The notes: generated by a model not told the origin, from the sequence alone. A stretch of 53,639 nucleotides of DNA from an uncultured Flavobacteriia bacterium (GCA_903887095.1 CAISOQ010000203.1:1-53639); one strand, 5' to 3'. Counted from the first letter of the stretch, positions 1-53,639 are shown. Translations and numbers: made by a program.

Positions 1-20
1 ATGAATAAGACACCTATGAT

Positions 21-45
21 TTCGAAGGATAGCATATCCTTCGAA
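21..45. other. Perfect 11-bp stem / 3-nt loop hairpin (ttcgaaggata-gca-tatccttcgaa)
   Basis: Read directly from the sequence. There is no flanking T-run on either strand, so its role (terminator or other) is unresolved. Confidence 0.5.
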
Positions 46-151
46 GCGTAGAATAATTCCACCGCTACGCTGAATGCGCCATTCTGCAATGGTCAATATA
101 AAAGAAGTAATGAAGCTTTCGAAACGATAGTTCTGCAAGTTAAAAATGTTT

Positions 152-192
152 TGAACTAATTGAACTAATTGAACTAATTGAACTAATTGAAC
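152..192. repeat. Tandem 9-bp repeat TGAACTAAT, about 4.5 copies
   Basis: Direct reading: tgaactaat x4 followed by tgaac. There are no spacers, so it is not CRISPR-like. Confidence 0.95.
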
Positions 193-294
193 ATTGTCCA
201 GCTTGCCCTCGATACAACCGCTTAAGCGGCCACTCGGTGAGCTTCCCAATGATAAAAGCAGGTCGAGTGCCGATGCAGGAGGCTTATCGAGACC

Positions 295-308
295 TGAACT
301 AATTGAAC
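295..308. repeat. Second, 1.5-copy occurrence of the TGAACTAAT repeat (tgaactaattgaac)
   Basis: Direct reading. Together with 152-192 it brackets a GC-rich 102-bp segment (193-294). Confidence 0.9.
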
Positions 309-313
309 TTTCC

Positions 314-3300
314 CTACTTCCTCATTAGCGTAACAAACCCTTGCAATACCCCAATTTGGTCGTAATTGTCGGTGTAATCCACTTTGTAGAAATAAACGCC
401 TTCAGTTGCAGGTTCGCCATTAACGTTGCCATCCCAACCGGTGGTGAAGTCCTCTCCTTGATAAATCGAAAGTCCCCAACGGTTGATGATCTGAATGTTG
501 TAGGATTTAATGTTCAACACTTTTACAGGGATACAAAATTCATTTGTATTGTCTCCATTTGGAGAGAAGACATTCGGCATTTCCAGTACTACGCATCCTT
601 CCAATTCATCTGGCTGATCCACTGTAAAGCTTATATTTTCCGAGCAGCCGTTCTGATCTGTTACCACCACAGTGTATGTTCCAGGCAGTAAATTAGTGAG
701 CATATTAAGCGTGTCGTCAGGATTCGAATCCCATTGATAGCTGTATATGGGTGTGCCGCCGTTCGCTTCTACAACTGCTTCTCCGTTGGAACCACCCAAA
801 CAGATTGACGATCCGCTGCCTGAAAGCGAAAGAGGTCCGTTTGGTTCGTTGACATTTATCGATTGCAGAATCGAGCAACCGTTGGCATCGGTGACGGTAA
901 CTGTGTAGTTCCCGGCTTCAAGGTTTGAGAGATCTTCAGTTGTCTCAGAGGTGTTCCACAACAGCGAATAAGCTGGTGTTCCGCCAGTAATCGTAAGATC
1001 TATTCCGCCATCATTCCCTCCATAGCACAGCACGTCCGTAGCAGAAGAAGATAGCGCAATTCCATACTGTGGTTGCGTAATTGTGACCGAAATGGTGTCT
1101 GTACAACCATTGTCATCCGTTGTGGTCAGTGAGTAAGTTCCTGCCGTGATGGCTGAAAGATCTTCATTCGTTGGACCATTCGACCACGCATAAGTGTATG
1201 GAGATGTTCCACCTATAGTGCTCGCATCAACAGCGCCGGTTGCCTCTCCAAAACAAAGTACGTTCGTGTGAGATTCACTCAACTCTAATAATGCAGGTTC
1301 TGTGAGATTGAAATTTTGCGATACCAAGCATCCGTTATTGTCAGAAACAGTGACATTGTAGTTTCCTGCACCTAAGTTGTTGCTAGTGTTCGTGGTGTCG
1401 CCATTCGTCCACAAATAATTGTAATCCAAGGTTCCTCCAGCAACACTAATTGTAAGAACAGCGGTCGTATCTCCGTTACAAAGAAGTGATGTCGCAGAGG
1501 AAGAAACCACGTAGAGCGAAGTGTCGGGTTGATCGATTACAAACGATTCAAAGAAACCGCAACCATTCGCATCAGAAACGTTTACGGCGTAAATGCCAAT
1601 TGGCAGGTCCACAGCGTCTTCATTAGTTGTTCCGTTGGTCCATTCAAAAGAGTAGGGAAGTGTTCCGTTGGAAGGCGTAATGTCTATTTTTCCGGTTGAA
1701 TCGCCATAACAAAGCACATCAGAAAGCACAGCAGTCAAAACAAGCGCATCCGGATCAGAGAGTGTGGTTTGGAAAGTGGCCGTGCAACCATTTTGATCGA
1801 TTACACTGCATTCATAGTTCCCTGCGAATAATCCGGTGAGGTCTTCTGCAGTAGCTGTTGAGTTCCAGAAATAAGAGAAACCTGGCGTGCCACCGTTTAC
1901 AGTGAGGTCAATCGATCCCTGACTACCCGCCTGACAAACAGGATTGGTATTGGAGAAGCTAGCCGTTAAAGCTCCCGGCTCCGTGACGGTATAATCAAAA
2001 TTCATCTGACAGCTGTTAGCATCCGTAACGGTAACAGAATAAGTGCCGGCAATAACTTCCGTTAAATCTTGAGAAGTTTCACCCCCTGCCCATGTGTAGG
2101 TGTAAGGACCTACTCCACCAATCACACTTAGATCCAGTAAGGCAGCTGTATCACCGAAGCAGGCTATAGGAGTATTCGTTGAATTGATTGTAATTGGCAA
2201 AGACGGTTGTGTTAAACTAAAACTATCCACCTGGATACATGCATTAGCATCGGTAACAGTTAGTACATATGTACCAATTGGAATGGCACTCAAATCTTCT
2301 GTTGTTTCACCGTCAACCCAAGAGAAGGTGTAGGCTTCTGTTCCGCCAGTGATACTCGCATTAATGGCCCCTGTACTGTCGCCAAAACAAAGTATATCAG
2401 TCGTGATCGCAGTAATTTGAATGGAATCAGGTTCAGTGATCGTAATGGAATCAATGGCGATACAACCTGTTTGATCAATTGCTTGGACATTGTATTGTCC
2501 TGCTGAGAGGGCAGAGATATTGTTACCGATTGTTCCGCTTTCCAGCCAAGTGATGGTAATGGGAACAATTCCTCCTGAAGTAGCAGCAGCAGCACTCCCG
2601 TCACTGGCCGAAAAACAACTGATATCCTGCCCATTGTAATCGGAAGTGACAGAGGCTGAAACGGTGAATTGTGCGGGTTCGGTGATAGTAAACGTATCAG
2701 AAACGGTACAATGGTATTGATCAGTGATGACGACAGAATAGGTTCCTGCATAAAGGCTGTCTGCAAGTGCATTCGGATCGTTGTTGGACCAAGAATACGT
2801 GAATGGACTGTTGCCCTGACCTGCGACATCAACTGATCCTCCACCGGCTTGATAGCAAGTGTCATTTTGCAGGTCAATGAATTGAAGCGTTGGTGGATCA
2901 CTAACAAAAACGGGTGCGATTGTATCATCCACGCAGGTAGTACCGTTGTATGCGACAGTCAGGTAATAATTTCCGGCATCAGTGAGTGCAGAATTGGGTA
3001 TAGATGGATTTGAAATTGTTGATGTAAAACCATTTGGTCCTGTCCAACTATAGGTAATATAGGGGGAATCAGGAAAATTAAATTGTATCGTTTGACCTGT
3101 GCAAACGCTATCAGAATGATTTAACAAAAATGGGACACAGGAAGAAGTATTTACATTCACTAGTCCACTTTCTGGCGAGGGACATCCACTGGCATCAAGT
3201 TGATCAGAGAGACCATTGTTCGTATTGTTTGTGCCAGAAATTTGTCCTGTACCAAATATATAAGCCTGATTTTGAAGTTGTGTGCCACATTGCCAAACGG

Positions 3301-4708
3301 CACAATTTTCATTCAACTTCACTCTGAATTTTACAACGGTGCTGTCTGCCCCAGTGGAAGAATTTACAACCGCCCCACCGCTTGTGCCAGTCGCTCCTGA
3401 TCCAATCCGCGCACTGATTACGTTGCTTGAAGCGATGAATTCAGCTTGATCGCTATCTGTTGGGTCGGTTTTCACACCACTGTTAGGACCATAGGAGTAG
3501 GTAAGTGTTCCAGGAAGGTACTGGAGTCGGGTGTCGAGTGTATCAGTTAGATAAGTATTAATAGAAACATCTGACCCAATGTTTTTGGCGGTTATCGAAT
3601 ATTCGAGAATATCTCCTGGCTGCACCACCCCGCCATTTAGATCGGTGTAAGCTACTGTCGCTCTTAAATCGGGTTCAAAAATATCGATTGCAGCGGTAAG
3701 TACACTTGTCAAGACTGTTTCAAAAGTCGTTGACACCCTTATTTGGGCAGAAGTTGCTGAATTACCGATGTAGTTAAATGTAGAATTGTTTGGTGAATAA
3801 ATATTGGCATCATGTCCAAGATTGTTATTGTAACTTGGATTTCTGAGAGGGGTAAGCACACCATTTCTGGAAATAGTGCTGTTGAAGACATTGTTGGCGG
3901 TATGTATAGCGTCGCTTATGGTTACAAAACTACCAGCACCATTAAATGCTAACTGGTCTCCCGTTTGACCTCTGTCGCCATCATGTGCCACGACGCCAAG
4001 CTCAAAATTGACTGGACCAGAAGTTGGTGTTAAAAAACCACTTAGATTGATATTCACTGTCCCGGATGTAGAGTTGACATTTGCCAATCCATCGTAAACC
4101 GTCACGTTTTTCATCGACTCATAGATGTTTTGGTAGACAACGACCATCGTCCACCCACCAAAAGTGTTGCTGCCGTTTTGTGTGACCACATTGGCCACGC
4201 TGTAACTTGCATTAATAGGATTAGCTTGAACGATAGAGGTGACGTCTTTGAAACAGTTATACATTGTTTTTCCAACCGTATTATTTAGTATTTCGTCAGC
4301 AATTAAATTGATGTAGGCACCGTTATTTGCATTTAGTTTGACTTGATTTCTTAGATTATAATTGGTTGTTGAACTTGCCGGCGTATTTAGCATTCCTACC
4401 CAATATAAACCAGCCCAGACGATTTTACTGCAATTGGGGAGATCTAACTGATCACTACTTGACATGAATGTAGCGGGATCACTATCCGTATTTACATAGG
4501 CCATCGAAAAATCGTTGTTATCGCTCGTTCCTCCCGGCGGTGTTTCATTGTTTGCGGCGCAATTGCATCCAATAGATGAATTTGCCAAATAGACCAATCC
4601 CCCTTTTAAATTTGTTTGATATCGAATCGTAAATGGATCCACAATTTGCCCAATTGATTGAGGAACAGTGAATAGGAATAGAAAGAGTAAGCCGATTAAT
4701 TTTCTCAT
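314..4708 (-). CDS. Large secreted cell-surface adhesin: DUF11-like domain, ten SprB-type repeats, and a T9SS type-B C-terminal sorting domain
   Basis: The 4756 start in the track is TTG. The first ATG (4708) gives MRKLIGLLFLFLFTVPQS, which looks like a signal peptide. VQPGDILEYSITAKNIGSD resembles a DUF11 repeat. Ten ~75-aa units carry C.G...G...GG..PY.Y.W. The C-terminus NVFSPNGDN...GVYFYKV...LMRK is typical of the gliding-motility/T9SS type-B CTD. Confidence 0.9.
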   Translation of the reverse strand: MRKLIGLLFLFLFTVPQSIGQIVDPFTIRYQTNLKGGLVYLANSSIGCNCAANNETPPGGTSDNNDFSMAYVNTDSDPATFMSSSDQLDLPNCSKIVWAGLYWVGMLNTPASSTTNYNLRNQVKLNANNGAYINLIADEILNNTVGKTMYNCFKDVTSIVQANPINASYSVANVVTQNGSNTFGGWTMVVVYQNIYESMKNVTVYDGLANVNSTSGTVNINLSGFLTPTSGPVNFELGVVAHDGDRGQTGDQLAFNGAGSFVTISDAIHTANNVFNSTISRNGVLTPLRNPSYNNNLGHDANIYSPNNSTFNYIGNSATSAQIRVSTTFETVLTSVLTAAIDIFEPDLRATVAYTDLNGGVVQPGDILEYSITAKNIGSDVSINTYLTDTLDTRLQYLPGTLTYSYGPNSGVKTDPTDSDQAEFIASSNVISARIGSGATGTSGGAVVNSSTGADSTVVKFRVKLNENCAVWQCGTQLQNQAYIFGTGQISGTNNTNNGLSDQLDASGCPSPESGLVNVNTSSCVPFLLNHSDSVCTGQTIQFNFPDSPYITYSWTGPNGFTSTISNPSIPNSALTDAGNYYLTVAYNGTTCVDDTIAPVFVSDPPTLQFIDLQNDTCYQAGGGSVDVAGQGNSPFTYSWSNNDPNALADSLYAGTYSVVITDQYHCTVSDTFTITEPAQFTVSASVTSDYNGQDISCFSASDGSAAAATSGGIVPITITWLESGTIGNNISALSAGQYNVQAIDQTGCIAIDSITITEPDSIQITAITTDILCFGDSTGAINASITGGTEAYTFSWVDGETTEDLSAIPIGTYVLTVTDANACIQVDSFSLTQPSLPITINSTNTPIACFGDTAALLDLSVIGGVGPYTYTWAGGETSQDLTEVIAGTYSVTVTDANSCQMNFDYTVTEPGALTASFSNTNPVCQAGSQGSIDLTVNGGTPGFSYFWNSTATAEDLTGLFAGNYECSVIDQNGCTATFQTTLSDPDALVLTAVLSDVLCYGDSTGKIDITPSNGTLPYSFEWTNGTTNEDAVDLPIGIYAVNVSDANGCGFFESFVIDQPDTSLYVVSSSATSLLCNGDTTAVLTISVAGGTLDYNYLWTNGDTTNTSNNLGAGNYNVTVSDNNGCLVSQNFNLTEPALLELSESHTNVLCFGEATGAVDASTIGGTSPYTYAWSNGPTNEDLSAITAGTYSLTTTDDNGCTDTISVTITQPQYGIALSSSATDVLCYGGNDGGIDLTITGGTPAYSLLWNTSETTEDLSNLEAGNYTVTVTDANGCSILQSINVNEPNGPLSLSGSGSSICLGGSNGEAVVEANGGTPIYSYQWDSNPDDTLNMLTNLLPGTYTVVVTDQNGCSENISFTVDQPDELEGCVVLEMPNVFSPNGDNTNEFCIPVKVLNIKSYNIQIINRWGLSIYQGEDFTTGWDGNVNGEPATEGVYFYKVDYTDNYDQIGVLQGFVTLMRK
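600..2900 (-). repeat. Array of ten SprB-type coding repeats inside the adhesin gene (approximate bounds)
   Basis: Counted in the protein: CYQAGGGS.., CFSASDGS.., CFGDSTGA.., CFGDTAAL.., CQAGSQGS.., CYGDSTGK.., CNGDTTAV.., CFGEATGA.., CYGGNDGG.., CLGGSNGE... Each is followed by GG..(P)Y.Y.W and a TVTD.NGC strand. Confidence 0.8.
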
Positions 4709-4928
4709 AGTATAAAAATGTGGATAGGGAATTTTATTTTCCCAAATACACTTCAAGTTAGACGCACTTACAAGGGTAAAGGTTAGTCTTTTTAATTTTT
4801 TTAAGGTAGTGCAATATCAGTAATAAAATTCATTTTTCTGCATCATTGAAGTAGTTTAACACTAAATTCTCTACTAACTAAAAAGGTATGCGAATATTCC
4901 CCTAACTTTAAACTTCAGAAAATTATCG

Positions 4929-6290
4929 ATGGCTAAAATCAAATCTGCGTACTTCTGCCAAAACTGTGGTTACGAAACTCCAAAATGGCTTGGGAAATGT
5001 CCTTCTTGCAATGAATGGAACACGTTTGTTGAAGAAATAATCGAAAAAAACATCCCGACCGTTGTGGCCTTTTCTTCAACAACAAGAAACGCGCGACCTC
5101 AAACGCTGCAAAGCATCGAGCAACAAGAACAGCCCCGCAGACCTTTGCTCGACAATGAATTGAATCGTGTGCTAGGCGGTGGATTAGTTCCTGGCTCGCT
5201 AATTCTTTTTGGTGGTGAACCTGGTATCGGAAAATCTACCTTGTTGTTGCAGGTGGCCATTGAACAAAATGACTTAAAGGTACTCTATGTCTCTGGAGAG
5301 GAGAGTGAGCAGCAAATCAAAATGCGCGCAGAGCGGATTGGGGTTAAAAACCAGGGTTGTTTTATCTTAACTGAAACCAATCTTCAGAATATATTTAAAC
5401 AAGCCGAAGAGATCCAGCCTGAATTAATTGTCATCGATTCTATTCAAACACTTTTTTCAACTCAAATTGAAAGTTCGCCGGGAAGCATCTCTCAAGTGAG
5501 GGAGTGCACAGCGCAATTGTTGCGTTATGCTAAACAAACTGGAACACCTGTTTTTCTAATTGGCCACATAACAAAAGAGGGTTCGCTTGCCGGACCAAAA
5601 GTTCTTGAGCACATGGTGGACACAGTGCTGCAATTTGAAGGAGATAGAAATCATGTGTACCGCTTACTCAGGAGTATCAAAAATAGGTTTGGAAGTACGA
5701 ACGAGTTAGGCATTTATGAAATGTTGGGCAGTGGACTTCGCCAGGTGGAAAACCCATCTGAAATATTGATTACAAATACAGACAGTTCGTTGAGTGGTAT
5801 TTCCATCGCGGCAACGCTAGAGGGAATGCGCCCAATGTTAGTGGAAGTTCAGGCCTTGGTAAGTTCGGCAGCATATGGAACTCCTCAGCGTTCATCTACA
5901 GGATTCGATACAAAGCGCTTGAATATGCTGCTAGCCGTAATGGAAAAACGTTGCGGCTTTAAATTGGGTGCAAAGGATGTCTTTTTAAATATTGCAGGAG
6001 GAATCAAGGTGGATGACCCTGCAATAGATCTTGCGGTTGTAGCTGCTGTTCTTTCCTCCAACGCCGATCTTCCGGTGGACAAAAGTATCGCTCTTTCAGC
6101 TGAGGTTGGTTTGTCCGGGGAGGTGCGACCTGTTAACCGCATGGAACAGCGCATTTACGAAGCGGAGAAACTTGGATTCGAGCGAATCGTGATTTCGAAA
6201 TACAACAAGGGAATCGAACAGAAGAATTTTAAAATTCAATTGGTGAAGTGCGGCCGCATTGATGAGGTGGTAAAAGCCTTGTTTGCCTAG
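4929..6290 (+). CDS. radA: DNA repair protein RadA/Sms
   Basis: N-terminal zinc ribbon CQNCGYETPKWLGKCPSCNEWNTF, Walker A GEPGIGKST, the KNRFG motif, and a Lon-like C-terminal domain. Confidence 0.95.
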   Translation: MAKIKSAYFCQNCGYETPKWLGKCPSCNEWNTFVEEIIEKNIPTVVAFSSTTRNARPQTLQSIEQQEQPRRPLLDNELNRVLGGGLVPGSLILFGGEPGIGKSTLLLQVAIEQNDLKVLYVSGEESEQQIKMRAERIGVKNQGCFILTETNLQNIFKQAEEIQPELIVIDSIQTLFSTQIESSPGSISQVRECTAQLLRYAKQTGTPVFLIGHITKEGSLAGPKVLEHMVDTVLQFEGDRNHVYRLLRSIKNRFGSTNELGIYEMLGSGLRQVENPSEILITNTDSSLSGISIAATLEGMRPMLVEVQALVSSAAYGTPQRSSTGFDTKRLNMLLAVMEKRCGFKLGAKDVFLNIAGGIKVDDPAIDLAVVAAVLSSNADLPVDKSIALSAEVGLSGEVRPVNRMEQRIYEAEKLGFERIVISKYNKGIEQKNFKIQLVKCGRIDEVVKALFA

Positions 6291-7045
6291 GAGAGATATA
6301 GGACGAATGCTGCGAGCAATACCAGCGCATCGATTAGAATAAAATAGATTTTTTGTCGATGCTCTTTTGCAAAAAGTACAAAACCAATGGCAATTGGAGC
6401 AAAGCCGAACCACCCAAAGAAGTGTGTGCTGGAATACATTAGCCATGAAAAGCCCGCAATCAATAGGCTAGCAATTAATAGCGCATACCGAACACCAATG
6501 AGTTGTGGCAACGTTTTTAAAGCAGTTTTGTCTTTTTTATGATCACGTATGTCAAATGGAATGGTTAGTCCGAAAAAGAGCAATGCAAAAGCAATGATTT
6601 CAATTTGATGAAGTTGCGTTTTTATTGCTTGATTCCAAAGTGGGAAAATGAAAAGAATAAATACCCATACCAAAGCGATGATGGTTGCTTTGAGAAAAGG
6701 GGCGTCACGCAAACTTTTTTTAGCTGGGAACACATAAAAAAGACTTAGAGCGAAAATGTTTATAGCAGTAAACCATTGCCAAAAAGCAAGATTGTTGGGT
6801 TTTATTTGAAAGATGAAAAAGCAGATTCCTAGAAAAAAACTAATGCTTACAGGAAGGAAATTAAACTTTCTGAAATGGTAAAAGCTGTAAAAACTAAAGC
6901 TTAGTAAACCCATAGCACATCCTTCCACCCAATAGCTTCTTGCACCGCAATGATTCAACCAAACGCTGCAAAGCGCACCAGCACCTACACCAACTATGAA
7001 ATTGGCAAACAACGGAACAATTAAATTTTCTTTAGGCAATGGCAT
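6287..7045 (-). CDS. Polytopic membrane protein, possibly a degenerate UbiA-type prenyltransferase
   Basis: About 8 hydrophobic helices. FDIRDHKKDKTALKTLPQLIG resembles the second Asp-rich motif of UbiA/MenA enzymes, but I saw no first NDxxDxxxD motif. The track start at 7123 is TTG. The first ATG at 7045 overlaps the GT9 gene end by 14 nt. Confidence 0.6.
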   Translation of the reverse strand: MPLPKENLIVPLFANFIVGVGAGALCSVWLNHCGARSYWVEGCAMGLLSFSFYSFYHFRKFNFLPVSISFFLGICFFIFQIKPNNLAFWQWFTAINIFALSLFYVFPAKKSLRDAPFLKATIIALVWVFILFIFPLWNQAIKTQLHQIEIIAFALLFFGLTIPFDIRDHKKDKTALKTLPQLIGVRYALLIASLLIAGFSWLMYSSTHFFGWFGFAPIAIGFVLFAKEHRQKIYFILIDALVLLAAFVLYLS

Positions 7046-8033
7046 CCAAAACGCGTGATACCGGTATTTGTTTGATACAATCGCAGGCCTTTTTCTTCTG
7101 ACATTGCGGACATTTTGGGTCAAATGTCAAAACATGAACTTTTCGTCCTAATGCAGCCCAACGCCCCGGATGAATTGGTCGCTTTGGAGAGAAAAGGCCA
7201 ATGGTGTTGATGCCCGTAAATCCAGCAATATGAAGGGGTCCAGTTGAACAGGCAACAAGATTTTTCACCTTGGAAATAAAATAGACAAGTTGGTATAAGT
7301 CGAGTTTGCCGGTCAAGTCAACGACCGCAGGATCTTCAGGTAAAAGGTGTCTGAACAGCAAGCCTTCTTTTTCAGTACCTGTATAAAAAACGGTGTATCC
7401 TTTAGAAACCAATTGCCTGCTTAATTCCAAATAAGATTCGATGGGCCACTCCATCGCACTACCTTGTGATTTTGGATGCAGAATAATGGTTTTTTCTTTT
7501 GATTTTATGCTGTTTTCTAAGCCGTCAGGCAATGGTATCTCCTGCACTCTAAAGGCTTTCGTACTTTCTATCACCTCTTCAAGTGAAGGAATGTTTTTTA
7601 ATCCAAAAGGACGAAGCAATTCAAAGTTCAATTGTGATTCATGGAAATCTGAATTCTTTCTCGAGAAACCAACTCTATGGTTGCAACTTAGTAAATGAAA
7701 ACTCCGATGCGATGTTCCTACGCGCATTGGTATCTTTGCTTTTTTAGCAAGACTCGCAATTTCTTTATTTGGAAAAACGTGAATAATGGCATCTGCTTCG
7801 AGCGCTTTGAAAAATGTCGTTTTCCCCTCAATTGGTAAAGCTTCAATTTCTTGCCAGTCTATGAAACGATCAATTACTGAAAACGCATCGATTACCGGCT
7901 TTGTATAGCCCCTGCCTAAATAAATTATTTCGGCATCAATAAAATGGTCACGCAGCCAAACACACATCGGAAGCGTTAACATTACATCTCCAATGCTATC
8001 AGTGCGTGATATGATGATACGCTTAATGCTCAT
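7032..8033 (-). CDS. Glycosyltransferase family 9 (heptosyltransferase-like)
   Basis: N-terminal IISRTDSIGDVMLTLP and C-terminal ACSTGPLHIAGFTGINTIGLF match GT9 (RfaF/RfaC-like) patterns. Confidence 0.8.
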   Translation of the reverse strand: MSIKRIIISRTDSIGDVMLTLPMCVWLRDHFIDAEIIYLGRGYTKPVIDAFSVIDRFIDWQEIEALPIEGKTTFFKALEADAIIHVFPNKEIASLAKKAKIPMRVGTSHRSFHLLSCNHRVGFSRKNSDFHESQLNFELLRPFGLKNIPSLEEVIESTKAFRVQEIPLPDGLENSIKSKEKTIILHPKSQGSAMEWPIESYLELSRQLVSKGYTVFYTGTEKEGLLFRHLLPEDPAVVDLTGKLDLYQLVYFISKVKNLVACSTGPLHIAGFTGINTIGLFSPKRPIHPGRWAALGRKVHVLTFDPKCPQCQKKKACDCIKQIPVSRVLDAIA

Positions 8034-8782
8034 TTTGATTGTTGTAAATGAAGTAATTTGATGTATTTTCTGTACGTCGCATAAGCGCTGAGACGTGAAA
8101 TCGTAAATCCGGCTTTTCCATCAAGTAATCCACGTTTTAGGATAAAACTTTTGAAAAATTGCGCAATTACCTTAATACCAATTTTTAAATAATTTGATCT
8201 TCCTCCACGCTCATATAATTCTTTAGCAGCGATGTCTCCAAAGTATTCTATTTGTTTCAGGTGATCTTCTTTTGTGTAATAGGAATAATGCAACAAATCT
8301 CCGATGAGGAAACCCGGCTCTTGGCCATTTAAAAGATCTAAACGATCGTGTGGATTAACACCTTGCCACCGAGCTGTATTTCTGTTTACCAATCGAATTT
8401 TTGTGTCAGGATACCATCCACAATAACGCACCCAATGTCCACAGTAGTTCGTTAGACGATTCATTCTGTAACCATCAAACGTTGGGTCTAGTTTAATTGT
8501 GAGTATGCTTTCTTTTAATTCTGAAGTGAGGGCTTCATCTGCATCCAACGATAAAATCCAATCGTTCTCTGCTTGGTCTATGGCAAAGTTTTTCTGTTGA
8601 ATGTGGCCTTCAAATGCGTTTTGAATGAATCGAACATTGAACGAGTGACAAATCTCTTCTGTTCGATCTTTTGAAAAAGAGTCGACGACTAGGATTTCGT
8701 CTGCAACACCCTCCAACGACTCAAGGCATCGCTTGATATTCCTTTCTTCATTGAATGTAATGATGACCGCAGATAATTTCAT
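8030..8782 (-). CDS. Glycosyltransferase family 2 (LPS-core-type, KdtX/WaaE-like)
   Basis: LSAVIITFNEERNI, VVDSFSKDRT and SLDADE motifs. It overlaps the GT9 gene by 4 nt (ATGA). Confidence 0.8.
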   Translation of the reverse strand: MKLSAVIITFNEERNIKRCLESLEGVADEILVVDSFSKDRTEEICHSFNVRFIQNAFEGHIQQKNFAIDQAENDWILSLDADEALTSELKESILTIKLDPTFDGYRMNRLTNYCGHWVRYCGWYPDTKIRLVNRNTARWQGVNPHDRLDLLNGQEPGFLIGDLLHYSYYTKEDHLKQIEYFGDIAAKELYERGGRSNYLKIGIKVIAQFFKSFILKRGLLDGKAGFTISRLSAYATYRKYIKLLHLQQSK

Positions 8783-8800
8783 GAATGCAGCGGGGTAAGG

Positions 8801-10327
8801 TTATTTAATCCTAATTTGTTGACCCACATTGAGTCTGTTTACATTCACACCGGGGTTGAGTCGAGACAATTGCGTTTGGGTAAGGCCATTCCGATCGGCA
8901 ATTTTTGAAAATGTATCTCCAGCTCGAACGGCATAGTATTTTTTAACGACAGGAGGCTCTTGTGCAGGAGTTTCCTTTGGCACTTCTTTTACAACAGGTT
9001 TTGCTTCGCCAGTTTTCAGTTTAAGCCGTTGACCAACATAAATATTTGAAGTTCGTAAAGCATTCCATTCCATAAGTTGCTGGATTGTAACTTTATACTT
9101 TGTTGCAATACTCGCCATTGTTTCACCAGACTTTACCTTGTGGTATATGTAGGTTTCGACGGCTTCCCCTTTGGACACACCAAGGGAGTCTGTAATTTGA
9201 ACTGTATCAATTATTACAGGTGTTTCAACAACTGGTTTTGGTGCAACATATCCTTGTCCAGAATAGCCGCGTTTTTCCATGGCATACAAACTATCCTCTA
9301 AACTTACAAGTAATCCAATCTTTTCTAGGGGACCAGAAATACATTGTCCCGGATTTGTTTTTGGAATATAGGTGCTCTTATAAACTGGATTTAGGCTTTT
9401 TATATCGTCAACCGGCCAGTTTACAAGTTTAGAGATGGTTGCCATGTGCATTCCTGACGAAAGACACATAGTATCGAGTTGGGCATAATGTACTTTCGGT
9501 TCGATGGGTAAAATGTTGTGCTCAGCATGGAATGTCAATAAATAGGCAGCGGCTAAAAAATTAGGAACATACGCTTGAGTCTCAGAAGGTAAATAGGGCC
9601 GAACTTCCCAATAAGTGGTTTTGTTTCCTGATCTTCTAATTGCATGGTTCACGTTTCCGGGCCCCGCATTGTATGCAGCAAGCGCCAGATTCCATTCTCC
9701 GTAGATGCCATATAATTGCTTTAAATACCTGCAAGCTGCATCTGTCGCTAAAACAGGATCCATTCGCTCATCAAGGTAAGAATTCTCTTTCAACCCAAAA
9801 TAAAGCCCTGTGCGGTACATAAATTGCCAAAGTCCGAGCGCTCCTGCATGTGACTTAACTTGCGGTCTCAACCCACTTTCTATTACTGGAAGAAACTTTA
9901 ATTCTAAAGGCAGCCCATATTCAGAAAGCTTTTCTTCGAACATGTCGAAATAGAGATTGGATCGCCCAAGTATAATCCGCGCAAAACTTCGCCTGCTTTT
10001 TACAAAAAACTTAATGGTTGATAAAGTGGCTTGGTTGCATTCAAATTTGAACGGTGTTGTTTCGTTCAATTTTTTAATATGCTCACAGTATTGCTCGTCT
10101 GTAAATTGAGGAATATGATCAGGCTCATAATTGAGCGCTTTGATAATTGAATCATACTCATTTTTGTTGACGTAATCCGTTAAAAACAAACGAAGGCTTT
10201 GTTCAACAGTGTTGATAAAGGGATCTTTGTTTAAAGTATCTCCCGGCTTCACAAGATGCGCCGCTTTCTGCGAGTAAACCCCTGTCAGAAAACAGATAAT
10301 AAGTGATACCGAAAGGATAATTCTCAT
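8801..10327 (-). CDS. Membrane-bound lytic murein transglycosylase (MltD-like) with two C-terminal LysM domains
   Basis: Signal peptide, SLT core ESGLRP..SHAGALGLWQFMYRTG..AYNAGPGNV, and two LysM repeats (YHKVKSGETMASIA..., YYAVRAGDTFSKIA...). Confidence 0.85.
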   Translation of the reverse strand: MRIILSVSLIICFLTGVYSQKAAHLVKPGDTLNKDPFINTVEQSLRLFLTDYVNKNEYDSIIKALNYEPDHIPQFTDEQYCEHIKKLNETTPFKFECNQATLSTIKFFVKSRRSFARIILGRSNLYFDMFEEKLSEYGLPLELKFLPVIESGLRPQVKSHAGALGLWQFMYRTGLYFGLKENSYLDERMDPVLATDAACRYLKQLYGIYGEWNLALAAYNAGPGNVNHAIRRSGNKTTYWEVRPYLPSETQAYVPNFLAAAYLLTFHAEHNILPIEPKVHYAQLDTMCLSSGMHMATISKLVNWPVDDIKSLNPVYKSTYIPKTNPGQCISGPLEKIGLLVSLEDSLYAMEKRGYSGQGYVAPKPVVETPVIIDTVQITDSLGVSKGEAVETYIYHKVKSGETMASIATKYKVTIQQLMEWNALRTSNIYVGQRLKLKTGEAKPVVKEVPKETPAQEPPVVKKYYAVRAGDTFSKIADRNGLTQTQLSRLNPGVNVNRLNVGQQIRIK

Positions 10328-11742
10328 GAATCCAAGGTGTTGTTAACTAAAATACTTGCAATATCGAAAAGTTCCTTCTCAGCAAAATGATTTCCCATAA
10401 GCTGAATACCAAAGGGTAGTCCATTCGAGTGCTCCCCTAAAGGTAACGATAATGCCGGATTTCCGGTAAGATTTGCATGTACCGTAAATATATCTTGCAA
10501 ATACATCTGAATAGGATCATTTACGGAATCCAATGCAAATGCAGTTGATGGTGTTGTAGGTAAAATTATTGCGTTGTATTGATTAAGAATCTCATCAGTT
10601 TTATCCCGAAGTACACGTCGAACTTTTTGTCCTTTTGTGTAATAGGCATCATAAAAACCGTGTGAAAGGACAAACGTGCCTGCCATTATTCTGCGCTGAA
10701 CTTCAGGCCCAAAACCAAAAGAACGCGATTTTTTATAGGTGTCTTCAACTCCCTTCGCTTCTGGATGACGATAACCATAATGCACCCCATCAAATCGGGA
10801 AAGATTAGAAGAGGCCTCAGCTGTGGTCAACACGTAATAGGTCGGCACCATGTATTCAAGGTAAGGGAATGATACCTCCTCCACGAGATGACCTGCGGCC
10901 TTTAACTTGGAGATTTGTTTGTTCAAAGAAGATTTCACTTCCTCATCCACACCGTCAGCAGTTAAACTTTCCTTAAGGACTGCAATTTTCAAAGTTTTAC
11001 CCGAGCTTCGCTCTGTGCAAGTTTCAATTGGTCGTGAGGATGCTGTAGAATCGAATTCATCGATACCAGCCATTATTTCTAACAATAAAGCTGAATCGTT
11101 TAAGCTATTGGTAAAAGGACCGATTTGATCAAAAGAAGAAGCATATGCAATCAATCCATACCGACTAATTCTTCCATAGGTAGGTTTTAAACCATACGTT
11201 CCCGTAAACGAAGCGGGTTGGCGAATTGAACCACCCGTGTCACTTCCCAACGCCGCAGTGCACAGACCAGCAGAAACCGCCACGGCAGAACCGCCTGATG
11301 AACCTCCAGGAACAAGTGATTTGTTTAAATTATTCTTAACAGGACCGAAGGCAGAGTTTTCATTACTGCTACCCATGGCAAATTCATCGCAATTTAAACG
11401 CCCGATAATAACTGCATCTTCATCGATAAGTCGTTGAACAGCAGTTGCTGTATACAATGATTCAAATCCTTCGAGGATTTTTGATGCAGCAGATACTTTG
11501 TGATTTTTGTAACAGAGATTGTCTTTGATGCCGATTACCATTCCTGCTAGTCGACCGGCTGTGCCAGCTGCGATTTTTTGGTCAACAGACTCTGCTTGCG
11601 CAAGAGCAGAAGTTTCGAAAACTTCCAAGAAAGCATTCAAATCACTGGTTTGCTGAATAGCATTCAGGTATCCCTTCACAATATCTACAACCGCAGACCC
11701 TGAAGCAAGGGCAGATTTTACCTCAGCAAAAGTTTTATGCAT
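10324..11742 (-). CDS. gatA: Asp-tRNA(Asn)/Glu-tRNA(Gln) amidotransferase subunit A
   Basis: Amidase signature GGSSGGSAVAV..GSDTGGSIRQPA. Length and termini are typical of GatA. Confidence 0.93.
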   Translation of the reverse strand: MHKTFAEVKSALASGSAVVDIVKGYLNAIQQTSDLNAFLEVFETSALAQAESVDQKIAAGTAGRLAGMVIGIKDNLCYKNHKVSAASKILEGFESLYTATAVQRLIDEDAVIIGRLNCDEFAMGSSNENSAFGPVKNNLNKSLVPGGSSGGSAVAVSAGLCTAALGSDTGGSIRQPASFTGTYGLKPTYGRISRYGLIAYASSFDQIGPFTNSLNDSALLLEIMAGIDEFDSTASSRPIETCTERSSGKTLKIAVLKESLTADGVDEEVKSSLNKQISKLKAAGHLVEEVSFPYLEYMVPTYYVLTTAEASSNLSRFDGVHYGYRHPEAKGVEDTYKKSRSFGFGPEVQRRIMAGTFVLSHGFYDAYYTKGQKVRRVLRDKTDEILNQYNAIILPTTPSTAFALDSVNDPIQMYLQDIFTVHANLTGNPALSLPLGEHSNGLPFGIQLMGNHFAEKELFDIASILVNNTLDS

Positions 11743-11753
11743 GAAAATGGGAA

Positions 11754-11957
11754 TTAAGAATTCTTCTCCTCAGTATTTTGCTTTGGTTCAGTTGCTTGAT
11801 CTTTGTCAGATTTTGAAGCGTCTTTAAATTCTTTAACGCCCTGACCTAGACCTTTCATTAATTCAGGAATTTTCTTTCCACCGAACAATAAAAGCACAAC
11901 TGCTAAGATCAAAATAATATGGCCTCCACTAAGAAGTTGTAAAATCATCATATTCAT
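11754..11957 (-). CDS. tatA: Twin-arginine translocase TatA/E family protein
   Basis: [37 protein letters not shown] is the TatA TM plus amphipathic-helix signature. The track start at 11975 is the TTG of a TAccTTTG -7 box. The first ATG is at 11957. Confidence 0.85.
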
Positions 11958-11972
11958 TTCCAAAAATTTTTT

Positions 11973-11980
11973 CAAAGGTA
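11973..11980 (-). promoter_or_regulatory. Bacteroidetes-type -7 promoter box (TACCTTTG) for tatA
   Basis: Exact TAnnTTTG match 16 nt upstream of the tatA ATG and downstream of the infB terminator. I found no clear -33 TTG. Confidence 0.4.
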
Positions 11981-12033
11981 GCTAAATCTGAGGAAACCTT
12001 TGATTTTATGCCGCCTTAAACTGTTAATTAAAC

Positions 12034-12059
12034 AAAAAAGCCCTCTAAGAGGGCCTTTT
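12034..12059 (-). terminator. Rho-independent terminator after infB
   Basis: On the minus strand, GCCCTC-tta-GAGGGC (6-bp GC-rich stem) is followed by TTTTTT. It lies 20 nt after the infB stop. Confidence 0.6.
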
Positions 12060-12079
12060 CAATAGTAAATCAAAGAAAT

Positions 12080-14827
12080 TTAGAGTTTTCTAGCTACTTC
12101 TACTTCTTCGAATGCTTCAATGATATCACCAATTTTAATATCGTTGAATTTATCAATGTTTAAACCACATTCGTAGTTGTTTTTAACTTCTTTTACATCG
12201 TCTTTGAAGCGTTTCAAAGAACCAAGAAGTCCAGTATGGATTACGATACCATCTCGGATTACACGAATCTTTGATGTACGTTTAATGATTCCATCCAATA
12301 CAAAACAACCTGCGATCGTACCTACTTTCGTTATATCGAATGTTTCGCGTACTTCAGCTGAACCAAGGATCTTTTCTTCAATATCTGGAGATAACATACC
12401 TTCCATAGCAGCTTTAATCTCATCGATTGCTTTGTAGATAACAGAGTATAATCGGATATCAATTTGTTCGTTCTCCGCTAACTTGCGTGCGGCCAAAGAA
12501 GGTCGAACTTGGAAACCTATAATGATTGCATCTGATGCAGATGCTAAGTTGACATCTGCCTCAGAAATCGCACCTACACCTTTGTGTACGATGTTGATTT
12601 GAATTTCTTCAGTGGATAATCTCAACAATGAATCGGAAAGTGCTTCGATAGATCCATCCACGTCACCTTTCACAATGATATTTAATTCCTTAAAGTCTCC
12701 AATCGCCAAACGACGACCGATTTCATCCAACGTAATATGTTTCGTAGTCCGCAATCCTTGTTCACGGTATAATTGTTCTCTTTTAGACGAAATTGTTTTA
12801 GCCTCTTTTTCGTCGTCCATAACATGGAAAGTATCCCCTGCAGATGGAGCGCCGTTAATCCCCAATACCGATACTGGTTGAGATGGCCCGGCTTCTTTCA
12901 ATAAAACACCATGCTCATCGTGCATGGCACGTACGCGACCATAATTTCGACCTACCAAGACAACATCTCCAACGCGCATTGTACCTGCGGTAACCAACAT
13001 GTTCGTAACATATCCTTTTCCTTTGTCTAATGATGATTCGATTACATTTCCGTGAGCGTTTTTATCCGGATTTGCGCGTAGATTTAAAATTTCTGCTTCT
13101 AGCAATACCTTATCCAATAAGGCATCTATATTCAAGTTTTTCTTGGCTGAAATTTCCTGACATTGGTATTTGCCACCCCATTCCTCTACTAATATGTTCA
13201 TAGCAGAGAGTTGTTCGCGGATCTTATCAGGACTTGCACCCGGTTTATCAATTTTATTGATTGCAAATACCATTGGTACAGCTGCAGCCTGTGCGTGAGA
13301 AATTGCTTCTTTTGTTTGAGGCATTACATCATCATCCGCAGCGACAATGATAATCGCAACGTCTGTTACTTGAGCACCGCGAGCACGCATAGCTGTAAAG
13401 GCTTCGTGACCTGGTGTATCGAGGAATGTCATCTTGCGACCGTCTTTCAATGTCACAGAGTAGGCACCAATGTGCTGTGTAATTCCCCCTGCTTCACCTT
13501 CCGTTACATTCGCATTTCTTATTTTATCTAATAAGGATGTCTTACCATGATCAACGTGCCCCATAACCGTGATAATTGGCGGACGAGCAATCAAATCCTC
13601 TTCGCGGTCTTCCACTTCAGGGATTGCATCTTGTACTTCAGCAGAAACGAATTCTGTTTCAAATCCAAATTCATCTGCTACAATCTGAATCGTTTCTGCA
13701 TCAAGACGTTGGTTAATTGAGGCAAAGATTCCTAAAGACATACACGCCGATATAACTTGCGTTGGCGAAACATTCATCATTGCTGCCAATTCTGAAACTG
13801 TTACGAACTCAGTTAACTTCAAAATACCTTCTGCCATTTCTGCAGCCATCTGCTCTTGTTCACGACGGTGTGCTCGGTCATCACGTTTTGCACGACGGTT
13901 TTTGGATGCTTTAGACTTGCCACCCTGATTTGATAAGCGAGCAAGTGTTTCCTTGATCTCTTTTTGAATATCTCGCTCAGTAACCTGAGGCTTATCAACT
14001 TTTGGAGCTCCTTTTTTGAAGTTTTTATTTCCTCCACCCGCATCGTTTCCGGTGTTGGGTGTTGTGTTAACGTCAATTTTCTTGATCCTCTTGCGCTTCT
14101 TTCGTGAATCGTTAGAATCATCTCCAGGTTTACCGCCTGACGTTTTAGGTTTTTCAACCGGAAGTTCAATTCTACCAAGAACTGTTGGACCTGTCAAAAT
14201 TTTTCGTTCTACACGAATTGTTTCTATTTCCTTGGGAGGTTCAGGTGTCTGCTCAGGTGCTTTTTCTTCAACAATTTTAGGCTTTTCTTCAGGTTTTACC
14301 TCTTGCTTTGGTTCCGGTGCTTTTTCAACCTTTGGTTCCTGTACCTTTTTGTCAGGTCTTGTTTTTGTGTTCAGTTTGTCAAGATCAATTTTCCCGACAA
14401 CTTGCACCTGTACTTCGCCCTCACGCGCAGGTTTTGGCTTTTCTTCTATTACTTCTTCAACCTTTGGTTCCTTTGGGGCTTCCTCAACCTTTGGTTCTTC
14501 CAAAACAATTCGTTTGATTTCTTCAACATTGATTTCTTCAACGTCTTCTTCCTCTTCTTCAGTCGCCTCAGGAGCTTCACTTTTAGAATCGCGAATTGAG
14601 ATAGTCTCACGTCGTTCTCTCTTTACAGTTGAAAACTTCGACTGTTCCTTTAAGTTTTGATCTGCAGCGAACTCCTTTTGCAAAATATCATAATGCTCCG
14701 GCTCCAACTTTGTGTTGGGATTCGTGTCGATCTTAATGCCTTTAGAATGCAGGAAATCAATCAGTGTGGAGATCCCAACATTGAGTTCTCCAGCTGCTCT
14801 TCCTAATCTTATTGGTTTTCCAGCCAT
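12080..14827 (-). CDS. infB: Translation initiation factor IF-2
   Basis: G-domain [23 protein letters not shown], a K/E/P-rich low-complexity N-terminal region, and a conserved C-terminal domain. Confidence 0.97.
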
Positions 14828-14875
14828 ATTTATTGCGCTTCCTTCTATTTAATTTAGGATATTTTGTGCTTTTAT

Positions 14876-16111
14876 TTATTCGAATTCTGCTCTCAGGATT
14901 CTGAATACTTCTTCAATTGTTTCTTGCTCAAGGTCAGTGCGCTGAACGAGGTCGTCAACACTGATTTCAAGCACAGATTTTGCCGTGTCACAGCCGATTG
15001 CTTTCAATTCGTCGATGATCCAACCATCGATTTCATCAGCAAATTCTTCAAGATCCACATCTTCAACATCTACCTCACCTTCACGGTAAACATCCAATTC
15101 ATAGCCACTTAATTTTCCAGCCAATTTGATGTTGTGACCACCTTTACCAATTGCAAGTGACACTTGATCTGGTTTCAAGAAAACTTTTGCTCGTTTGTCT
15201 TCTTCACTTATTTCAATTGAAGAAATTTTAGCTGGTGACAAAGCGCGTTGAATTAACAATTGAGAATTGCTCGTATAGTTAATAACATCGATGTTCTCGT
15301 TTCTTAATTCACGAACAATTCCATGAATACGAGAACCCTTCATTCCCACACATGCTCCAACCGGATCAACTCGGTCGTCGTATGATTCTACGGCAACTTT
15401 TGCTCTTTCTCCTGGCTCACGAACAATGCGCTTAATGGTAATAAGACCATCAAAAACTTCAGGAACCTCCAATTCGAACAAACGCTCAAGGAATTCTGGT
15501 GCTGTGCGAGAAAGAATAATAACCGGTGAGCTATTTCGCATGTCAACTTTTGCAACAACCGCACGAACCGACTCACCTTTCTTAAAGTAATCAGAAGGAA
15601 TTTGCTCCGATTTTGGCAAGATTAGCTCGTTGCCTTCGTCATCCAATACCATAATTTCTTTCTTCCAAACTTGGTAAACTTCTCCAGTAACGATTTCACC
15701 AACACGCTCCTTGTATTTTTTATACAAGTGATCTTTCTCCAATTCCATGATGCGAGAAATCAAATTCTGACGCAAAGAAAGAATGTTGCGGCGACCGAAA
15801 TCGGCAAACTTAAATTCTTCTGTTACCTCTTCACCGATTTCAAAATCAGGTTCAATTTTGATTGCATCTGAGTATGCTATTTCTGTGTTAGGATCTTCAA
15901 CTTCACCGTCGTCCACAATCTCTTTATTCAAGAAGATCTGAACGTCACCTTTGTCAATGTTAACAATGATGTCAATGTGTTCGTCAGTGTTAAATTTTTT
16001 CTTTAACATCGCACGGAATACATCTTCCAACACATGTTGCATCGTTTGTTTGTCGATGCTTTTCAATTCTTTGAATTCCGAAAACGAATCAACTAATTCA
16101 AGGCTATTCAT
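14876..16111 (-). CDS. nusA: Transcription termination/antitermination factor NusA
   Basis: S1 and two KH domains (e.g. GACVGMKGSRI, AIGKGGHNIKLA), located between rimP and infB. Confidence 0.96.
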   Translation of the reverse strand: MNSLELVDSFSEFKELKSIDKQTMQHVLEDVFRAMLKKKFNTDEHIDIIVNIDKGDVQIFLNKEIVDDGEVEDPNTEIAYSDAIKIEPDFEIGEEVTEEFKFADFGRRNILSLRQNLISRIMELEKDHLYKKYKERVGEIVTGEVYQVWKKEIMVLDDEGNELILPKSEQIPSDYFKKGESVRAVVAKVDMRNSSPVIILSRTAPEFLERLFELEVPEVFDGLITIKRIVREPGERAKVAVESYDDRVDPVGACVGMKGSRIHGIVRELRNENIDVINYTSNSQLLIQRALSPAKISSIEISEEDKRAKVFLKPDQVSLAIGKGGHNIKLAGKLSGYELDVYREGEVDVEDVDLEEFADEIDGWIIDELKAIGCDTAKSVLEISVDDLVQRTDLEQETIEEVFRILRAEFE

Positions 16112-16117
16112 GTTTAC

Positions 16118-16594
16118 CTATTTAAATGAAATTACAATTTTGGTTTCTTTTATTTGCGTCATCGGGAACACGAGTTGCTCCACAATAAGTTCTTTCTTTT
16201 TTTTGCCCTCGATCTTTTCCATGCGACTTTTCTCAAGTGTTACCTCTTCCGCAGTTGCCGCTGTTAAAAGACCTTCGTGCTTCTTTCCGTCGTTTGTGAC
16301 CAATTTCACTTCACGACCGATGTTTTTAATGTATTGTGCCAAAACGCGGAATGGTTTATCCAAACCTGCTGACGAAACATGCAGTTCAAAATCTTCGGAC
16401 TCACGATCCAAGTTGTGCTCAATATTTCTAGAAACAGACATACAATCATTGATTGAAACATTTCCATCCGATTTGTCAAGTTCCAAATGAATCACATTTG
16501 ATGCAGAAATGCTGATGTCAACAACAAACAAGCCGCTATTCAACTCGTTCATGCGTTCATCCGCTAATTCCAACACCTTTTTTTTACTAATCAT
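16118..16594 (-). CDS. rimP: Ribosome maturation factor RimP
   Basis: Its size, its position directly upstream of nusA, and the LEVSSAGLDKPF-like motif (HVSSAGLDKPF). Confidence 0.9.
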   Translation of the reverse strand: MISKKKVLELADERMNELNSGLFVVDISISASNVIHLELDKSDGNVSINDCMSVSRNIEHNLDRESEDFELHVSSAGLDKPFRVLAQYIKNIGREVKLVTNDGKKHEGLLTAATAEEVTLEKSRMEKIEGKKKKELIVEQLVFPMTQIKETKIVISFK

Positions 16595-16601
16595 GCGTCA
16601 T

Positions 16602-16626
16602 AAAAAGAGGGGACTTTCGTCCCCTC
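16602..16626 (-). promoter_or_regulatory. Terminator-like hairpin plus U5 in the rimP-nusA-infB leader (candidate attenuator)
   Basis: The minus strand reads GAGGGGAC-gaaa-GTCCCCTC followed by TTTTT, ending 7 nt before the rimP ATG. No upstream same-strand gene is available for it to terminate. Confidence 0.45.
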
Positions 16627-16656
16627 ATCCTTTCTTGCTATTTCTTAAATACGGCA

Positions 16657-16686
16657 CAAATATACAATACTTTTTTGAATAAACAA
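16657..16686 (-). promoter_or_regulatory. Candidate Bacteroidetes promoter for rimP-nusA-infB (-33 TTG, 19-nt spacer, -7 TATATTTG)
   Basis: On the minus strand, TATATTTG sits at 16664-16657 and TTG at 16686-16684, separated by exactly 19 nt. This predicts a leader of about 55 nt containing the hairpin. Confidence 0.45.
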
Positions 16687-16825
16687 GATTTAGCCAAGAT
16701 TATGATTTTATGAAATTAGAGAGAAGTTGGGGAATTGCATTTAATCAAGAGTGTTTTTACTACTAAAAAAGCTACTTGTTTTGATATAACTTATCGTTTC
16801 ACCAACTTTGTAAAAAAGGAAACGG

Positions 16826-17407
16826 ATGCTGATAGAAGTAGGTGAACAATTGGTTTCTTCACAAGTATTTGAGAGAAAATTTGTTTGTGATTTAAATGCA
16901 TGTAAAGGTGCATGTTGTATAGAGGGTAACTCAGGAGCGCCACTTCAATTGCATGAAATTGATTTATTGGAAGAACAGCTAGATGAAATTGAACCCTACA
17001 TGCGAAATGAGGGAAAGGAAGCTGTTCAAGAATCAGGGGTTTTCTATATGGATGATGACAATGAGCCGGTAACAACGCTGGTCAATGGGGCCGAATGTGC
17101 TTTTGTCTATTTTGATGAGAAGGGGATCACCAAATGCGCAATTGAAACTGCATACCGCGATGGTAATATCGATTTTAATAAGCCGCAATCGTGTCATTTG
17201 TATCCTATTCGTATTAAAAGACTGCACGACAAAAAAGTCTTGACATTTGAAGATTGGGAGATATGTGCACCCGCATGTGCCTGCGGTGAGCAACTCGACC
17301 TGCCAGTGTATAAATTTCTTCAAGAACCAATTAAAAGAGTGTTTGGGGAGAAGTTCGTTGATGAGTTGGCTTTGGTCGCAGAACAATGGATTCTATCCCG
17401 GAAATAA
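16826..17407 (+). CDS. DUF3109 family Cys-rich protein
   Basis: CDLNACKGACCIEGNSGAPL and the later C..C/CAPACAC cysteines match the Bacteroidetes DUF3109 pattern as I recall it. Confidence 0.7.
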   Translation: MLIEVGEQLVSSQVFERKFVCDLNACKGACCIEGNSGAPLQLHEIDLLEEQLDEIEPYMRNEGKEAVQESGVFYMDDDNEPVTTLVNGAECAFVYFDEKGITKCAIETAYRDGNIDFNKPQSCHLYPIRIKRLHDKKVLTFEDWEICAPACACGEQLDLPVYKFLQEPIKRVFGEKFVDELALVAEQWILSRK

Positions 17408-17410
17408 AAA

Positions 17411-17434
17411 AAGCCGCTTTGCGCGGCTCTTCTT
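17411..17434. terminator. Shared terminator between the convergent DUF3109 gene and the TonB receptor gene
   Basis: GCCGC-tttgc-GCGGC stem. On the minus strand it is followed by TTTTTTT (stronger). On the plus strand it is followed by tcttctt. Confidence 0.55.
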
Positions 17435-17462
17435 ATAATTATTTTGAGATATCCCACAAACA

Positions 17463-19961
17463 TTAAAACCGAATGGCTAATCGAAGCAAGAAATTCCTTC
17501 CCGCCTGAGGATAATAAAAGTTCTCCGTAATTCGCTGCCCTCCAGAAATATACCCCCAGGTATACCCATTGTTTTGAAAAGAGCGATCTAGAAGATTATT
17601 GGCGAGCAGGCCAAGTTCTATGACACAAGAACCCTTGGTTCGAATGGTGTAACCCATCCGGATATTGGCCACGTGATAAGCGGCTATCGAGCGCGATTCC
17701 GATGAAGTGTTATCCAGATACTGTTTGCCTACATACTTATTGATAAGGGCAATTTCCAGATCTTTCAAGGGGCGGTAAGAAACCGTTAGTGAACCAATAA
17801 GATTGGGAGAAAAAGCGATGTCTGTATTGTTGTGTACGATCACCGTCTGTATCATATTGCCATTGGTGTCGTAGTTGTCGTAATTATCTACATATTCTCG
17901 AAAACTTCGGATATTATTTCTGCTTAGGGAAACATTACCCGCCAACTGCCACTTTTCAGTGATCTTGTAACCTGATTCAAATTCTAATCCAGTGCGATAG
18001 CTGCTTTCTACGTTTGTTCGTATATAGGCTCCAACATCATTGATCTCACCCGTGAGGATCAGTTGGTCCTTGTATTCCATCAAATAATAATTGGCATTCA
18101 GGAAAAATCGTTTGCCACGGTATCTGTAACCGGATTCAACGTTTATCAATCGCTCATGTTTTGGCCTACTATTCTGAGAACTCTGAACAAAATCGTCTCG
18201 TACGGGCTCTCTGTGCGCAACACTCACTGATGCGTAAAGATTGTTTTTATTATTGAGGTCATACATTAATCCTGCCTTGGGATTGAAAAATGTGAAATCC
18301 ACAGAATTCTTCTTAGCAGTCCCGTTGGTAAAGAATTCAACTGCCGATTCATAGGTATAATTAATTTGACGCAATTGTAGATCAGTAAACAAGTTTAACG
18401 CCTTGAACTGATAGTTGATCTTAACAAAACCGTTCACCTCCAGTTTCTGTGATGAATTCGTATAATAACGATCACCTAGTTCGCTTTGTGATGCATTACG
18501 CGCCCAGACAACTTCACCAAAGTGATCACCATCGTAATAATTCCACGCACTTCCTGCAAGGAGTGAAAGACCTTTTGTTCCCTTATAATCAAAGGTCAAT
18601 ACGGAACCGTAAAATATATTGTCAAGCCACCTTCTTCTAATCACATCTGTAGTACTTATGGTGTCTGAACCGGTAAACAGTGTGTCGAGGCCATAAAAAC
18701 TAAAATCCTCATTGCGACGGTATTGCTCGTAGTATCCTCGTCCTCGTGTGAGATGGCCCGAAAGGTTCATCGTTAATTTCGGATGCATCGTCTGCGTGTA
18801 GTGCAATTGATAGTGGTCTTGTTGATAATTGTCAGTTTCATTTTCATATGAGTAATAGTTATACGTGTTTGGATTACTCGAGAAGAGATTCGCTGAATCC
18901 TGCGGTGTTTCATATAGTCCACCAGGATAATAGTTGTTGTAAAAATGCGAAAGCAGGCTGTCTTGGTCACCAGAAAGTTTTGCTCCTGGAATACCATACC
19001 ATGCCTGATAAGTTTTCTCCACACCACTGAAAACATTGGCCTTCAAAACGGCATTTTTACCAATGATTGCTCCTGAAAGGTAAAAGGATTTTAAATCAGA
19101 CGACGCACGGTCTATGAATCCATCCGAATTGATTCTTGAAAGCCGTGCATCGAGCGTAAATCTTCCATCGATCAATCCCGTTCCTGCCTTGACGGTATTT
19201 CGAAAGGTATTGAAGGAGCCAACGGAATTATCGAGCTCTGCATAAGCAGTTTTCCGAATATTGTCTGTTTTGATGTTGATGCTCGAGCCAAATGCTGCTG
19301 CGCCGTTGGATGAGGTGCCAACTCCCCGTTGCACTTGAATGTTCTCAGCGGAAGAGGCAAAGTCGGGCATGTTGACCCAAAACACGCCATGTGATTCACT
19401 GTCATTCAATGGGATTCCATTCACGGTGACGTTCGTTCGGGTGGGATCAACACCTCGAATACGAATGCCTGTATAACCTATTCCAGCGCCAGCATCTGAG
19501 GTAACCACCGTGGAGGGCGTTCCATCCAAAAGGAAGGGCAAATCCTGACCAAAATTCAGTTGACGGATCTCTTTGGTGTTCAGATTCGTATAGGTCGTCG
19601 GGGTTTTATCTGATGCTCGAACGGCTGAAACCTGCACCTCTTCGATGGTTACGGCCGAACGACTGATCGAAATGGTCAGTTGAACATCCTTATCCGCTAC
19701 AATTACATTTTCAAGATGTTCTTCAAATCCAGGTCGATTGAATTCTAGACTGTAGGATCCGTTTGTGAGTTTCTTGAAGACAAATTCACCTGATGAATTG
19801 CTGTTGGTTTTGTAATACGTTTCGGAGATACTCACACTCACGTCTGACAACGGACTTCCATCAGAGGAAACCACCTTCCCTCGAACGGAATGCTGCCCAT
19901 ACAAAGATCCAGCAGCGATTAACAAAACACTTAGTACTGAAATTCTTGTTTTCATTTTCAT
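17463..19961 (-). CDS. TonB-dependent outer-membrane receptor with an N-terminal carboxypeptidase-regulatory-like domain; predicted thiamine-related uptake
   Basis: Signal peptide, CarbopepD_reg-like VRGKVVSSDGSPLSDVSVSI, a plug region (TNLNTKEI..DLPFLL, IRIRGV), a long beta-barrel and the terminal ...LRLAIRF. A TPP riboswitch lies immediately upstream. Confidence 0.9.
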   Translation of the reverse strand: MKMKTRISVLSVLLIAAGSLYGQHSVRGKVVSSDGSPLSDVSVSISETYYKTNSNSSGEFVFKKLTNGSYSLEFNRPGFEEHLENVIVADKDVQLTISISRSAVTIEEVQVSAVRASDKTPTTYTNLNTKEIRQLNFGQDLPFLLDGTPSTVVTSDAGAGIGYTGIRIRGVDPTRTNVTVNGIPLNDSESHGVFWVNMPDFASSAENIQVQRGVGTSSNGAAAFGSSINIKTDNIRKTAYAELDNSVGSFNTFRNTVKAGTGLIDGRFTLDARLSRINSDGFIDRASSDLKSFYLSGAIIGKNAVLKANVFSGVEKTYQAWYGIPGAKLSGDQDSLLSHFYNNYYPGGLYETPQDSANLFSSNPNTYNYYSYENETDNYQQDHYQLHYTQTMHPKLTMNLSGHLTRGRGYYEQYRRNEDFSFYGLDTLFTGSDTISTTDVIRRRWLDNIFYGSVLTFDYKGTKGLSLLAGSAWNYYDGDHFGEVVWARNASQSELGDRYYTNSSQKLEVNGFVKINYQFKALNLFTDLQLRQINYTYESAVEFFTNGTAKKNSVDFTFFNPKAGLMYDLNNKNNLYASVSVAHREPVRDDFVQSSQNSRPKHERLINVESGYRYRGKRFFLNANYYLMEYKDQLILTGEINDVGAYIRTNVESSYRTGLEFESGYKITEKWQLAGNVSLSRNNIRSFREYVDNYDNYDTNGNMIQTVIVHNNTDIAFSPNLIGSLTVSYRPLKDLEIALINKYVGKQYLDNTSSESRSIAAYHVANIRMGYTIRTKGSCVIELGLLANNLLDRSFQNNGYTWGYISGGQRITENFYYPQAGRNFLLRLAIRF

Positions 19962-20019
19962 TGAAATTTAACAAGAACAAGGGGCTAATTCTCTGATTGT
20001 GAATAATTAGCATTTGTAT

Positions 20020-20108
20020 CATCTTCCCTTCGCAGGCATTATCCTGACAGGTTCAATGGGTATAATCTCAGCCTCGGAAAAATCGAGGCACCCCTTAGAG
20101 ACAGCACA
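20020..20108 (-). promoter_or_regulatory. TPP (THI-box) riboswitch aptamer
   Basis: The minus strand reads AAGGGGTGCCTCGATTTTTCCGAGGCTGAGATTATACCCATTGAACCTGTCAGGATAATGCCTGCGAAGGGAAG. This matches the conserved GGGGUGC..GCUGAGA..ACCC..AACCUGAUC(U)GGAUAAUGCC(A)GCG.AGGGAA core. Confidence 0.93.
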
Positions 20109-20126
20109 AAAATACTGCAGAATAAT

Positions 20127-20639
20127 TTAAATTGATGCGTTGATAAGTTGATTTATTTTTTGTGAGCAAAAATCCACCCGGCTTTTTACACTTCCTTCAA
20201 GAATCGAAAAATTTCGATTTCTCATTTCGAGTTCATTTCTATATCGCTCGAATAATTCATTACGATCGTGTGGATTTTCTCTAAGATCATCTTCTTCCCA
20301 GGGAATGTCGGGTCTGCACAAGAAATAATAATCGAATTGTTGTTCATCATAACATTTCAAAATAGCATTGCTCACATGTTGGTATTTCACTTCTGACCAA
20401 ATTTTTAAAACGGTCATTTCTGTATCGCAAATCAATAAATCACAGTGCTGATCCTTCCATTTATTAGTTTGTCCGACAGCAATTTTATCGAGATCTTCTA
20501 AGTTGTATTTCCCGTTATTTTGAATTAGGTATTCACGAGCATATTCTTCAATCCATGTTGCTTTGAACTGATTAGCGACTAATTTACTAATCGTGGTTTT
20601 TCCGCTTGATTCTGGTCCAGTAAAAGCCACACGAATCAT
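20127..20639 (-). CDS. P-loop ATPase/kinase related to the NadR ribosylnicotinamide-kinase domain
   Basis: VAFTGPESSGKTTISKLVA..WIEEYAREYL resembles the NadR C-terminal (AAA_28) kinase domain. It overlaps pnuC by 4 nt (ATGA). Confidence 0.7.
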   Translation of the reverse strand: MIRVAFTGPESSGKTTISKLVANQFKATWIEEYAREYLIQNNGKYNLEDLDKIAVGQTNKWKDQHCDLLICDTEMTVLKIWSEVKYQHVSNAILKCYDEQQFDYYFLCRPDIPWEEDDLRENPHDRNELFERYRNELEMRNRNFSILEGSVKSRVDFCSQKINQLINASI

Positions 20640-21232
20640 TGTGTTCTCAAAATTTTACGCCACTTGAAATAACCAAATACCGAGGATATGGTTAACGATA
20701 GATACATGATGGAAGTGAGGCTTAATGAATTACTCCAGAATAAATACATTGCGACAATATCCACAATGATCCAGTAGATCCAGTTTTCCAAAACTTTGAT
20801 TGTGACAAGATAGGTTGTTGTCAAACTGAAAGACGTTGCAAAAGCATCAGCGTACGGACTGGCTTGGTTGGTATAATTATCAAAAACAAAACCAAGAATA
20901 AGAAAAAGAATGGTGCTGACAAGGATGTTTAAAAGGTGTTTTTTTAGAGGCCACTTGATAATTGGAGAATCATTGTCTTTGGAATCCTCAGTCCACATAT
21001 ACCAGCCATAAAAAGCCATAATCAAATAAAACAGTTGCAGTCCTGTTTCGATGTAAAGTTGACTGATGTAACAAATAAAAATATAAAGCATTGAGCTAAT
21101 AGCCCCAAACAACCAACCAATTGTTTTCTTGAATGATATGAATACGATATACAAAATTGCTGTGAAAACAGCAAAGCCTTCTAAAAAGTCGGTTGCACGC
21201 AAGTCCTCAATTAGTGTTTTCCAAATTTCCAT
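20636..21232 (-). CDS. pnuC: PnuC-family vitamin (nicotinamide riboside or thiamine) transporter
   Basis: Seven hydrophobic helices with PnuC-like motifs (LFYLIMAFYGWYMW, KVLENWIYWIIVD, SVFGYFKWRK). The substrate cannot be set from sequence alone. Confidence 0.8.
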   Translation of the reverse strand: MEIWKTLIEDLRATDFLEGFAVFTAILYIVFISFKKTIGWLFGAISSMLYIFICYISQLYIETGLQLFYLIMAFYGWYMWTEDSKDNDSPIIKWPLKKHLLNILVSTILFLILGFVFDNYTNQASPYADAFATSFSLTTTYLVTIKVLENWIYWIIVDIVAMYLFWSNSLSLTSIMYLSLTISSVFGYFKWRKILRTQ

Positions 21233-21335
21233 ATCAGTACAAATTTGTTAAAATATTTCATCGTTATGCGCAGCGAATGCCTATCAATTGTAAACATTTT
21301 TCTAACCATCCTTTTTCTCTGTATCTTTGCATAAG

Positions 21336-22553
21336 ATGAAATTTAACGAATTAGGACTAAACCCATCCTTGCTTGAAGCAATTGAGCACATGGGATTCCA
21401 TACAGCCACACCCATACAAGAAAGAGCAATTCCACGTATTCTAGAAAACCGAGATCTTATCGCATGCGCTCAAACAGGTACTGGAAAGACTGCCGCATTT
21501 ATCTTGCCAATACTTCATAAACTCACGGGTAAGGAGGATACTTCAATTAATACATTGGTGCTTGTTCCCACAAGAGAACTTGCCACACAGATTGACCAGG
21601 AAATACAGGGGTTGTCCTATTTTGTTTCGGTGGGATCTATGGCCCTATATGGCGGTGGTTCAGGGAAAGATTGGGAAGAACAAAAATCCATGTTGAAAGA
21701 AGGAATGGATATCGTGGTTGCTACCCCAGGCAAACTGCTTTCTCATATTGCGCAAGGCTATGTTGATTTCTCAAAATTGAAACATTTGGTGCTTGATGAG
21801 GCTGACAAAATGTTGGACATGGGGTTCATGGATGACATACTTAGAATTATTGGAGAGTTACCGAAAGAGCGACAAACGTTGATGTTTAGTGCTACGATGC
21901 CACAAAAAATTCGTGACCTGGCTAAAAAAATTCTAACAGATCCAGAGGAAATTACCTTGGAAGTATCGAAACCGGCAGCAGGTGTTAAACAATCTGTATA
22001 TTTTGCTTTTGACAATCAAAAGGTACCTTTAATCGCAGAGCTATTAGCTGAAAGAACTGAATACAATAGCATCATCATTTTCACATCCTCTAAAAGCAAG
22101 GTGAATGAAATAGTCTATTCTTTGAAGAAGAGTGGTTTTAAAGCCTATGGTGTGTCTTCCAATTTGCAGCAAGATCAACGGGAAGAAATTTTGCGGGGAT
22201 TTAGATCAAAAAGAATTCGAATTGTCGTTGCTACGGATGTCATGGCCAGAGGGATTGATATTAAAGAGATAAACTTGGTCATAAATTTTGACACACCTTT
22301 TGATGCCGAAGACTATGTACACAGGGTAGGGAGAACTGCCCGCGCAAATACCAAAGGCGAGGCCATTACCTTGGTGAATGAGAAAGATATGCGGAAATTG
22401 GTGCAGATTGAACGATTGATTGAAGCAGAAATTCCCAGACTTACTTTACCGGAAGTCCTAGGTGACGGACCAGAATTCAAAATTGCACCCAAACAAAAAA
22501 AGAAGCCCTTTCGTAAGAAGCCGTTTACACAAAAAAAAGAAGCGGGGAAATAA
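21336..22553 (+). CDS. DEAD-box ATP-dependent RNA helicase with a basic C-terminal tail
   Basis: Q motif (F.ELGL...TPIQ), AQTGTGKT, DEAD (VLDEADKML), SAT and HRVGRTAR. The track start at 21327 is TTG. The ATG is at 21336. Confidence 0.93.
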   Translation: MKFNELGLNPSLLEAIEHMGFHTATPIQERAIPRILENRDLIACAQTGTGKTAAFILPILHKLTGKEDTSINTLVLVPTRELATQIDQEIQGLSYFVSVGSMALYGGGSGKDWEEQKSMLKEGMDIVVATPGKLLSHIAQGYVDFSKLKHLVLDEADKMLDMGFMDDILRIIGELPKERQTLMFSATMPQKIRDLAKKILTDPEEITLEVSKPAAGVKQSVYFAFDNQKVPLIAELLAERTEYNSIIIFTSSKSKVNEIVYSLKKSGFKAYGVSSNLQQDQREEILRGFRSKRIRIVVATDVMARGIDIKEINLVINFDTPFDAEDYVHRVGRTARANTKGEAITLVNEKDMRKLVQIERLIEAEIPRLTLPEVLGDGPEFKIAPKQKKKPFRKKPFTQKKEAGK

Positions 22554-22610
22554 TTTCTAGTTGACTATTTATCGTCTTTCAATGTATTCGTTACCTTTAC
22601 CTTACGCTGC

Positions 22611-24533
22611 ATGAAAGAAACCTCATTCATTGAACAAAATCGGAAAAAGTGGGACCGCTTTGAGAAGCTTTATGCCTCAAAATCTGAGGACCCAGAGGAA
22701 TTGAGTGATCTTTATATGGATATCACGAATGATTTAGGTTATGCCCAAACATTTTACAAAAGAAGAACGGTACGAGTTTACTTGAATCAATTAGCACAGA
22801 AGGTTTTTTCAGGTGTGCACAAGCAAAAAGGAGAACCGTTGAAGAAACTGTTGCAAGTTTGGCAAGTTTCTCTTCCACTTGAAATTTACAGGTCAAGGAA
22901 AAATTTACTCTTTGCACTCATTGCCTTTTTAGTTTATGCCATTCTTGGTGCGGTTACTACCTCTATTAATCCTGACTTTCCTCGAATTGTTTTAGGCGAT
23001 GGATATGTAGAGATGACGCTTGAAAATATTGCAAAGGGAAATCCATTGGGTGTATATGAGTCTGATGATCAAACAGCTATGTTTATACGGATTACGACCA
23101 ACAATTTAAAAGTTGCTTTTTTGACTTTTTTTGTGGGATTTTTTTTCACGATTGGCACGCACCTACTTTTATTCTCTAATGGTGTCATGTTGGGGTCCTT
23201 TCAAAGTTACTTTTATACGAAGGGGCTGCTACTAACTAGTTTTTTGGGAATTTGGATTCATGGTGCTTTTGAAATTTCTTCCATTGTGCTAGCAGGTGGC
23301 GCAGGAATAACTGTTGGAAGCGGATTACTCTTTCCAGGCTCTTACAGCAGGTTGCAAGCACTTCAATTATCAGCCAAACGAGGACTTAAAATTATGTTAA
23401 GTCTTGTGCCTTTCATTATTGCAGCTGGTTTTCTTGAAAGTTTTGTTACCCAAAATTATGATGTGCTTCCAGATTGGTCGAAATGGCTAATCATCGCTTT
23501 TTCTTTCTCAATGATTCTCTTTGTTTATGTAATTTATCCAATAATCGTTGCACGCAAATACCCACATTTGATAGAAAATGAAGAATTATTCGCTAGAAAA
23601 GAGAGGAAAGAATGGTCGCTTTATAAGTTGAGAAACACAGGGGATATTCTTTTTGATTCCTTTCAATTTTATCGTCTGAATTTCGGAAAATTCATACGAC
23701 CAATCATTTCTTTTGTTTTACCATTGGTATTGATTTTAGTAGCCATTCAAGATTATTCAAGAATCGATGATTTAGAAATTGAGCATTGGTTTGATTGGAT
23801 GGGACAACTAACCGTGATGATGGGTTTTGATTTTGTTTCTATTCGAGATGTTGTAATTGCCTTCTCATGGACTTTTGTCTTTTCATTTATTTTCCTCTCG
23901 GTGTTTTGGACTTTTTTATCCATAGACAGCGAATTCAAAACAAAAGATTTTATGCTATTTGTAAGAAAAAAATTAATGCAGGTTTGGTTGGCGAATTTAT
24001 TACTTTATATCGTTGTCTTTTGCTTGCCTTGGTATCTTCTTTTAGGCGCAATTTTGCTTGTTCCATTGATCAGTTTACTTGGACCTACAGTAGTGTTTTA
24101 TGAAAATGGAACATTAAAAGAAAAACTATCAAAGGGCTTTCGTTTTGGAACGGGAAGTTTCGGAAATATGCTAATTTCCCTTATCGTTACCGTGCTTTTA
24201 ATTTGTTTGTTAATGCAGCCTTTTGCTTTGGTTTTTAGCATTCACAATGAATACACGAATAAACCTCAAATAAAGGATTTGCTCGACATGTTTGTCGAAA
24301 CAGCAAGGCGATTCTTTGAATTGTATTCTGAAAATGCTGTGGTCTACGGAAATATAATTAGACAAATTTTTTACCTGACATTTATATTCATATTGGTACC
24401 GTTTTTTGCTGTACTTGCGGGCGTTTGTTACTTTTCTGAAGTTGAGAAAAAGGAAGCGAGATCGCTGAAGCAGGCATTTCAGCAATTTGGTAAAACAAAC
24501 CGTTACAAAGAGTCAAAAGAAGATTTTGAATAA
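22611..24533 (+). CDS. Polytopic membrane protein: SpoIIM-like (DUF95) N-terminal half fused to a second multi-TM module
   Basis: The N-terminal ~330 aa resemble the stage II sporulation protein M family (cytoplasmic helical head MKETSFIEQNRKKWDRFEKLY, then 5-6 TM). The C-terminal ~300 aa add more TM helices. Confidence 0.6.
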   Translation: MKETSFIEQNRKKWDRFEKLYASKSEDPEELSDLYMDITNDLGYAQTFYKRRTVRVYLNQLAQKVFSGVHKQKGEPLKKLLQVWQVSLPLEIYRSRKNLLFALIAFLVYAILGAVTTSINPDFPRIVLGDGYVEMTLENIAKGNPLGVYESDDQTAMFIRITTNNLKVAFLTFFVGFFFTIGTHLLLFSNGVMLGSFQSYFYTKGLLLTSFLGIWIHGAFEISSIVLAGGAGITVGSGLLFPGSYSRLQALQLSAKRGLKIMLSLVPFIIAAGFLESFVTQNYDVLPDWSKWLIIAFSFSMILFVYVIYPIIVARKYPHLIENEELFARKERKEWSLYKLRNTGDILFDSFQFYRLNFGKFIRPIISFVLPLVLILVAIQDYSRIDDLEIEHWFDWMGQLTVMMGFDFVSIRDVVIAFSWTFVFSFIFLSVFWTFLSIDSEFKTKDFMLFVRKKLMQVWLANLLLYIVVFCLPWYLLLGAILLVPLISLLGPTVVFYENGTLKEKLSKGFRFGTGSFGNMLISLIVTVLLICLLMQPFALVFSIHNEYTNKPQIKDLLDMFVETARRFFELYSENAVVYGNIIRQIFYLTFIFILVPFFAVLAGVCYFSEVEKKEARSLKQAFQQFGKTNRYKESKEDFE

Positions 24534-25371
24534 ACAGTTGCAAATAGTTCTTTTCCTTTTTTTGAGTTGTTTTTCAATGGCTCAGGAATCTTCTGCTGGA
24601 AAAGAAATTATTGAATACCGCAAAGATAAATCGTACAAAGGACCACAAGAATGGGAAAATTATGGCCCAGCTGCAATCAGATGGTATGACAACACCTATG
24701 AGGGCTCAACAGATCAGGGGGGCGAGGGCATCAGTGATGATGATGCAATGATTGACAGGGATCGATTCAATAGATATGGTGACAATGGTTCGGGTGACCT
24801 TGATAAGGGTCCGATGATTAAAAAACCAGAACCTGTTGAATTGCCGGATATTGATGTGCCAGACTATGAAGGTCCTGATTTGTTGCCTGATGTCGATTTA
24901 TCTGATAGCTCTCCAAATTTTTGGAAAACACTGCTTTTTCTCCTCTTGTTTATTGCTGTTATCGTTGGCGTATATTTTTGGTTAAAAAACCACTCGCCAC
25001 GAGCAAATGCCGCCCTGACTTCAGAGGAGTTGGAGTGGAATCCTGAATTAGTCACACAAAGTGAGTTGGATCGCCTTTTAGAGAAAGCACTTAATGAAGA
25101 AAGATACAGGGAAGCAATCCGGATTTATTTTACTGCCATCTTGAAGGAATTGATTCGTTTGAAATTGATTCGTTGGAAAAAAGAAAAAACCAACCATCAT
25201 TATCAGCTTGAATTGACAGGAAAAAGCATGCATGAAAATTTTTCAAAATGCGTGAATGTTTATGAATTGGTGTGGTATGGAAAATACGAGATCAACCAAG
25301 TTGTATTTAATGAATTAAAGCCAACATTGCATTTGTTTTACCAGCAATTAACGGAGTTAAATGTCGAATAA
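24526..25371 (+). CDS. DUF4129 domain membrane protein
   Basis: The C-terminal region EERYREAIRIYFTAILKELIRLKLIRWKKEKTNHHY...YELVWYGKYE fits the DUF4129 pattern, with one central TM. The start is uncertain: TTG 24487 (track), TTG 24526 (gives a signal-like N-terminus) or ATG 24577. Confidence 0.6.
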   Translation: MNKQLQIVLFLFLSCFSMAQESSAGKEIIEYRKDKSYKGPQEWENYGPAAIRWYDNTYEGSTDQGGEGISDDDAMIDRDRFNRYGDNGSGDLDKGPMIKKPEPVELPDIDVPDYEGPDLLPDVDLSDSSPNFWKTLLFLLLFIAVIVGVYFWLKNHSPRANAALTSEELEWNPELVTQSELDRLLEKALNEERYREAIRIYFTAILKELIRLKLIRWKKEKTNHHYQLELTGKSMHENFSKCVNVYELVWYGKYEINQVVFNELKPTLHLFYQQLTELNVE

Positions 25372-27085
25372 GATCAAACTACTTCTTGTTTGCGGTTTAG
25401 CAGCAATTGTTGCTTTACTCATGCTGTTTACAGATGTTGGCTCCCAGAATCGAACGGCTGAACCTACCTATGTTTCGGCAGATTGGTCAAAAAAATACGG
25501 ATTGAAGGATTTCGAGCCGAAAGGATTTTTCTTATTTAGTAAATTTTTGAAGGAGCGATTAACTGGTCGGGGCGAGATCTATCCATTAACCAATGCCCAA
25601 ACCATTGATTCAGTGGTGGATTCAGGGTCGACACTTTTTTTTATAGGCGAAAATTTCGCATTGAAGGATAGGGAGTTGCGCGATGTTATTGAAAAGGTTG
25701 AAGAAGGAAATACCTTGTTTTTAAGTTGTGAACACATGACGCAGAATGTCATAGACATGTTGTTTGATTTCTACACAATGACCTATGAATATGAACCAAA
25801 GACAACTGTACATGTGTTGGACGAAATAACGCCATTTCGCAACAATAAAGAAAAATCATTCAGTTTTAATGCTGTTTTTCAAAATGACACAATAACGCGT
25901 GAATGGCGTGTTTTTGATGAAATCACCATTGTTGGGGAGGATCTTCAACTGATTACTTCTATCCAAAAAGGTGGGGACTATCCAAATTTTATTGTTTTTA
26001 AGCGTGGAAAGGGGAAGATTTTCTTGCACACGACTCCTGAATCATTGCTAAATTATCAGCTACTAAAGAAGGATGGGGCTCTGCATGCAAAATTTATTTT
26101 ACAAGCCTTTCCAAAAGACCAAAACGCATATTGGTTGGATTTTGCACAACTGACACGTTCAAAAGAGGAACCAAATTATGATGATTTTAGTGACGATAAA
26201 AAGGACAGGGATGAAAGCTATTTGCAGTTTTTATTTAGTAATGCAAACTTGCGCATTGGTATGTTACTTGCATTCTTTGGATGCATCTTATTTTTAATTT
26301 TTAGATCCAAACGTCAACGACCAGTTATTCCATTAAAACAGAAAGCAAGAAATACTTCTGTTGAGTTTTCCCGCACAGTTGCTTCAATTTTTTTGAGTAG
26401 ACAAAATCCACATGGGCTGCTTCAATTGCAAAAAAAGAATTTCTATGATCTTATTGCGCGTTATTTTTTCATCGATTTGAATGACACCAATAATGTACGC
26501 GCCATTGAATCGCTTTCGCAAAAAGCAAACGTGCCTGTTGATGAAATTCAAAAACTATTACAATTATTGGAGACAAAGGTAAAAATTAACGTGGATGAGG
26601 TCTATCTTTTTGATGTGAATAGGCGCATTAAATTATTTATTGCATCATCTGGAATTCAGCGCGGAACGCTTTCAGAAGGAATAAAGAAGTTTGAAGGTGT
26701 GGTAAGACGAGAATTGTTGATTTCAAGTGTTGCATTGATAAGTGGTCTTTTCGTGTTTCTTTTTGGACTTTGGTTGTTGACTAATGGCAGCGGTTTGGGT
26801 GCCGTCTGCCTTCCAATTGGGACAGTAACCATTTTAATTGCTATTCGTCGTTTTTCTCGTCCGGTTCTTCAGTATCAATCAAAAGCACTCATATACCACC
26901 CACTTTTAGCTAAGAAAAAAGACTTTTTATGGAAGGATTTATTGAGTGTTGAAAATGAGCAAAACGGGCTGCAATTCTATTTTAAAGATGGCCAAAAATT
27001 AAAAATAAAATGGAGCGAAATCAGTAGATTTGATCAAGTTCATTTCGAAAGATTTGTGAATAATTACCTTAAAAACAACAAGTAA
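25361..27085 (+). CDS. DUF4350-like membrane protein with a C-terminal 2-TM plus beta-rich extension
   Basis: N-terminal TM, a large extracytoplasmic domain, a central TM, then a helical region. Position and architecture match the DUF4350 partner of MoxR/DUF58 operons. It overlaps the upstream gene by 11 nt. Confidence 0.55.
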   Translation: MSNKIKLLLVCGLAAIVALLMLFTDVGSQNRTAEPTYVSADWSKKYGLKDFEPKGFFLFSKFLKERLTGRGEIYPLTNAQTIDSVVDSGSTLFFIGENFALKDRELRDVIEKVEEGNTLFLSCEHMTQNVIDMLFDFYTMTYEYEPKTTVHVLDEITPFRNNKEKSFSFNAVFQNDTITREWRVFDEITIVGEDLQLITSIQKGGDYPNFIVFKRGKGKIFLHTTPESLLNYQLLKKDGALHAKFILQAFPKDQNAYWLDFAQLTRSKEEPNYDDFSDDKKDRDESYLQFLFSNANLRIGMLLAFFGCILFLIFRSKRQRPVIPLKQKARNTSVEFSRTVASIFLSRQNPHGLLQLQKKNFYDLIARYFFIDLNDTNNVRAIESLSQKANVPVDEIQKLLQLLETKVKINVDEVYLFDVNRRIKLFIASSGIQRGTLSEGIKKFEGVVRRELLISSVALISGLFVFLFGLWLLTNGSGLGAVCLPIGTVTILIAIRRFSRPVLQYQSKALIYHPLLAKKKDFLWKDLLSVENEQNGLQFYFKDGQKLKIKWSEISRFDQVHFERFVNNYLKNNK

Positions 27086-28128
27086 TGTCAGAAGAAATTA
27101 ATGATATCCAATCAAATGAAATGTCTAACGAATCCAATAATTCTAGTCAGGAAGGATTTGGTTTTGAAAGGTCAAAAGCGGAACAAATATGGTTGACAGG
27201 AAAAGTAAGTGAAGTGAGGGCTTTGCTATCGCAATATGTTATTGGTCAACATGAAGCCATCGAATTGATGCTTACTGGCATTTTTTCAAATGGCCATTTG
27301 TTGTTGGAGGGAGTTCCTGGTGTTGCAAAAACACTTTCAGCAAAAGTATTGGCAAAAGCACTCAACATAGATTTCAGCAGAATTCAGTTTACTCCGGATC
27401 TTATGCCGTCCGACGTGATAGGAACCAGTGTTTTCAATATGAAAGAAGCAACTTTCAATTTTAAAAAGGGCCCGGTATTTTCAAACATCGTATTAATTGA
27501 TGAGATCAATCGTGCGCCTGCAAAAACACAGGCAGCGCTTTTTGAAGTTATGGAGGAGCGACAAATAACATACGATGGCGTTCATTACAATATGGAATTT
27601 CCATTTTTGGTTGTAGCTACTCAGAATCCAATTGAGCAAGAAGGAACCTACAACCTTCCGGAAGCGCAGCTTGATCGCTTTTTATTCAAAGTAAAAGTGC
27701 ATTATCCTGAATTAAATGAAGAGGAAGAAATTATGCAACGCTATAAAAACAATCTTTCCTCACCTGACCTAACACAAATTAAAGCAGTGTTGAACGCAGA
27801 AGAAATTCGCCGAGCACAAAAGTCTGTTGAGGATGTTGTTATAGAGGACAATTTGGTGAAATACATTGCAGCTATTACGCTGAAAACCAGAAATCATGGA
27901 AAGATCTACTTAGGAGGTTCACCGCGTGCTTCTTTGTCAATGCTAAAATCATCAAAGGCAATAGCAGCAATCAAAGGAAGAGATTTTGTTACGCCAGAAG
28001 ATATTCAATTTGTTGCAACACCTGTTCTCAATCATAGAGTTATTCTTACACCCGAAGCAGAGATGGAGGGTGCAACGCCGGAGCAACTAATTACAGAAAT
28101 TATTCAATCGATAGAAGTGCCGCGTTGA
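27085..28128 (+). CDS. MoxR-family AAA+ ATPase
   Basis: LLLEGVPGVAKT (Walker A), VLIDEINRAP (Walker B), ATQNPIEQEGTY.LPEAQLDRF and GGSPRAS. Confidence 0.93.
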   Translation: MSEEINDIQSNEMSNESNNSSQEGFGFERSKAEQIWLTGKVSEVRALLSQYVIGQHEAIELMLTGIFSNGHLLLEGVPGVAKTLSAKVLAKALNIDFSRIQFTPDLMPSDVIGTSVFNMKEATFNFKKGPVFSNIVLIDEINRAPAKTQAALFEVMEERQITYDGVHYNMEFPFLVVATQNPIEQEGTYNLPEAQLDRFLFKVKVHYPELNEEEEIMQRYKNNLSSPDLTQIKAVLNAEEIRRAQKSVEDVVIEDNLVKYIAAITLKTRNHGKIYLGGSPRASLSMLKSSKAIAAIKGRDFVTPEDIQFVATPVLNHRVILTPEAEMEGATPEQLITEIIQSIEVPR

Positions 28129-29459
28129 TGCGATTCATTGGGTCCATATTTTTAAGCCGAATGTTCTTTTGGGTGTATGCAGCGGTAATTTTGCTGTTTG
28201 TAACTGCGTATGTTTTCCCGTGGATGAGGTTGTTGGCTTTTACAGCCCTATTTGTTCTAATAGGCTTGACAATCATTGATGCCCTCTTACTTTTTCTTCA
28301 CAAGGAACCTTTGAGATTTGAACGAAAAATAACCGCTCGCATGAATTTGGGAGACCAAAATGAGGTAACGTTGATGGTAACAAATGATTCAAAGCAGCCA
28401 GTTTTTGTGAAATTGTATGAATCTTTTCCGAGAGAAATTGCTGACCGATCTGTAATGTTTGCTGGACTTATTTCAGCAAACCAAGTTATGCACCACTCCT
28501 ATTCTTTTTGTCCCAAAGAACGCGGAAATCATCATTTTGGCAGAGCATATTTGATGATGTCTTCTTTATTGGGCTTGACTGAAAGAAGAATAATTTTTCA
28601 AGCAGAGCAGCAAGTTGAGGTGTATCCATCCGTTTTGCAGATGCGAAAATATGAGCTTCTTGTTTTTCAGCAACAAAAACTGAGTTCAGGAATTAAAAAA
28701 ATTAGAAGACTAGGGAATACCAACGAGTTCGAGCAAATAAAATCATATGTCCAAGGGGATGACATAAAACGCATCAACTGGAAGGCAACGAGTCGAAAAA
28801 ACGAGTTGATGACGAATCAGTACCAAGAAGAAAAGTCGCAACACATCGTTTGTATTATTGACAAAAGTCGCAGTATGCAGAACCGATTTGAAGATATGAC
28901 TCTGCTGGATTACGCAATCAATTCTGCGCTTGTCTTTTCAAACATTGCATTAAGAAAAGGTGATAAAGCGGGATTGTTGACTTTTGCAGATAAAATTGGA
29001 TCCCAATTGCTTGCGGATAGAAAAGCCGGGCAATTGCGCAGAATAATGAAAGAACTATATAATCAGCGGACACATTTTCTTGAGCCAAATTATGAGTTGC
29101 TTTTTCAAACGATACGCCGAACTGTTAAAACAAGGTCTCTATTGGTACTTTTCACACAGTTTGAAACAGAATTTGCGATGCGACGAAATCTTCCAATGCT
29201 TCGTCGATTGAATCAACAGCATTTATTGTTAGTTGTCTTTTTTGAAAACACTGATTTAAAAGAAATGGCAAATAACCCAGTCGCGACATCAGAAGAATTG
29301 TTTCAATCTGTAGTTGCTGAGCGCATGTCTACGATCCAACACCGCATTGCGCTGGAATTAAATAGAAATGGCATTCAAACTGTTTTAACTACCCCTGGAG
29401 AATTGAGTGTTAAAACAATCAACAAATACATTGAGTTAAAAGCGAAAGGTGCGATATAA
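28128..29459 (+). CDS. DUF58 domain protein (vWA-like MoxR partner) with N-terminal TM helices
   Basis: The signature EFEQIKSYVQGDDIKRINWKATSRKNELMTNQYQEE followed by IVCIIDKSRSM. The ATG at 28128 overlaps the MoxR stop (TGATG). Confidence 0.88.
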   Translation: MRFIGSIFLSRMFFWVYAAVILLFVTAYVFPWMRLLAFTALFVLIGLTIIDALLLFLHKEPLRFERKITARMNLGDQNEVTLMVTNDSKQPVFVKLYESFPREIADRSVMFAGLISANQVMHHSYSFCPKERGNHHFGRAYLMMSSLLGLTERRIIFQAEQQVEVYPSVLQMRKYELLVFQQQKLSSGIKKIRRLGNTNEFEQIKSYVQGDDIKRINWKATSRKNELMTNQYQEEKSQHIVCIIDKSRSMQNRFEDMTLLDYAINSALVFSNIALRKGDKAGLLTFADKIGSQLLADRKAGQLRRIMKELYNQRTHFLEPNYELLFQTIRRTVKTRSLLVLFTQFETEFAMRRNLPMLRRLNQQHLLLVVFFENTDLKEMANNPVATSEELFQSVVAERMSTIQHRIALELNRNGIQTVLTTPGELSVKTINKYIELKAKGAI

Positions 29460-29461
29460 AA

Positions 29462-29488
29462 AAAGGCCATCTAAATGAGACGGCCTTT
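29462..29488. terminator. Bidirectional terminator between the MoxR operon and the convergent lipoprotein gene
   Basis: GGCCATCT-aaatg-AGACGGCC (8-bp stem with one mismatch), flanked by an A-run upstream and TTT/A-run downstream. Confidence 0.6.
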
Positions 29489-29507
29489 AAAAAAGAAAAA
29501 GTTAAAA

Positions 29508-29933
29508 TTATTTCTTCTCACATTTTGAAACATCACCAGTGTCAGGATCTTTCATCCAAAGCTCTTTGCTTGTTAGTCGCGTGATAATGGATGTTGTTGT
29601 AATAGATTGTGTTTGTCCAAACAAAGAATAAGTAACAGTTGCCTGCAATTGTTCTTTATCATTTGCAAACTGCCATGTTCCAGTATAAGTTGTTGAACCA
29701 GAAGTATAAGTATACGTACCGTCTTTGTCAAGTGTGAAAGTGTCAGTTGAAGAATCAGCTGTTACTTGACCATCAGTTCCATCAACATATTCTACTGGAT
29801 CCCAAGTTCCTGAAAGACGTGCCTTTTTAGTTAATAAAGAAAGTCCTGGACCATCTTCATATTTTCCACAAGAAGCAAAAACAAAAGTCAATCCAGCAAG
29901 TAGAAACAAGCTACGGTTAATCATTTTTTTCAT
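29508..29933 (-). CDS. Small lipocalin-like lipoprotein
   Basis: Signal peptide with lipobox (LTFVFASC) and an LSGTW...TGTWQF pattern typical of lipocalin-like domains. Confidence 0.65.
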   Translation of the reverse strand: MKKMINRSLFLLAGLTFVFASCGKYEDGPGLSLLTKKARLSGTWDPVEYVDGTDGQVTADSSTDTFTLDKDGTYTYTSGSTTYTGTWQFANDKEQLQATVTYSLFGQTQSITTTSIITRLTSKELWMKDPDTGDVSKCEKK

Positions 29934-30019
29934 TTTATAGATTTTTTAAGTTTGGACAAATTTAAACGAAAAAGTCATTAATGCAGCTAATTGACAGAGG
30001 AATTAGTTGTTTTTAAAAG

Positions 30020-30027
30020 TATATTTG
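30020..30027 (+). promoter_or_regulatory. -7 promoter box TATATTTG upstream of the carboxyltransferase gene
   Basis: Exact TAnnTTTG match 25 nt before the ATG at 30053. There is no well-spaced -33 TTG. Confidence 0.35.
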
Positions 30028-30052
30028 GCCCGAATAGTTGAACCTTGAGAAA

Positions 30053-31594
30053 ATGAGTAGAGATAAAGTCCTAATCGATAAACGAGAAGCCTCTAAGCTA
30101 GGTGGCGGCCAGCCCCGCATTGACAAACAGCATCAGCAAGGAAAATTGACAGCTCGCGAGCGGATAACTTTGCTTCTGGATGAAGGCACTTTTCAGGAAA
30201 TCGGACAATTCGTTGAGCACAGAGCAACCACATTTGGACTCGAAAAGCAGCACTTTGCTGGGGATGGAGTGGTGACGGGATTTGGGACGATTCACGGAAG
30301 ATTGATTTATGTTTTTTCCCAAGATTTTACTGTTTTAGGTGGCTCATTGTCTGAAACGCATGCTGCAAAGATCTGCCGCATTATGGATTTAGCCATGAAA
30401 AATGGTGCTCCAGTAATTGGATTAAATGATTCGGGTGGAGCAAGAATACAGGAAGGTGTTGTTTCTTTGGCTGGTTATGCAGATATATTTTATCGCAACA
30501 CAAGAGCATCTGGTGTGGTACCTCAGATTTCGGTGATCATGGGACCATGTGCTGGGGGAGCAGTTTATTCACCTGCATTGACAGATTTTATTTTCATGGT
30601 GGAGGAAACCTCTTACATGTTCGTCACAGGACCAAACGTGGTCAAGACAGTTACACACGAAGAAGTCAGTTCGGAAGAGCTTGGGGGTGCTAAAGCACAT
30701 GCTGAGAAATCGGGAGTAAATCATTTTACCGCTACAAATGATGTAGAATGTTTGAAAAAGGTACGTGATCTCGTTACTTATTTTCCTCAGAATGCCAGTG
30801 AAATGGCACCTCAACCGCAGCAATTTAGTTTCAATCCTTCAAAAAAAGAAGCCATTCGTTCAGTGTTGCCTGAAAATGTGAATGTTCCATACGACATTCG
30901 AAAAGTGGTAGAATGCGTTATCGATGACAATAGTTTTAGAGAAGTTCAAGAGGATTTTGCTAAAAACATTGTAGTAGGATTTGCTCGTTTAGAAGGGCGT
31001 TCTATTGGTATTGTTGCAAATCAACCGGCTGCTTTAGCTGGTGTTTTAGATATAGATGCATCACGAAAAGGCGCTCGATTTGTTCGTTTCTGTGATTCGT
31101 TCAATATTCCGTTATTGGTTTTTGAGGATGTACCTGGATTCTTGCCTGGAACAGATCAGGAATGGCGAGGAATCATTACGCATGGCGCAAAATTATTGTA
31201 TGCTTTTTCGGAAGCAACCGTACCTCGAATTACAGTAATTACGCGTAAAGCATACGGCGGTGCTTTCGACGTTATGAATTCTAAAAATATTGGGGCTGAT
31301 ATGAACTATGCATGGCCAACAGCAGAAATAGCTGTAATGGGAGCGAAGGGCGCGGCTGAAATTATTTTCAAACGCGAAATAGCAGAAGCAGCCAATCCAG
31401 AGGAAAAATGGAAAGAAAAAGAAGCAGAATATGCCGATCTTTTTGCCAATCCATACCGCGCAGCGGAAAGGGGAATTGTGGATGATGTCATCTTGCCCGA
31501 AGAGACAAGAGACAAACTGATTGCGGCATTCAAAATGTTGGAAAACAAGGCGGAAACATTACCGTACAAAAAGCATGGGAATATCCCCTTGTAA
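30053..31594 (+). CDS. Acyl-CoA carboxylase carboxyltransferase subunit (propionyl-CoA carboxylase beta / methylmalonyl-CoA carboxyltransferase family)
   Basis: Strong family resemblance throughout ([61 protein letters not shown]). The track start at 30038 is TTG. Confidence 0.92.
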
Positions 31595-31595
31595 T

Positions 31596-32546
31596 TTAGT
31601 TGTGCAAAATATCAATTGCCTGGGCATATTTTGATTTTGTAACCGGCCCAAGGTTGTATTTTGTTTCAGCTTCCTTTTGAAAGCTGTCTATTAGTTGAGC
31701 TCCGCGTTCAGGAATGAAAAATTTGTTTTCGACTTCAAATTCAATCAAATCAATTGTGCGGGGATTTTCTTCAAGCGGCACAAATTGACTTTTGTCTAAT
31801 GAAGCTTCAAAAATCCAATTCAATGTATCGTTCTCCTGTAATTTTTTTGGCAATTCTTTGAACGCAATTTGATTTCGAATTGTAGATCTATAGAGCGAAT
31901 CGTTTTGTTCTGGATCTATCACCCCGTGGAATCTGCTTCTTAATGATTTTCCAACCAAAACAGGTGCAAATGAACCAATCATTGCATCGTTAAAAAGAAC
32001 CGCATTCAGTGATTTTAATTGTTGAAAGGGAAGAATGGGTGCATTTGACTTGAAAATCAACCATTCTTGCAAGGTCTCTCGGCATTTTTGCAACGCTATA
32101 GTTGGAATTTTAGTGTCAGCAAAATCAAACAGTGGGTCGATAATGTCGGTTAGGTGAATGATCGATGTGTCTTGAAGAAATTTATAGAAAGACAAATCGG
32201 ATTCTTCTACTTCCATTCTAACACCATTTAGGTCAACCATTTCGCTTTTTAATTGAAAACTATAGCTAACCCCATTCTCATTCGAAATGCGTTTTCTAAA
32301 GCGCAGAGAGTAACCATTGCGCTTCAAAGTATAGTCCGGTGAATCGAGGTACAAATCATAGTAAACATCATCTGCGTGATGCAAAAGAGAAATGCCACCA
32401 ATCGTCGGGTCTTTCTTAAGTGAAACTTCAAATGTATCCGCATTCTTTACACAATATTTGCGCTGCTCTTCAATGCCTTGGGAATAAGAACACGACAACT
32501 TTATAAGGAATATAAAGCTTAAAACGAAGTTTGTTTTATTTGCCAT
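31596..32546 (-). CDS. CYTH-like (triphosphate tunnel metalloenzyme fold) protein with a signal-peptide-like N-terminus
   Basis: CYTH strand pattern read in order: FEVSLKK, VYYDLYLDSPDYTLKRNGYSLRFRKR, YSFQLKS, RMEVEE, VGKSLRSRF, FEASLD, IEFEVEN and a C-terminal KSKYAQAI. The N-terminus is MANKTNFVLSFIFLIKLSCSYSQ. Confidence 0.6.
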   Translation of the reverse strand: MANKTNFVLSFIFLIKLSCSYSQGIEEQRKYCVKNADTFEVSLKKDPTIGGISLLHHADDVYYDLYLDSPDYTLKRNGYSLRFRKRISNENGVSYSFQLKSEMVDLNGVRMEVEESDLSFYKFLQDTSIIHLTDIIDPLFDFADTKIPTIALQKCRETLQEWLIFKSNAPILPFQQLKSLNAVLFNDAMIGSFAPVLVGKSLRSRFHGVIDPEQNDSLYRSTIRNQIAFKELPKKLQENDTLNWIFEASLDKSQFVPLEENPRTIDLIEFEVENKFFIPERGAQLIDSFQKEAETKYNLGPVTKSKYAQAIDILHN

Positions 32547-34194
32547 AATTGCGCATTCTTCCTTTGAAATTAATGTAACTAATTGGATAAGTTGCCAAAT
32601 CAGCTGCCTTTAGTAGCTTGCCTTTTTTTACTACACATTTTCCGTTTTCATGAATGGTAAGTTGCTTTGTGAATGCTATTGGATGGGGATCTAGAACATG
32701 AAATGCCCTGAGAATAGACGCACGTCGTGATGCCATTTTATGAAAATAAAGCTCACCTATTGCCTTTGGCCAATGCGCCGCTTCAATCATTGATCGCAAT
32801 CCAACAGAATCAATGGCAGCTATTTTCAATGCCATCCAACGCAAGTCCTCGTAATTCGTTTTCTTGTAAAGATCGACAAGTGAATTCATGCGACTGGTAA
32901 ACACCAGTTTTTGACCTTTTATTTTCACTGCCTCCCAAGGAAGTTCATTGACTAATCCGACCTTGAAATCTTGATTTAGCCATGAAATATGGACGCCCAT
33001 ACTTGTTCCAAGATCAGAAAAAATGGCGGATAACCTATAGTGTTTATTGCCTTTGTTAACAAGCGTTAATGCTGTGTTATCTTCTTTTGTATCCCAGTTG
33101 TCAATAAAGATCTGCGCCAAAAGCGAACCCCGCAATTCCATGCGTGAGTCGTTTTTTAAAGCATAAGGCATAAAGGAACCTAATCGTTTTACTCGATCTG
33201 GCCGAGCCTCTAACGAACATTCGACAAATTGAGCATAAGGCTTTCCAATGAATGGGGTTAAGGATGGAAGGGACTTTGCCATCTCCCCTGTTACTTTTCC
33301 AGTTTTACCCATATAGTTTTGAATGTTGACACCGTATTTTATGTTGAGGCTATCAAGCAATTCTTCAGGCGTCTTCACATTAGAAACACCATCAAAAATT
33401 AAAATGAGATTTTCAGTGTAATAATAAGGATGGTCAACATCATAACCCAGTCCAGCAAACAGTCTTGAGCAGAAGATATCGGTGTGCACTTCATCTCCCC
33501 ATTTTATAATCCATTTATTTTCAATGTCTAAATCAAGGACTTCAAATTTTGGAGCAGATCCTCCTATGCTGAATTGATTCGCCAAAACAATCATTTGGGT
33601 TTTCGCATTGATCTTTTTTTTCTTGGCAAGCAAATCAAATCGTTCTTCGGGACACAGACTATCAACTAACTCAGTAAAGAAAGAAGAATAAATCGATTCG
33701 TATTCAGTTGAAAAGTTTGCTTGTGGAATAGCAATACGACGGGAATTTTTGCTTTTTAGGGTGTTCAGAAAAAGTTGTTTCTTTTCATGAAATGAAAGTT
33801 TAATTGTTGAATTACTTTCTGCTTTTTGAATGAATGATAACCGCATCCACTCCAGTTGGTAGACTAATTCTATTGTTTTAGTATCAATTTTTTTCTTGAG
33901 TAAATAGGCTAACTCTAATTGTTCACTGATCGTTTTAACGTAACGGATAAATGCTTTTTTTCTGGCAGGCAATAAAAATCCATCTTTGTAAAGTGCATTG
34001 GGATCTGTAAGTAAATTACAAGTAGACCTTATGTGCTCCAGGTTTACGAGTGAATCTTTCTGGAAATAAAACGACAGTTCTACAGGCATAGGGATAGTAC
34101 TTGCCACAGGAGATGCAACTTGAGAGTAGATAGGCGACGTGGAATAAAAAACAAATAGCAAAAATGTTTTCAGTAGCCCTCGTAATAGAAACAT
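32536..34194 (-). CDS. Hypothetical exported protein with atypical protein/lipid-kinase-like motifs
   Basis: The first ATG (34194) gives MFLLRGLLKTFLLFVFYSTSPIYSQ, which looks like a signal peptide. WIIKWGDEVHTD is Lys/Glu-like, IFIDNWDTKEDN is catalytic-loop-like and FSDLGTS is DFG-like. The kinase call is inference only. Confidence 0.5.
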   Translation of the reverse strand: MFLLRGLLKTFLLFVFYSTSPIYSQVASPVASTIPMPVELSFYFQKDSLVNLEHIRSTCNLLTDPNALYKDGFLLPARKKAFIRYVKTISEQLELAYLLKKKIDTKTIELVYQLEWMRLSFIQKAESNSTIKLSFHEKKQLFLNTLKSKNSRRIAIPQANFSTEYESIYSSFFTELVDSLCPEERFDLLAKKKKINAKTQMIVLANQFSIGGSAPKFEVLDLDIENKWIIKWGDEVHTDIFCSRLFAGLGYDVDHPYYYTENLILIFDGVSNVKTPEELLDSLNIKYGVNIQNYMGKTGKVTGEMAKSLPSLTPFIGKPYAQFVECSLEARPDRVKRLGSFMPYALKNDSRMELRGSLLAQIFIDNWDTKEDNTALTLVNKGNKHYRLSAIFSDLGTSMGVHISWLNQDFKVGLVNELPWEAVKIKGQKLVFTSRMNSLVDLYKKTNYEDLRWMALKIAAIDSVGLRSMIEAAHWPKAIGELYFHKMASRRASILRAFHVLDPHPIAFTKQLTIHENGKCVVKKGKLLKAADLATYPISYINFKGRMRNYGK

Positions 34195-34204
34195 CTGTGT
34201 GATT

Positions 34205-34792
34205 TTACAATCGAATACCAAGAGATAGCGTTGGCACAAATGTAATTGGTTTTAATTTTTCTGTTCGCTTTGAATCACTGCTCCACGGACTGATGTATGC
34301 AACCCCACGAAGCTGAGGATTTACATAGAGCATTTGCTTGTACAAGTACAATTCGTAACCCACATAAGCAGTAGCAAGAAAGGTTTCAATTCGGAGTTGT
34401 TTCAATCCCGGAGCTTCAATATTAAAGTATTCCCATCCTACAATTGCTCCAATTACTGGGTTACTTTCTGTTTTGAACAATGGAATTTTATATCGAGCAA
34501 CTGCAGCCAATTCAAATCCTAATCGAGCATTCGTGCTTTCAGGAACGTTTTCAAACATGCTCTTTTTTAAACCATCGGGCACATCAAGAGCGAGGGAATA
34601 AAGGCCTATATTAAAGTCATGTTTTTTAGACACTTTATACATGATTTGTCCACCAAAACCTTTGTAAATAAAACTCAAGGGCTCAACCTCCAAACGCCAT
34701 TTTTTCGATGCATCCTGGGTTTCTGATTGGGCTAACAAAATATTCGTCAAAAATAGAAAAGACCAAATGCCTATGAACACTAACTTTTTCAT
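34205..34792 (-). CDS. Small putative outer-membrane beta-barrel protein
   Basis: The ATG at 34792 gives MKKLVFIGIWSFLFLTNILLAQ (signal peptide). The rest shows alternating hydrophobic beta-strand periodicity with aromatic girdle residues. The track start at 34885 is TTG. Confidence 0.5.
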   Translation of the reverse strand: MKKLVFIGIWSFLFLTNILLAQSETQDASKKWRLEVEPLSFIYKGFGGQIMYKVSKKHDFNIGLYSLALDVPDGLKKSMFENVPESTNARLGFELAAVARYKIPLFKTESNPVIGAIVGWEYFNIEAPGLKQLRIETFLATAYVGYELYLYKQMLYVNPQLRGVAYISPWSSDSKRTEKLKPITFVPTLSLGIRL

Positions 34793-34904
34793 CGTGAATT
34801 TATTTGAATTAAAAATAGCGATCTTTTTAAGAATAAAATGCAAAAAAATCATTTTTTCCGTTGAACAATGTATCGGGAAATACAAGGAAATAATCTGTTC
34901 TGCT

Positions 34905-34912
34905 TATCTTTG
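34905..34912 (+). promoter_or_regulatory. -7 promoter box TATCTTTG upstream of aspS
   Basis: Exact TAnnTTTG match 17 nt before the aspS ATG (34930). Confidence 0.4.
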
Positions 34913-34929
34913 CACCTCATTAATTGAAT

Positions 34930-36675
34930 ATGTATAGATCACACACATGTGGCGAATTGCGCCCTACAAATATTGGACAGGAAGTAACATTAGCGGGGTG
35001 GATGCAACGTTCCCGTGACTTAGGGGGAATGACCTTTGTTGACCTAAGGGACAGATATGGAATTACGCAACTTGCTTTCAATATGGAAGACAATGCAGAA
35101 TTGTGCGAAAAAGCAAGAAAATTGGGGCGCGAGTTTGTGATTCAGGTGAATGGAAACGTAATTGAACGTTCAAGTAAAAACAAGAACATTCCAACAGGAG
35201 AAATTGAGATTCAAGTTACTGCTTTGACAATTCTAAATGCCGCGAAACTGCCGCCGTTTACGATAGAAGACGAAACAGATGGTGGCGATGAGCTGCGCAT
35301 GCAATACCGTTATTTGGATTTAAGAAGAAATCCCGTGCAACAGAAACTAATGCTGCGAAATAAGGTTGCTCTTGAAACGCGTGTGTATTTAAATTCCAAA
35401 GATTTTTTGGATGTTGAAACACCAGTTTTGATTAAGTCAACACCAGAAGGAGCGCGTGATTTCGTTGTGCCAAGTCGCATGAACGAAGGACAATTTTATG
35501 CCCTTCCACAGTCGCCACAAACGTTCAAACAGTTATTGATGGTTTCAGGTTTCGATCGTTATTACCAGATCGTAAAATGTTTCCGAGATGAAGATTTACG
35601 TGCTGACCGCCAACCGGAATTCACGCAGATTGATTGTGAAATGGCGTTTGTAGAGCAGGATGATATTTTGAATACGTTTGAAGGATTAATCAAACATTTA
35701 TTTAAGACTGTTCGAGGTGTCGAGTTCACTGAATCATTCCCAAGAATGGATTATGCCGAAGCGATGGCACGGTATGGATCAGACAAGCCAGACATCCGAT
35801 TTGGGATGGAATTTGTGGATTTGAACGATGAAGCAAAAGGAAAAGGATTTGCCATATTCGATAGTGCTGAAGCGGTTATTGCTATCAATGCGGAAGATTG
35901 TGTGGAGTATACCCGCAAGCAAATCGATGAATTGACGGAGTGGGTGAAACGACCACAGATTGGTGCAAAAGGATTGGTTTATGTGCGATGCAATGCCGAT
36001 GGAACCTTTAAATCTTCGGTTGATAAATTCTATTCACAAGAAGATTTGGCTCAATGGGCCGAAAAAGCCAATGCTAAACCTGGAGATTTACTTTTGGTGT
36101 TGAGCGGTGATCTTGAAAAGACGCGCAAGCAAATGAATGAACTTCGTTTGCACATGGGAAATGAATTGGGATTGCGTAATCCGAATGTGTTTAAACCTCT
36201 ATGGGTGCTGGATTTTCCATTATTGGAGTGGGACGAAGAAAGTGGCCGCTACCATGCCATGCATCACCCGTTTACTTCTCCGAAACCAGAAGACATGCAC
36301 CTGATCCAAACGGATCCAGGAAAAGTGCGTGCGAATGCCTACGACCTTGCAATGAACGGAGTAGAATTGGGCGGTGGATCGATTCGTATCCATGACCGTG
36401 ATTTGCAATCACGCATGTTTGATTTGCTTGGATTTACAAAAGAAGAGGCGCAGGAACAGTTCGGATTCTTAATGAGTGCATTTGAATACGGCGCACCGCC
36501 GCATGGAGGATTGGCATTTGGTCTAGATCGTTTGGTGGCAACTATGGGAGGTTCAGAATCGATCCGCGATTACATTGCGTTTCCAAAAAATAATAGCGGT
36601 CGCGACACAATGATTGATGCACCATCACCATTGAACGAAGCCCAATTGAAAGAATTAGGGATTAACATCCTTTAA
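34930..36675 (+). CDS. aspS: Aspartyl-tRNA synthetase
   Basis: [12 protein letters not shown]-terminus and class II motifs ([31 protein letters not shown]). The track start at 34924 is TTG. Confidence 0.97.
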
Positions 36676-36684
36676 TAAGAATTT

Positions 36685-38151
36685 ATGAGCATACATCAGG
36701 GAAAACTTCAGATTTACAATAGTCTTTCGGGACAAAAAGAAAAGTTCGAACCAATCCACCAAGGTCGAGTGGGGATGTATGTCTGTGGACCGACTTTGTA
36801 CAGTGAGCCGCACATGGGGAACATGCGCACGTTCATCAACTTTGACATGATCTACCGTTACCTCTTATTGCTTGATTACAAGGTGAAATATGTTCGCAAC
36901 ATTACGGATGCAGGACATATCACCAATAGTTTGGGTGAGGCGGTAGACAGCATCGGTTCCGCTGCTCGTTTGGAACAAGTTCAATCACTTGAAATAGTTT
37001 ACAAGTACAACGTGAAATTTCAGGAATTGCAGCGTATTTACAATATGTTGGCACCTTCGATTGAACCTACAGCTACCGGCCACATTCAAGAACAGATTGA
37101 ATTAATTGAGCAGATACTAGAAAATGGTTTTGCTTACGTGGTGAATGGTTCCGTGTATTTTGATGTAAAAAAATACAGTGAGAAATACGAATACGGTATT
37201 TTAAGTGGTCGCAGAGTAGATGAACTCGCTGAAGAAACACGTACGTTGAATGCACAGGACGAAAAACGTTTTTTTGCGGATTTCGCTTTGTGGAAAAAAG
37301 CCAATCCAGAAGACATGCAAATCTGGCGTTCTCCATGGGGAGATGGCAATCCCGGTTGGCACATCGAATGCACGGCAATGAGTACCAAATACCTCGGTTC
37401 ACATTTCGATATTCACGGCGGCGGCATGGACTTAAAATTTCCGCACCACGAGGACGAGATTGCTCAAAGTTGTGGTTCATTGGGTTGTAATCCTGCGAAA
37501 TACTGGATGCACGCCAACATGCTCAATGTCAACGGACAGAAAATGAGTAAGTCTTTCGGGAATTACTTTCTACCAAAGGAGATTGTTGAGGGAACCACTG
37601 AATTATTTGATAAACCGTACAGTCCAAATGTTCTTCGTTTTTGCATGATGCAGGCGCATTACAGAAGTACCTTGGATCTTTCACAAGATTCTTTGGACGC
37701 AGCGGAAAAGGGTTACACCCGTTTATCTGATGCGATGATGTTATTGGATAAACTTAATACTTCAGCTGAATCCTCATTTGATGTAAAATCAATCGTGGAT
37801 TCTTTTTACAATGCCATGGATGATGATTTCAATGCTCCCATGCTTATTGCAAATTTGTTTGAAGCAGTTCGTCGAATCAATTTGGTGAACGACGGAAAAG
37901 AAACACTTTCTGCGACGGATAGAGACCTAATGAAAAAGGAAATGAAGGCTTTCGTTCTCGACGTGCTTGGACTTCAGGTAGGAGTTGCAAATAGTGATTC
38001 CAAATTAGCACCTGTCATGGACCTAGTGCTCGAATTGCGACAGCAAGCGCGCACCAACAAAGATTGGACAACCTCCGATAAGATCCGAGATGGATTAGCC
38101 GCTGCCGGGATTACCGTTAAAGATTCGAAAGAAGGCACGAATTGGAGTTAA
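36685..38151 (+). CDS. cysS: Cysteinyl-tRNA synthetase
   Basis: HIGH-type motif (PHMGNMRT), KMSKS, and zinc-site residues (WHIEC). Confidence 0.96.
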   Translation: MSIHQGKLQIYNSLSGQKEKFEPIHQGRVGMYVCGPTLYSEPHMGNMRTFINFDMIYRYLLLLDYKVKYVRNITDAGHITNSLGEAVDSIGSAARLEQVQSLEIVYKYNVKFQELQRIYNMLAPSIEPTATGHIQEQIELIEQILENGFAYVVNGSVYFDVKKYSEKYEYGILSGRRVDELAEETRTLNAQDEKRFFADFALWKKANPEDMQIWRSPWGDGNPGWHIECTAMSTKYLGSHFDIHGGGMDLKFPHHEDEIAQSCGSLGCNPAKYWMHANMLNVNGQKMSKSFGNYFLPKEIVEGTTELFDKPYSPNVLRFCMMQAHYRSTLDLSQDSLDAAEKGYTRLSDAMMLLDKLNTSAESSFDVKSIVDSFYNAMDDDFNAPMLIANLFEAVRRINLVNDGKETLSATDRDLMKKEMKAFVLDVLGLQVGVANSDSKLAPVMDLVLELRQQARTNKDWTTSDKIRDGLAAAGITVKDSKEGTNWS

Positions 38152-38288
38152 CTTTTAATTATTCTCTTAACAAAGCAATCATCTTGAATTAATTAATTTG
38201 AGATAAACTTTTAAAGCAGGCATAATCAAGCCTTAATCTTTAGATGTTTTAGAAGCAATTATTTCGCAGTGTTTTAAAAAACTGTAAA

Positions 38289-41200
38289 ATGAAATCGTTT
38301 CTCTCTTTATTTATTCGAACAAGAATTAATTCTTATCTGGTCAGGTACAACAATTCATCTGTTAAAAATTCCATAATTGGATTAAGTTGTTTGTTTGTAT
38401 CATTCTTTGCTGTTACGGAGCTAAGAGCTCAAACTACATTGGTTACTGGCGACATCGCAGTAATTGGATACAATACCAATGGTTCTCCAGACAATTTTTC
38501 AATCCTTATTCTGAAGGATCTTTCTGCTGGTACCACGTTCTACGTTAATGACAATGAATTAGCATCTTCTTCCTCAACTTCATTCACTGATTTATCTGAG
38601 GGTGAAGGGTCATTTACTGTAAAATCCGGCCAAACTATTGCGGCTGGTACAGTCATTAACTTACCATATGGTAGCAATACAGCAGTGAATGCATCTACTT
38701 ACGACTGGAGCAATACTAACTCGGGTTTGGGCAACAACAATGAGGAAATCTACATTTATACTGCATCAGCTATAACATCATCGACTCCAGATGCGTTTAT
38801 CTATTTTGCCAAAATTGGATCGTCAACAAGTGCTGTGCCGTCAACTTTATCAACAGGTGTATCTGCGATTACTCCATCGGGTGTCGCTATGAGATACACT
38901 ACTTCAGGGGCATTGTATACGAGTTGTAAATCAGAATTGTTAAATGCAATTGGTAATACAACAACTAACTGGAATTCAACAGGTGCAACGACTTTATCAA
39001 ACTCTGACTGGACGTTCACAGTGCTTCCAACCTGCCCAATAACTGTAAACCTTAGCGTGAGTGCGACAAGTGCGAGTGAGGCAAGTGCGCCATCAATCAC
39101 TATTACAGTCACAGCTTCGTCTGCAGTAAGTGTAGATGAAACCGTTTCGCTTGCAGTGAGTGGTAGTGGAATTGCATCAGGAGACTATAACCTTTCAAAT
39201 ACGACCATTACTATTCCATCAGGTTCAACGACAGGATCCGTTACAATTAGTATAATAGATGACATTCTTATTGAGGGAACAGAGACAGCAACCTTGACCA
39301 TATCAAACCCTTCTGTTGGTTTGACTTTGGGTTCAACAATCACGCAGGACATTACCATTACCGATAATGATTTAGCATCTGTGGTAATTACTCCAACGTC
39401 GGGTGGAAATGCTGTAACAGAAGGCGGTGCAACTGATTCTTACACAGTGGCTTTAAGTTCATCACCAACTTCCGATGTTATTGTTTCTGGAACACCAAAT
39501 TCTCAAGTAGGTATTTCACCTTCAAGTTTGACATTCACTTCTTCGAATTGGAATTCGCCACAAACGGTTACAGTATCAGCAGTTAACGATAATGTTGTAG
39601 AAGGAATTCACTCAGGAAGTATAAGTTATGCGGCAACATCTGCTGATGTTGTATACAATGGGATTTCAATTGCGCCACTTTCTGTTACTATTACTGATAA
39701 CGACTTGATGCATACTGTTGCCTTTGCGAAAGCTGATACTACCATTGCTGAAAACGGCGGGACAGTCAAGATCTGGCTCAAAGTGACAGCTGTTGGGAAC
39801 GCTCCCGGAACAGTTGATTTGTCTCTTTCAAGCGTGAGCAACGCAACGAATGGATCAGATTATACTATTGCATCATCGACACTTTCTATTCCTGCAAATG
39901 CTGTTCTCAATCAATTGATAGGGTTTGATTTAACCTTAAATAATGATGCTGACGCAGAATCAGATGAGTATTTGATATGTCAGCTCACAAATGCAAATGG
40001 CGCTGCAATAACCACGTCAGGAATTAAACAACACACATTGTATATCAGAGATAATGACTCTCCGATTCCAACGCCTTCCAACGCCTTCACGCTAACTCAA
40101 TTGTCTAGTTTCAGTAACGGTGCGACAGGAACAAATTCTGCTGAAATTTCAGCCTACTGCTCAGTGAGTAAACGATTATTTATAGCTAACAGTGTAGCCA
40201 ACCGTCTGGATATTTTAAACTATACCAACCCTTCCAGTCCAACGTTGATTCGATCTATCAACTTGGCCAATGCTCCTTTTTCTGGTTCCATCAATAGTGT
40301 GTACGCAAGCAATGGGAAAGTAGCTTTAGCATTGGAAGGATTATCAGATAAACAAGCAAATGGAAAAGTTGTATTTATAGATACGGCAGGAGCATACATC
40401 AGCGAAGCGCAAGTGGGAGCTATGCCGGATATGGTTGTCTTTAACCATGCAGGCACTAAGGTTCTTACAGCAAATGAGGGTGAACCAAATGCTGCTTATA
40501 CGAATGACCCCGAGGGCTCTGTTAGTATTATCGATATTAGTGCTGGTTTAGCTAGTCCATCCGTAACTACCATAGGCTTTACTTCCTACAATAGTCAAGT
40601 AGCTACTTTAAAAGCTCAGGGAATTAGAATTTTTGGATTGAACGCATCAGTTGCTCAGGATTTTGAACCAGAATACATTACGATTTCTCCAAATGATTCC
40701 ACGGCATGGGTAACTTTACAGGAAAATAACGCCTTAGCTGAAATAAATCTTTTCACCAATACGATTACGAAACTTATTCCACTTGGTTATAAAGACCACA
40801 ACCTCGCGGAGAATACGATAGATGCATCTGACAACTCCTTTGCTACCAATTTTTCATCTTTTCCTGTGAAAGGAATGTACTTGCCTGATGCTATTGCGCA
40901 TTACTCTGTAAATGGAGTCAATTATCTTGTCACTGCGAATGAAGGTGATTCCAGAGCATATTCTGGTTTTTCTGAGGAATCAAGAATTTCAGGTTTGACA
41001 CTTGATGCAACTGCTTATCCGAATGCGACTGAATGGAAAAATAACTCACTTTTGGGAAGATTGAATGCTACAAATAAAACCGGAGATACGGACGGTGATG
41101 GAGACATCGATCAAATCCATGTTTATGGTGCTAGATCGTTCAGTATTTGGAATCCAGCTGCTGCGAATCCTTTGGTTTATGATAGTAAAAATGAATTGGA

Positions 41201-41975
41201 AAAAATCACATTCAATCATCCCACTTATGGTTCGTTCTTTAATATGTCGAATACAGTTGGAACAGGTGCGCTCAAAAATAGAAGTGACGACAAAGGCCCT
41301 GAACCAGAAGGAGTTGCAATAGGTAAGTTAGGTAGTAAAACGTACGCTTTCATTGTATTAGAGCGTATTGGTGGAGTAATGGTTTATGACATCTCAAATC
41401 CTGCAGCTCCTCAGTATGTAACCTATATCAATAATAGACAGGCATCTACAGGTGATCGTGGTGCAGAGGGTATTATTTTCATTGATGCAGCGAGCAGTCC
41501 AAACGGGCTTCCTCTTGTGGTAGTATCAAATGAAGTTAGCAGCACAGTTACTACATATCAAATAAATTGTTTGATACTAAATCCCACCATTTCAGCAGTA
41601 TCAAATACATTCTGTCCAGGATCAAGTACTTCTTTGAGTGTATCGGGAATTTCGAACCCAGCATCTTATAGTTGGTCAAACGGTGCAACAAGTTCAACAA
41701 TCACAACTGGAGACTATGGCACCTATACAGTTTCTATCACCGATGCTAACGGATGCACATATTCAACTCCTGCAAAGGTTCTTGCTAATTGTGATAAACC
41801 TGATCTAAACAATAATGGAATAACGGATGTCGATGATTTCTTATTATTCGCCCCTCAATTTGGATCTTCATGCACTGGATGTACTTCTGATTTTAATCAT
41901 GATGGTGTTGTAAATGTGGACGATTTCCTTCTTTTCGCACCAAGATTCAGCCAAACTTGTAGTTGTGCACCGTAG
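38289..41975 (+). CDS. Giant secreted protein: Calx-beta-type domains, a choice-of-anchor-I domain, an Ig-like module and a dockerin-like C-terminal repeat pair
   Basis: Calx-beta-like segments (e.g. SGDYNLSNTTITIPSGSTTGSVTISIIDDILIEGTE). Choice-of-anchor-I hallmarks are AEISAY, MPDMVVF..ANEGEP..DPEGSVSIID, EPEYITIS..LQENNA, GYKDH, ANEGDSR, GARSFSIW, DDKGPEPEGV and SNEVSSTVTTYQI. The C-terminus is DLNNNGITDVDDFLLFAPQF / DFNHDGVVNVDDFLLFAPRF. Confidence 0.85.
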   Translation: MKSFLSLFIRTRINSYLVRYNNSSVKNSIIGLSCLFVSFFAVTELRAQTTLVTGDIAVIGYNTNGSPDNFSILILKDLSAGTTFYVNDNELASSSSTSFTDLSEGEGSFTVKSGQTIAAGTVINLPYGSNTAVNASTYDWSNTNSGLGNNNEEIYIYTASAITSSTPDAFIYFAKIGSSTSAVPSTLSTGVSAITPSGVAMRYTTSGALYTSCKSELLNAIGNTTTNWNSTGATTLSNSDWTFTVLPTCPITVNLSVSATSASEASAPSITITVTASSAVSVDETVSLAVSGSGIASGDYNLSNTTITIPSGSTTGSVTISIIDDILIEGTETATLTISNPSVGLTLGSTITQDITITDNDLASVVITPTSGGNAVTEGGATDSYTVALSSSPTSDVIVSGTPNSQVGISPSSLTFTSSNWNSPQTVTVSAVNDNVVEGIHSGSISYAATSADVVYNGISIAPLSVTITDNDLMHTVAFAKADTTIAENGGTVKIWLKVTAVGNAPGTVDLSLSSVSNATNGSDYTIASSTLSIPANAVLNQLIGFDLTLNNDADAESDEYLICQLTNANGAAITTSGIKQHTLYIRDNDSPIPTPSNAFTLTQLSSFSNGATGTNSAEISAYCSVSKRLFIANSVANRLDILNYTNPSSPTLIRSINLANAPFSGSINSVYASNGKVALALEGLSDKQANGKVVFIDTAGAYISEAQVGAMPDMVVFNHAGTKVLTANEGEPNAAYTNDPEGSVSIIDISAGLASPSVTTIGFTSYNSQVATLKAQGIRIFGLNASVAQDFEPEYITISPNDSTAWVTLQENNALAEINLFTNTITKLIPLGYKDHNLAENTIDASDNSFATNFSSFPVKGMYLPDAIAHYSVNGVNYLVTANEGDSRAYSGFSEESRISGLTLDATAYPNATEWKNNSLLGRLNATNKTGDTDGDGDIDQIHVYGARSFSIWNPAAANPLVYDSKNELEKITFNHPTYGSFFNMSNTVGTGALKNRSDDKGPEPEGVAIGKLGSKTYAFIVLERIGGVMVYDISNPAAPQYVTYINNRQASTGDRGAEGIIFIDAASSPNGLPLVVVSNEVSSTVTTYQINCLILNPTISAVSNTFCPGSSTSLSVSGISNPASYSWSNGATSSTITTGDYGTYTVSITDANGCTYSTPAKVLANCDKPDLNNNGITDVDDFLLFAPQFGSSCTGCTSDFNHDGVVNVDDFLLFAPRFSQTCSCAP

Positions 41976-42025
41976 TTCTTAAATGGCTTTTAATTGACTT
42001 AAGATAATTTTATCGATTTTTTATA

Positions 42026-42059
42026 CTGGCCCATCTTTCGCAGATGGGCCAGCTTTTTT
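42026..42059 (+). terminator. Rho-independent terminator after the giant secreted-protein gene
   Basis: CTGGCCCATCT-ttcgc-AGATGGGCCAG (11-bp perfect stem) followed by CTTTTTT. Confidence 0.85.
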
Positions 42060-42207
42060 AATAATCAAGAACGATTTTAAGACTCCATAATTAATTAACC
42101 TTTAGAATATGTATAAAATTCATTCTAGGGTTTGTCATGGGAGTAAAGTATTGATTCGCTTTTAAAATAAAGATTTCTTCATTTATAGAATAATCGAACT
42201 TATTTAA

Positions 42208-42237
42208 TTGCGTTGATGTAATTTTCAAATAGCTTTG
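42208..42237 (+). promoter_or_regulatory. Candidate Bacteroidetes promoter for polA (-33 TTG, 19-nt spacer, -7 TAGCTTTG)
   Basis: TTG at 42208-42210 and TAGCTTTG at 42230-42237 with a 19-nt spacer. The ORF-track TTG start at 42235 is part of this box. Confidence 0.5.
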
Positions 42238-42267
42238 CAACACGCACTAACTAAGAGCCACAAAAAA

Positions 42268-45084
42268 ATGTTATCTCAAAATACCGATAAAAAACTCTTC
42301 CTTCTTGATGCTTACGCATTGATCTACAGAGCTTATTTTGCTTTTGCAAAGAATCCTCGAATTAATTCAAAAGGGCAAAACACATCTGCAGCATTTGGGT
42401 TTACCAATGTTTTGATCGATGTGATTAAGAATGAAAAACCAACGCATTTAGCCGTCGTATTTGATCCCCCAGGAGGATCGGTTCATCGCCAGGCAGATTT
42501 TGAAGCATACAAAGCACACCGAGAAGAAATGCCGGAAGACATTCGTTCGATGATACAGCCTATCAAACAAATTATCGAAGCATTTAAAGTTCCCGTATTA
42601 CAAGTGGATGGGTATGAGGCCGATGATGTGATTGGAACCGTGGCAAAAATTGCCGAAAGAAAGGGGTATACAACCTACATGATGACGCCTGATAAGGATT
42701 ACGGACAGTTGGTTTCTGATAAGATTTTTATGTACAAACCAGGAAGAGGTGGTGCACCAGCTGAAATTCTTGGGGTGAAAGAAATTTGCGAAAAATTTGA
42801 GGTCAAACATCCACTTCAAGTAATAGATATTTTAGGCTTGTGGGGAGATGCTTCAGACAACATTCCAGGAATTCCAGGAATTGGAGAAAAAACAGCAAAA
42901 GCATTGATTCAGAAATACGAATCAATGGAAAATATCATTGCCAATGCTCATGAACTAAAAGGAAAGCAGCAAGAGAATGTCATCAACTTTGCAGAGCAGG
43001 GTCGAATTTCAAAAATGCTTGCAACCATTATCATCGATTTGGACGTCGAATTTGACGAAGAGGCGCTCATTATGTGTGATGTAGATACAGAAAAGGTCAA
43101 AGAAATATTCACAGAACTGGAATTCAGAAACCTTGCCCGAAGAGTGATCGGTGAAGAAATTGTAGTAACTGCTTCCCCATCATCTCCCTCTCCAAAAGAC
43201 TCTGGACAATTGGATCTGTTTGGTGTGCAAAGTATGTTGGTCGACCAAGATCCGACTCCTACAGCAGAATATAAAACCATAGCTACTGAAAAACCGAGCT
43301 ACCACCTTATTACAACACCGGAAGAACGCAAAGAATTGCTCGATATCCTATTGAAACAAGCGCAGGTTTGTTTTGATACAGAAACAACAGATATAGATGC
43401 AATGCATGCTGATTTAGTTGGAATGTCTTTTTCGTACAAAGCACGCGAGGCTTTTTATGTAGCCTTTCCTGCTGATTTTGAAGCAGCTAAAAGTATTGTA
43501 CATGAGTTTGCTCCATTTTTTCAATCTGAACAAATCGAGAAAATTGCCCACAATATTAAGTATGATTTGAAGGTGCTTCATCGTTATGCAATGGAAGTTG
43601 CAACGCCAACGTTTGATACCATGATTGCACATTATTTGATCAATCCGGAATCAAAACAAAGCATGGATTTTCTTTCTGAATTTTACCTGAAATACAAGCC
43701 TATTTCGATAGAAACATTAATTGGCAAGAAAGGAAAAGGGCAAGGGAATATGCGTGACCTCAAACCCGAAGAAGTATCAGATTATGCTTGCGAAGATGCG
43801 GATGTTACCTTCCAATTGAAGCAACTTTTTGAGCCTGAAATTCAGAAGGAACATTTAAAGGATTTATTTTACAAAATCGAGATGCCGTTGGTTGATGTCC
43901 TCAAAAACATGGAGCAGGAAGGCATTGCTATTGATGTGAAAGGTCTGAAGGAGTATTCCACCGAACTGGAAAAAACACTCGTTGATCTCGATGCTCGAAT
44001 CAAGGAAGAAGCTGGGATTACGTTCAATATTGATTCTCCGAAACAACTCGGGGAAGTGCTTTTTGATCACTTAAAGATCGATCCAAAAGCGAAAAAAACG
44101 AAGACAGGGCAATATGCTACCTCTGAGGATGTGCTTGTAAAGCATGAGAAGACACACCCAATTATTCTGATGATACTTGAGTACCGCCAACTGCGCAAGT
44201 TAAAAAGTACTTATGTAGATCCGTTACCAACGATGACAGATCGCATAGATGGGCGTGTACATACGAACTTTATGCAAACAGTTACTGCAACGGGTCGATT
44301 GAGTTCGAACAATCCAAATTTGCAGAATATTCCAATTAAAACAGACAAGGGAAAGGAAATTAGAAAAGCATTTATTCCACGTGACAAAGACCATGTGATA
44401 ATGGCAGCGGATTATTCGCAAATTGAGTTGAGAATCATTGCAGCCTTGAGTGGAGATGAACACATGATAGAAGCCTTCAAAAATCGCTTTGATATCCATA
44501 CTTCAACAGCATCGAAAGTGTTTCATACCCCTATGGATGAGGTGACCAAAGATCAGCGAAGCGCGGCCAAAGCTGTTAATTTTGGGATTCTTTACGGGCA
44601 GTCTGCTTTTGGATTATCTCAGAGTTTAAATATATCTAGAACGGAAGCAAAAGGCATTATTGATAGTTATTTTGAACAATTTTCTGCTTTGAAAAAATAC
44701 ATGGATTCTATTGTGCATGAAGCAAGAGAAAACGGTTATGTTGAAACGCTATCAAAAAGAAGAAGGTATTTGCCGGACATCAACTCCGCCAATGCCGTTG
44801 TTAGAGGTTTTGCCGAAAGAAATGCTGTGAATGCTCCTATTCAGGGTTCTGCTGCCGATATTATTAAAATGGCGATGGTTAAAGTGCAAGAGGAAATGAA
44901 GAAACGCAAATTGCAGTCAAAAATGATTCTTCAGGTGCATGATGAATTGGTATTTGACGTGCTGAAGTCAGAGATCGATGAAATGAAAGTATTGGTTCAA
45001 GATGCGATGGAAAATGCAGTTGATATTGGTGTCCCAACCGAAGTGCAAGTTGACTTAGGCGATAATTGGTTGGATGCGCATTAA
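42268..45084 (+). CDS. polA: DNA polymerase I
   Basis: A 5'-nuclease domain (LLDAYALIYRAYFA, GIPGIGEKTA), a 3'-5' exonuclease domain (FDTETT) and pol motifs (DYSQIELR, KAVNFGILYG, QVHDELV). The first ATG is at 42268. Confidence 0.96.
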   Translation: MLSQNTDKKLFLLDAYALIYRAYFAFAKNPRINSKGQNTSAAFGFTNVLIDVIKNEKPTHLAVVFDPPGGSVHRQADFEAYKAHREEMPEDIRSMIQPIKQIIEAFKVPVLQVDGYEADDVIGTVAKIAERKGYTTYMMTPDKDYGQLVSDKIFMYKPGRGGAPAEILGVKEICEKFEVKHPLQVIDILGLWGDASDNIPGIPGIGEKTAKALIQKYESMENIIANAHELKGKQQENVINFAEQGRISKMLATIIIDLDVEFDEEALIMCDVDTEKVKEIFTELEFRNLARRVIGEEIVVTASPSSPSPKDSGQLDLFGVQSMLVDQDPTPTAEYKTIATEKPSYHLITTPEERKELLDILLKQAQVCFDTETTDIDAMHADLVGMSFSYKAREAFYVAFPADFEAAKSIVHEFAPFFQSEQIEKIAHNIKYDLKVLHRYAMEVATPTFDTMIAHYLINPESKQSMDFLSEFYLKYKPISIETLIGKKGKGQGNMRDLKPEEVSDYACEDADVTFQLKQLFEPEIQKEHLKDLFYKIEMPLVDVLKNMEQEGIAIDVKGLKEYSTELEKTLVDLDARIKEEAGITFNIDSPKQLGEVLFDHLKIDPKAKKTKTGQYATSEDVLVKHEKTHPIILMILEYRQLRKLKSTYVDPLPTMTDRIDGRVHTNFMQTVTATGRLSSNNPNLQNIPIKTDKGKEIRKAFIPRDKDHVIMAADYSQIELRIIAALSGDEHMIEAFKNRFDIHTSTASKVFHTPMDEVTKDQRSAAKAVNFGILYGQSAFGLSQSLNISRTEAKGIIDSYFEQFSALKKYMDSIVHEARENGYVETLSKRRRYLPDINSANAVVRGFAERNAVNAPIQGSAADIIKMAMVKVQEEMKKRKLQSKMILQVHDELVFDVLKSEIDEMKVLVQDAMENAVDIGVPTEVQVDLGDNWLDAH

Positions 45085-45095
45085 GAGTGTGTAAT

Positions 45096-48000
45096 TTAAC
45101 CTTGAAATTTTAGTTCCCATCCGCGGTTTTTGAGCACTCTGACAATTGTCAAAAGTTCTTGGGCACTTTTAAACGTTTGGTACGGCTGTGAAAAAATGAT
45201 TGTATTCTTTTCTCGTCTGGCATTCATTTTTTCAAAAAAGAAATTTTCTGATTGATTGAATTCATCAGCTTCAGCTGCTTGAAGATAGCGACGTATCAAA
45301 TCTGTGGCTTCATTGATACTCAATCGAAAATCACTGCTTTTTACAGATGTGAAAAAGTCTATGTGCTTTTTGGCTCTTGAAAACAATACGTTCAAACGTC
45401 GTGCTCCTCCTTTTTGTGAAAGTGGCCCAAAACGATGATGAAATTTTCCTTCAGCATCTTTACCGTAACCAAAACTAATTACCAAATAATCACATTCATC
45501 GCCTTGAACATTTTCTAAAGCTTTAAAAAAAGCGGTGTCGTTCTCTATCCTTTCGGATAAAATACCCTTCTTTTTTTCAGACAATTCTTCATAAATAATA
45601 GCGAGTTGTGATTCAGAAAACGCGACAACACCAAGCGTTTCTGGAAGATCAATCAGCGCTTCTATTTTCTTTGCAACTGCTTTTGCTTCAGTAGGATTTT
45701 CACCTTGCAAATAAACCCCTTCAATGCAGTGCACTTCGACAGGATTTTTTTCACTTTTTACGGTTGGAAAGGCTAGTAACTCATCCTTGTAAAAATGTTT
45801 ATTGGAAAAGGCAATCAATCCAGGGTGTTCGCTTCTATAATGGTGTTTTAGCCAGACATTTTTCCAATAAAATCCCGCCTGGTGCAATAAATCAATTGTT
45901 TCAAAAGATGTTGAATTGAAATAATTGCTCGGTGACATTTGTTGTCCATCACCCGCCACTGTGATATGTTTGGAACGATAAATCGAACCCAAGGAATTTT
46001 GAAGTGGTATCTGGCTTGCCTCGTCGAAAACACAATGCTGAAACAGGTCTTTTTGAAGTGGGAAATGCTTTGCAACTTGCGCTGGATTACTGAGCCAAAT
46101 AGGTTTCAAAAGTGTAATCCAATGTCGAGCTTCAGAAGCAAAAAGTTCACGCAGGGTTGGTAAGTTTCTTGTTTTTGAAAATGCTTTAACCAAAATGGCT
46201 TTTCCTTTTTTCAACTCACTTCTAAAGATTTTTTCCTCCTCCGAAAGTTTATTTGGGGTTGTTTTCAAAATGCCTTGATAGCGATTGAATAGCTCGAATT
46301 GCTTCAAGATAATTTCATTCACAAGCAATTTGGATTCTCTTTCCTGCTCTGTGAAAATGGCACCACATTTCTCCAGCATTTTTTCAGCTGTGAAATTCTC
46401 AAAAGATGGAAATTGTCCAATAAATTTCACGTAACTACTTTTATAGACAGCTGCTTCATAGTGTTCAAATGAAGCAAATTCTCCCAGGTGCTTGAGGACC
46501 TGATCTGTCATAGTTTCCGTTTCATTGATCGATTGAACAATTCGTTCAAAATTCAATAAAAGTGAATTTAAAATTGATTTTAAATCTTGATCTTCTTTCA
46601 GTCGAAAGTAGGTTTTCAAATTTGAATAGAGGGTGTTCAACGAATTGTTCGAAGCCGCTAATGCACTGCGTTGGTCTTCACTTAAGGCTATCCAGACTCG
46701 TTCATCTGCTGTTGAATAATGAGCCAATTGTTGCTTTATAAAAGGAATTTCATTGATTGGATCTTCAATGCCTAGCTCCAACAATTCGAGCCTATGTTTT
46801 TGTAAATTAGTTTTTAATTGATAGAAATGAAGTTGCTTTTCTATTAATTCAATTGCCTTATCGTTCGTTAAAGTAGAATACTTTGTCCATGCACGCTTGA
46901 ATTTCCTTGTGTTTAAAAAGCCCGTTTTAATACTTTGAACTTTTAACACATCAAGTTCTTCTTCAGTGGGTAGTTGTTTCCAGTTTCCAACAATGCTTTC
47001 CAATCCTTCTATCTCAATCGCGACCTTGAGGTACTTTTTGCTAATGTTCAAAAAGCGCTTGTGTTTTTTTGTTTCAGGGTTTAAGAGTTCCGCGTATTTT
47101 TTAAAAGTGGCAGACCCATAGAAATGTGACAAAGCTGCAAGTTTCATTGCTTTGGAAACATCACCCCACGTTTGTAATTGAAACAAGATGGAAAGATCAT
47201 CCAACTCTTTCAACCACTCTTTGATTCGAAGGTCTACTTGAGAAAACTGTGGCGAATAAATGTATGATGCAGTCAAAGAGCTCAGCGGCTCATTGATGTT
47301 TTTTTTATAGATGTTTTCAATCGTTTCGCGGACCCTTAGCCATTCTTTGATACTTGGTAGATTGCTCGAAAAAATAGAGTTATGAAACGGAATGTTTGCG
47401 GAGTGCGCTATAAATTCTGCGTAAGAAATTCCACCAATTAGGTTGTCTTTTTGAAGTGTATCCAATGTCTGTTGCAGTCCTTCAATTAACTGATTCGATA
47501 CAATATATGAACTTTCTTTCTTTGGTTCGCGCTGTTCCAGACGTTGCCAATTGCTTTTAAGGTCGGCCAATAAATCCAGCGAACGAGTTGTTGAAGAAGC
47601 AATAAAACTAAAATTTTCTAATCCAAGTTGCCGCATTTTTTTCACCAATACCTCAAGTGCAACGCGTTTCTCCGATACAATTAAAGCCGTTTGATTACCA
47701 TGTAATATTTTTCCAATGAGGTTGGTCAGCACTTGGGTTTTTCCCGTTCCTGGTGGACCTTGAATTACAAGATGGTGCTCATTTATTTTTTCAAACACGG
47801 TAAGCTGATCCGGGTCGGCAGGTTCAAGAAAAGAGGAGCTTAATGGATTCATGGAGGAATTTTGAGAAATACCTGCTTCTCCGAACAGCTCTTCAAGAGC
47901 AGCGTGATCATCTGCTATTACCAATTCTTCTAGCTCTCGAAGAATATCATAACGATGGTGATGAAAATTGCCAATAAAACAAGTTTGAGTATCCAATTGA

Positions 48001-48446
48001 TCAAAACCAGCCTTGTGAAGAATGTTGATTAATACCTCCAATATGAAATTTTCTTCAACTTGAAGTTCGAACTCGTTTTTTAACCTACTCACTAAATAGG
48101 GGTTGACAAATCCCTCCTCTTCCTTTATTTCGATGCTAACTTCGCCACTTATTTTGTTGATATGAGCTTTACAGGGAGTTAAAAGCAGCGGGGTAAGGAT
48201 TGATTCCCCCCCTTTCTTCCAAAGGATAGTTCCTTTTGAAATGCAAAGTGGATAGCTCCCCGTTTCCTTCTCTAAGCGTTTGGCAGTGTCTAGTAAATTT
48301 TTTAAAGTCCGATCTTTGGAGTTATAAATTGCACCCAACGAAAAAGGAAGAATTTTTGAAGTTGACAAGTGAACAAGGACATCATTCTTGTTGAAATCCG
48401 TTCCAGCCTCAAGCATTGTTTTAATCTTCTCACTAACTGCAGTCAT
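45096..48446 (-). CDS. Large Upf1-like superfamily-1 helicase (DUF4011-type N-terminus plus AAA_11/AAA_12 core)
   Basis: GPPGTGKT, VFDEASQIP, VAGDGQQMSP, LKHHYRS, VQGDECDYLVISFG and RRLNVLFSRAKKH. The long helical insert between Walker A and B is typical of this family. Confidence 0.8.
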   Translation of the reverse strand: MTAVSEKIKTMLEAGTDFNKNDVLVHLSTSKILPFSLGAIYNSKDRTLKNLLDTAKRLEKETGSYPLCISKGTILWKKGGESILTPLLLTPCKAHINKISGEVSIEIKEEEGFVNPYLVSRLKNEFELQVEENFILEVLINILHKAGFDQLDTQTCFIGNFHHHRYDILRELEELVIADDHAALEELFGEAGISQNSSMNPLSSSFLEPADPDQLTVFEKINEHHLVIQGPPGTGKTQVLTNLIGKILHGNQTALIVSEKRVALEVLVKKMRQLGLENFSFIASSTTRSLDLLADLKSNWQRLEQREPKKESSYIVSNQLIEGLQQTLDTLQKDNLIGGISYAEFIAHSANIPFHNSIFSSNLPSIKEWLRVRETIENIYKKNINEPLSSLTASYIYSPQFSQVDLRIKEWLKELDDLSILFQLQTWGDVSKAMKLAALSHFYGSATFKKYAELLNPETKKHKRFLNISKKYLKVAIEIEGLESIVGNWKQLPTEEELDVLKVQSIKTGFLNTRKFKRAWTKYSTLTNDKAIELIEKQLHFYQLKTNLQKHRLELLELGIEDPINEIPFIKQQLAHYSTADERVWIALSEDQRSALAASNNSLNTLYSNLKTYFRLKEDQDLKSILNSLLLNFERIVQSINETETMTDQVLKHLGEFASFEHYEAAVYKSSYVKFIGQFPSFENFTAEKMLEKCGAIFTEQERESKLLVNEIILKQFELFNRYQGILKTTPNKLSEEEKIFRSELKKGKAILVKAFSKTRNLPTLRELFASEARHWITLLKPIWLSNPAQVAKHFPLQKDLFQHCVFDEASQIPLQNSLGSIYRSKHITVAGDGQQMSPSNYFNSTSFETIDLLHQAGFYWKNVWLKHHYRSEHPGLIAFSNKHFYKDELLAFPTVKSEKNPVEVHCIEGVYLQGENPTEAKAVAKKIEALIDLPETLGVVAFSESQLAIIYEELSEKKKGILSERIENDTAFFKALENVQGDECDYLVISFGYGKDAEGKFHHRFGPLSQKGGARRLNVLFSRAKKHIDFFTSVKSSDFRLSINEATDLIRRYLQAAEADEFNQSENFFFEKMNARREKNTIIFSQPYQTFKSAQELLTIVRVLKNRGWELKFQG

Positions 48447-48542
48447 GCGAAGCTAAAATTAAGAAAACTTATCTTCTAAGAACCACTAAAAGCAGTGTTT
48501 TACTCATTTTTAAAGTGATTTCCTAACGTCCGCAAAGATTCC

Positions 48543-48550
48543 TAACTTTG
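48543..48550 (+). promoter_or_regulatory. -7 promoter box TAACTTTG upstream of the OmpA-family gene
   Basis: Exact TAnnTTTG match 16 nt before the ATG at 48567. Confidence 0.4.
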
Positions 48551-48566
48551 ACAAAAATTAAGTTTC

Positions 48567-50879
48567 ATGAAATCACTTTTGTTTTGCTTATTTGGGCTGT
48601 TAGTATTTCAACTTTTTGCTCAGCCAACCAATACAGGAATCATTCACGATAATTATGTAGGTTCTGATTATGGCCTGTACAACCCATCTTCCATTGTGGA
48701 TTCCAAAACAAGCTTTGCCATTACAACAGACTATGGAAGTTCGTATGTAAGCAACTTTTTTGCAAGGGATTACGCAATCTATAATGCTGATAATTACAAA
48801 GGAAGGCTTATTGATGGAAAAAAGAATGGTTATCAAAATAGAACCTTGGATGCCAATATTTTAGGCTTGAAATATGAAATTGATCACAAAAATGCAATTG
48901 CGTATAATTTTCGTTTCAGAACATTTTCAAATCAACGTGGGATTCCAGAAACATGGAACGAAAATGCAGCAAACTATTACTATCCCAATCAAATAAATGT
49001 AGCGCAAGACATGACGGGATTTTCTATTAGTAATTTGCGTTTTACAGAACATGCATTCAGCTATGCAAAAACAATATTTGACAAAGGTCCTGAGCTATTA
49101 AAAGCAGGCGCCACATTAAAAATTTTGAATGGGTTGCGCACAAATTATTTTTATGCCAATAGTGGAACGATAAATTTTACGGATTCTACATATCCTTCTG
49201 CAACGATCACCAATCTAGATGCATCTTATGGAAGTGATTTTGGTACAGCCCAATCTAAATATAAAAACCGAGGAATTGGTTTTGATCTCGGTGTTACCTA
49301 TGAAATCCGCCCTGATTTTCGTGAACAATACTATGAAATGGATGGAAAAAAAGAACTCGTCAAATATGACATGAATAAATACAAGTGGAAGTTCGCGGCG
49401 TCAATTACCGACATAGGTTTCATTAAGTTTGTCAAAGACACAGCAACGTCAAATTTTACCGTTCCAACTGTCAATGTTGATGCCAGTCAATTATATGATG
49501 TTGAAAACAACTTGTTTTTCCCGAATGGTCCAATTCAAGCAATGGCCCTTTCTGGAACAAAGTCTGCAACTCAAGAAACTAAATTCAGAATGTCAATGCC
49601 AACGATGTTTCACGCAAGTGCGGATTATCATTATAAAAGGAACATTTATTTCAATTACAACATGTCAATTCCTTTGGGAGGTCCGAAAGACCCAACCAAA
49701 GCAAAATATGTTTTTGTACAAACAATTACGCCAAGAATTGAAAAGGAAATGTATTCCGTAATGATGCCGATTTCTCAAATGGGAAATGGTAAGTTTTATG
49801 TCGGAGTTGCAGGTAGATTAAGCCTCTATGGATATTCAGCTTTTATAGGATCGAATAACATCCTATTCATGTTTGGCCAAAAGTCTTCTTTAACCAGAAG
49901 TTTTTACATTGGCGCGTCCTACAGTGTTCGCTACAAAACACCATCTGACAAAGACAAAGACAAGGTTTCAGATTTGAGAGATCTATGCCCGAGTGATCCT
50001 GGTTTATTGTCGTTAGATGGTTGTCCTGATACCGATGGTGATGGCATTCCAGACAAGGAAGATTACTGTATTTATGATCAGGGACCATTGACAACAAGAG
50101 GTTGTCCAGATACGGATGGTGATGGCATCATTGATATGAACGATCGCTGTCCTGAGGTTAAAGGATTGGGTGTTCACTTGGGCTGCCCAGATAGAGATTA
50201 CGATGGTGTAATCGATGTGGCTGATAAATGTCCAGATGAACCAGGTATTGAATTGAACAACGGTTGCCCATTTGAGAACCCAGGTTGCTGCATGGACAAT
50301 GATGGGGATGGAGTTTCCAATAATGTGGATAAATGTCCGGATTTAGCGGGTTCAGTCTATAACAATGGTTGTCCAGTTGATAAAAACAACATTGACAAAA
50401 TCAATGACAAAAAAGTTGAATTAGATCCGAATCACACCAATTCCCAAATAAAAGTATTAAGCAATAATGATACTATTCGAAACGTACTGACATCTAGAGA
50501 TCAGCTCAACAAGGTGATGGAAAATAAAACAGTAATAAAAGAATTGAACGTTTATTTTGATTCAGATCAATCCAATATTTCCACCACTGAGCAAGAAAAG
50601 TTCGATAAATTTATGGCGGACATTAAAAAACAAGGTGTATCAGTAACATTCATAGTTGTAGGAAATACAGATAGAGATGGAAGTTTAGATTACAACTTGA
50701 TTCTTTCAAAGAAACGTGCTGAAACCCTCATGCGAAAAATTGTTGACGCAGGTTACCTTGAACAAAAAGTGACTGTTTACTATTATGGTGAGGAAAAGTC
50801 ACTGTATAAAGGTTCATACAGCGAAGAACAAAAGAGAATGGACAGAAAAGTGCAAATTAAAGTGATAAAAGGAAATTAA
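48567..50879 (+). CDS. OmpA-family outer-membrane protein with an N-terminal beta-barrel-like domain, thrombospondin type-3 repeats and a C-terminal OmpA domain
   Basis: Signal peptide, repeated GCPDTDGDGIPD / CPD.DGDG..D calcium-binding TSP3 units, and a C-terminal OmpA-like region (VVGNTDRDGSLDYNLILSKKRAETL...DRKVQIKV). Confidence 0.85.
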   Translation: MKSLLFCLFGLLVFQLFAQPTNTGIIHDNYVGSDYGLYNPSSIVDSKTSFAITTDYGSSYVSNFFARDYAIYNADNYKGRLIDGKKNGYQNRTLDANILGLKYEIDHKNAIAYNFRFRTFSNQRGIPETWNENAANYYYPNQINVAQDMTGFSISNLRFTEHAFSYAKTIFDKGPELLKAGATLKILNGLRTNYFYANSGTINFTDSTYPSATITNLDASYGSDFGTAQSKYKNRGIGFDLGVTYEIRPDFREQYYEMDGKKELVKYDMNKYKWKFAASITDIGFIKFVKDTATSNFTVPTVNVDASQLYDVENNLFFPNGPIQAMALSGTKSATQETKFRMSMPTMFHASADYHYKRNIYFNYNMSIPLGGPKDPTKAKYVFVQTITPRIEKEMYSVMMPISQMGNGKFYVGVAGRLSLYGYSAFIGSNNILFMFGQKSSLTRSFYIGASYSVRYKTPSDKDKDKVSDLRDLCPSDPGLLSLDGCPDTDGDGIPDKEDYCIYDQGPLTTRGCPDTDGDGIIDMNDRCPEVKGLGVHLGCPDRDYDGVIDVADKCPDEPGIELNNGCPFENPGCCMDNDGDGVSNNVDKCPDLAGSVYNNGCPVDKNNIDKINDKKVELDPNHTNSQIKVLSNNDTIRNVLTSRDQLNKVMENKTVIKELNVYFDSDQSNISTTEQEKFDKFMADIKKQGVSVTFIVVGNTDRDGSLDYNLILSKKRAETLMRKIVDAGYLEQKVTVYYYGEEKSLYKGSYSEEQKRMDRKVQIKVIKGN
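49959..50381 (+). repeat. Thrombospondin type-3-like Asp/Cys-rich coding repeats
   Basis: About seven C-P-D-x-D-x-D-G-(I/V)-x-D units counted in the translated sequence. Confidence 0.75.
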
Positions 50880-50882
50880 AAC

Positions 50883-52040
50883 ATGAGCAACGATAAGAAG
50901 ATGAAGTTTGGCACTAAAGCCATACATGCTGGTGTTCAACCAGACCCAACGACTGGCGCGATTATGACGCCCATTTATCAAACCTCTACTTATGTGCAAG
51001 AAGCACCGGGAGTGAATAAAGGGTTTGGTTATGCACGTGGTAAAAATCCTACGAGAGAAGCTTTGCAAGATGCGTTGGCAGCATTAGAAAACGGAAAACA
51101 TTGCGTTGCATTTAGCAGTGGTGTAGCTGCTACAGATGCCGTATTGAAATTGCTTTCTCCAGGCGATGAGGTTATTACCGGCGATGATCTTTATGGTGGC
51201 ACCTACCGCTTGTTTACGAAGATTTACGAAAAATTTGGCATCAAATTTCATTTTATTGATTTAACAGATGCGAGCAATTTGCACAATTATATCAACGAAA
51301 ACACACGATTGATTTGGGCTGAAACACCTACCAATCCGACCATGCAGATCATCGATATCGCGGCTTGTGCAAAAATTGCGAAAGAGAAAGGAATTGTAAT
51401 GGTAGCGGACAACACGTTTGCATCTCCCTACTTGCAAAATCCGCTGGATTTGGGAGCTGATATTGTTATGCATTCTGTTACAAAATACCTTGGTGGACAT
51501 TCCGATGTGGTCATGGGTGCATTGATCACTAACAGTGCAGAGTTGCACGAAAAACTATATTTTATTCTGAACAGTTCAGGTGCGAATCCCGGCCCTATGG
51601 ATTCATTTCTTGTTTTGAGAGGCATAAAAACGCTACATCTTCGAATGGAGCGTCATTGTTACAATGGTAGAATCATAGCTGAATTCTTAAAAAACCATCC
51701 AAAAATCGAGAAAGTTTATTGGCCTGGTTTTCCCGAGCACCCAAATCATGAGATTGCTAAAAAGCAGATGCGTGATTTCGGTGGAATGATTTCAATTGTT
51801 TTAAAAGATAAATCGATAGAAAACACTTTTAAAGTGGCATCTTCTTTTGAAATATTCTCCCTTGCTGAGTCTTTGGGTGGCGTAGAATCTTTAATCAATC
51901 ATCCGGCTACAATGACCCATGCTTCCATTCCAAAAGAGGAAAGAGAAAAAGCGGGAGTTGTCGATAATCTGTTAAGACTGAGTGTTGGAGTGGAAGATGT
52001 TGAAGATCTGATTGCGGACCTTGAGCAAGCGTTGGCTTAA
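50883..52040 (+). CDS. Cys/Met-metabolism PLP-dependent enzyme (cystathionine gamma-synthase / beta- or gamma-lyase family)
   Basis: Family-wide similarity, including the PLP lysine context HSVTKYLGGHSDV and the ESLGGVESL motif. The exact specificity is not decidable by eye. Confidence 0.9.
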   Translation: MSNDKKMKFGTKAIHAGVQPDPTTGAIMTPIYQTSTYVQEAPGVNKGFGYARGKNPTREALQDALAALENGKHCVAFSSGVAATDAVLKLLSPGDEVITGDDLYGGTYRLFTKIYEKFGIKFHFIDLTDASNLHNYINENTRLIWAETPTNPTMQIIDIAACAKIAKEKGIVMVADNTFASPYLQNPLDLGADIVMHSVTKYLGGHSDVVMGALITNSAELHEKLYFILNSSGANPGPMDSFLVLRGIKTLHLRMERHCYNGRIIAEFLKNHPKIEKVYWPGFPEHPNHEIAKKQMRDFGGMISIVLKDKSIENTFKVASSFEIFSLAESLGGVESLINHPATMTHASIPKEEREKAGVVDNLLRLSVGVEDVEDLIADLEQALA

Positions 52041-52048
52041 TTGATCTT

Positions 52049-52753
52049 ATGCGTGTCTACATAACAGGTGTTTCAAGTGGCTTAGGAAAAGCGCTCGCCG
52101 AGTCGTTTTTAAATGAAGGCAACAGTGTTATTGGATTGGGTCGCCGAAACAATATTGAACACCCAAACTTTGAGTTCATACATTGTGATTTGAAAGATCC
52201 TTCATTCATCGAACAATTTAAATTTATCCCCGATGAGGAAGGCTGTACATTGATAAACAATGCAGGAGTTTTAGGTCCTCTGAAACGAATCATGGATCAG
52301 CACTCAAATCAGATACAAAAGGTAATGACCGTGAATGCTTTGGCTCCTATGTTGCTATGTCAGAAATTTCTCCAAGAGATTCCTGTAAAAAAAAGAACCG
52401 CTATTTTGAATATTAGCTCGGGTGCCGCAAATCGAGCTATACCATCATGGGCAACCTATTGCGCTTCAAAAATTGCTCTTGATCGTTTTTCTGAAAGTAT
52501 CTATTTAGAGGAGCTAGAAATGTCACGCTCTTTAAAAGTTTATTCGATCGCTCCGGGAGTTGTCGATACACCTATGCAGCAGGCAATTCGTTCAGCAAGT
52601 GAACAGGATTTTTCTGATGTGGCTAAGTTTCAAGGTATGCACGAAAATAAACAGTTGTTAGCGCCGAATGAAGTTGCATTAAAAATAGTGCGATTTCTTG
52701 CACTTCCCTTTGATGGAAAAGTAGTTCATTCCATCAACGAATTAGGGAATTAA
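52049..52753 (+). CDS. Short-chain dehydrogenase/reductase (SDR) family oxidoreductase
   Basis: TGVSSGLGKA cofactor-binding motif, NNAG, and catalytic S...YCASK. Confidence 0.88.
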   Translation: MRVYITGVSSGLGKALAESFLNEGNSVIGLGRRNNIEHPNFEFIHCDLKDPSFIEQFKFIPDEEGCTLINNAGVLGPLKRIMDQHSNQIQKVMTVNALAPMLLCQKFLQEIPVKKRTAILNISSGAANRAIPSWATYCASKIALDRFSESIYLEELEMSRSLKVYSIAPGVVDTPMQQAIRSASEQDFSDVAKFQGMHENKQLLAPNEVALKIVRFLALPFDGKVVHSINELGN

Positions 52754-52763
52754 GTTTTCAATG

Positions 52764-52787
52764 CCTCTTCCTTAAAGAGGTTCTTTC
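52764..52787 (+). terminator. Weak candidate terminator after the SDR gene
   Basis: CCTCTT-cctta-AAGAGG (6-bp stem) followed by ttctttc. Confidence 0.3.
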
Positions 52788-52911
52788 AAAATCAAAGGTT
52801 AGTTGGCCTTTTGAATACCATATTTGCCGTTCAAGGAATTTATATTTTGCCTCATTCAAACCTTTTAGTATTTTAGAACGTTTTTAATTAAGCAAAATCA
52901 AGCTAAATTAT

Positions 52912-53639
52912 ATGAAAAGAACAGCTCTTTTAATCGGTCTATTCTCCTATACCGCTTTGTTCAGCCAAATGCCAGCTCGTAAAATTGATATGGATAATGT
53001 GCGTCAAGGTGAGAATGTAGAATATTGTGTAACGCACAAAAAAATGAATGAACTCAAACAAAATCCAGAGTTCATGAAGTCTTGGTTGAAAGACCAGGCT
53101 GATCAACAAGCAGCCATGCAATATAAATCAACTGAAAAAGGAGTAGTTTATAAAATTCCCATCGTTTTTCACGTTTTGCATAACAATGGCGTTGAAAATA
53201 TCAGTGATGAGCAAATCCTTGATCAAGTAGAAATACTAAATAGAGATTTTAGATTGTTAAATGCGGATGCAGCGACAGTGCAATCTGTTTTTCAAGGTAT
53301 GCCGTCTGATGTGGAAGTTGAATTTGTTTTGGCGACGAAAGCCCCAAATGGAGCATGTTTCAAAGGAATAACGAGAACAGTAAATGCACTTAGTTACGAT
53401 GGGAGCAATGGTAGTGCGCAGGTCACAGCGGTTGTTAATGGGAATGATGTCTACAATGGTCAATGGCCAGGGAATAAATACTTGAATGTATTTATTGTCG
53501 CTGAGGCCGGGGGAGCTGCTGGTTACACAACCAATCCTGGATCTTGGTCTGCCTCTCAAATGGGGAATGGTATCTGGATTTTACATGACTATGTAGGATC
53601 AATAGGTACGAGCTCTGCCCAAACCAGTAGGGCGTTTAC
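52912..53639 (+). CDS. Partial (3'-truncated by the window) secreted zinc metallopeptidase, M43 (pappalysin/cytophagalysin-like) family
   Basis: Not in the ORF track because no stop falls in the window. My translation is MKRTALLIGLFSYTALFSQ...VYKIPIVFHVLHNNGVENISDEQILDQVEILNRDFRLLNAD...LNVFIVAEAGGAAGYT. The N-terminal half resembles M43 peptidases, but the HExxH site would lie beyond the window. Confidence 0.6.
   Translation, partial: MKRTALLIGLFSYTALFSQMPARKIDMDNVRQGENVEYCVTHKKMNELKQNPEFMKSWLKDQADQQAAMQYKSTEKGVVYKIPIVFHVLHNNGVENISDEQILDQVEILNRDFRLLNADAATVQSVFQGMPSDVEVEFVLATKAPNGACFKGITRTVNALSYDGSNGSAQVTAVVNGNDVYNGQWPGNKYLNVFIVAEAGGAAGYTTNPGSWSASQMGNGIWILHDYVGSIGTSSAQTSRAF

Follow-up and report, generated by a model that had tools for sequence, protein, structure and literature searches.

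Which function would bring together a kinase-like protein and a CYTH tunnel protein, both seemingly exported and encoded by adjoining genes? The question is raised by a locus of a freshwater Bacteroidota bacterium, analysed within a 53.6-kb stretch of DNA (the window). A first-pass annotation had described three minus-strand genes, with a 10-nt gap between the first two (A stop to B ATG) and an 11-nt overlap between the last two. The open reading frames confirmed this arrangement, together with the gene coordinates and motifs, all on the minus strand.

Arrangement of the locus

34205-34792, minus strand: gene A, 195 aa counted from the ATG
34237-34244, minus strand: candidate Bacteroidota-type -7 promoter box TACATTTG, weak consensus match
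32536-34194, minus strand: gene B, 552 aa counted from the ATG
31596-32546, minus strand: gene C, 316 aa
32536-32546, minus strand: overlap of the B stop and the C start, 11 nt, ATGGCAAATAA

The overlap between genes B and C suggests translational coupling, as far as the sequence can indicate. The candidate -7 box lies within the 3' end of gene A, 43 nt 5' of the B start. Since this motif was not enriched across the window (41 found vs 59 expected), we treat TACATTTG as a consensus match only.

Fold and active site of the gene B product

Gene B matched no Pfam or NCBIfam model, and no Pfam family was hit even at E <= 1. Database entries label its proteins just 'hypothetical protein'. The fold was judged from an AlphaFold (AF2) model (pLDDT 87.8, pTM 0.88), for which the top five Foldseek PDB chains were those of CtkA and actin-fragmin kinase (AFK), with E values of 2.8e-4 to 1.2e-3 and a probability of 1.0. 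CtkA (3akl) was matched at E 2.8e-4 with a probability of 1.0, and AFK (1cja) reached the same probability. Fam20C followed with 0.66-0.80, and canonical kinases appeared further down, with low probability. According to this model, gene B encodes a two-lobed protein-kinase-like fold, belonging to the PKL superfamily at the fold level. The kinase-like fold proposed by the first-pass annotation was thus recovered by structure comparison, and the motifs on which it had relied (WIIKWG, the catalytic D..N loop and DLG) were present at their sites.

33610-34083, minus strand: N-terminal helical domain of B, aa 38-195, from the secondary structure of the model
33547-33564, minus strand: glycine-rich loop GGSAPK; G212, S213 and K216 invariant
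33484-33513, minus strand: strand-3 Lys and start of helix C, WIIKWGDEVH, aa 228-237; K231 and E235 invariant
33076-33105, minus strand: catalytic loop IDNWDTKEDN, aa 364-373, with D368-x-K370-x-x-N373
33004-33018, minus strand: DFG-like metal-binding motif SDLGT, aa 393-397, with D394-L-G396
32539-32565, minus strand: C-terminal tail KGRMRNYGK, family motif GRxR[N/G]YG

In the model, the GGSAPK loop sits between strands 201-208 and 216-221. Strand 226-231 ends at K231, and E235 stands just before helix 238-248. The N-terminal helical domain contains a conserved basic helix, RKKAFxRHVK, which was found in the homologue alignment. The expected conservation of the putative catalytic residues was borne out, since the Lys/Glu/D-x-K-x-x-N/DLG motifs are invariant across 44 aligned homologues. 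Among 106 distant relatives, K231 and E235 were kept in 105, D368 and K/R370 in 102 each, N373 in 97, D394 in 104 and G396 in all 106. Judged by these residues, B has a complete phosphotransfer active-site set, comprising the K216 loop, K231, E235, D368-x-K370-x-x-N373 and D394-L-G. Of the two kinase flavors considered earlier, the protein-kinase-like one stood. The PI3/4-kinase one was not favored, because the loop reads D-x-K-x-x-N, which is typical of Ser/Thr protein kinases, and because structure comparison also ranked protein kinases first.

The tunnel domain of the gene C product

The claim that the last gene encodes a CYTH domain was upheld by two approaches. Gene C scored 26.1 bits against Pfam PF01928 (CYTH), above the curated gathering cut-off of 23.2. 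Its AF2 model (pLDDT 91.3) gave 48 PDB matches at E <= 1e-3 in Foldseek, nearly all of them TTM-fold proteins, in keeping with an eight-stranded tunnel. AtTTM3 (5a67, E 4.8e-9), YgiF, Vtc4 and SaTTM were the best matches. The tunnel protein also carries helical inserts.

32457-32471, minus strand: N-terminal hallmark EEQRK of C, ExQxK where the TTM hallmark is ExExK
32289-32303, minus strand: basic strand RFRKR, triphosphate-binding RxR; R82 and R84 invariant
31722-31742, minus strand: acidic strand EFEVENK, metal-binding ExE; E269, E271 and E273 invariant

The tunnel residues R82, R84, R203, R205, K100, E102, E112, E115, E269, E271 and E273 are invariant in 40 homologues, and so are E26, Q28, R29 and K30 in the 40 aligned sequences. 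Profile alignment paired tEeQRKY of C with YEVELKF of the Y. pestis class IV cyclase. The ExExK hallmark is altered in C by a change of its second Glu to Gln, with the first Glu and Lys left in place; one relative, at locus L036, has ExExK. Owing to this change, C could bind its ligand and leave it unhydrolyzed.

Published criteria for the cyclase subgroup are HFxxxxExExK, a small residue in place of the first RxR Arg, and Ala in place of the second ExE Glu; thiamine triphosphatases have an aromatic residue in W/YxRxR (PMC8233210). Class IV adenylate cyclase (CyaB), which had been listed among the options for C, is unlikely, because the HF motif is absent and both RxR Args and ExE Glus are kept. 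The predicted mature protein has only 3 residues ahead of E26. The thiamine triphosphatase pattern did not fit either, the aromatic position being taken by a nearly invariant Ser80. With no HF motif, a small residue ahead of RxR and an intact ExE, C falls into the TTM type under these rules (PMC8233210). C is a genuine CYTH/TTM triphosphate tunnel, of the inorganic tri/polyphosphatase type.

Export signals

34730-34792, minus strand: predicted signal peptide of A, MKKLVFIGIWSFLFLTNILLA then Q, cut LLA|Q
34123-34194, minus strand: predicted signal peptide of B, MFLLRGLLKTFLLFVFYSTSPIYS then Q, cut IYS|Q
32481-32546, minus strand: predicted signal peptide of C, MANKTNFVLSFIFLIKLSCSYS then Q, cut SYS|Q

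All three N-termini run from K/R through a hydrophobic stretch to a small residue and Gln. The cytoplasmic neighbors aspS, cysS and pccB, inspected in the same way, showed no such N-terminal segment. For B, the hydrophobic region was found in 102 of 111 full-length homologues, followed by the small residue and Gln in 80. A signal-peptide-like N-terminus was present in 84/101 homologues of C and 9/12 of A, mostly with Gln behind the small residue. In Bacteroidetes, Gln directly follows the signal peptidase I cut, a regularity known as the Q-rule (PMC5837995, PMC10653852). The cleavage sites predicted for A, B and C from sequence rules and conservation obey it. In C, conservation of Q23 is 90% or higher. 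It does not extend to Cys19, which makes a lipoprotein unlikely. Distant members of the B superfamily also open with a signal peptide or a lipobox. The signal-peptide-like segments noted earlier on all three products behave as cleavable Sec signal peptides across their families, and B and C both appear to leave the cytoplasm.

To our knowledge, none of the characterized CYTH enzymes is exported, their usual location being the cytoplasm. The corresponding alternative, that the N-termini are wrong starts or inward-facing anchors and that B and C form a cytoplasmic kinase and triphosphatase, agrees with the SaTTM paper, which describes no exported CYTH member, but it is hardly credible given the conserved N-terminal pattern in most homologues of A, B and C, the short hydrophobic stretches (~12-15 residues) with positive charges ahead, the first tunnel strand of C beginning 3 residues past the predicted cleavage site, and the export signals of the distant superfamily members.

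Coupling of genes B and C

C follows B with an overlap in all 33 loci having room for C. Of these loci, 27 have an overlap of 11 nt, three of 7 nt and three of 4 nt; in two extra loci reached from the C side it is 1 nt. The pair spans two phyla, being found in Crocinitomicaceae and Bacteriovoracia. The GRxRNYG tail of B, which is flexible in the model (pLDDT ~40), accompanies the coupling: it was found in 33/33 CYTH-coupled loci, whichever the overlap register, and also in L082 and L083. Of the 106 distant relatives, at least 103 lack the tail, and those whose loci were examined have no adjacent CYTH gene. The core of the system is a two-gene overlapping pair, probably translationally coupled.

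The proposal of a three-gene module held for the strict B-C pair but not for gene A, which adjoins B in only 20 of ~36 loci whose sequence reaches far enough upstream; in 8 of the 20 it shares the strand of B, and in 12 it is divergent. Gene A is a lineage-specific accessory outside the B-C core. It had no match in Pfam, NCBIfam or the PDB. Its period-2 amphipathicity exceeds that of shuffled sequences (z = 3.4), and the last strand (...LPQISLGIRL/F) is conserved, with alternating hydrophobic residues and a terminal L/F. Gene A is a beta-rich orphan, predicted to be exported and possibly a small outer-membrane barrel.

A commoner neighbor than A is a UbiA prenyltransferase (PF01040) with a 163-aa 4-TM protein, often joined by an MMPL exporter. 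UbiA and the 4-TM protein occur within 6 kb of the pair in 26/40 loci, and in 16/21 of those with long flanks. In L082 and L083, the UbiA, 4-TM protein and MMPL genes are transcribed divergently from B-C. None of these genes was found in the window, nor around L001 and L003, which are the closest relatives, and the lipid link is therefore one of association. In Crocinitomicaceae, this association could be partly inherited gene order.

Related systems

CtkA of Helicobacter pylori (PDB 3AKK/3AKL) and AFK of Physarum (1CJA), both atypical kinase-like folds, are the best structural matches of B, with target-normalized TM values of 0.53 and 0.39 and a sequence identity of just 12-14%. Neither phmmer nor a family profile, both run against the PDB, found CtkA or AFK, and Pfam gave no link either; the resemblance is structural only. 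B differs from the two in an additional helical N-domain of 160 residues, in insertions within its kinase core and in the GRxRNYG tail. We know of no CYTH partner for either protein. Fam20C-type kinases are eukaryotic Golgi enzymes fed with imported ATP. These secretory-pathway kinases resemble B in having a kinase-like fold that works outside the cytosol, with a moderate Foldseek match, but they show no detectable sequence relationship and have no TTM partner.

The best structural matches of C, AtTTM3, E. coli YgiF and Sulfolobus SaTTM (E 5e-9 to 8e-7), share its tri/polyphosphatase features, namely the RxR and ExE motifs and the absence of the cyclase HF motif. C differs from them in its signal peptide, the ExQxK hallmark, ~100 extra residues in helical inserts and an obligate kinase-like gene partner.

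In Gram-positive Pel loci, a secreted CotH kinase clusters with VTC, a TTM-fold polyphosphate polymerase, and DUF4956 (PMC7112168). Mutants in two of the three genes show lowered Pel-dependent aggregation (PMC12345266). Like B-C, they link the gene of a secreted atypical kinase to that of a tunnel-fold protein in an envelope or exopolymer setting, and by analogy these uncharacterized clusters may be regarded as the nearest precedent. B-C is not such a module itself, since B has no hit to CotH (PF08757) and the Pfam match of C is to CYTH (PF01928), not to VTC (PF09359). The window contains no DUF4956 or VTC gene; both share a run of genes with B-C at three Bacteriovoracaceae loci only (L037, L038 and L040). 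The VTC protein of L037 lacks the signal-peptide-like N-terminus that C has. Our literature search found no paper describing an exported kinase-like/CYTH pair. The concept of a secreted kinase with a TTM-fold partner already has a precedent in CotH-VTC.

Proposed function

With the above results in hand, we propose that B-C is an exported envelope phosphoryl-transfer pair, possibly acting on an exported lipid. We give this explanation as a whole a probability of about 45%. Once cleaved by signal peptidase I, B and C would act in the periplasm or the outer envelope, joined in a 1:1 ratio. Their partnership probably depends on the GRxRNYG tail, which could serve for docking or provide an acceptor Tyr. 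B would place a phosphate on a hydroxyl group of an envelope substrate, and C would bind, supply or clear a tri- or polyphosphate compound tied to the B reaction. The likeliest substrate class would be a prenyl-derived lipid, or a protein handling such a lipid; synthesis and export of the lipid would be the task of the UbiA prenyltransferase, the 4-TM protein and the MMPL exporter, whose genes flank most related pairs. Gene A would serve as a lineage-specific outer-membrane accessory. The lipid-substrate idea is weakened by the modeled fold of B, whose best structural matches are protein kinases and not lipid kinases. We know of no ATP available in the periplasm, which leaves the phosphoryl donor for an exported B unexplained.

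The supply of ATP would be settled if B and C were secreted effectors with a target cell of another organism, be it prey, alga or host, in or on which they act. B would then be CtkA-like, and its CYTH partner would deplete or convert the triphosphates of the target. H. pylori CtkA, the nearest solved structure, is a secreted bacterial kinase, called a 'proinflammatory kinase' in its PDB entry. The B superfamily is expanded in the predatory Bacteriovoracia, including ~1100-aa paralogues bearing signal peptides. Crocinitomicaceae, however, are not known to us as predators. B and C hit no Pfam model besides CYTH, i.e., no known secretion-signal domain was detected, and the C-terminal region of B is much shorter than a type IX secretion domain, which we estimate at ~80 residues. 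Moreover, the pair is single-copy and flanked by housekeeping genes, its GC content of 0.37 is inside the range of the window, and its steady neighbors are membrane lipid-type genes rather than secretion machinery. We consider the effector role unlikely.

The missing periplasmic ATP source would also be accommodated if B were not a phosphotransferase. Kinase-like folds are known to perform AMPylation (SelO) and glutamylation (SidJ), and B could use such a chemistry or act as a scaffold. C would then be the sole hydrolytic enzyme, e.g., a periplasmic tri/polyphosphatase scavenging phosphate, and it does keep the full TTM-type phosphatase residue set except for one Glu-to-Gln change. Nevertheless, the Lys/Glu/D-x-K-x-x-N/DLG residues, invariant in the 44 homologues and kept in nearly all of the 106, argue for catalysis and agree with classical phosphotransfer geometry, and the strict coupling to B together with the B-specific tail argues against C acting alone. 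This explanation is likewise improbable in our judgement.

For the preferred phosphoryl-transfer pair, a more specific version would provide the donor through extracytoplasmic phosphorylation independent of cytoplasmic ATP, in which C uses exported tri- or polyphosphate to power B. The tri- or polyphosphate might be the direct donor, or it might serve to regenerate an NTP from an NDP for B; the polyphosphate could come from VTC/DUF4956-type machinery or another source. The GRxRNYG tail would couple B and C, and the MMPL exporter would deliver the prenyl lipid that B phosphorylates. We regard this version as a long shot. If it were true, it would represent a new means of powering phosphorylation in the bacterial envelope.

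Locus layout and predicted export signals

The module comprises three minus-strand genes, each read as an ORF from its first ATG:

34205-34792, minus strand: gene A, possible barrel protein, 195 aa
32536-34194, minus strand: gene B, kinase-like protein, 552 aa
31596-32546, minus strand: gene C, CYTH/triphosphate tunnel (TTM) protein, 316 aa

A gap of 10 nt separates the A stop from the B start, and B and C share an 11-nt overlap, ATGGCAAATAA. Translation placed every motif quoted in the first-pass annotation, which had proposed an exported A–B–C module, at its reported position. The flanking genes are housekeeping: aspS and cysS are divergently transcribed upstream, and a convergent pccB-like carboxyltransferase gene follows C. 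The stops of C and the carboxyltransferase gene lie 1 nt apart (31592-31598), so that a terminator has no intergenic room. The GC content of the module (0.37) was inside the range of the window; recent horizontal transfer was dropped as an explanation, since the composition showed no anomaly. Among genomes, the best match was a MAG of Crocinitomicaceae; the B protein it encodes is 94% identical.

Scans for sigma-70 promoters and terminators returned fewer matches than in shuffled sequences. A Bacteroidota-type –7 box, TACATTTG, was found within the 3′ end of A (34237-34244, minus strand), 43 nt ahead of the B start codon, where it could permit B–C transcription without A. This type of box was not enriched across the window. 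Elsewhere in the window, five plus-strand ORFs run in series (22611-29459), encoding a SpoIIM-like membrane protein, a Pfam-less product, DUF4350, a MoxR-type AAA ATPase, and a DUF58/VWA protein, in this order. At 29508-29933 (minus strand), a predicted lipoprotein of 141 aa is encoded that has a lipocalin-like domain. The 1228-aa product of 38289-41975 (plus strand), with Calx-beta and choice-of-anchor I domains (E 1.5e-154), is probably a large surface protein.

The N-termini of A, B, and C all contain K/R, a hydrophobic core of 12–15 residues, a small residue, and Gln, giving predicted cleavage sites at LLA|Q, IYS|Q, and SYS|Q, respectively. These export-type N-termini are conserved: the hydrophobic core was present in 102 of 111 full-length B homologues, 84 of 101 C homologues, and 9 of 12 A homologues, and the core with the small residue and Gln in 80, 74, and 9 of them. 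Three cytoplasmic neighbours had far lower N-terminal scores. Gln at +1 follows the Q-rule for Bacteroidetes signal peptidase I substrates (PMC5837995, PMC10653852), and signal-peptide cleavage of all three proteins is predicted. In C, the first tunnel strand starts three residues past the predicted site, which indicates that the hydrophobic segment was added onto the domain. We judged C unlikely to be a lipoprotein (LSC), because Cys19 varies among homologues. Among the rival explanations for the B–C pair, a cytoplasmic location of both proteins is the least likely.

Gene B: an unannotated kinase-like family

No Pfam or NCBIfam model matched B, even at E ≤ 1, and searches of PDB sequences with phmmer and a family profile returned only noise. 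The homologues number well over 100, are chiefly from Flavobacteriales and Crocinitomicaceae, and are all unnamed or 'hypothetical'. A 44-sequence alignment revealed invariant G212, S213, and K216; W228, K231, W232, G233, D234, E235, and H237; N366, W367, D368, N373, and T374; D394, L395, and G396; and, at the C-terminus, G545, R546, N549, Y550, and G551.

The AlphaFold model calculated from this alignment was confident (pLDDT 87.8, pTM 0.88). In the model, a strand ends at K231 and E235 immediately precedes the next helix; a long helix leads to IDNWDTKEDN, and two more strands are followed by SDLG. This placement matches the order of elements expected for a protein-kinase-like fold. The D-x-K-x-x-N catalytic loop has the spacing of Ser/Thr protein kinases. 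A Foldseek search of the PDB put H. pylori CtkA first (E 2.8e-4, target-normalised TM 0.53), and both it and actin-fragmin kinase had a probability of 1.0; Fam20C followed at 0.8, and then many canonical kinases at low probability. On the strength of the model, we assign B to an unannotated family of kinase-like enzymes.

An exhaustive profile search (E ≤ 1e-3) extended the superfamily to 786 clusters at 50% identity, with distant members of 600–1250 aa. The named ones come from MAGs of Bacteriovoracia, 'Deltaproteobacteria', or Riflebacteria. Across 106 distant members, the active-site residues were intact: K231 and E235 were each kept in 105, D368 and K/R370 each in 102, N373 in 97, D394 in 104, and G396 in all 106. 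The kinase resemblance that the first-pass annotation had read from motifs alone was thereby upheld on both counts on which it could have failed, as neither a non-kinase fold nor unconserved catalytic residues were found. A chemistry of B other than phosphotransfer is a rival to be weighed against this fold and these residues.

Pfam searches on ten long distant proteins gave nothing for nine and a sub-threshold Nop5_N match for one. Three of four distant sequences read carry an N-terminal signal peptide or lipobox; the fourth, a 482-aa Riflebacteria protein, has no such N-terminus and is shorter than a fellow cluster member. Paralogues of ~1100 aa (P0278, P0287, P0298, P0323, and P0358 in the representative protein library; locus L080:6001-9204) are longer at the C-terminus by a 500-residue region that matches nothing in Pfam. 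The full sequences of P0278 and P0298 were read, and both start with a signal peptide. P0278 and the cluster of P0287 originate from Deltaproteobacteria and Bacteriovoracia MAGs.

Gene C: a triphosphate tunnel with a modified hallmark

C scored above the Pfam CYTH cut-off, and its structure model was confident (pLDDT 91.3). The structural matches were AtTTM3 (E 4.8e-9), E. coli YgiF, yeast Vtc4, SaTTM, class IV cyclases, and ThTPases, in line with a modelled tunnel fold. Sequence searches of the PDB (phmmer, family profile) were weak, with class IV cyclases the best at E 0.05–0.19. The tunnel residues are intact, and forty homologues share invariant E26, Q28, R29, and K30; R82 and R84; Q98, K100, and E102; R110, E112, and E115; R203 and R205; E247, S249, and D251; and E269, E271, E273, N274, and K275.

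Profile alignment set tEeQRKY of C opposite YEVELKF of the Y. pestis class IV cyclase, and thus the second Glu of ExExK appears as Gln in C (ExQxK). This variant occurs in 40 aligned homologues; the C homologue at L036:1108-2127 has TESERKF, the canonical ExExK. The E-to-Q change may shift metal binding or turnover.

For subtyping, we applied published motif rules (PMC8233210). The mature protein has three residues before E26, leaving no room for the HF motif of the cyclases. Cyclases substitute the first RxR arginine (PMC8233210), which C retains together with the ExE glutamates; a class IV cyclase was rejected on these grounds. The ThTPase aromatic position is occupied by Ser, and this assignment was rejected as well. 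By these rules, C classes with the inorganic tri/polyphosphatase-like TTMs.

Coupling of B and C

Co-occurrence was surveyed in 79 loci of species-representative genomes. C directly followed B in 33/33 loci with room for it, including those of Bacteriovoracia, a different phylum; in nine more, the locus stopped short and the position of C was not scorable. In 27 loci the overlap measured 11 nt; of the other six, three had 7 nt and three had 4 nt. A reverse search from two distant C homologues led back to a B gene directly before each of them, the two genes sharing 1 nt. Putridiphycobacter roseus and Crocinitomix algicola are cultured species that carry the pair. One Bacteriovoracia MAG holds two diverged B–C pairs, L032 (JBKHVI010000048) with a 4-nt and L038 (JBKHVI010000019) with a 7-nt overlap.

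No CYTH gene turned up in the Riflebacteria (family HMM) or Ozemobacteraceae loci that carry distant B-like genes, or beside a 1067-aa Deltaproteobacteria paralogue. The ~1100-aa paralogue examined, P0278, had no CYTH neighbour. The C-terminal GRxR[N/G]YG tail was present on all CYTH-coupled B proteins, in any overlap register, whereas at most three of the 106 distant members have it. The tail therefore goes with the CYTH partner rather than with the overlapped C start. Its conservation as a by-product of the C start was rejected, as the motif survives 4-, 7-, and 1-nt overlaps.

Gene A and other neighbours

Neither family nor structure was matched by A in Pfam, NCBIfam, or the PDB (phmmer and family profile). 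It has a predicted signal peptide, a beta-type amphipathic periodicity (z = 3.4 above shuffles), many invariant charged residues, and a conserved last strand of alternating hydrophobic residues ending in L/F; a small outer-membrane barrel is plausible. A adjoined B in 20 loci (8 co-directional, 12 divergent) and was not found among the Bacteriovoracia loci.

Two genes were commoner beside B–C than A, one for a prenyltransferase of the UbiA family (PF01040) and one for a 163-aa membrane protein with four helices (4-TM). These two lay within 6 kb in 26/40 loci and near B–C in 16 of the 21 loci with long flanks, in varied arrangements and in both phyla (L004-L041, L082, and L083; e.g., L022:1858-2718 and L022:4563-5054; L082:3852-5350). 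The 4-TM protein is rich in conserved His (THRN, HEFIDELHxH); against Pfam, it had nothing above threshold and one sub-cut-off COX4_pro_2 match. An MMPL exporter often joins this lipid-gene neighbourhood, and a Trp-halogenase/geranylgeranyl-reductase-like flavoenzyme, an alpha/beta hydrolase, and fatty-acid-synthase-type genes also recur. Within the window, tblastn found no UbiA, 4-TM, halogenase-like, MMPL, DUF4956, or VTC gene.

In three Bacteriovoracaceae loci, the order was UbiA, 4-TM, B, C, UbiA2, (MMPL), DUF4956, x, VTC. DUF4956 and the polyphosphate-polymerase-type VTC stand in the B–C gene string at L037:9009-10941, and also in L038 and L040.

Discussion

We infer a joint role for B and C in the periplasm or outer envelope. 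B would move phosphate onto a hydroxyl of an envelope substrate, and C would bind, supply, or remove tri- or polyphosphate species. The substrate would most likely be tied to the lipid made and exported by the UbiA, 4-TM, and MMPL genes. It is rather improbable that polyphosphate powers phosphorylation in the envelope. As a rival to this envelope role, B–C may be a secreted effector pair.

The closest precedent is the group of secreted CotH kinases that adjoin Pel loci in company with DUF4956 and the polyphosphate polymerase VTC (PMC7112168). Pel-dependent aggregation of Streptococcus intermedius was lower in mutants of either the kinase or the membrane protein (PMC12345266). B–C shares the phosphoryl-donor gap with these clusters, and the DUF4956 and VTC genes beside it in L037, L038, and L040 are partners known from them. 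Our literature searches brought up no relevant work on exported CYTH proteins, on a flexirubin/UbiA/MMPL link, or on a system that combines a CtkA-like protein with CYTH. The two folds were already known, as was the concept of a secreted atypical kinase partnered by a tunnel-fold protein. The new elements are a kinase family with no Pfam or NCBIfam model and, as read from sequence, a tunnel enzyme itself predicted to be exported, ExQxK as a tunnel hallmark, and a partnership-specific tail on B.

We know of no ATP supply outside the bacterial cytoplasm, and extracytoplasmic phosphorylation in bacteria is poorly understood for this reason. The present results add a sizeable kinase-like superfamily that had no annotation and, within it, one subfamily bound to a predicted exported triphosphate-tunnel enzyme. 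Together with CotH–VTC–DUF4956, B–C suggests a recurring pairing of exported kinases with tunnel-fold phosphate enzymes. As the B–C pair is small and soluble, with clear mutable active-site residues, it makes the phosphate-donor question directly testable.
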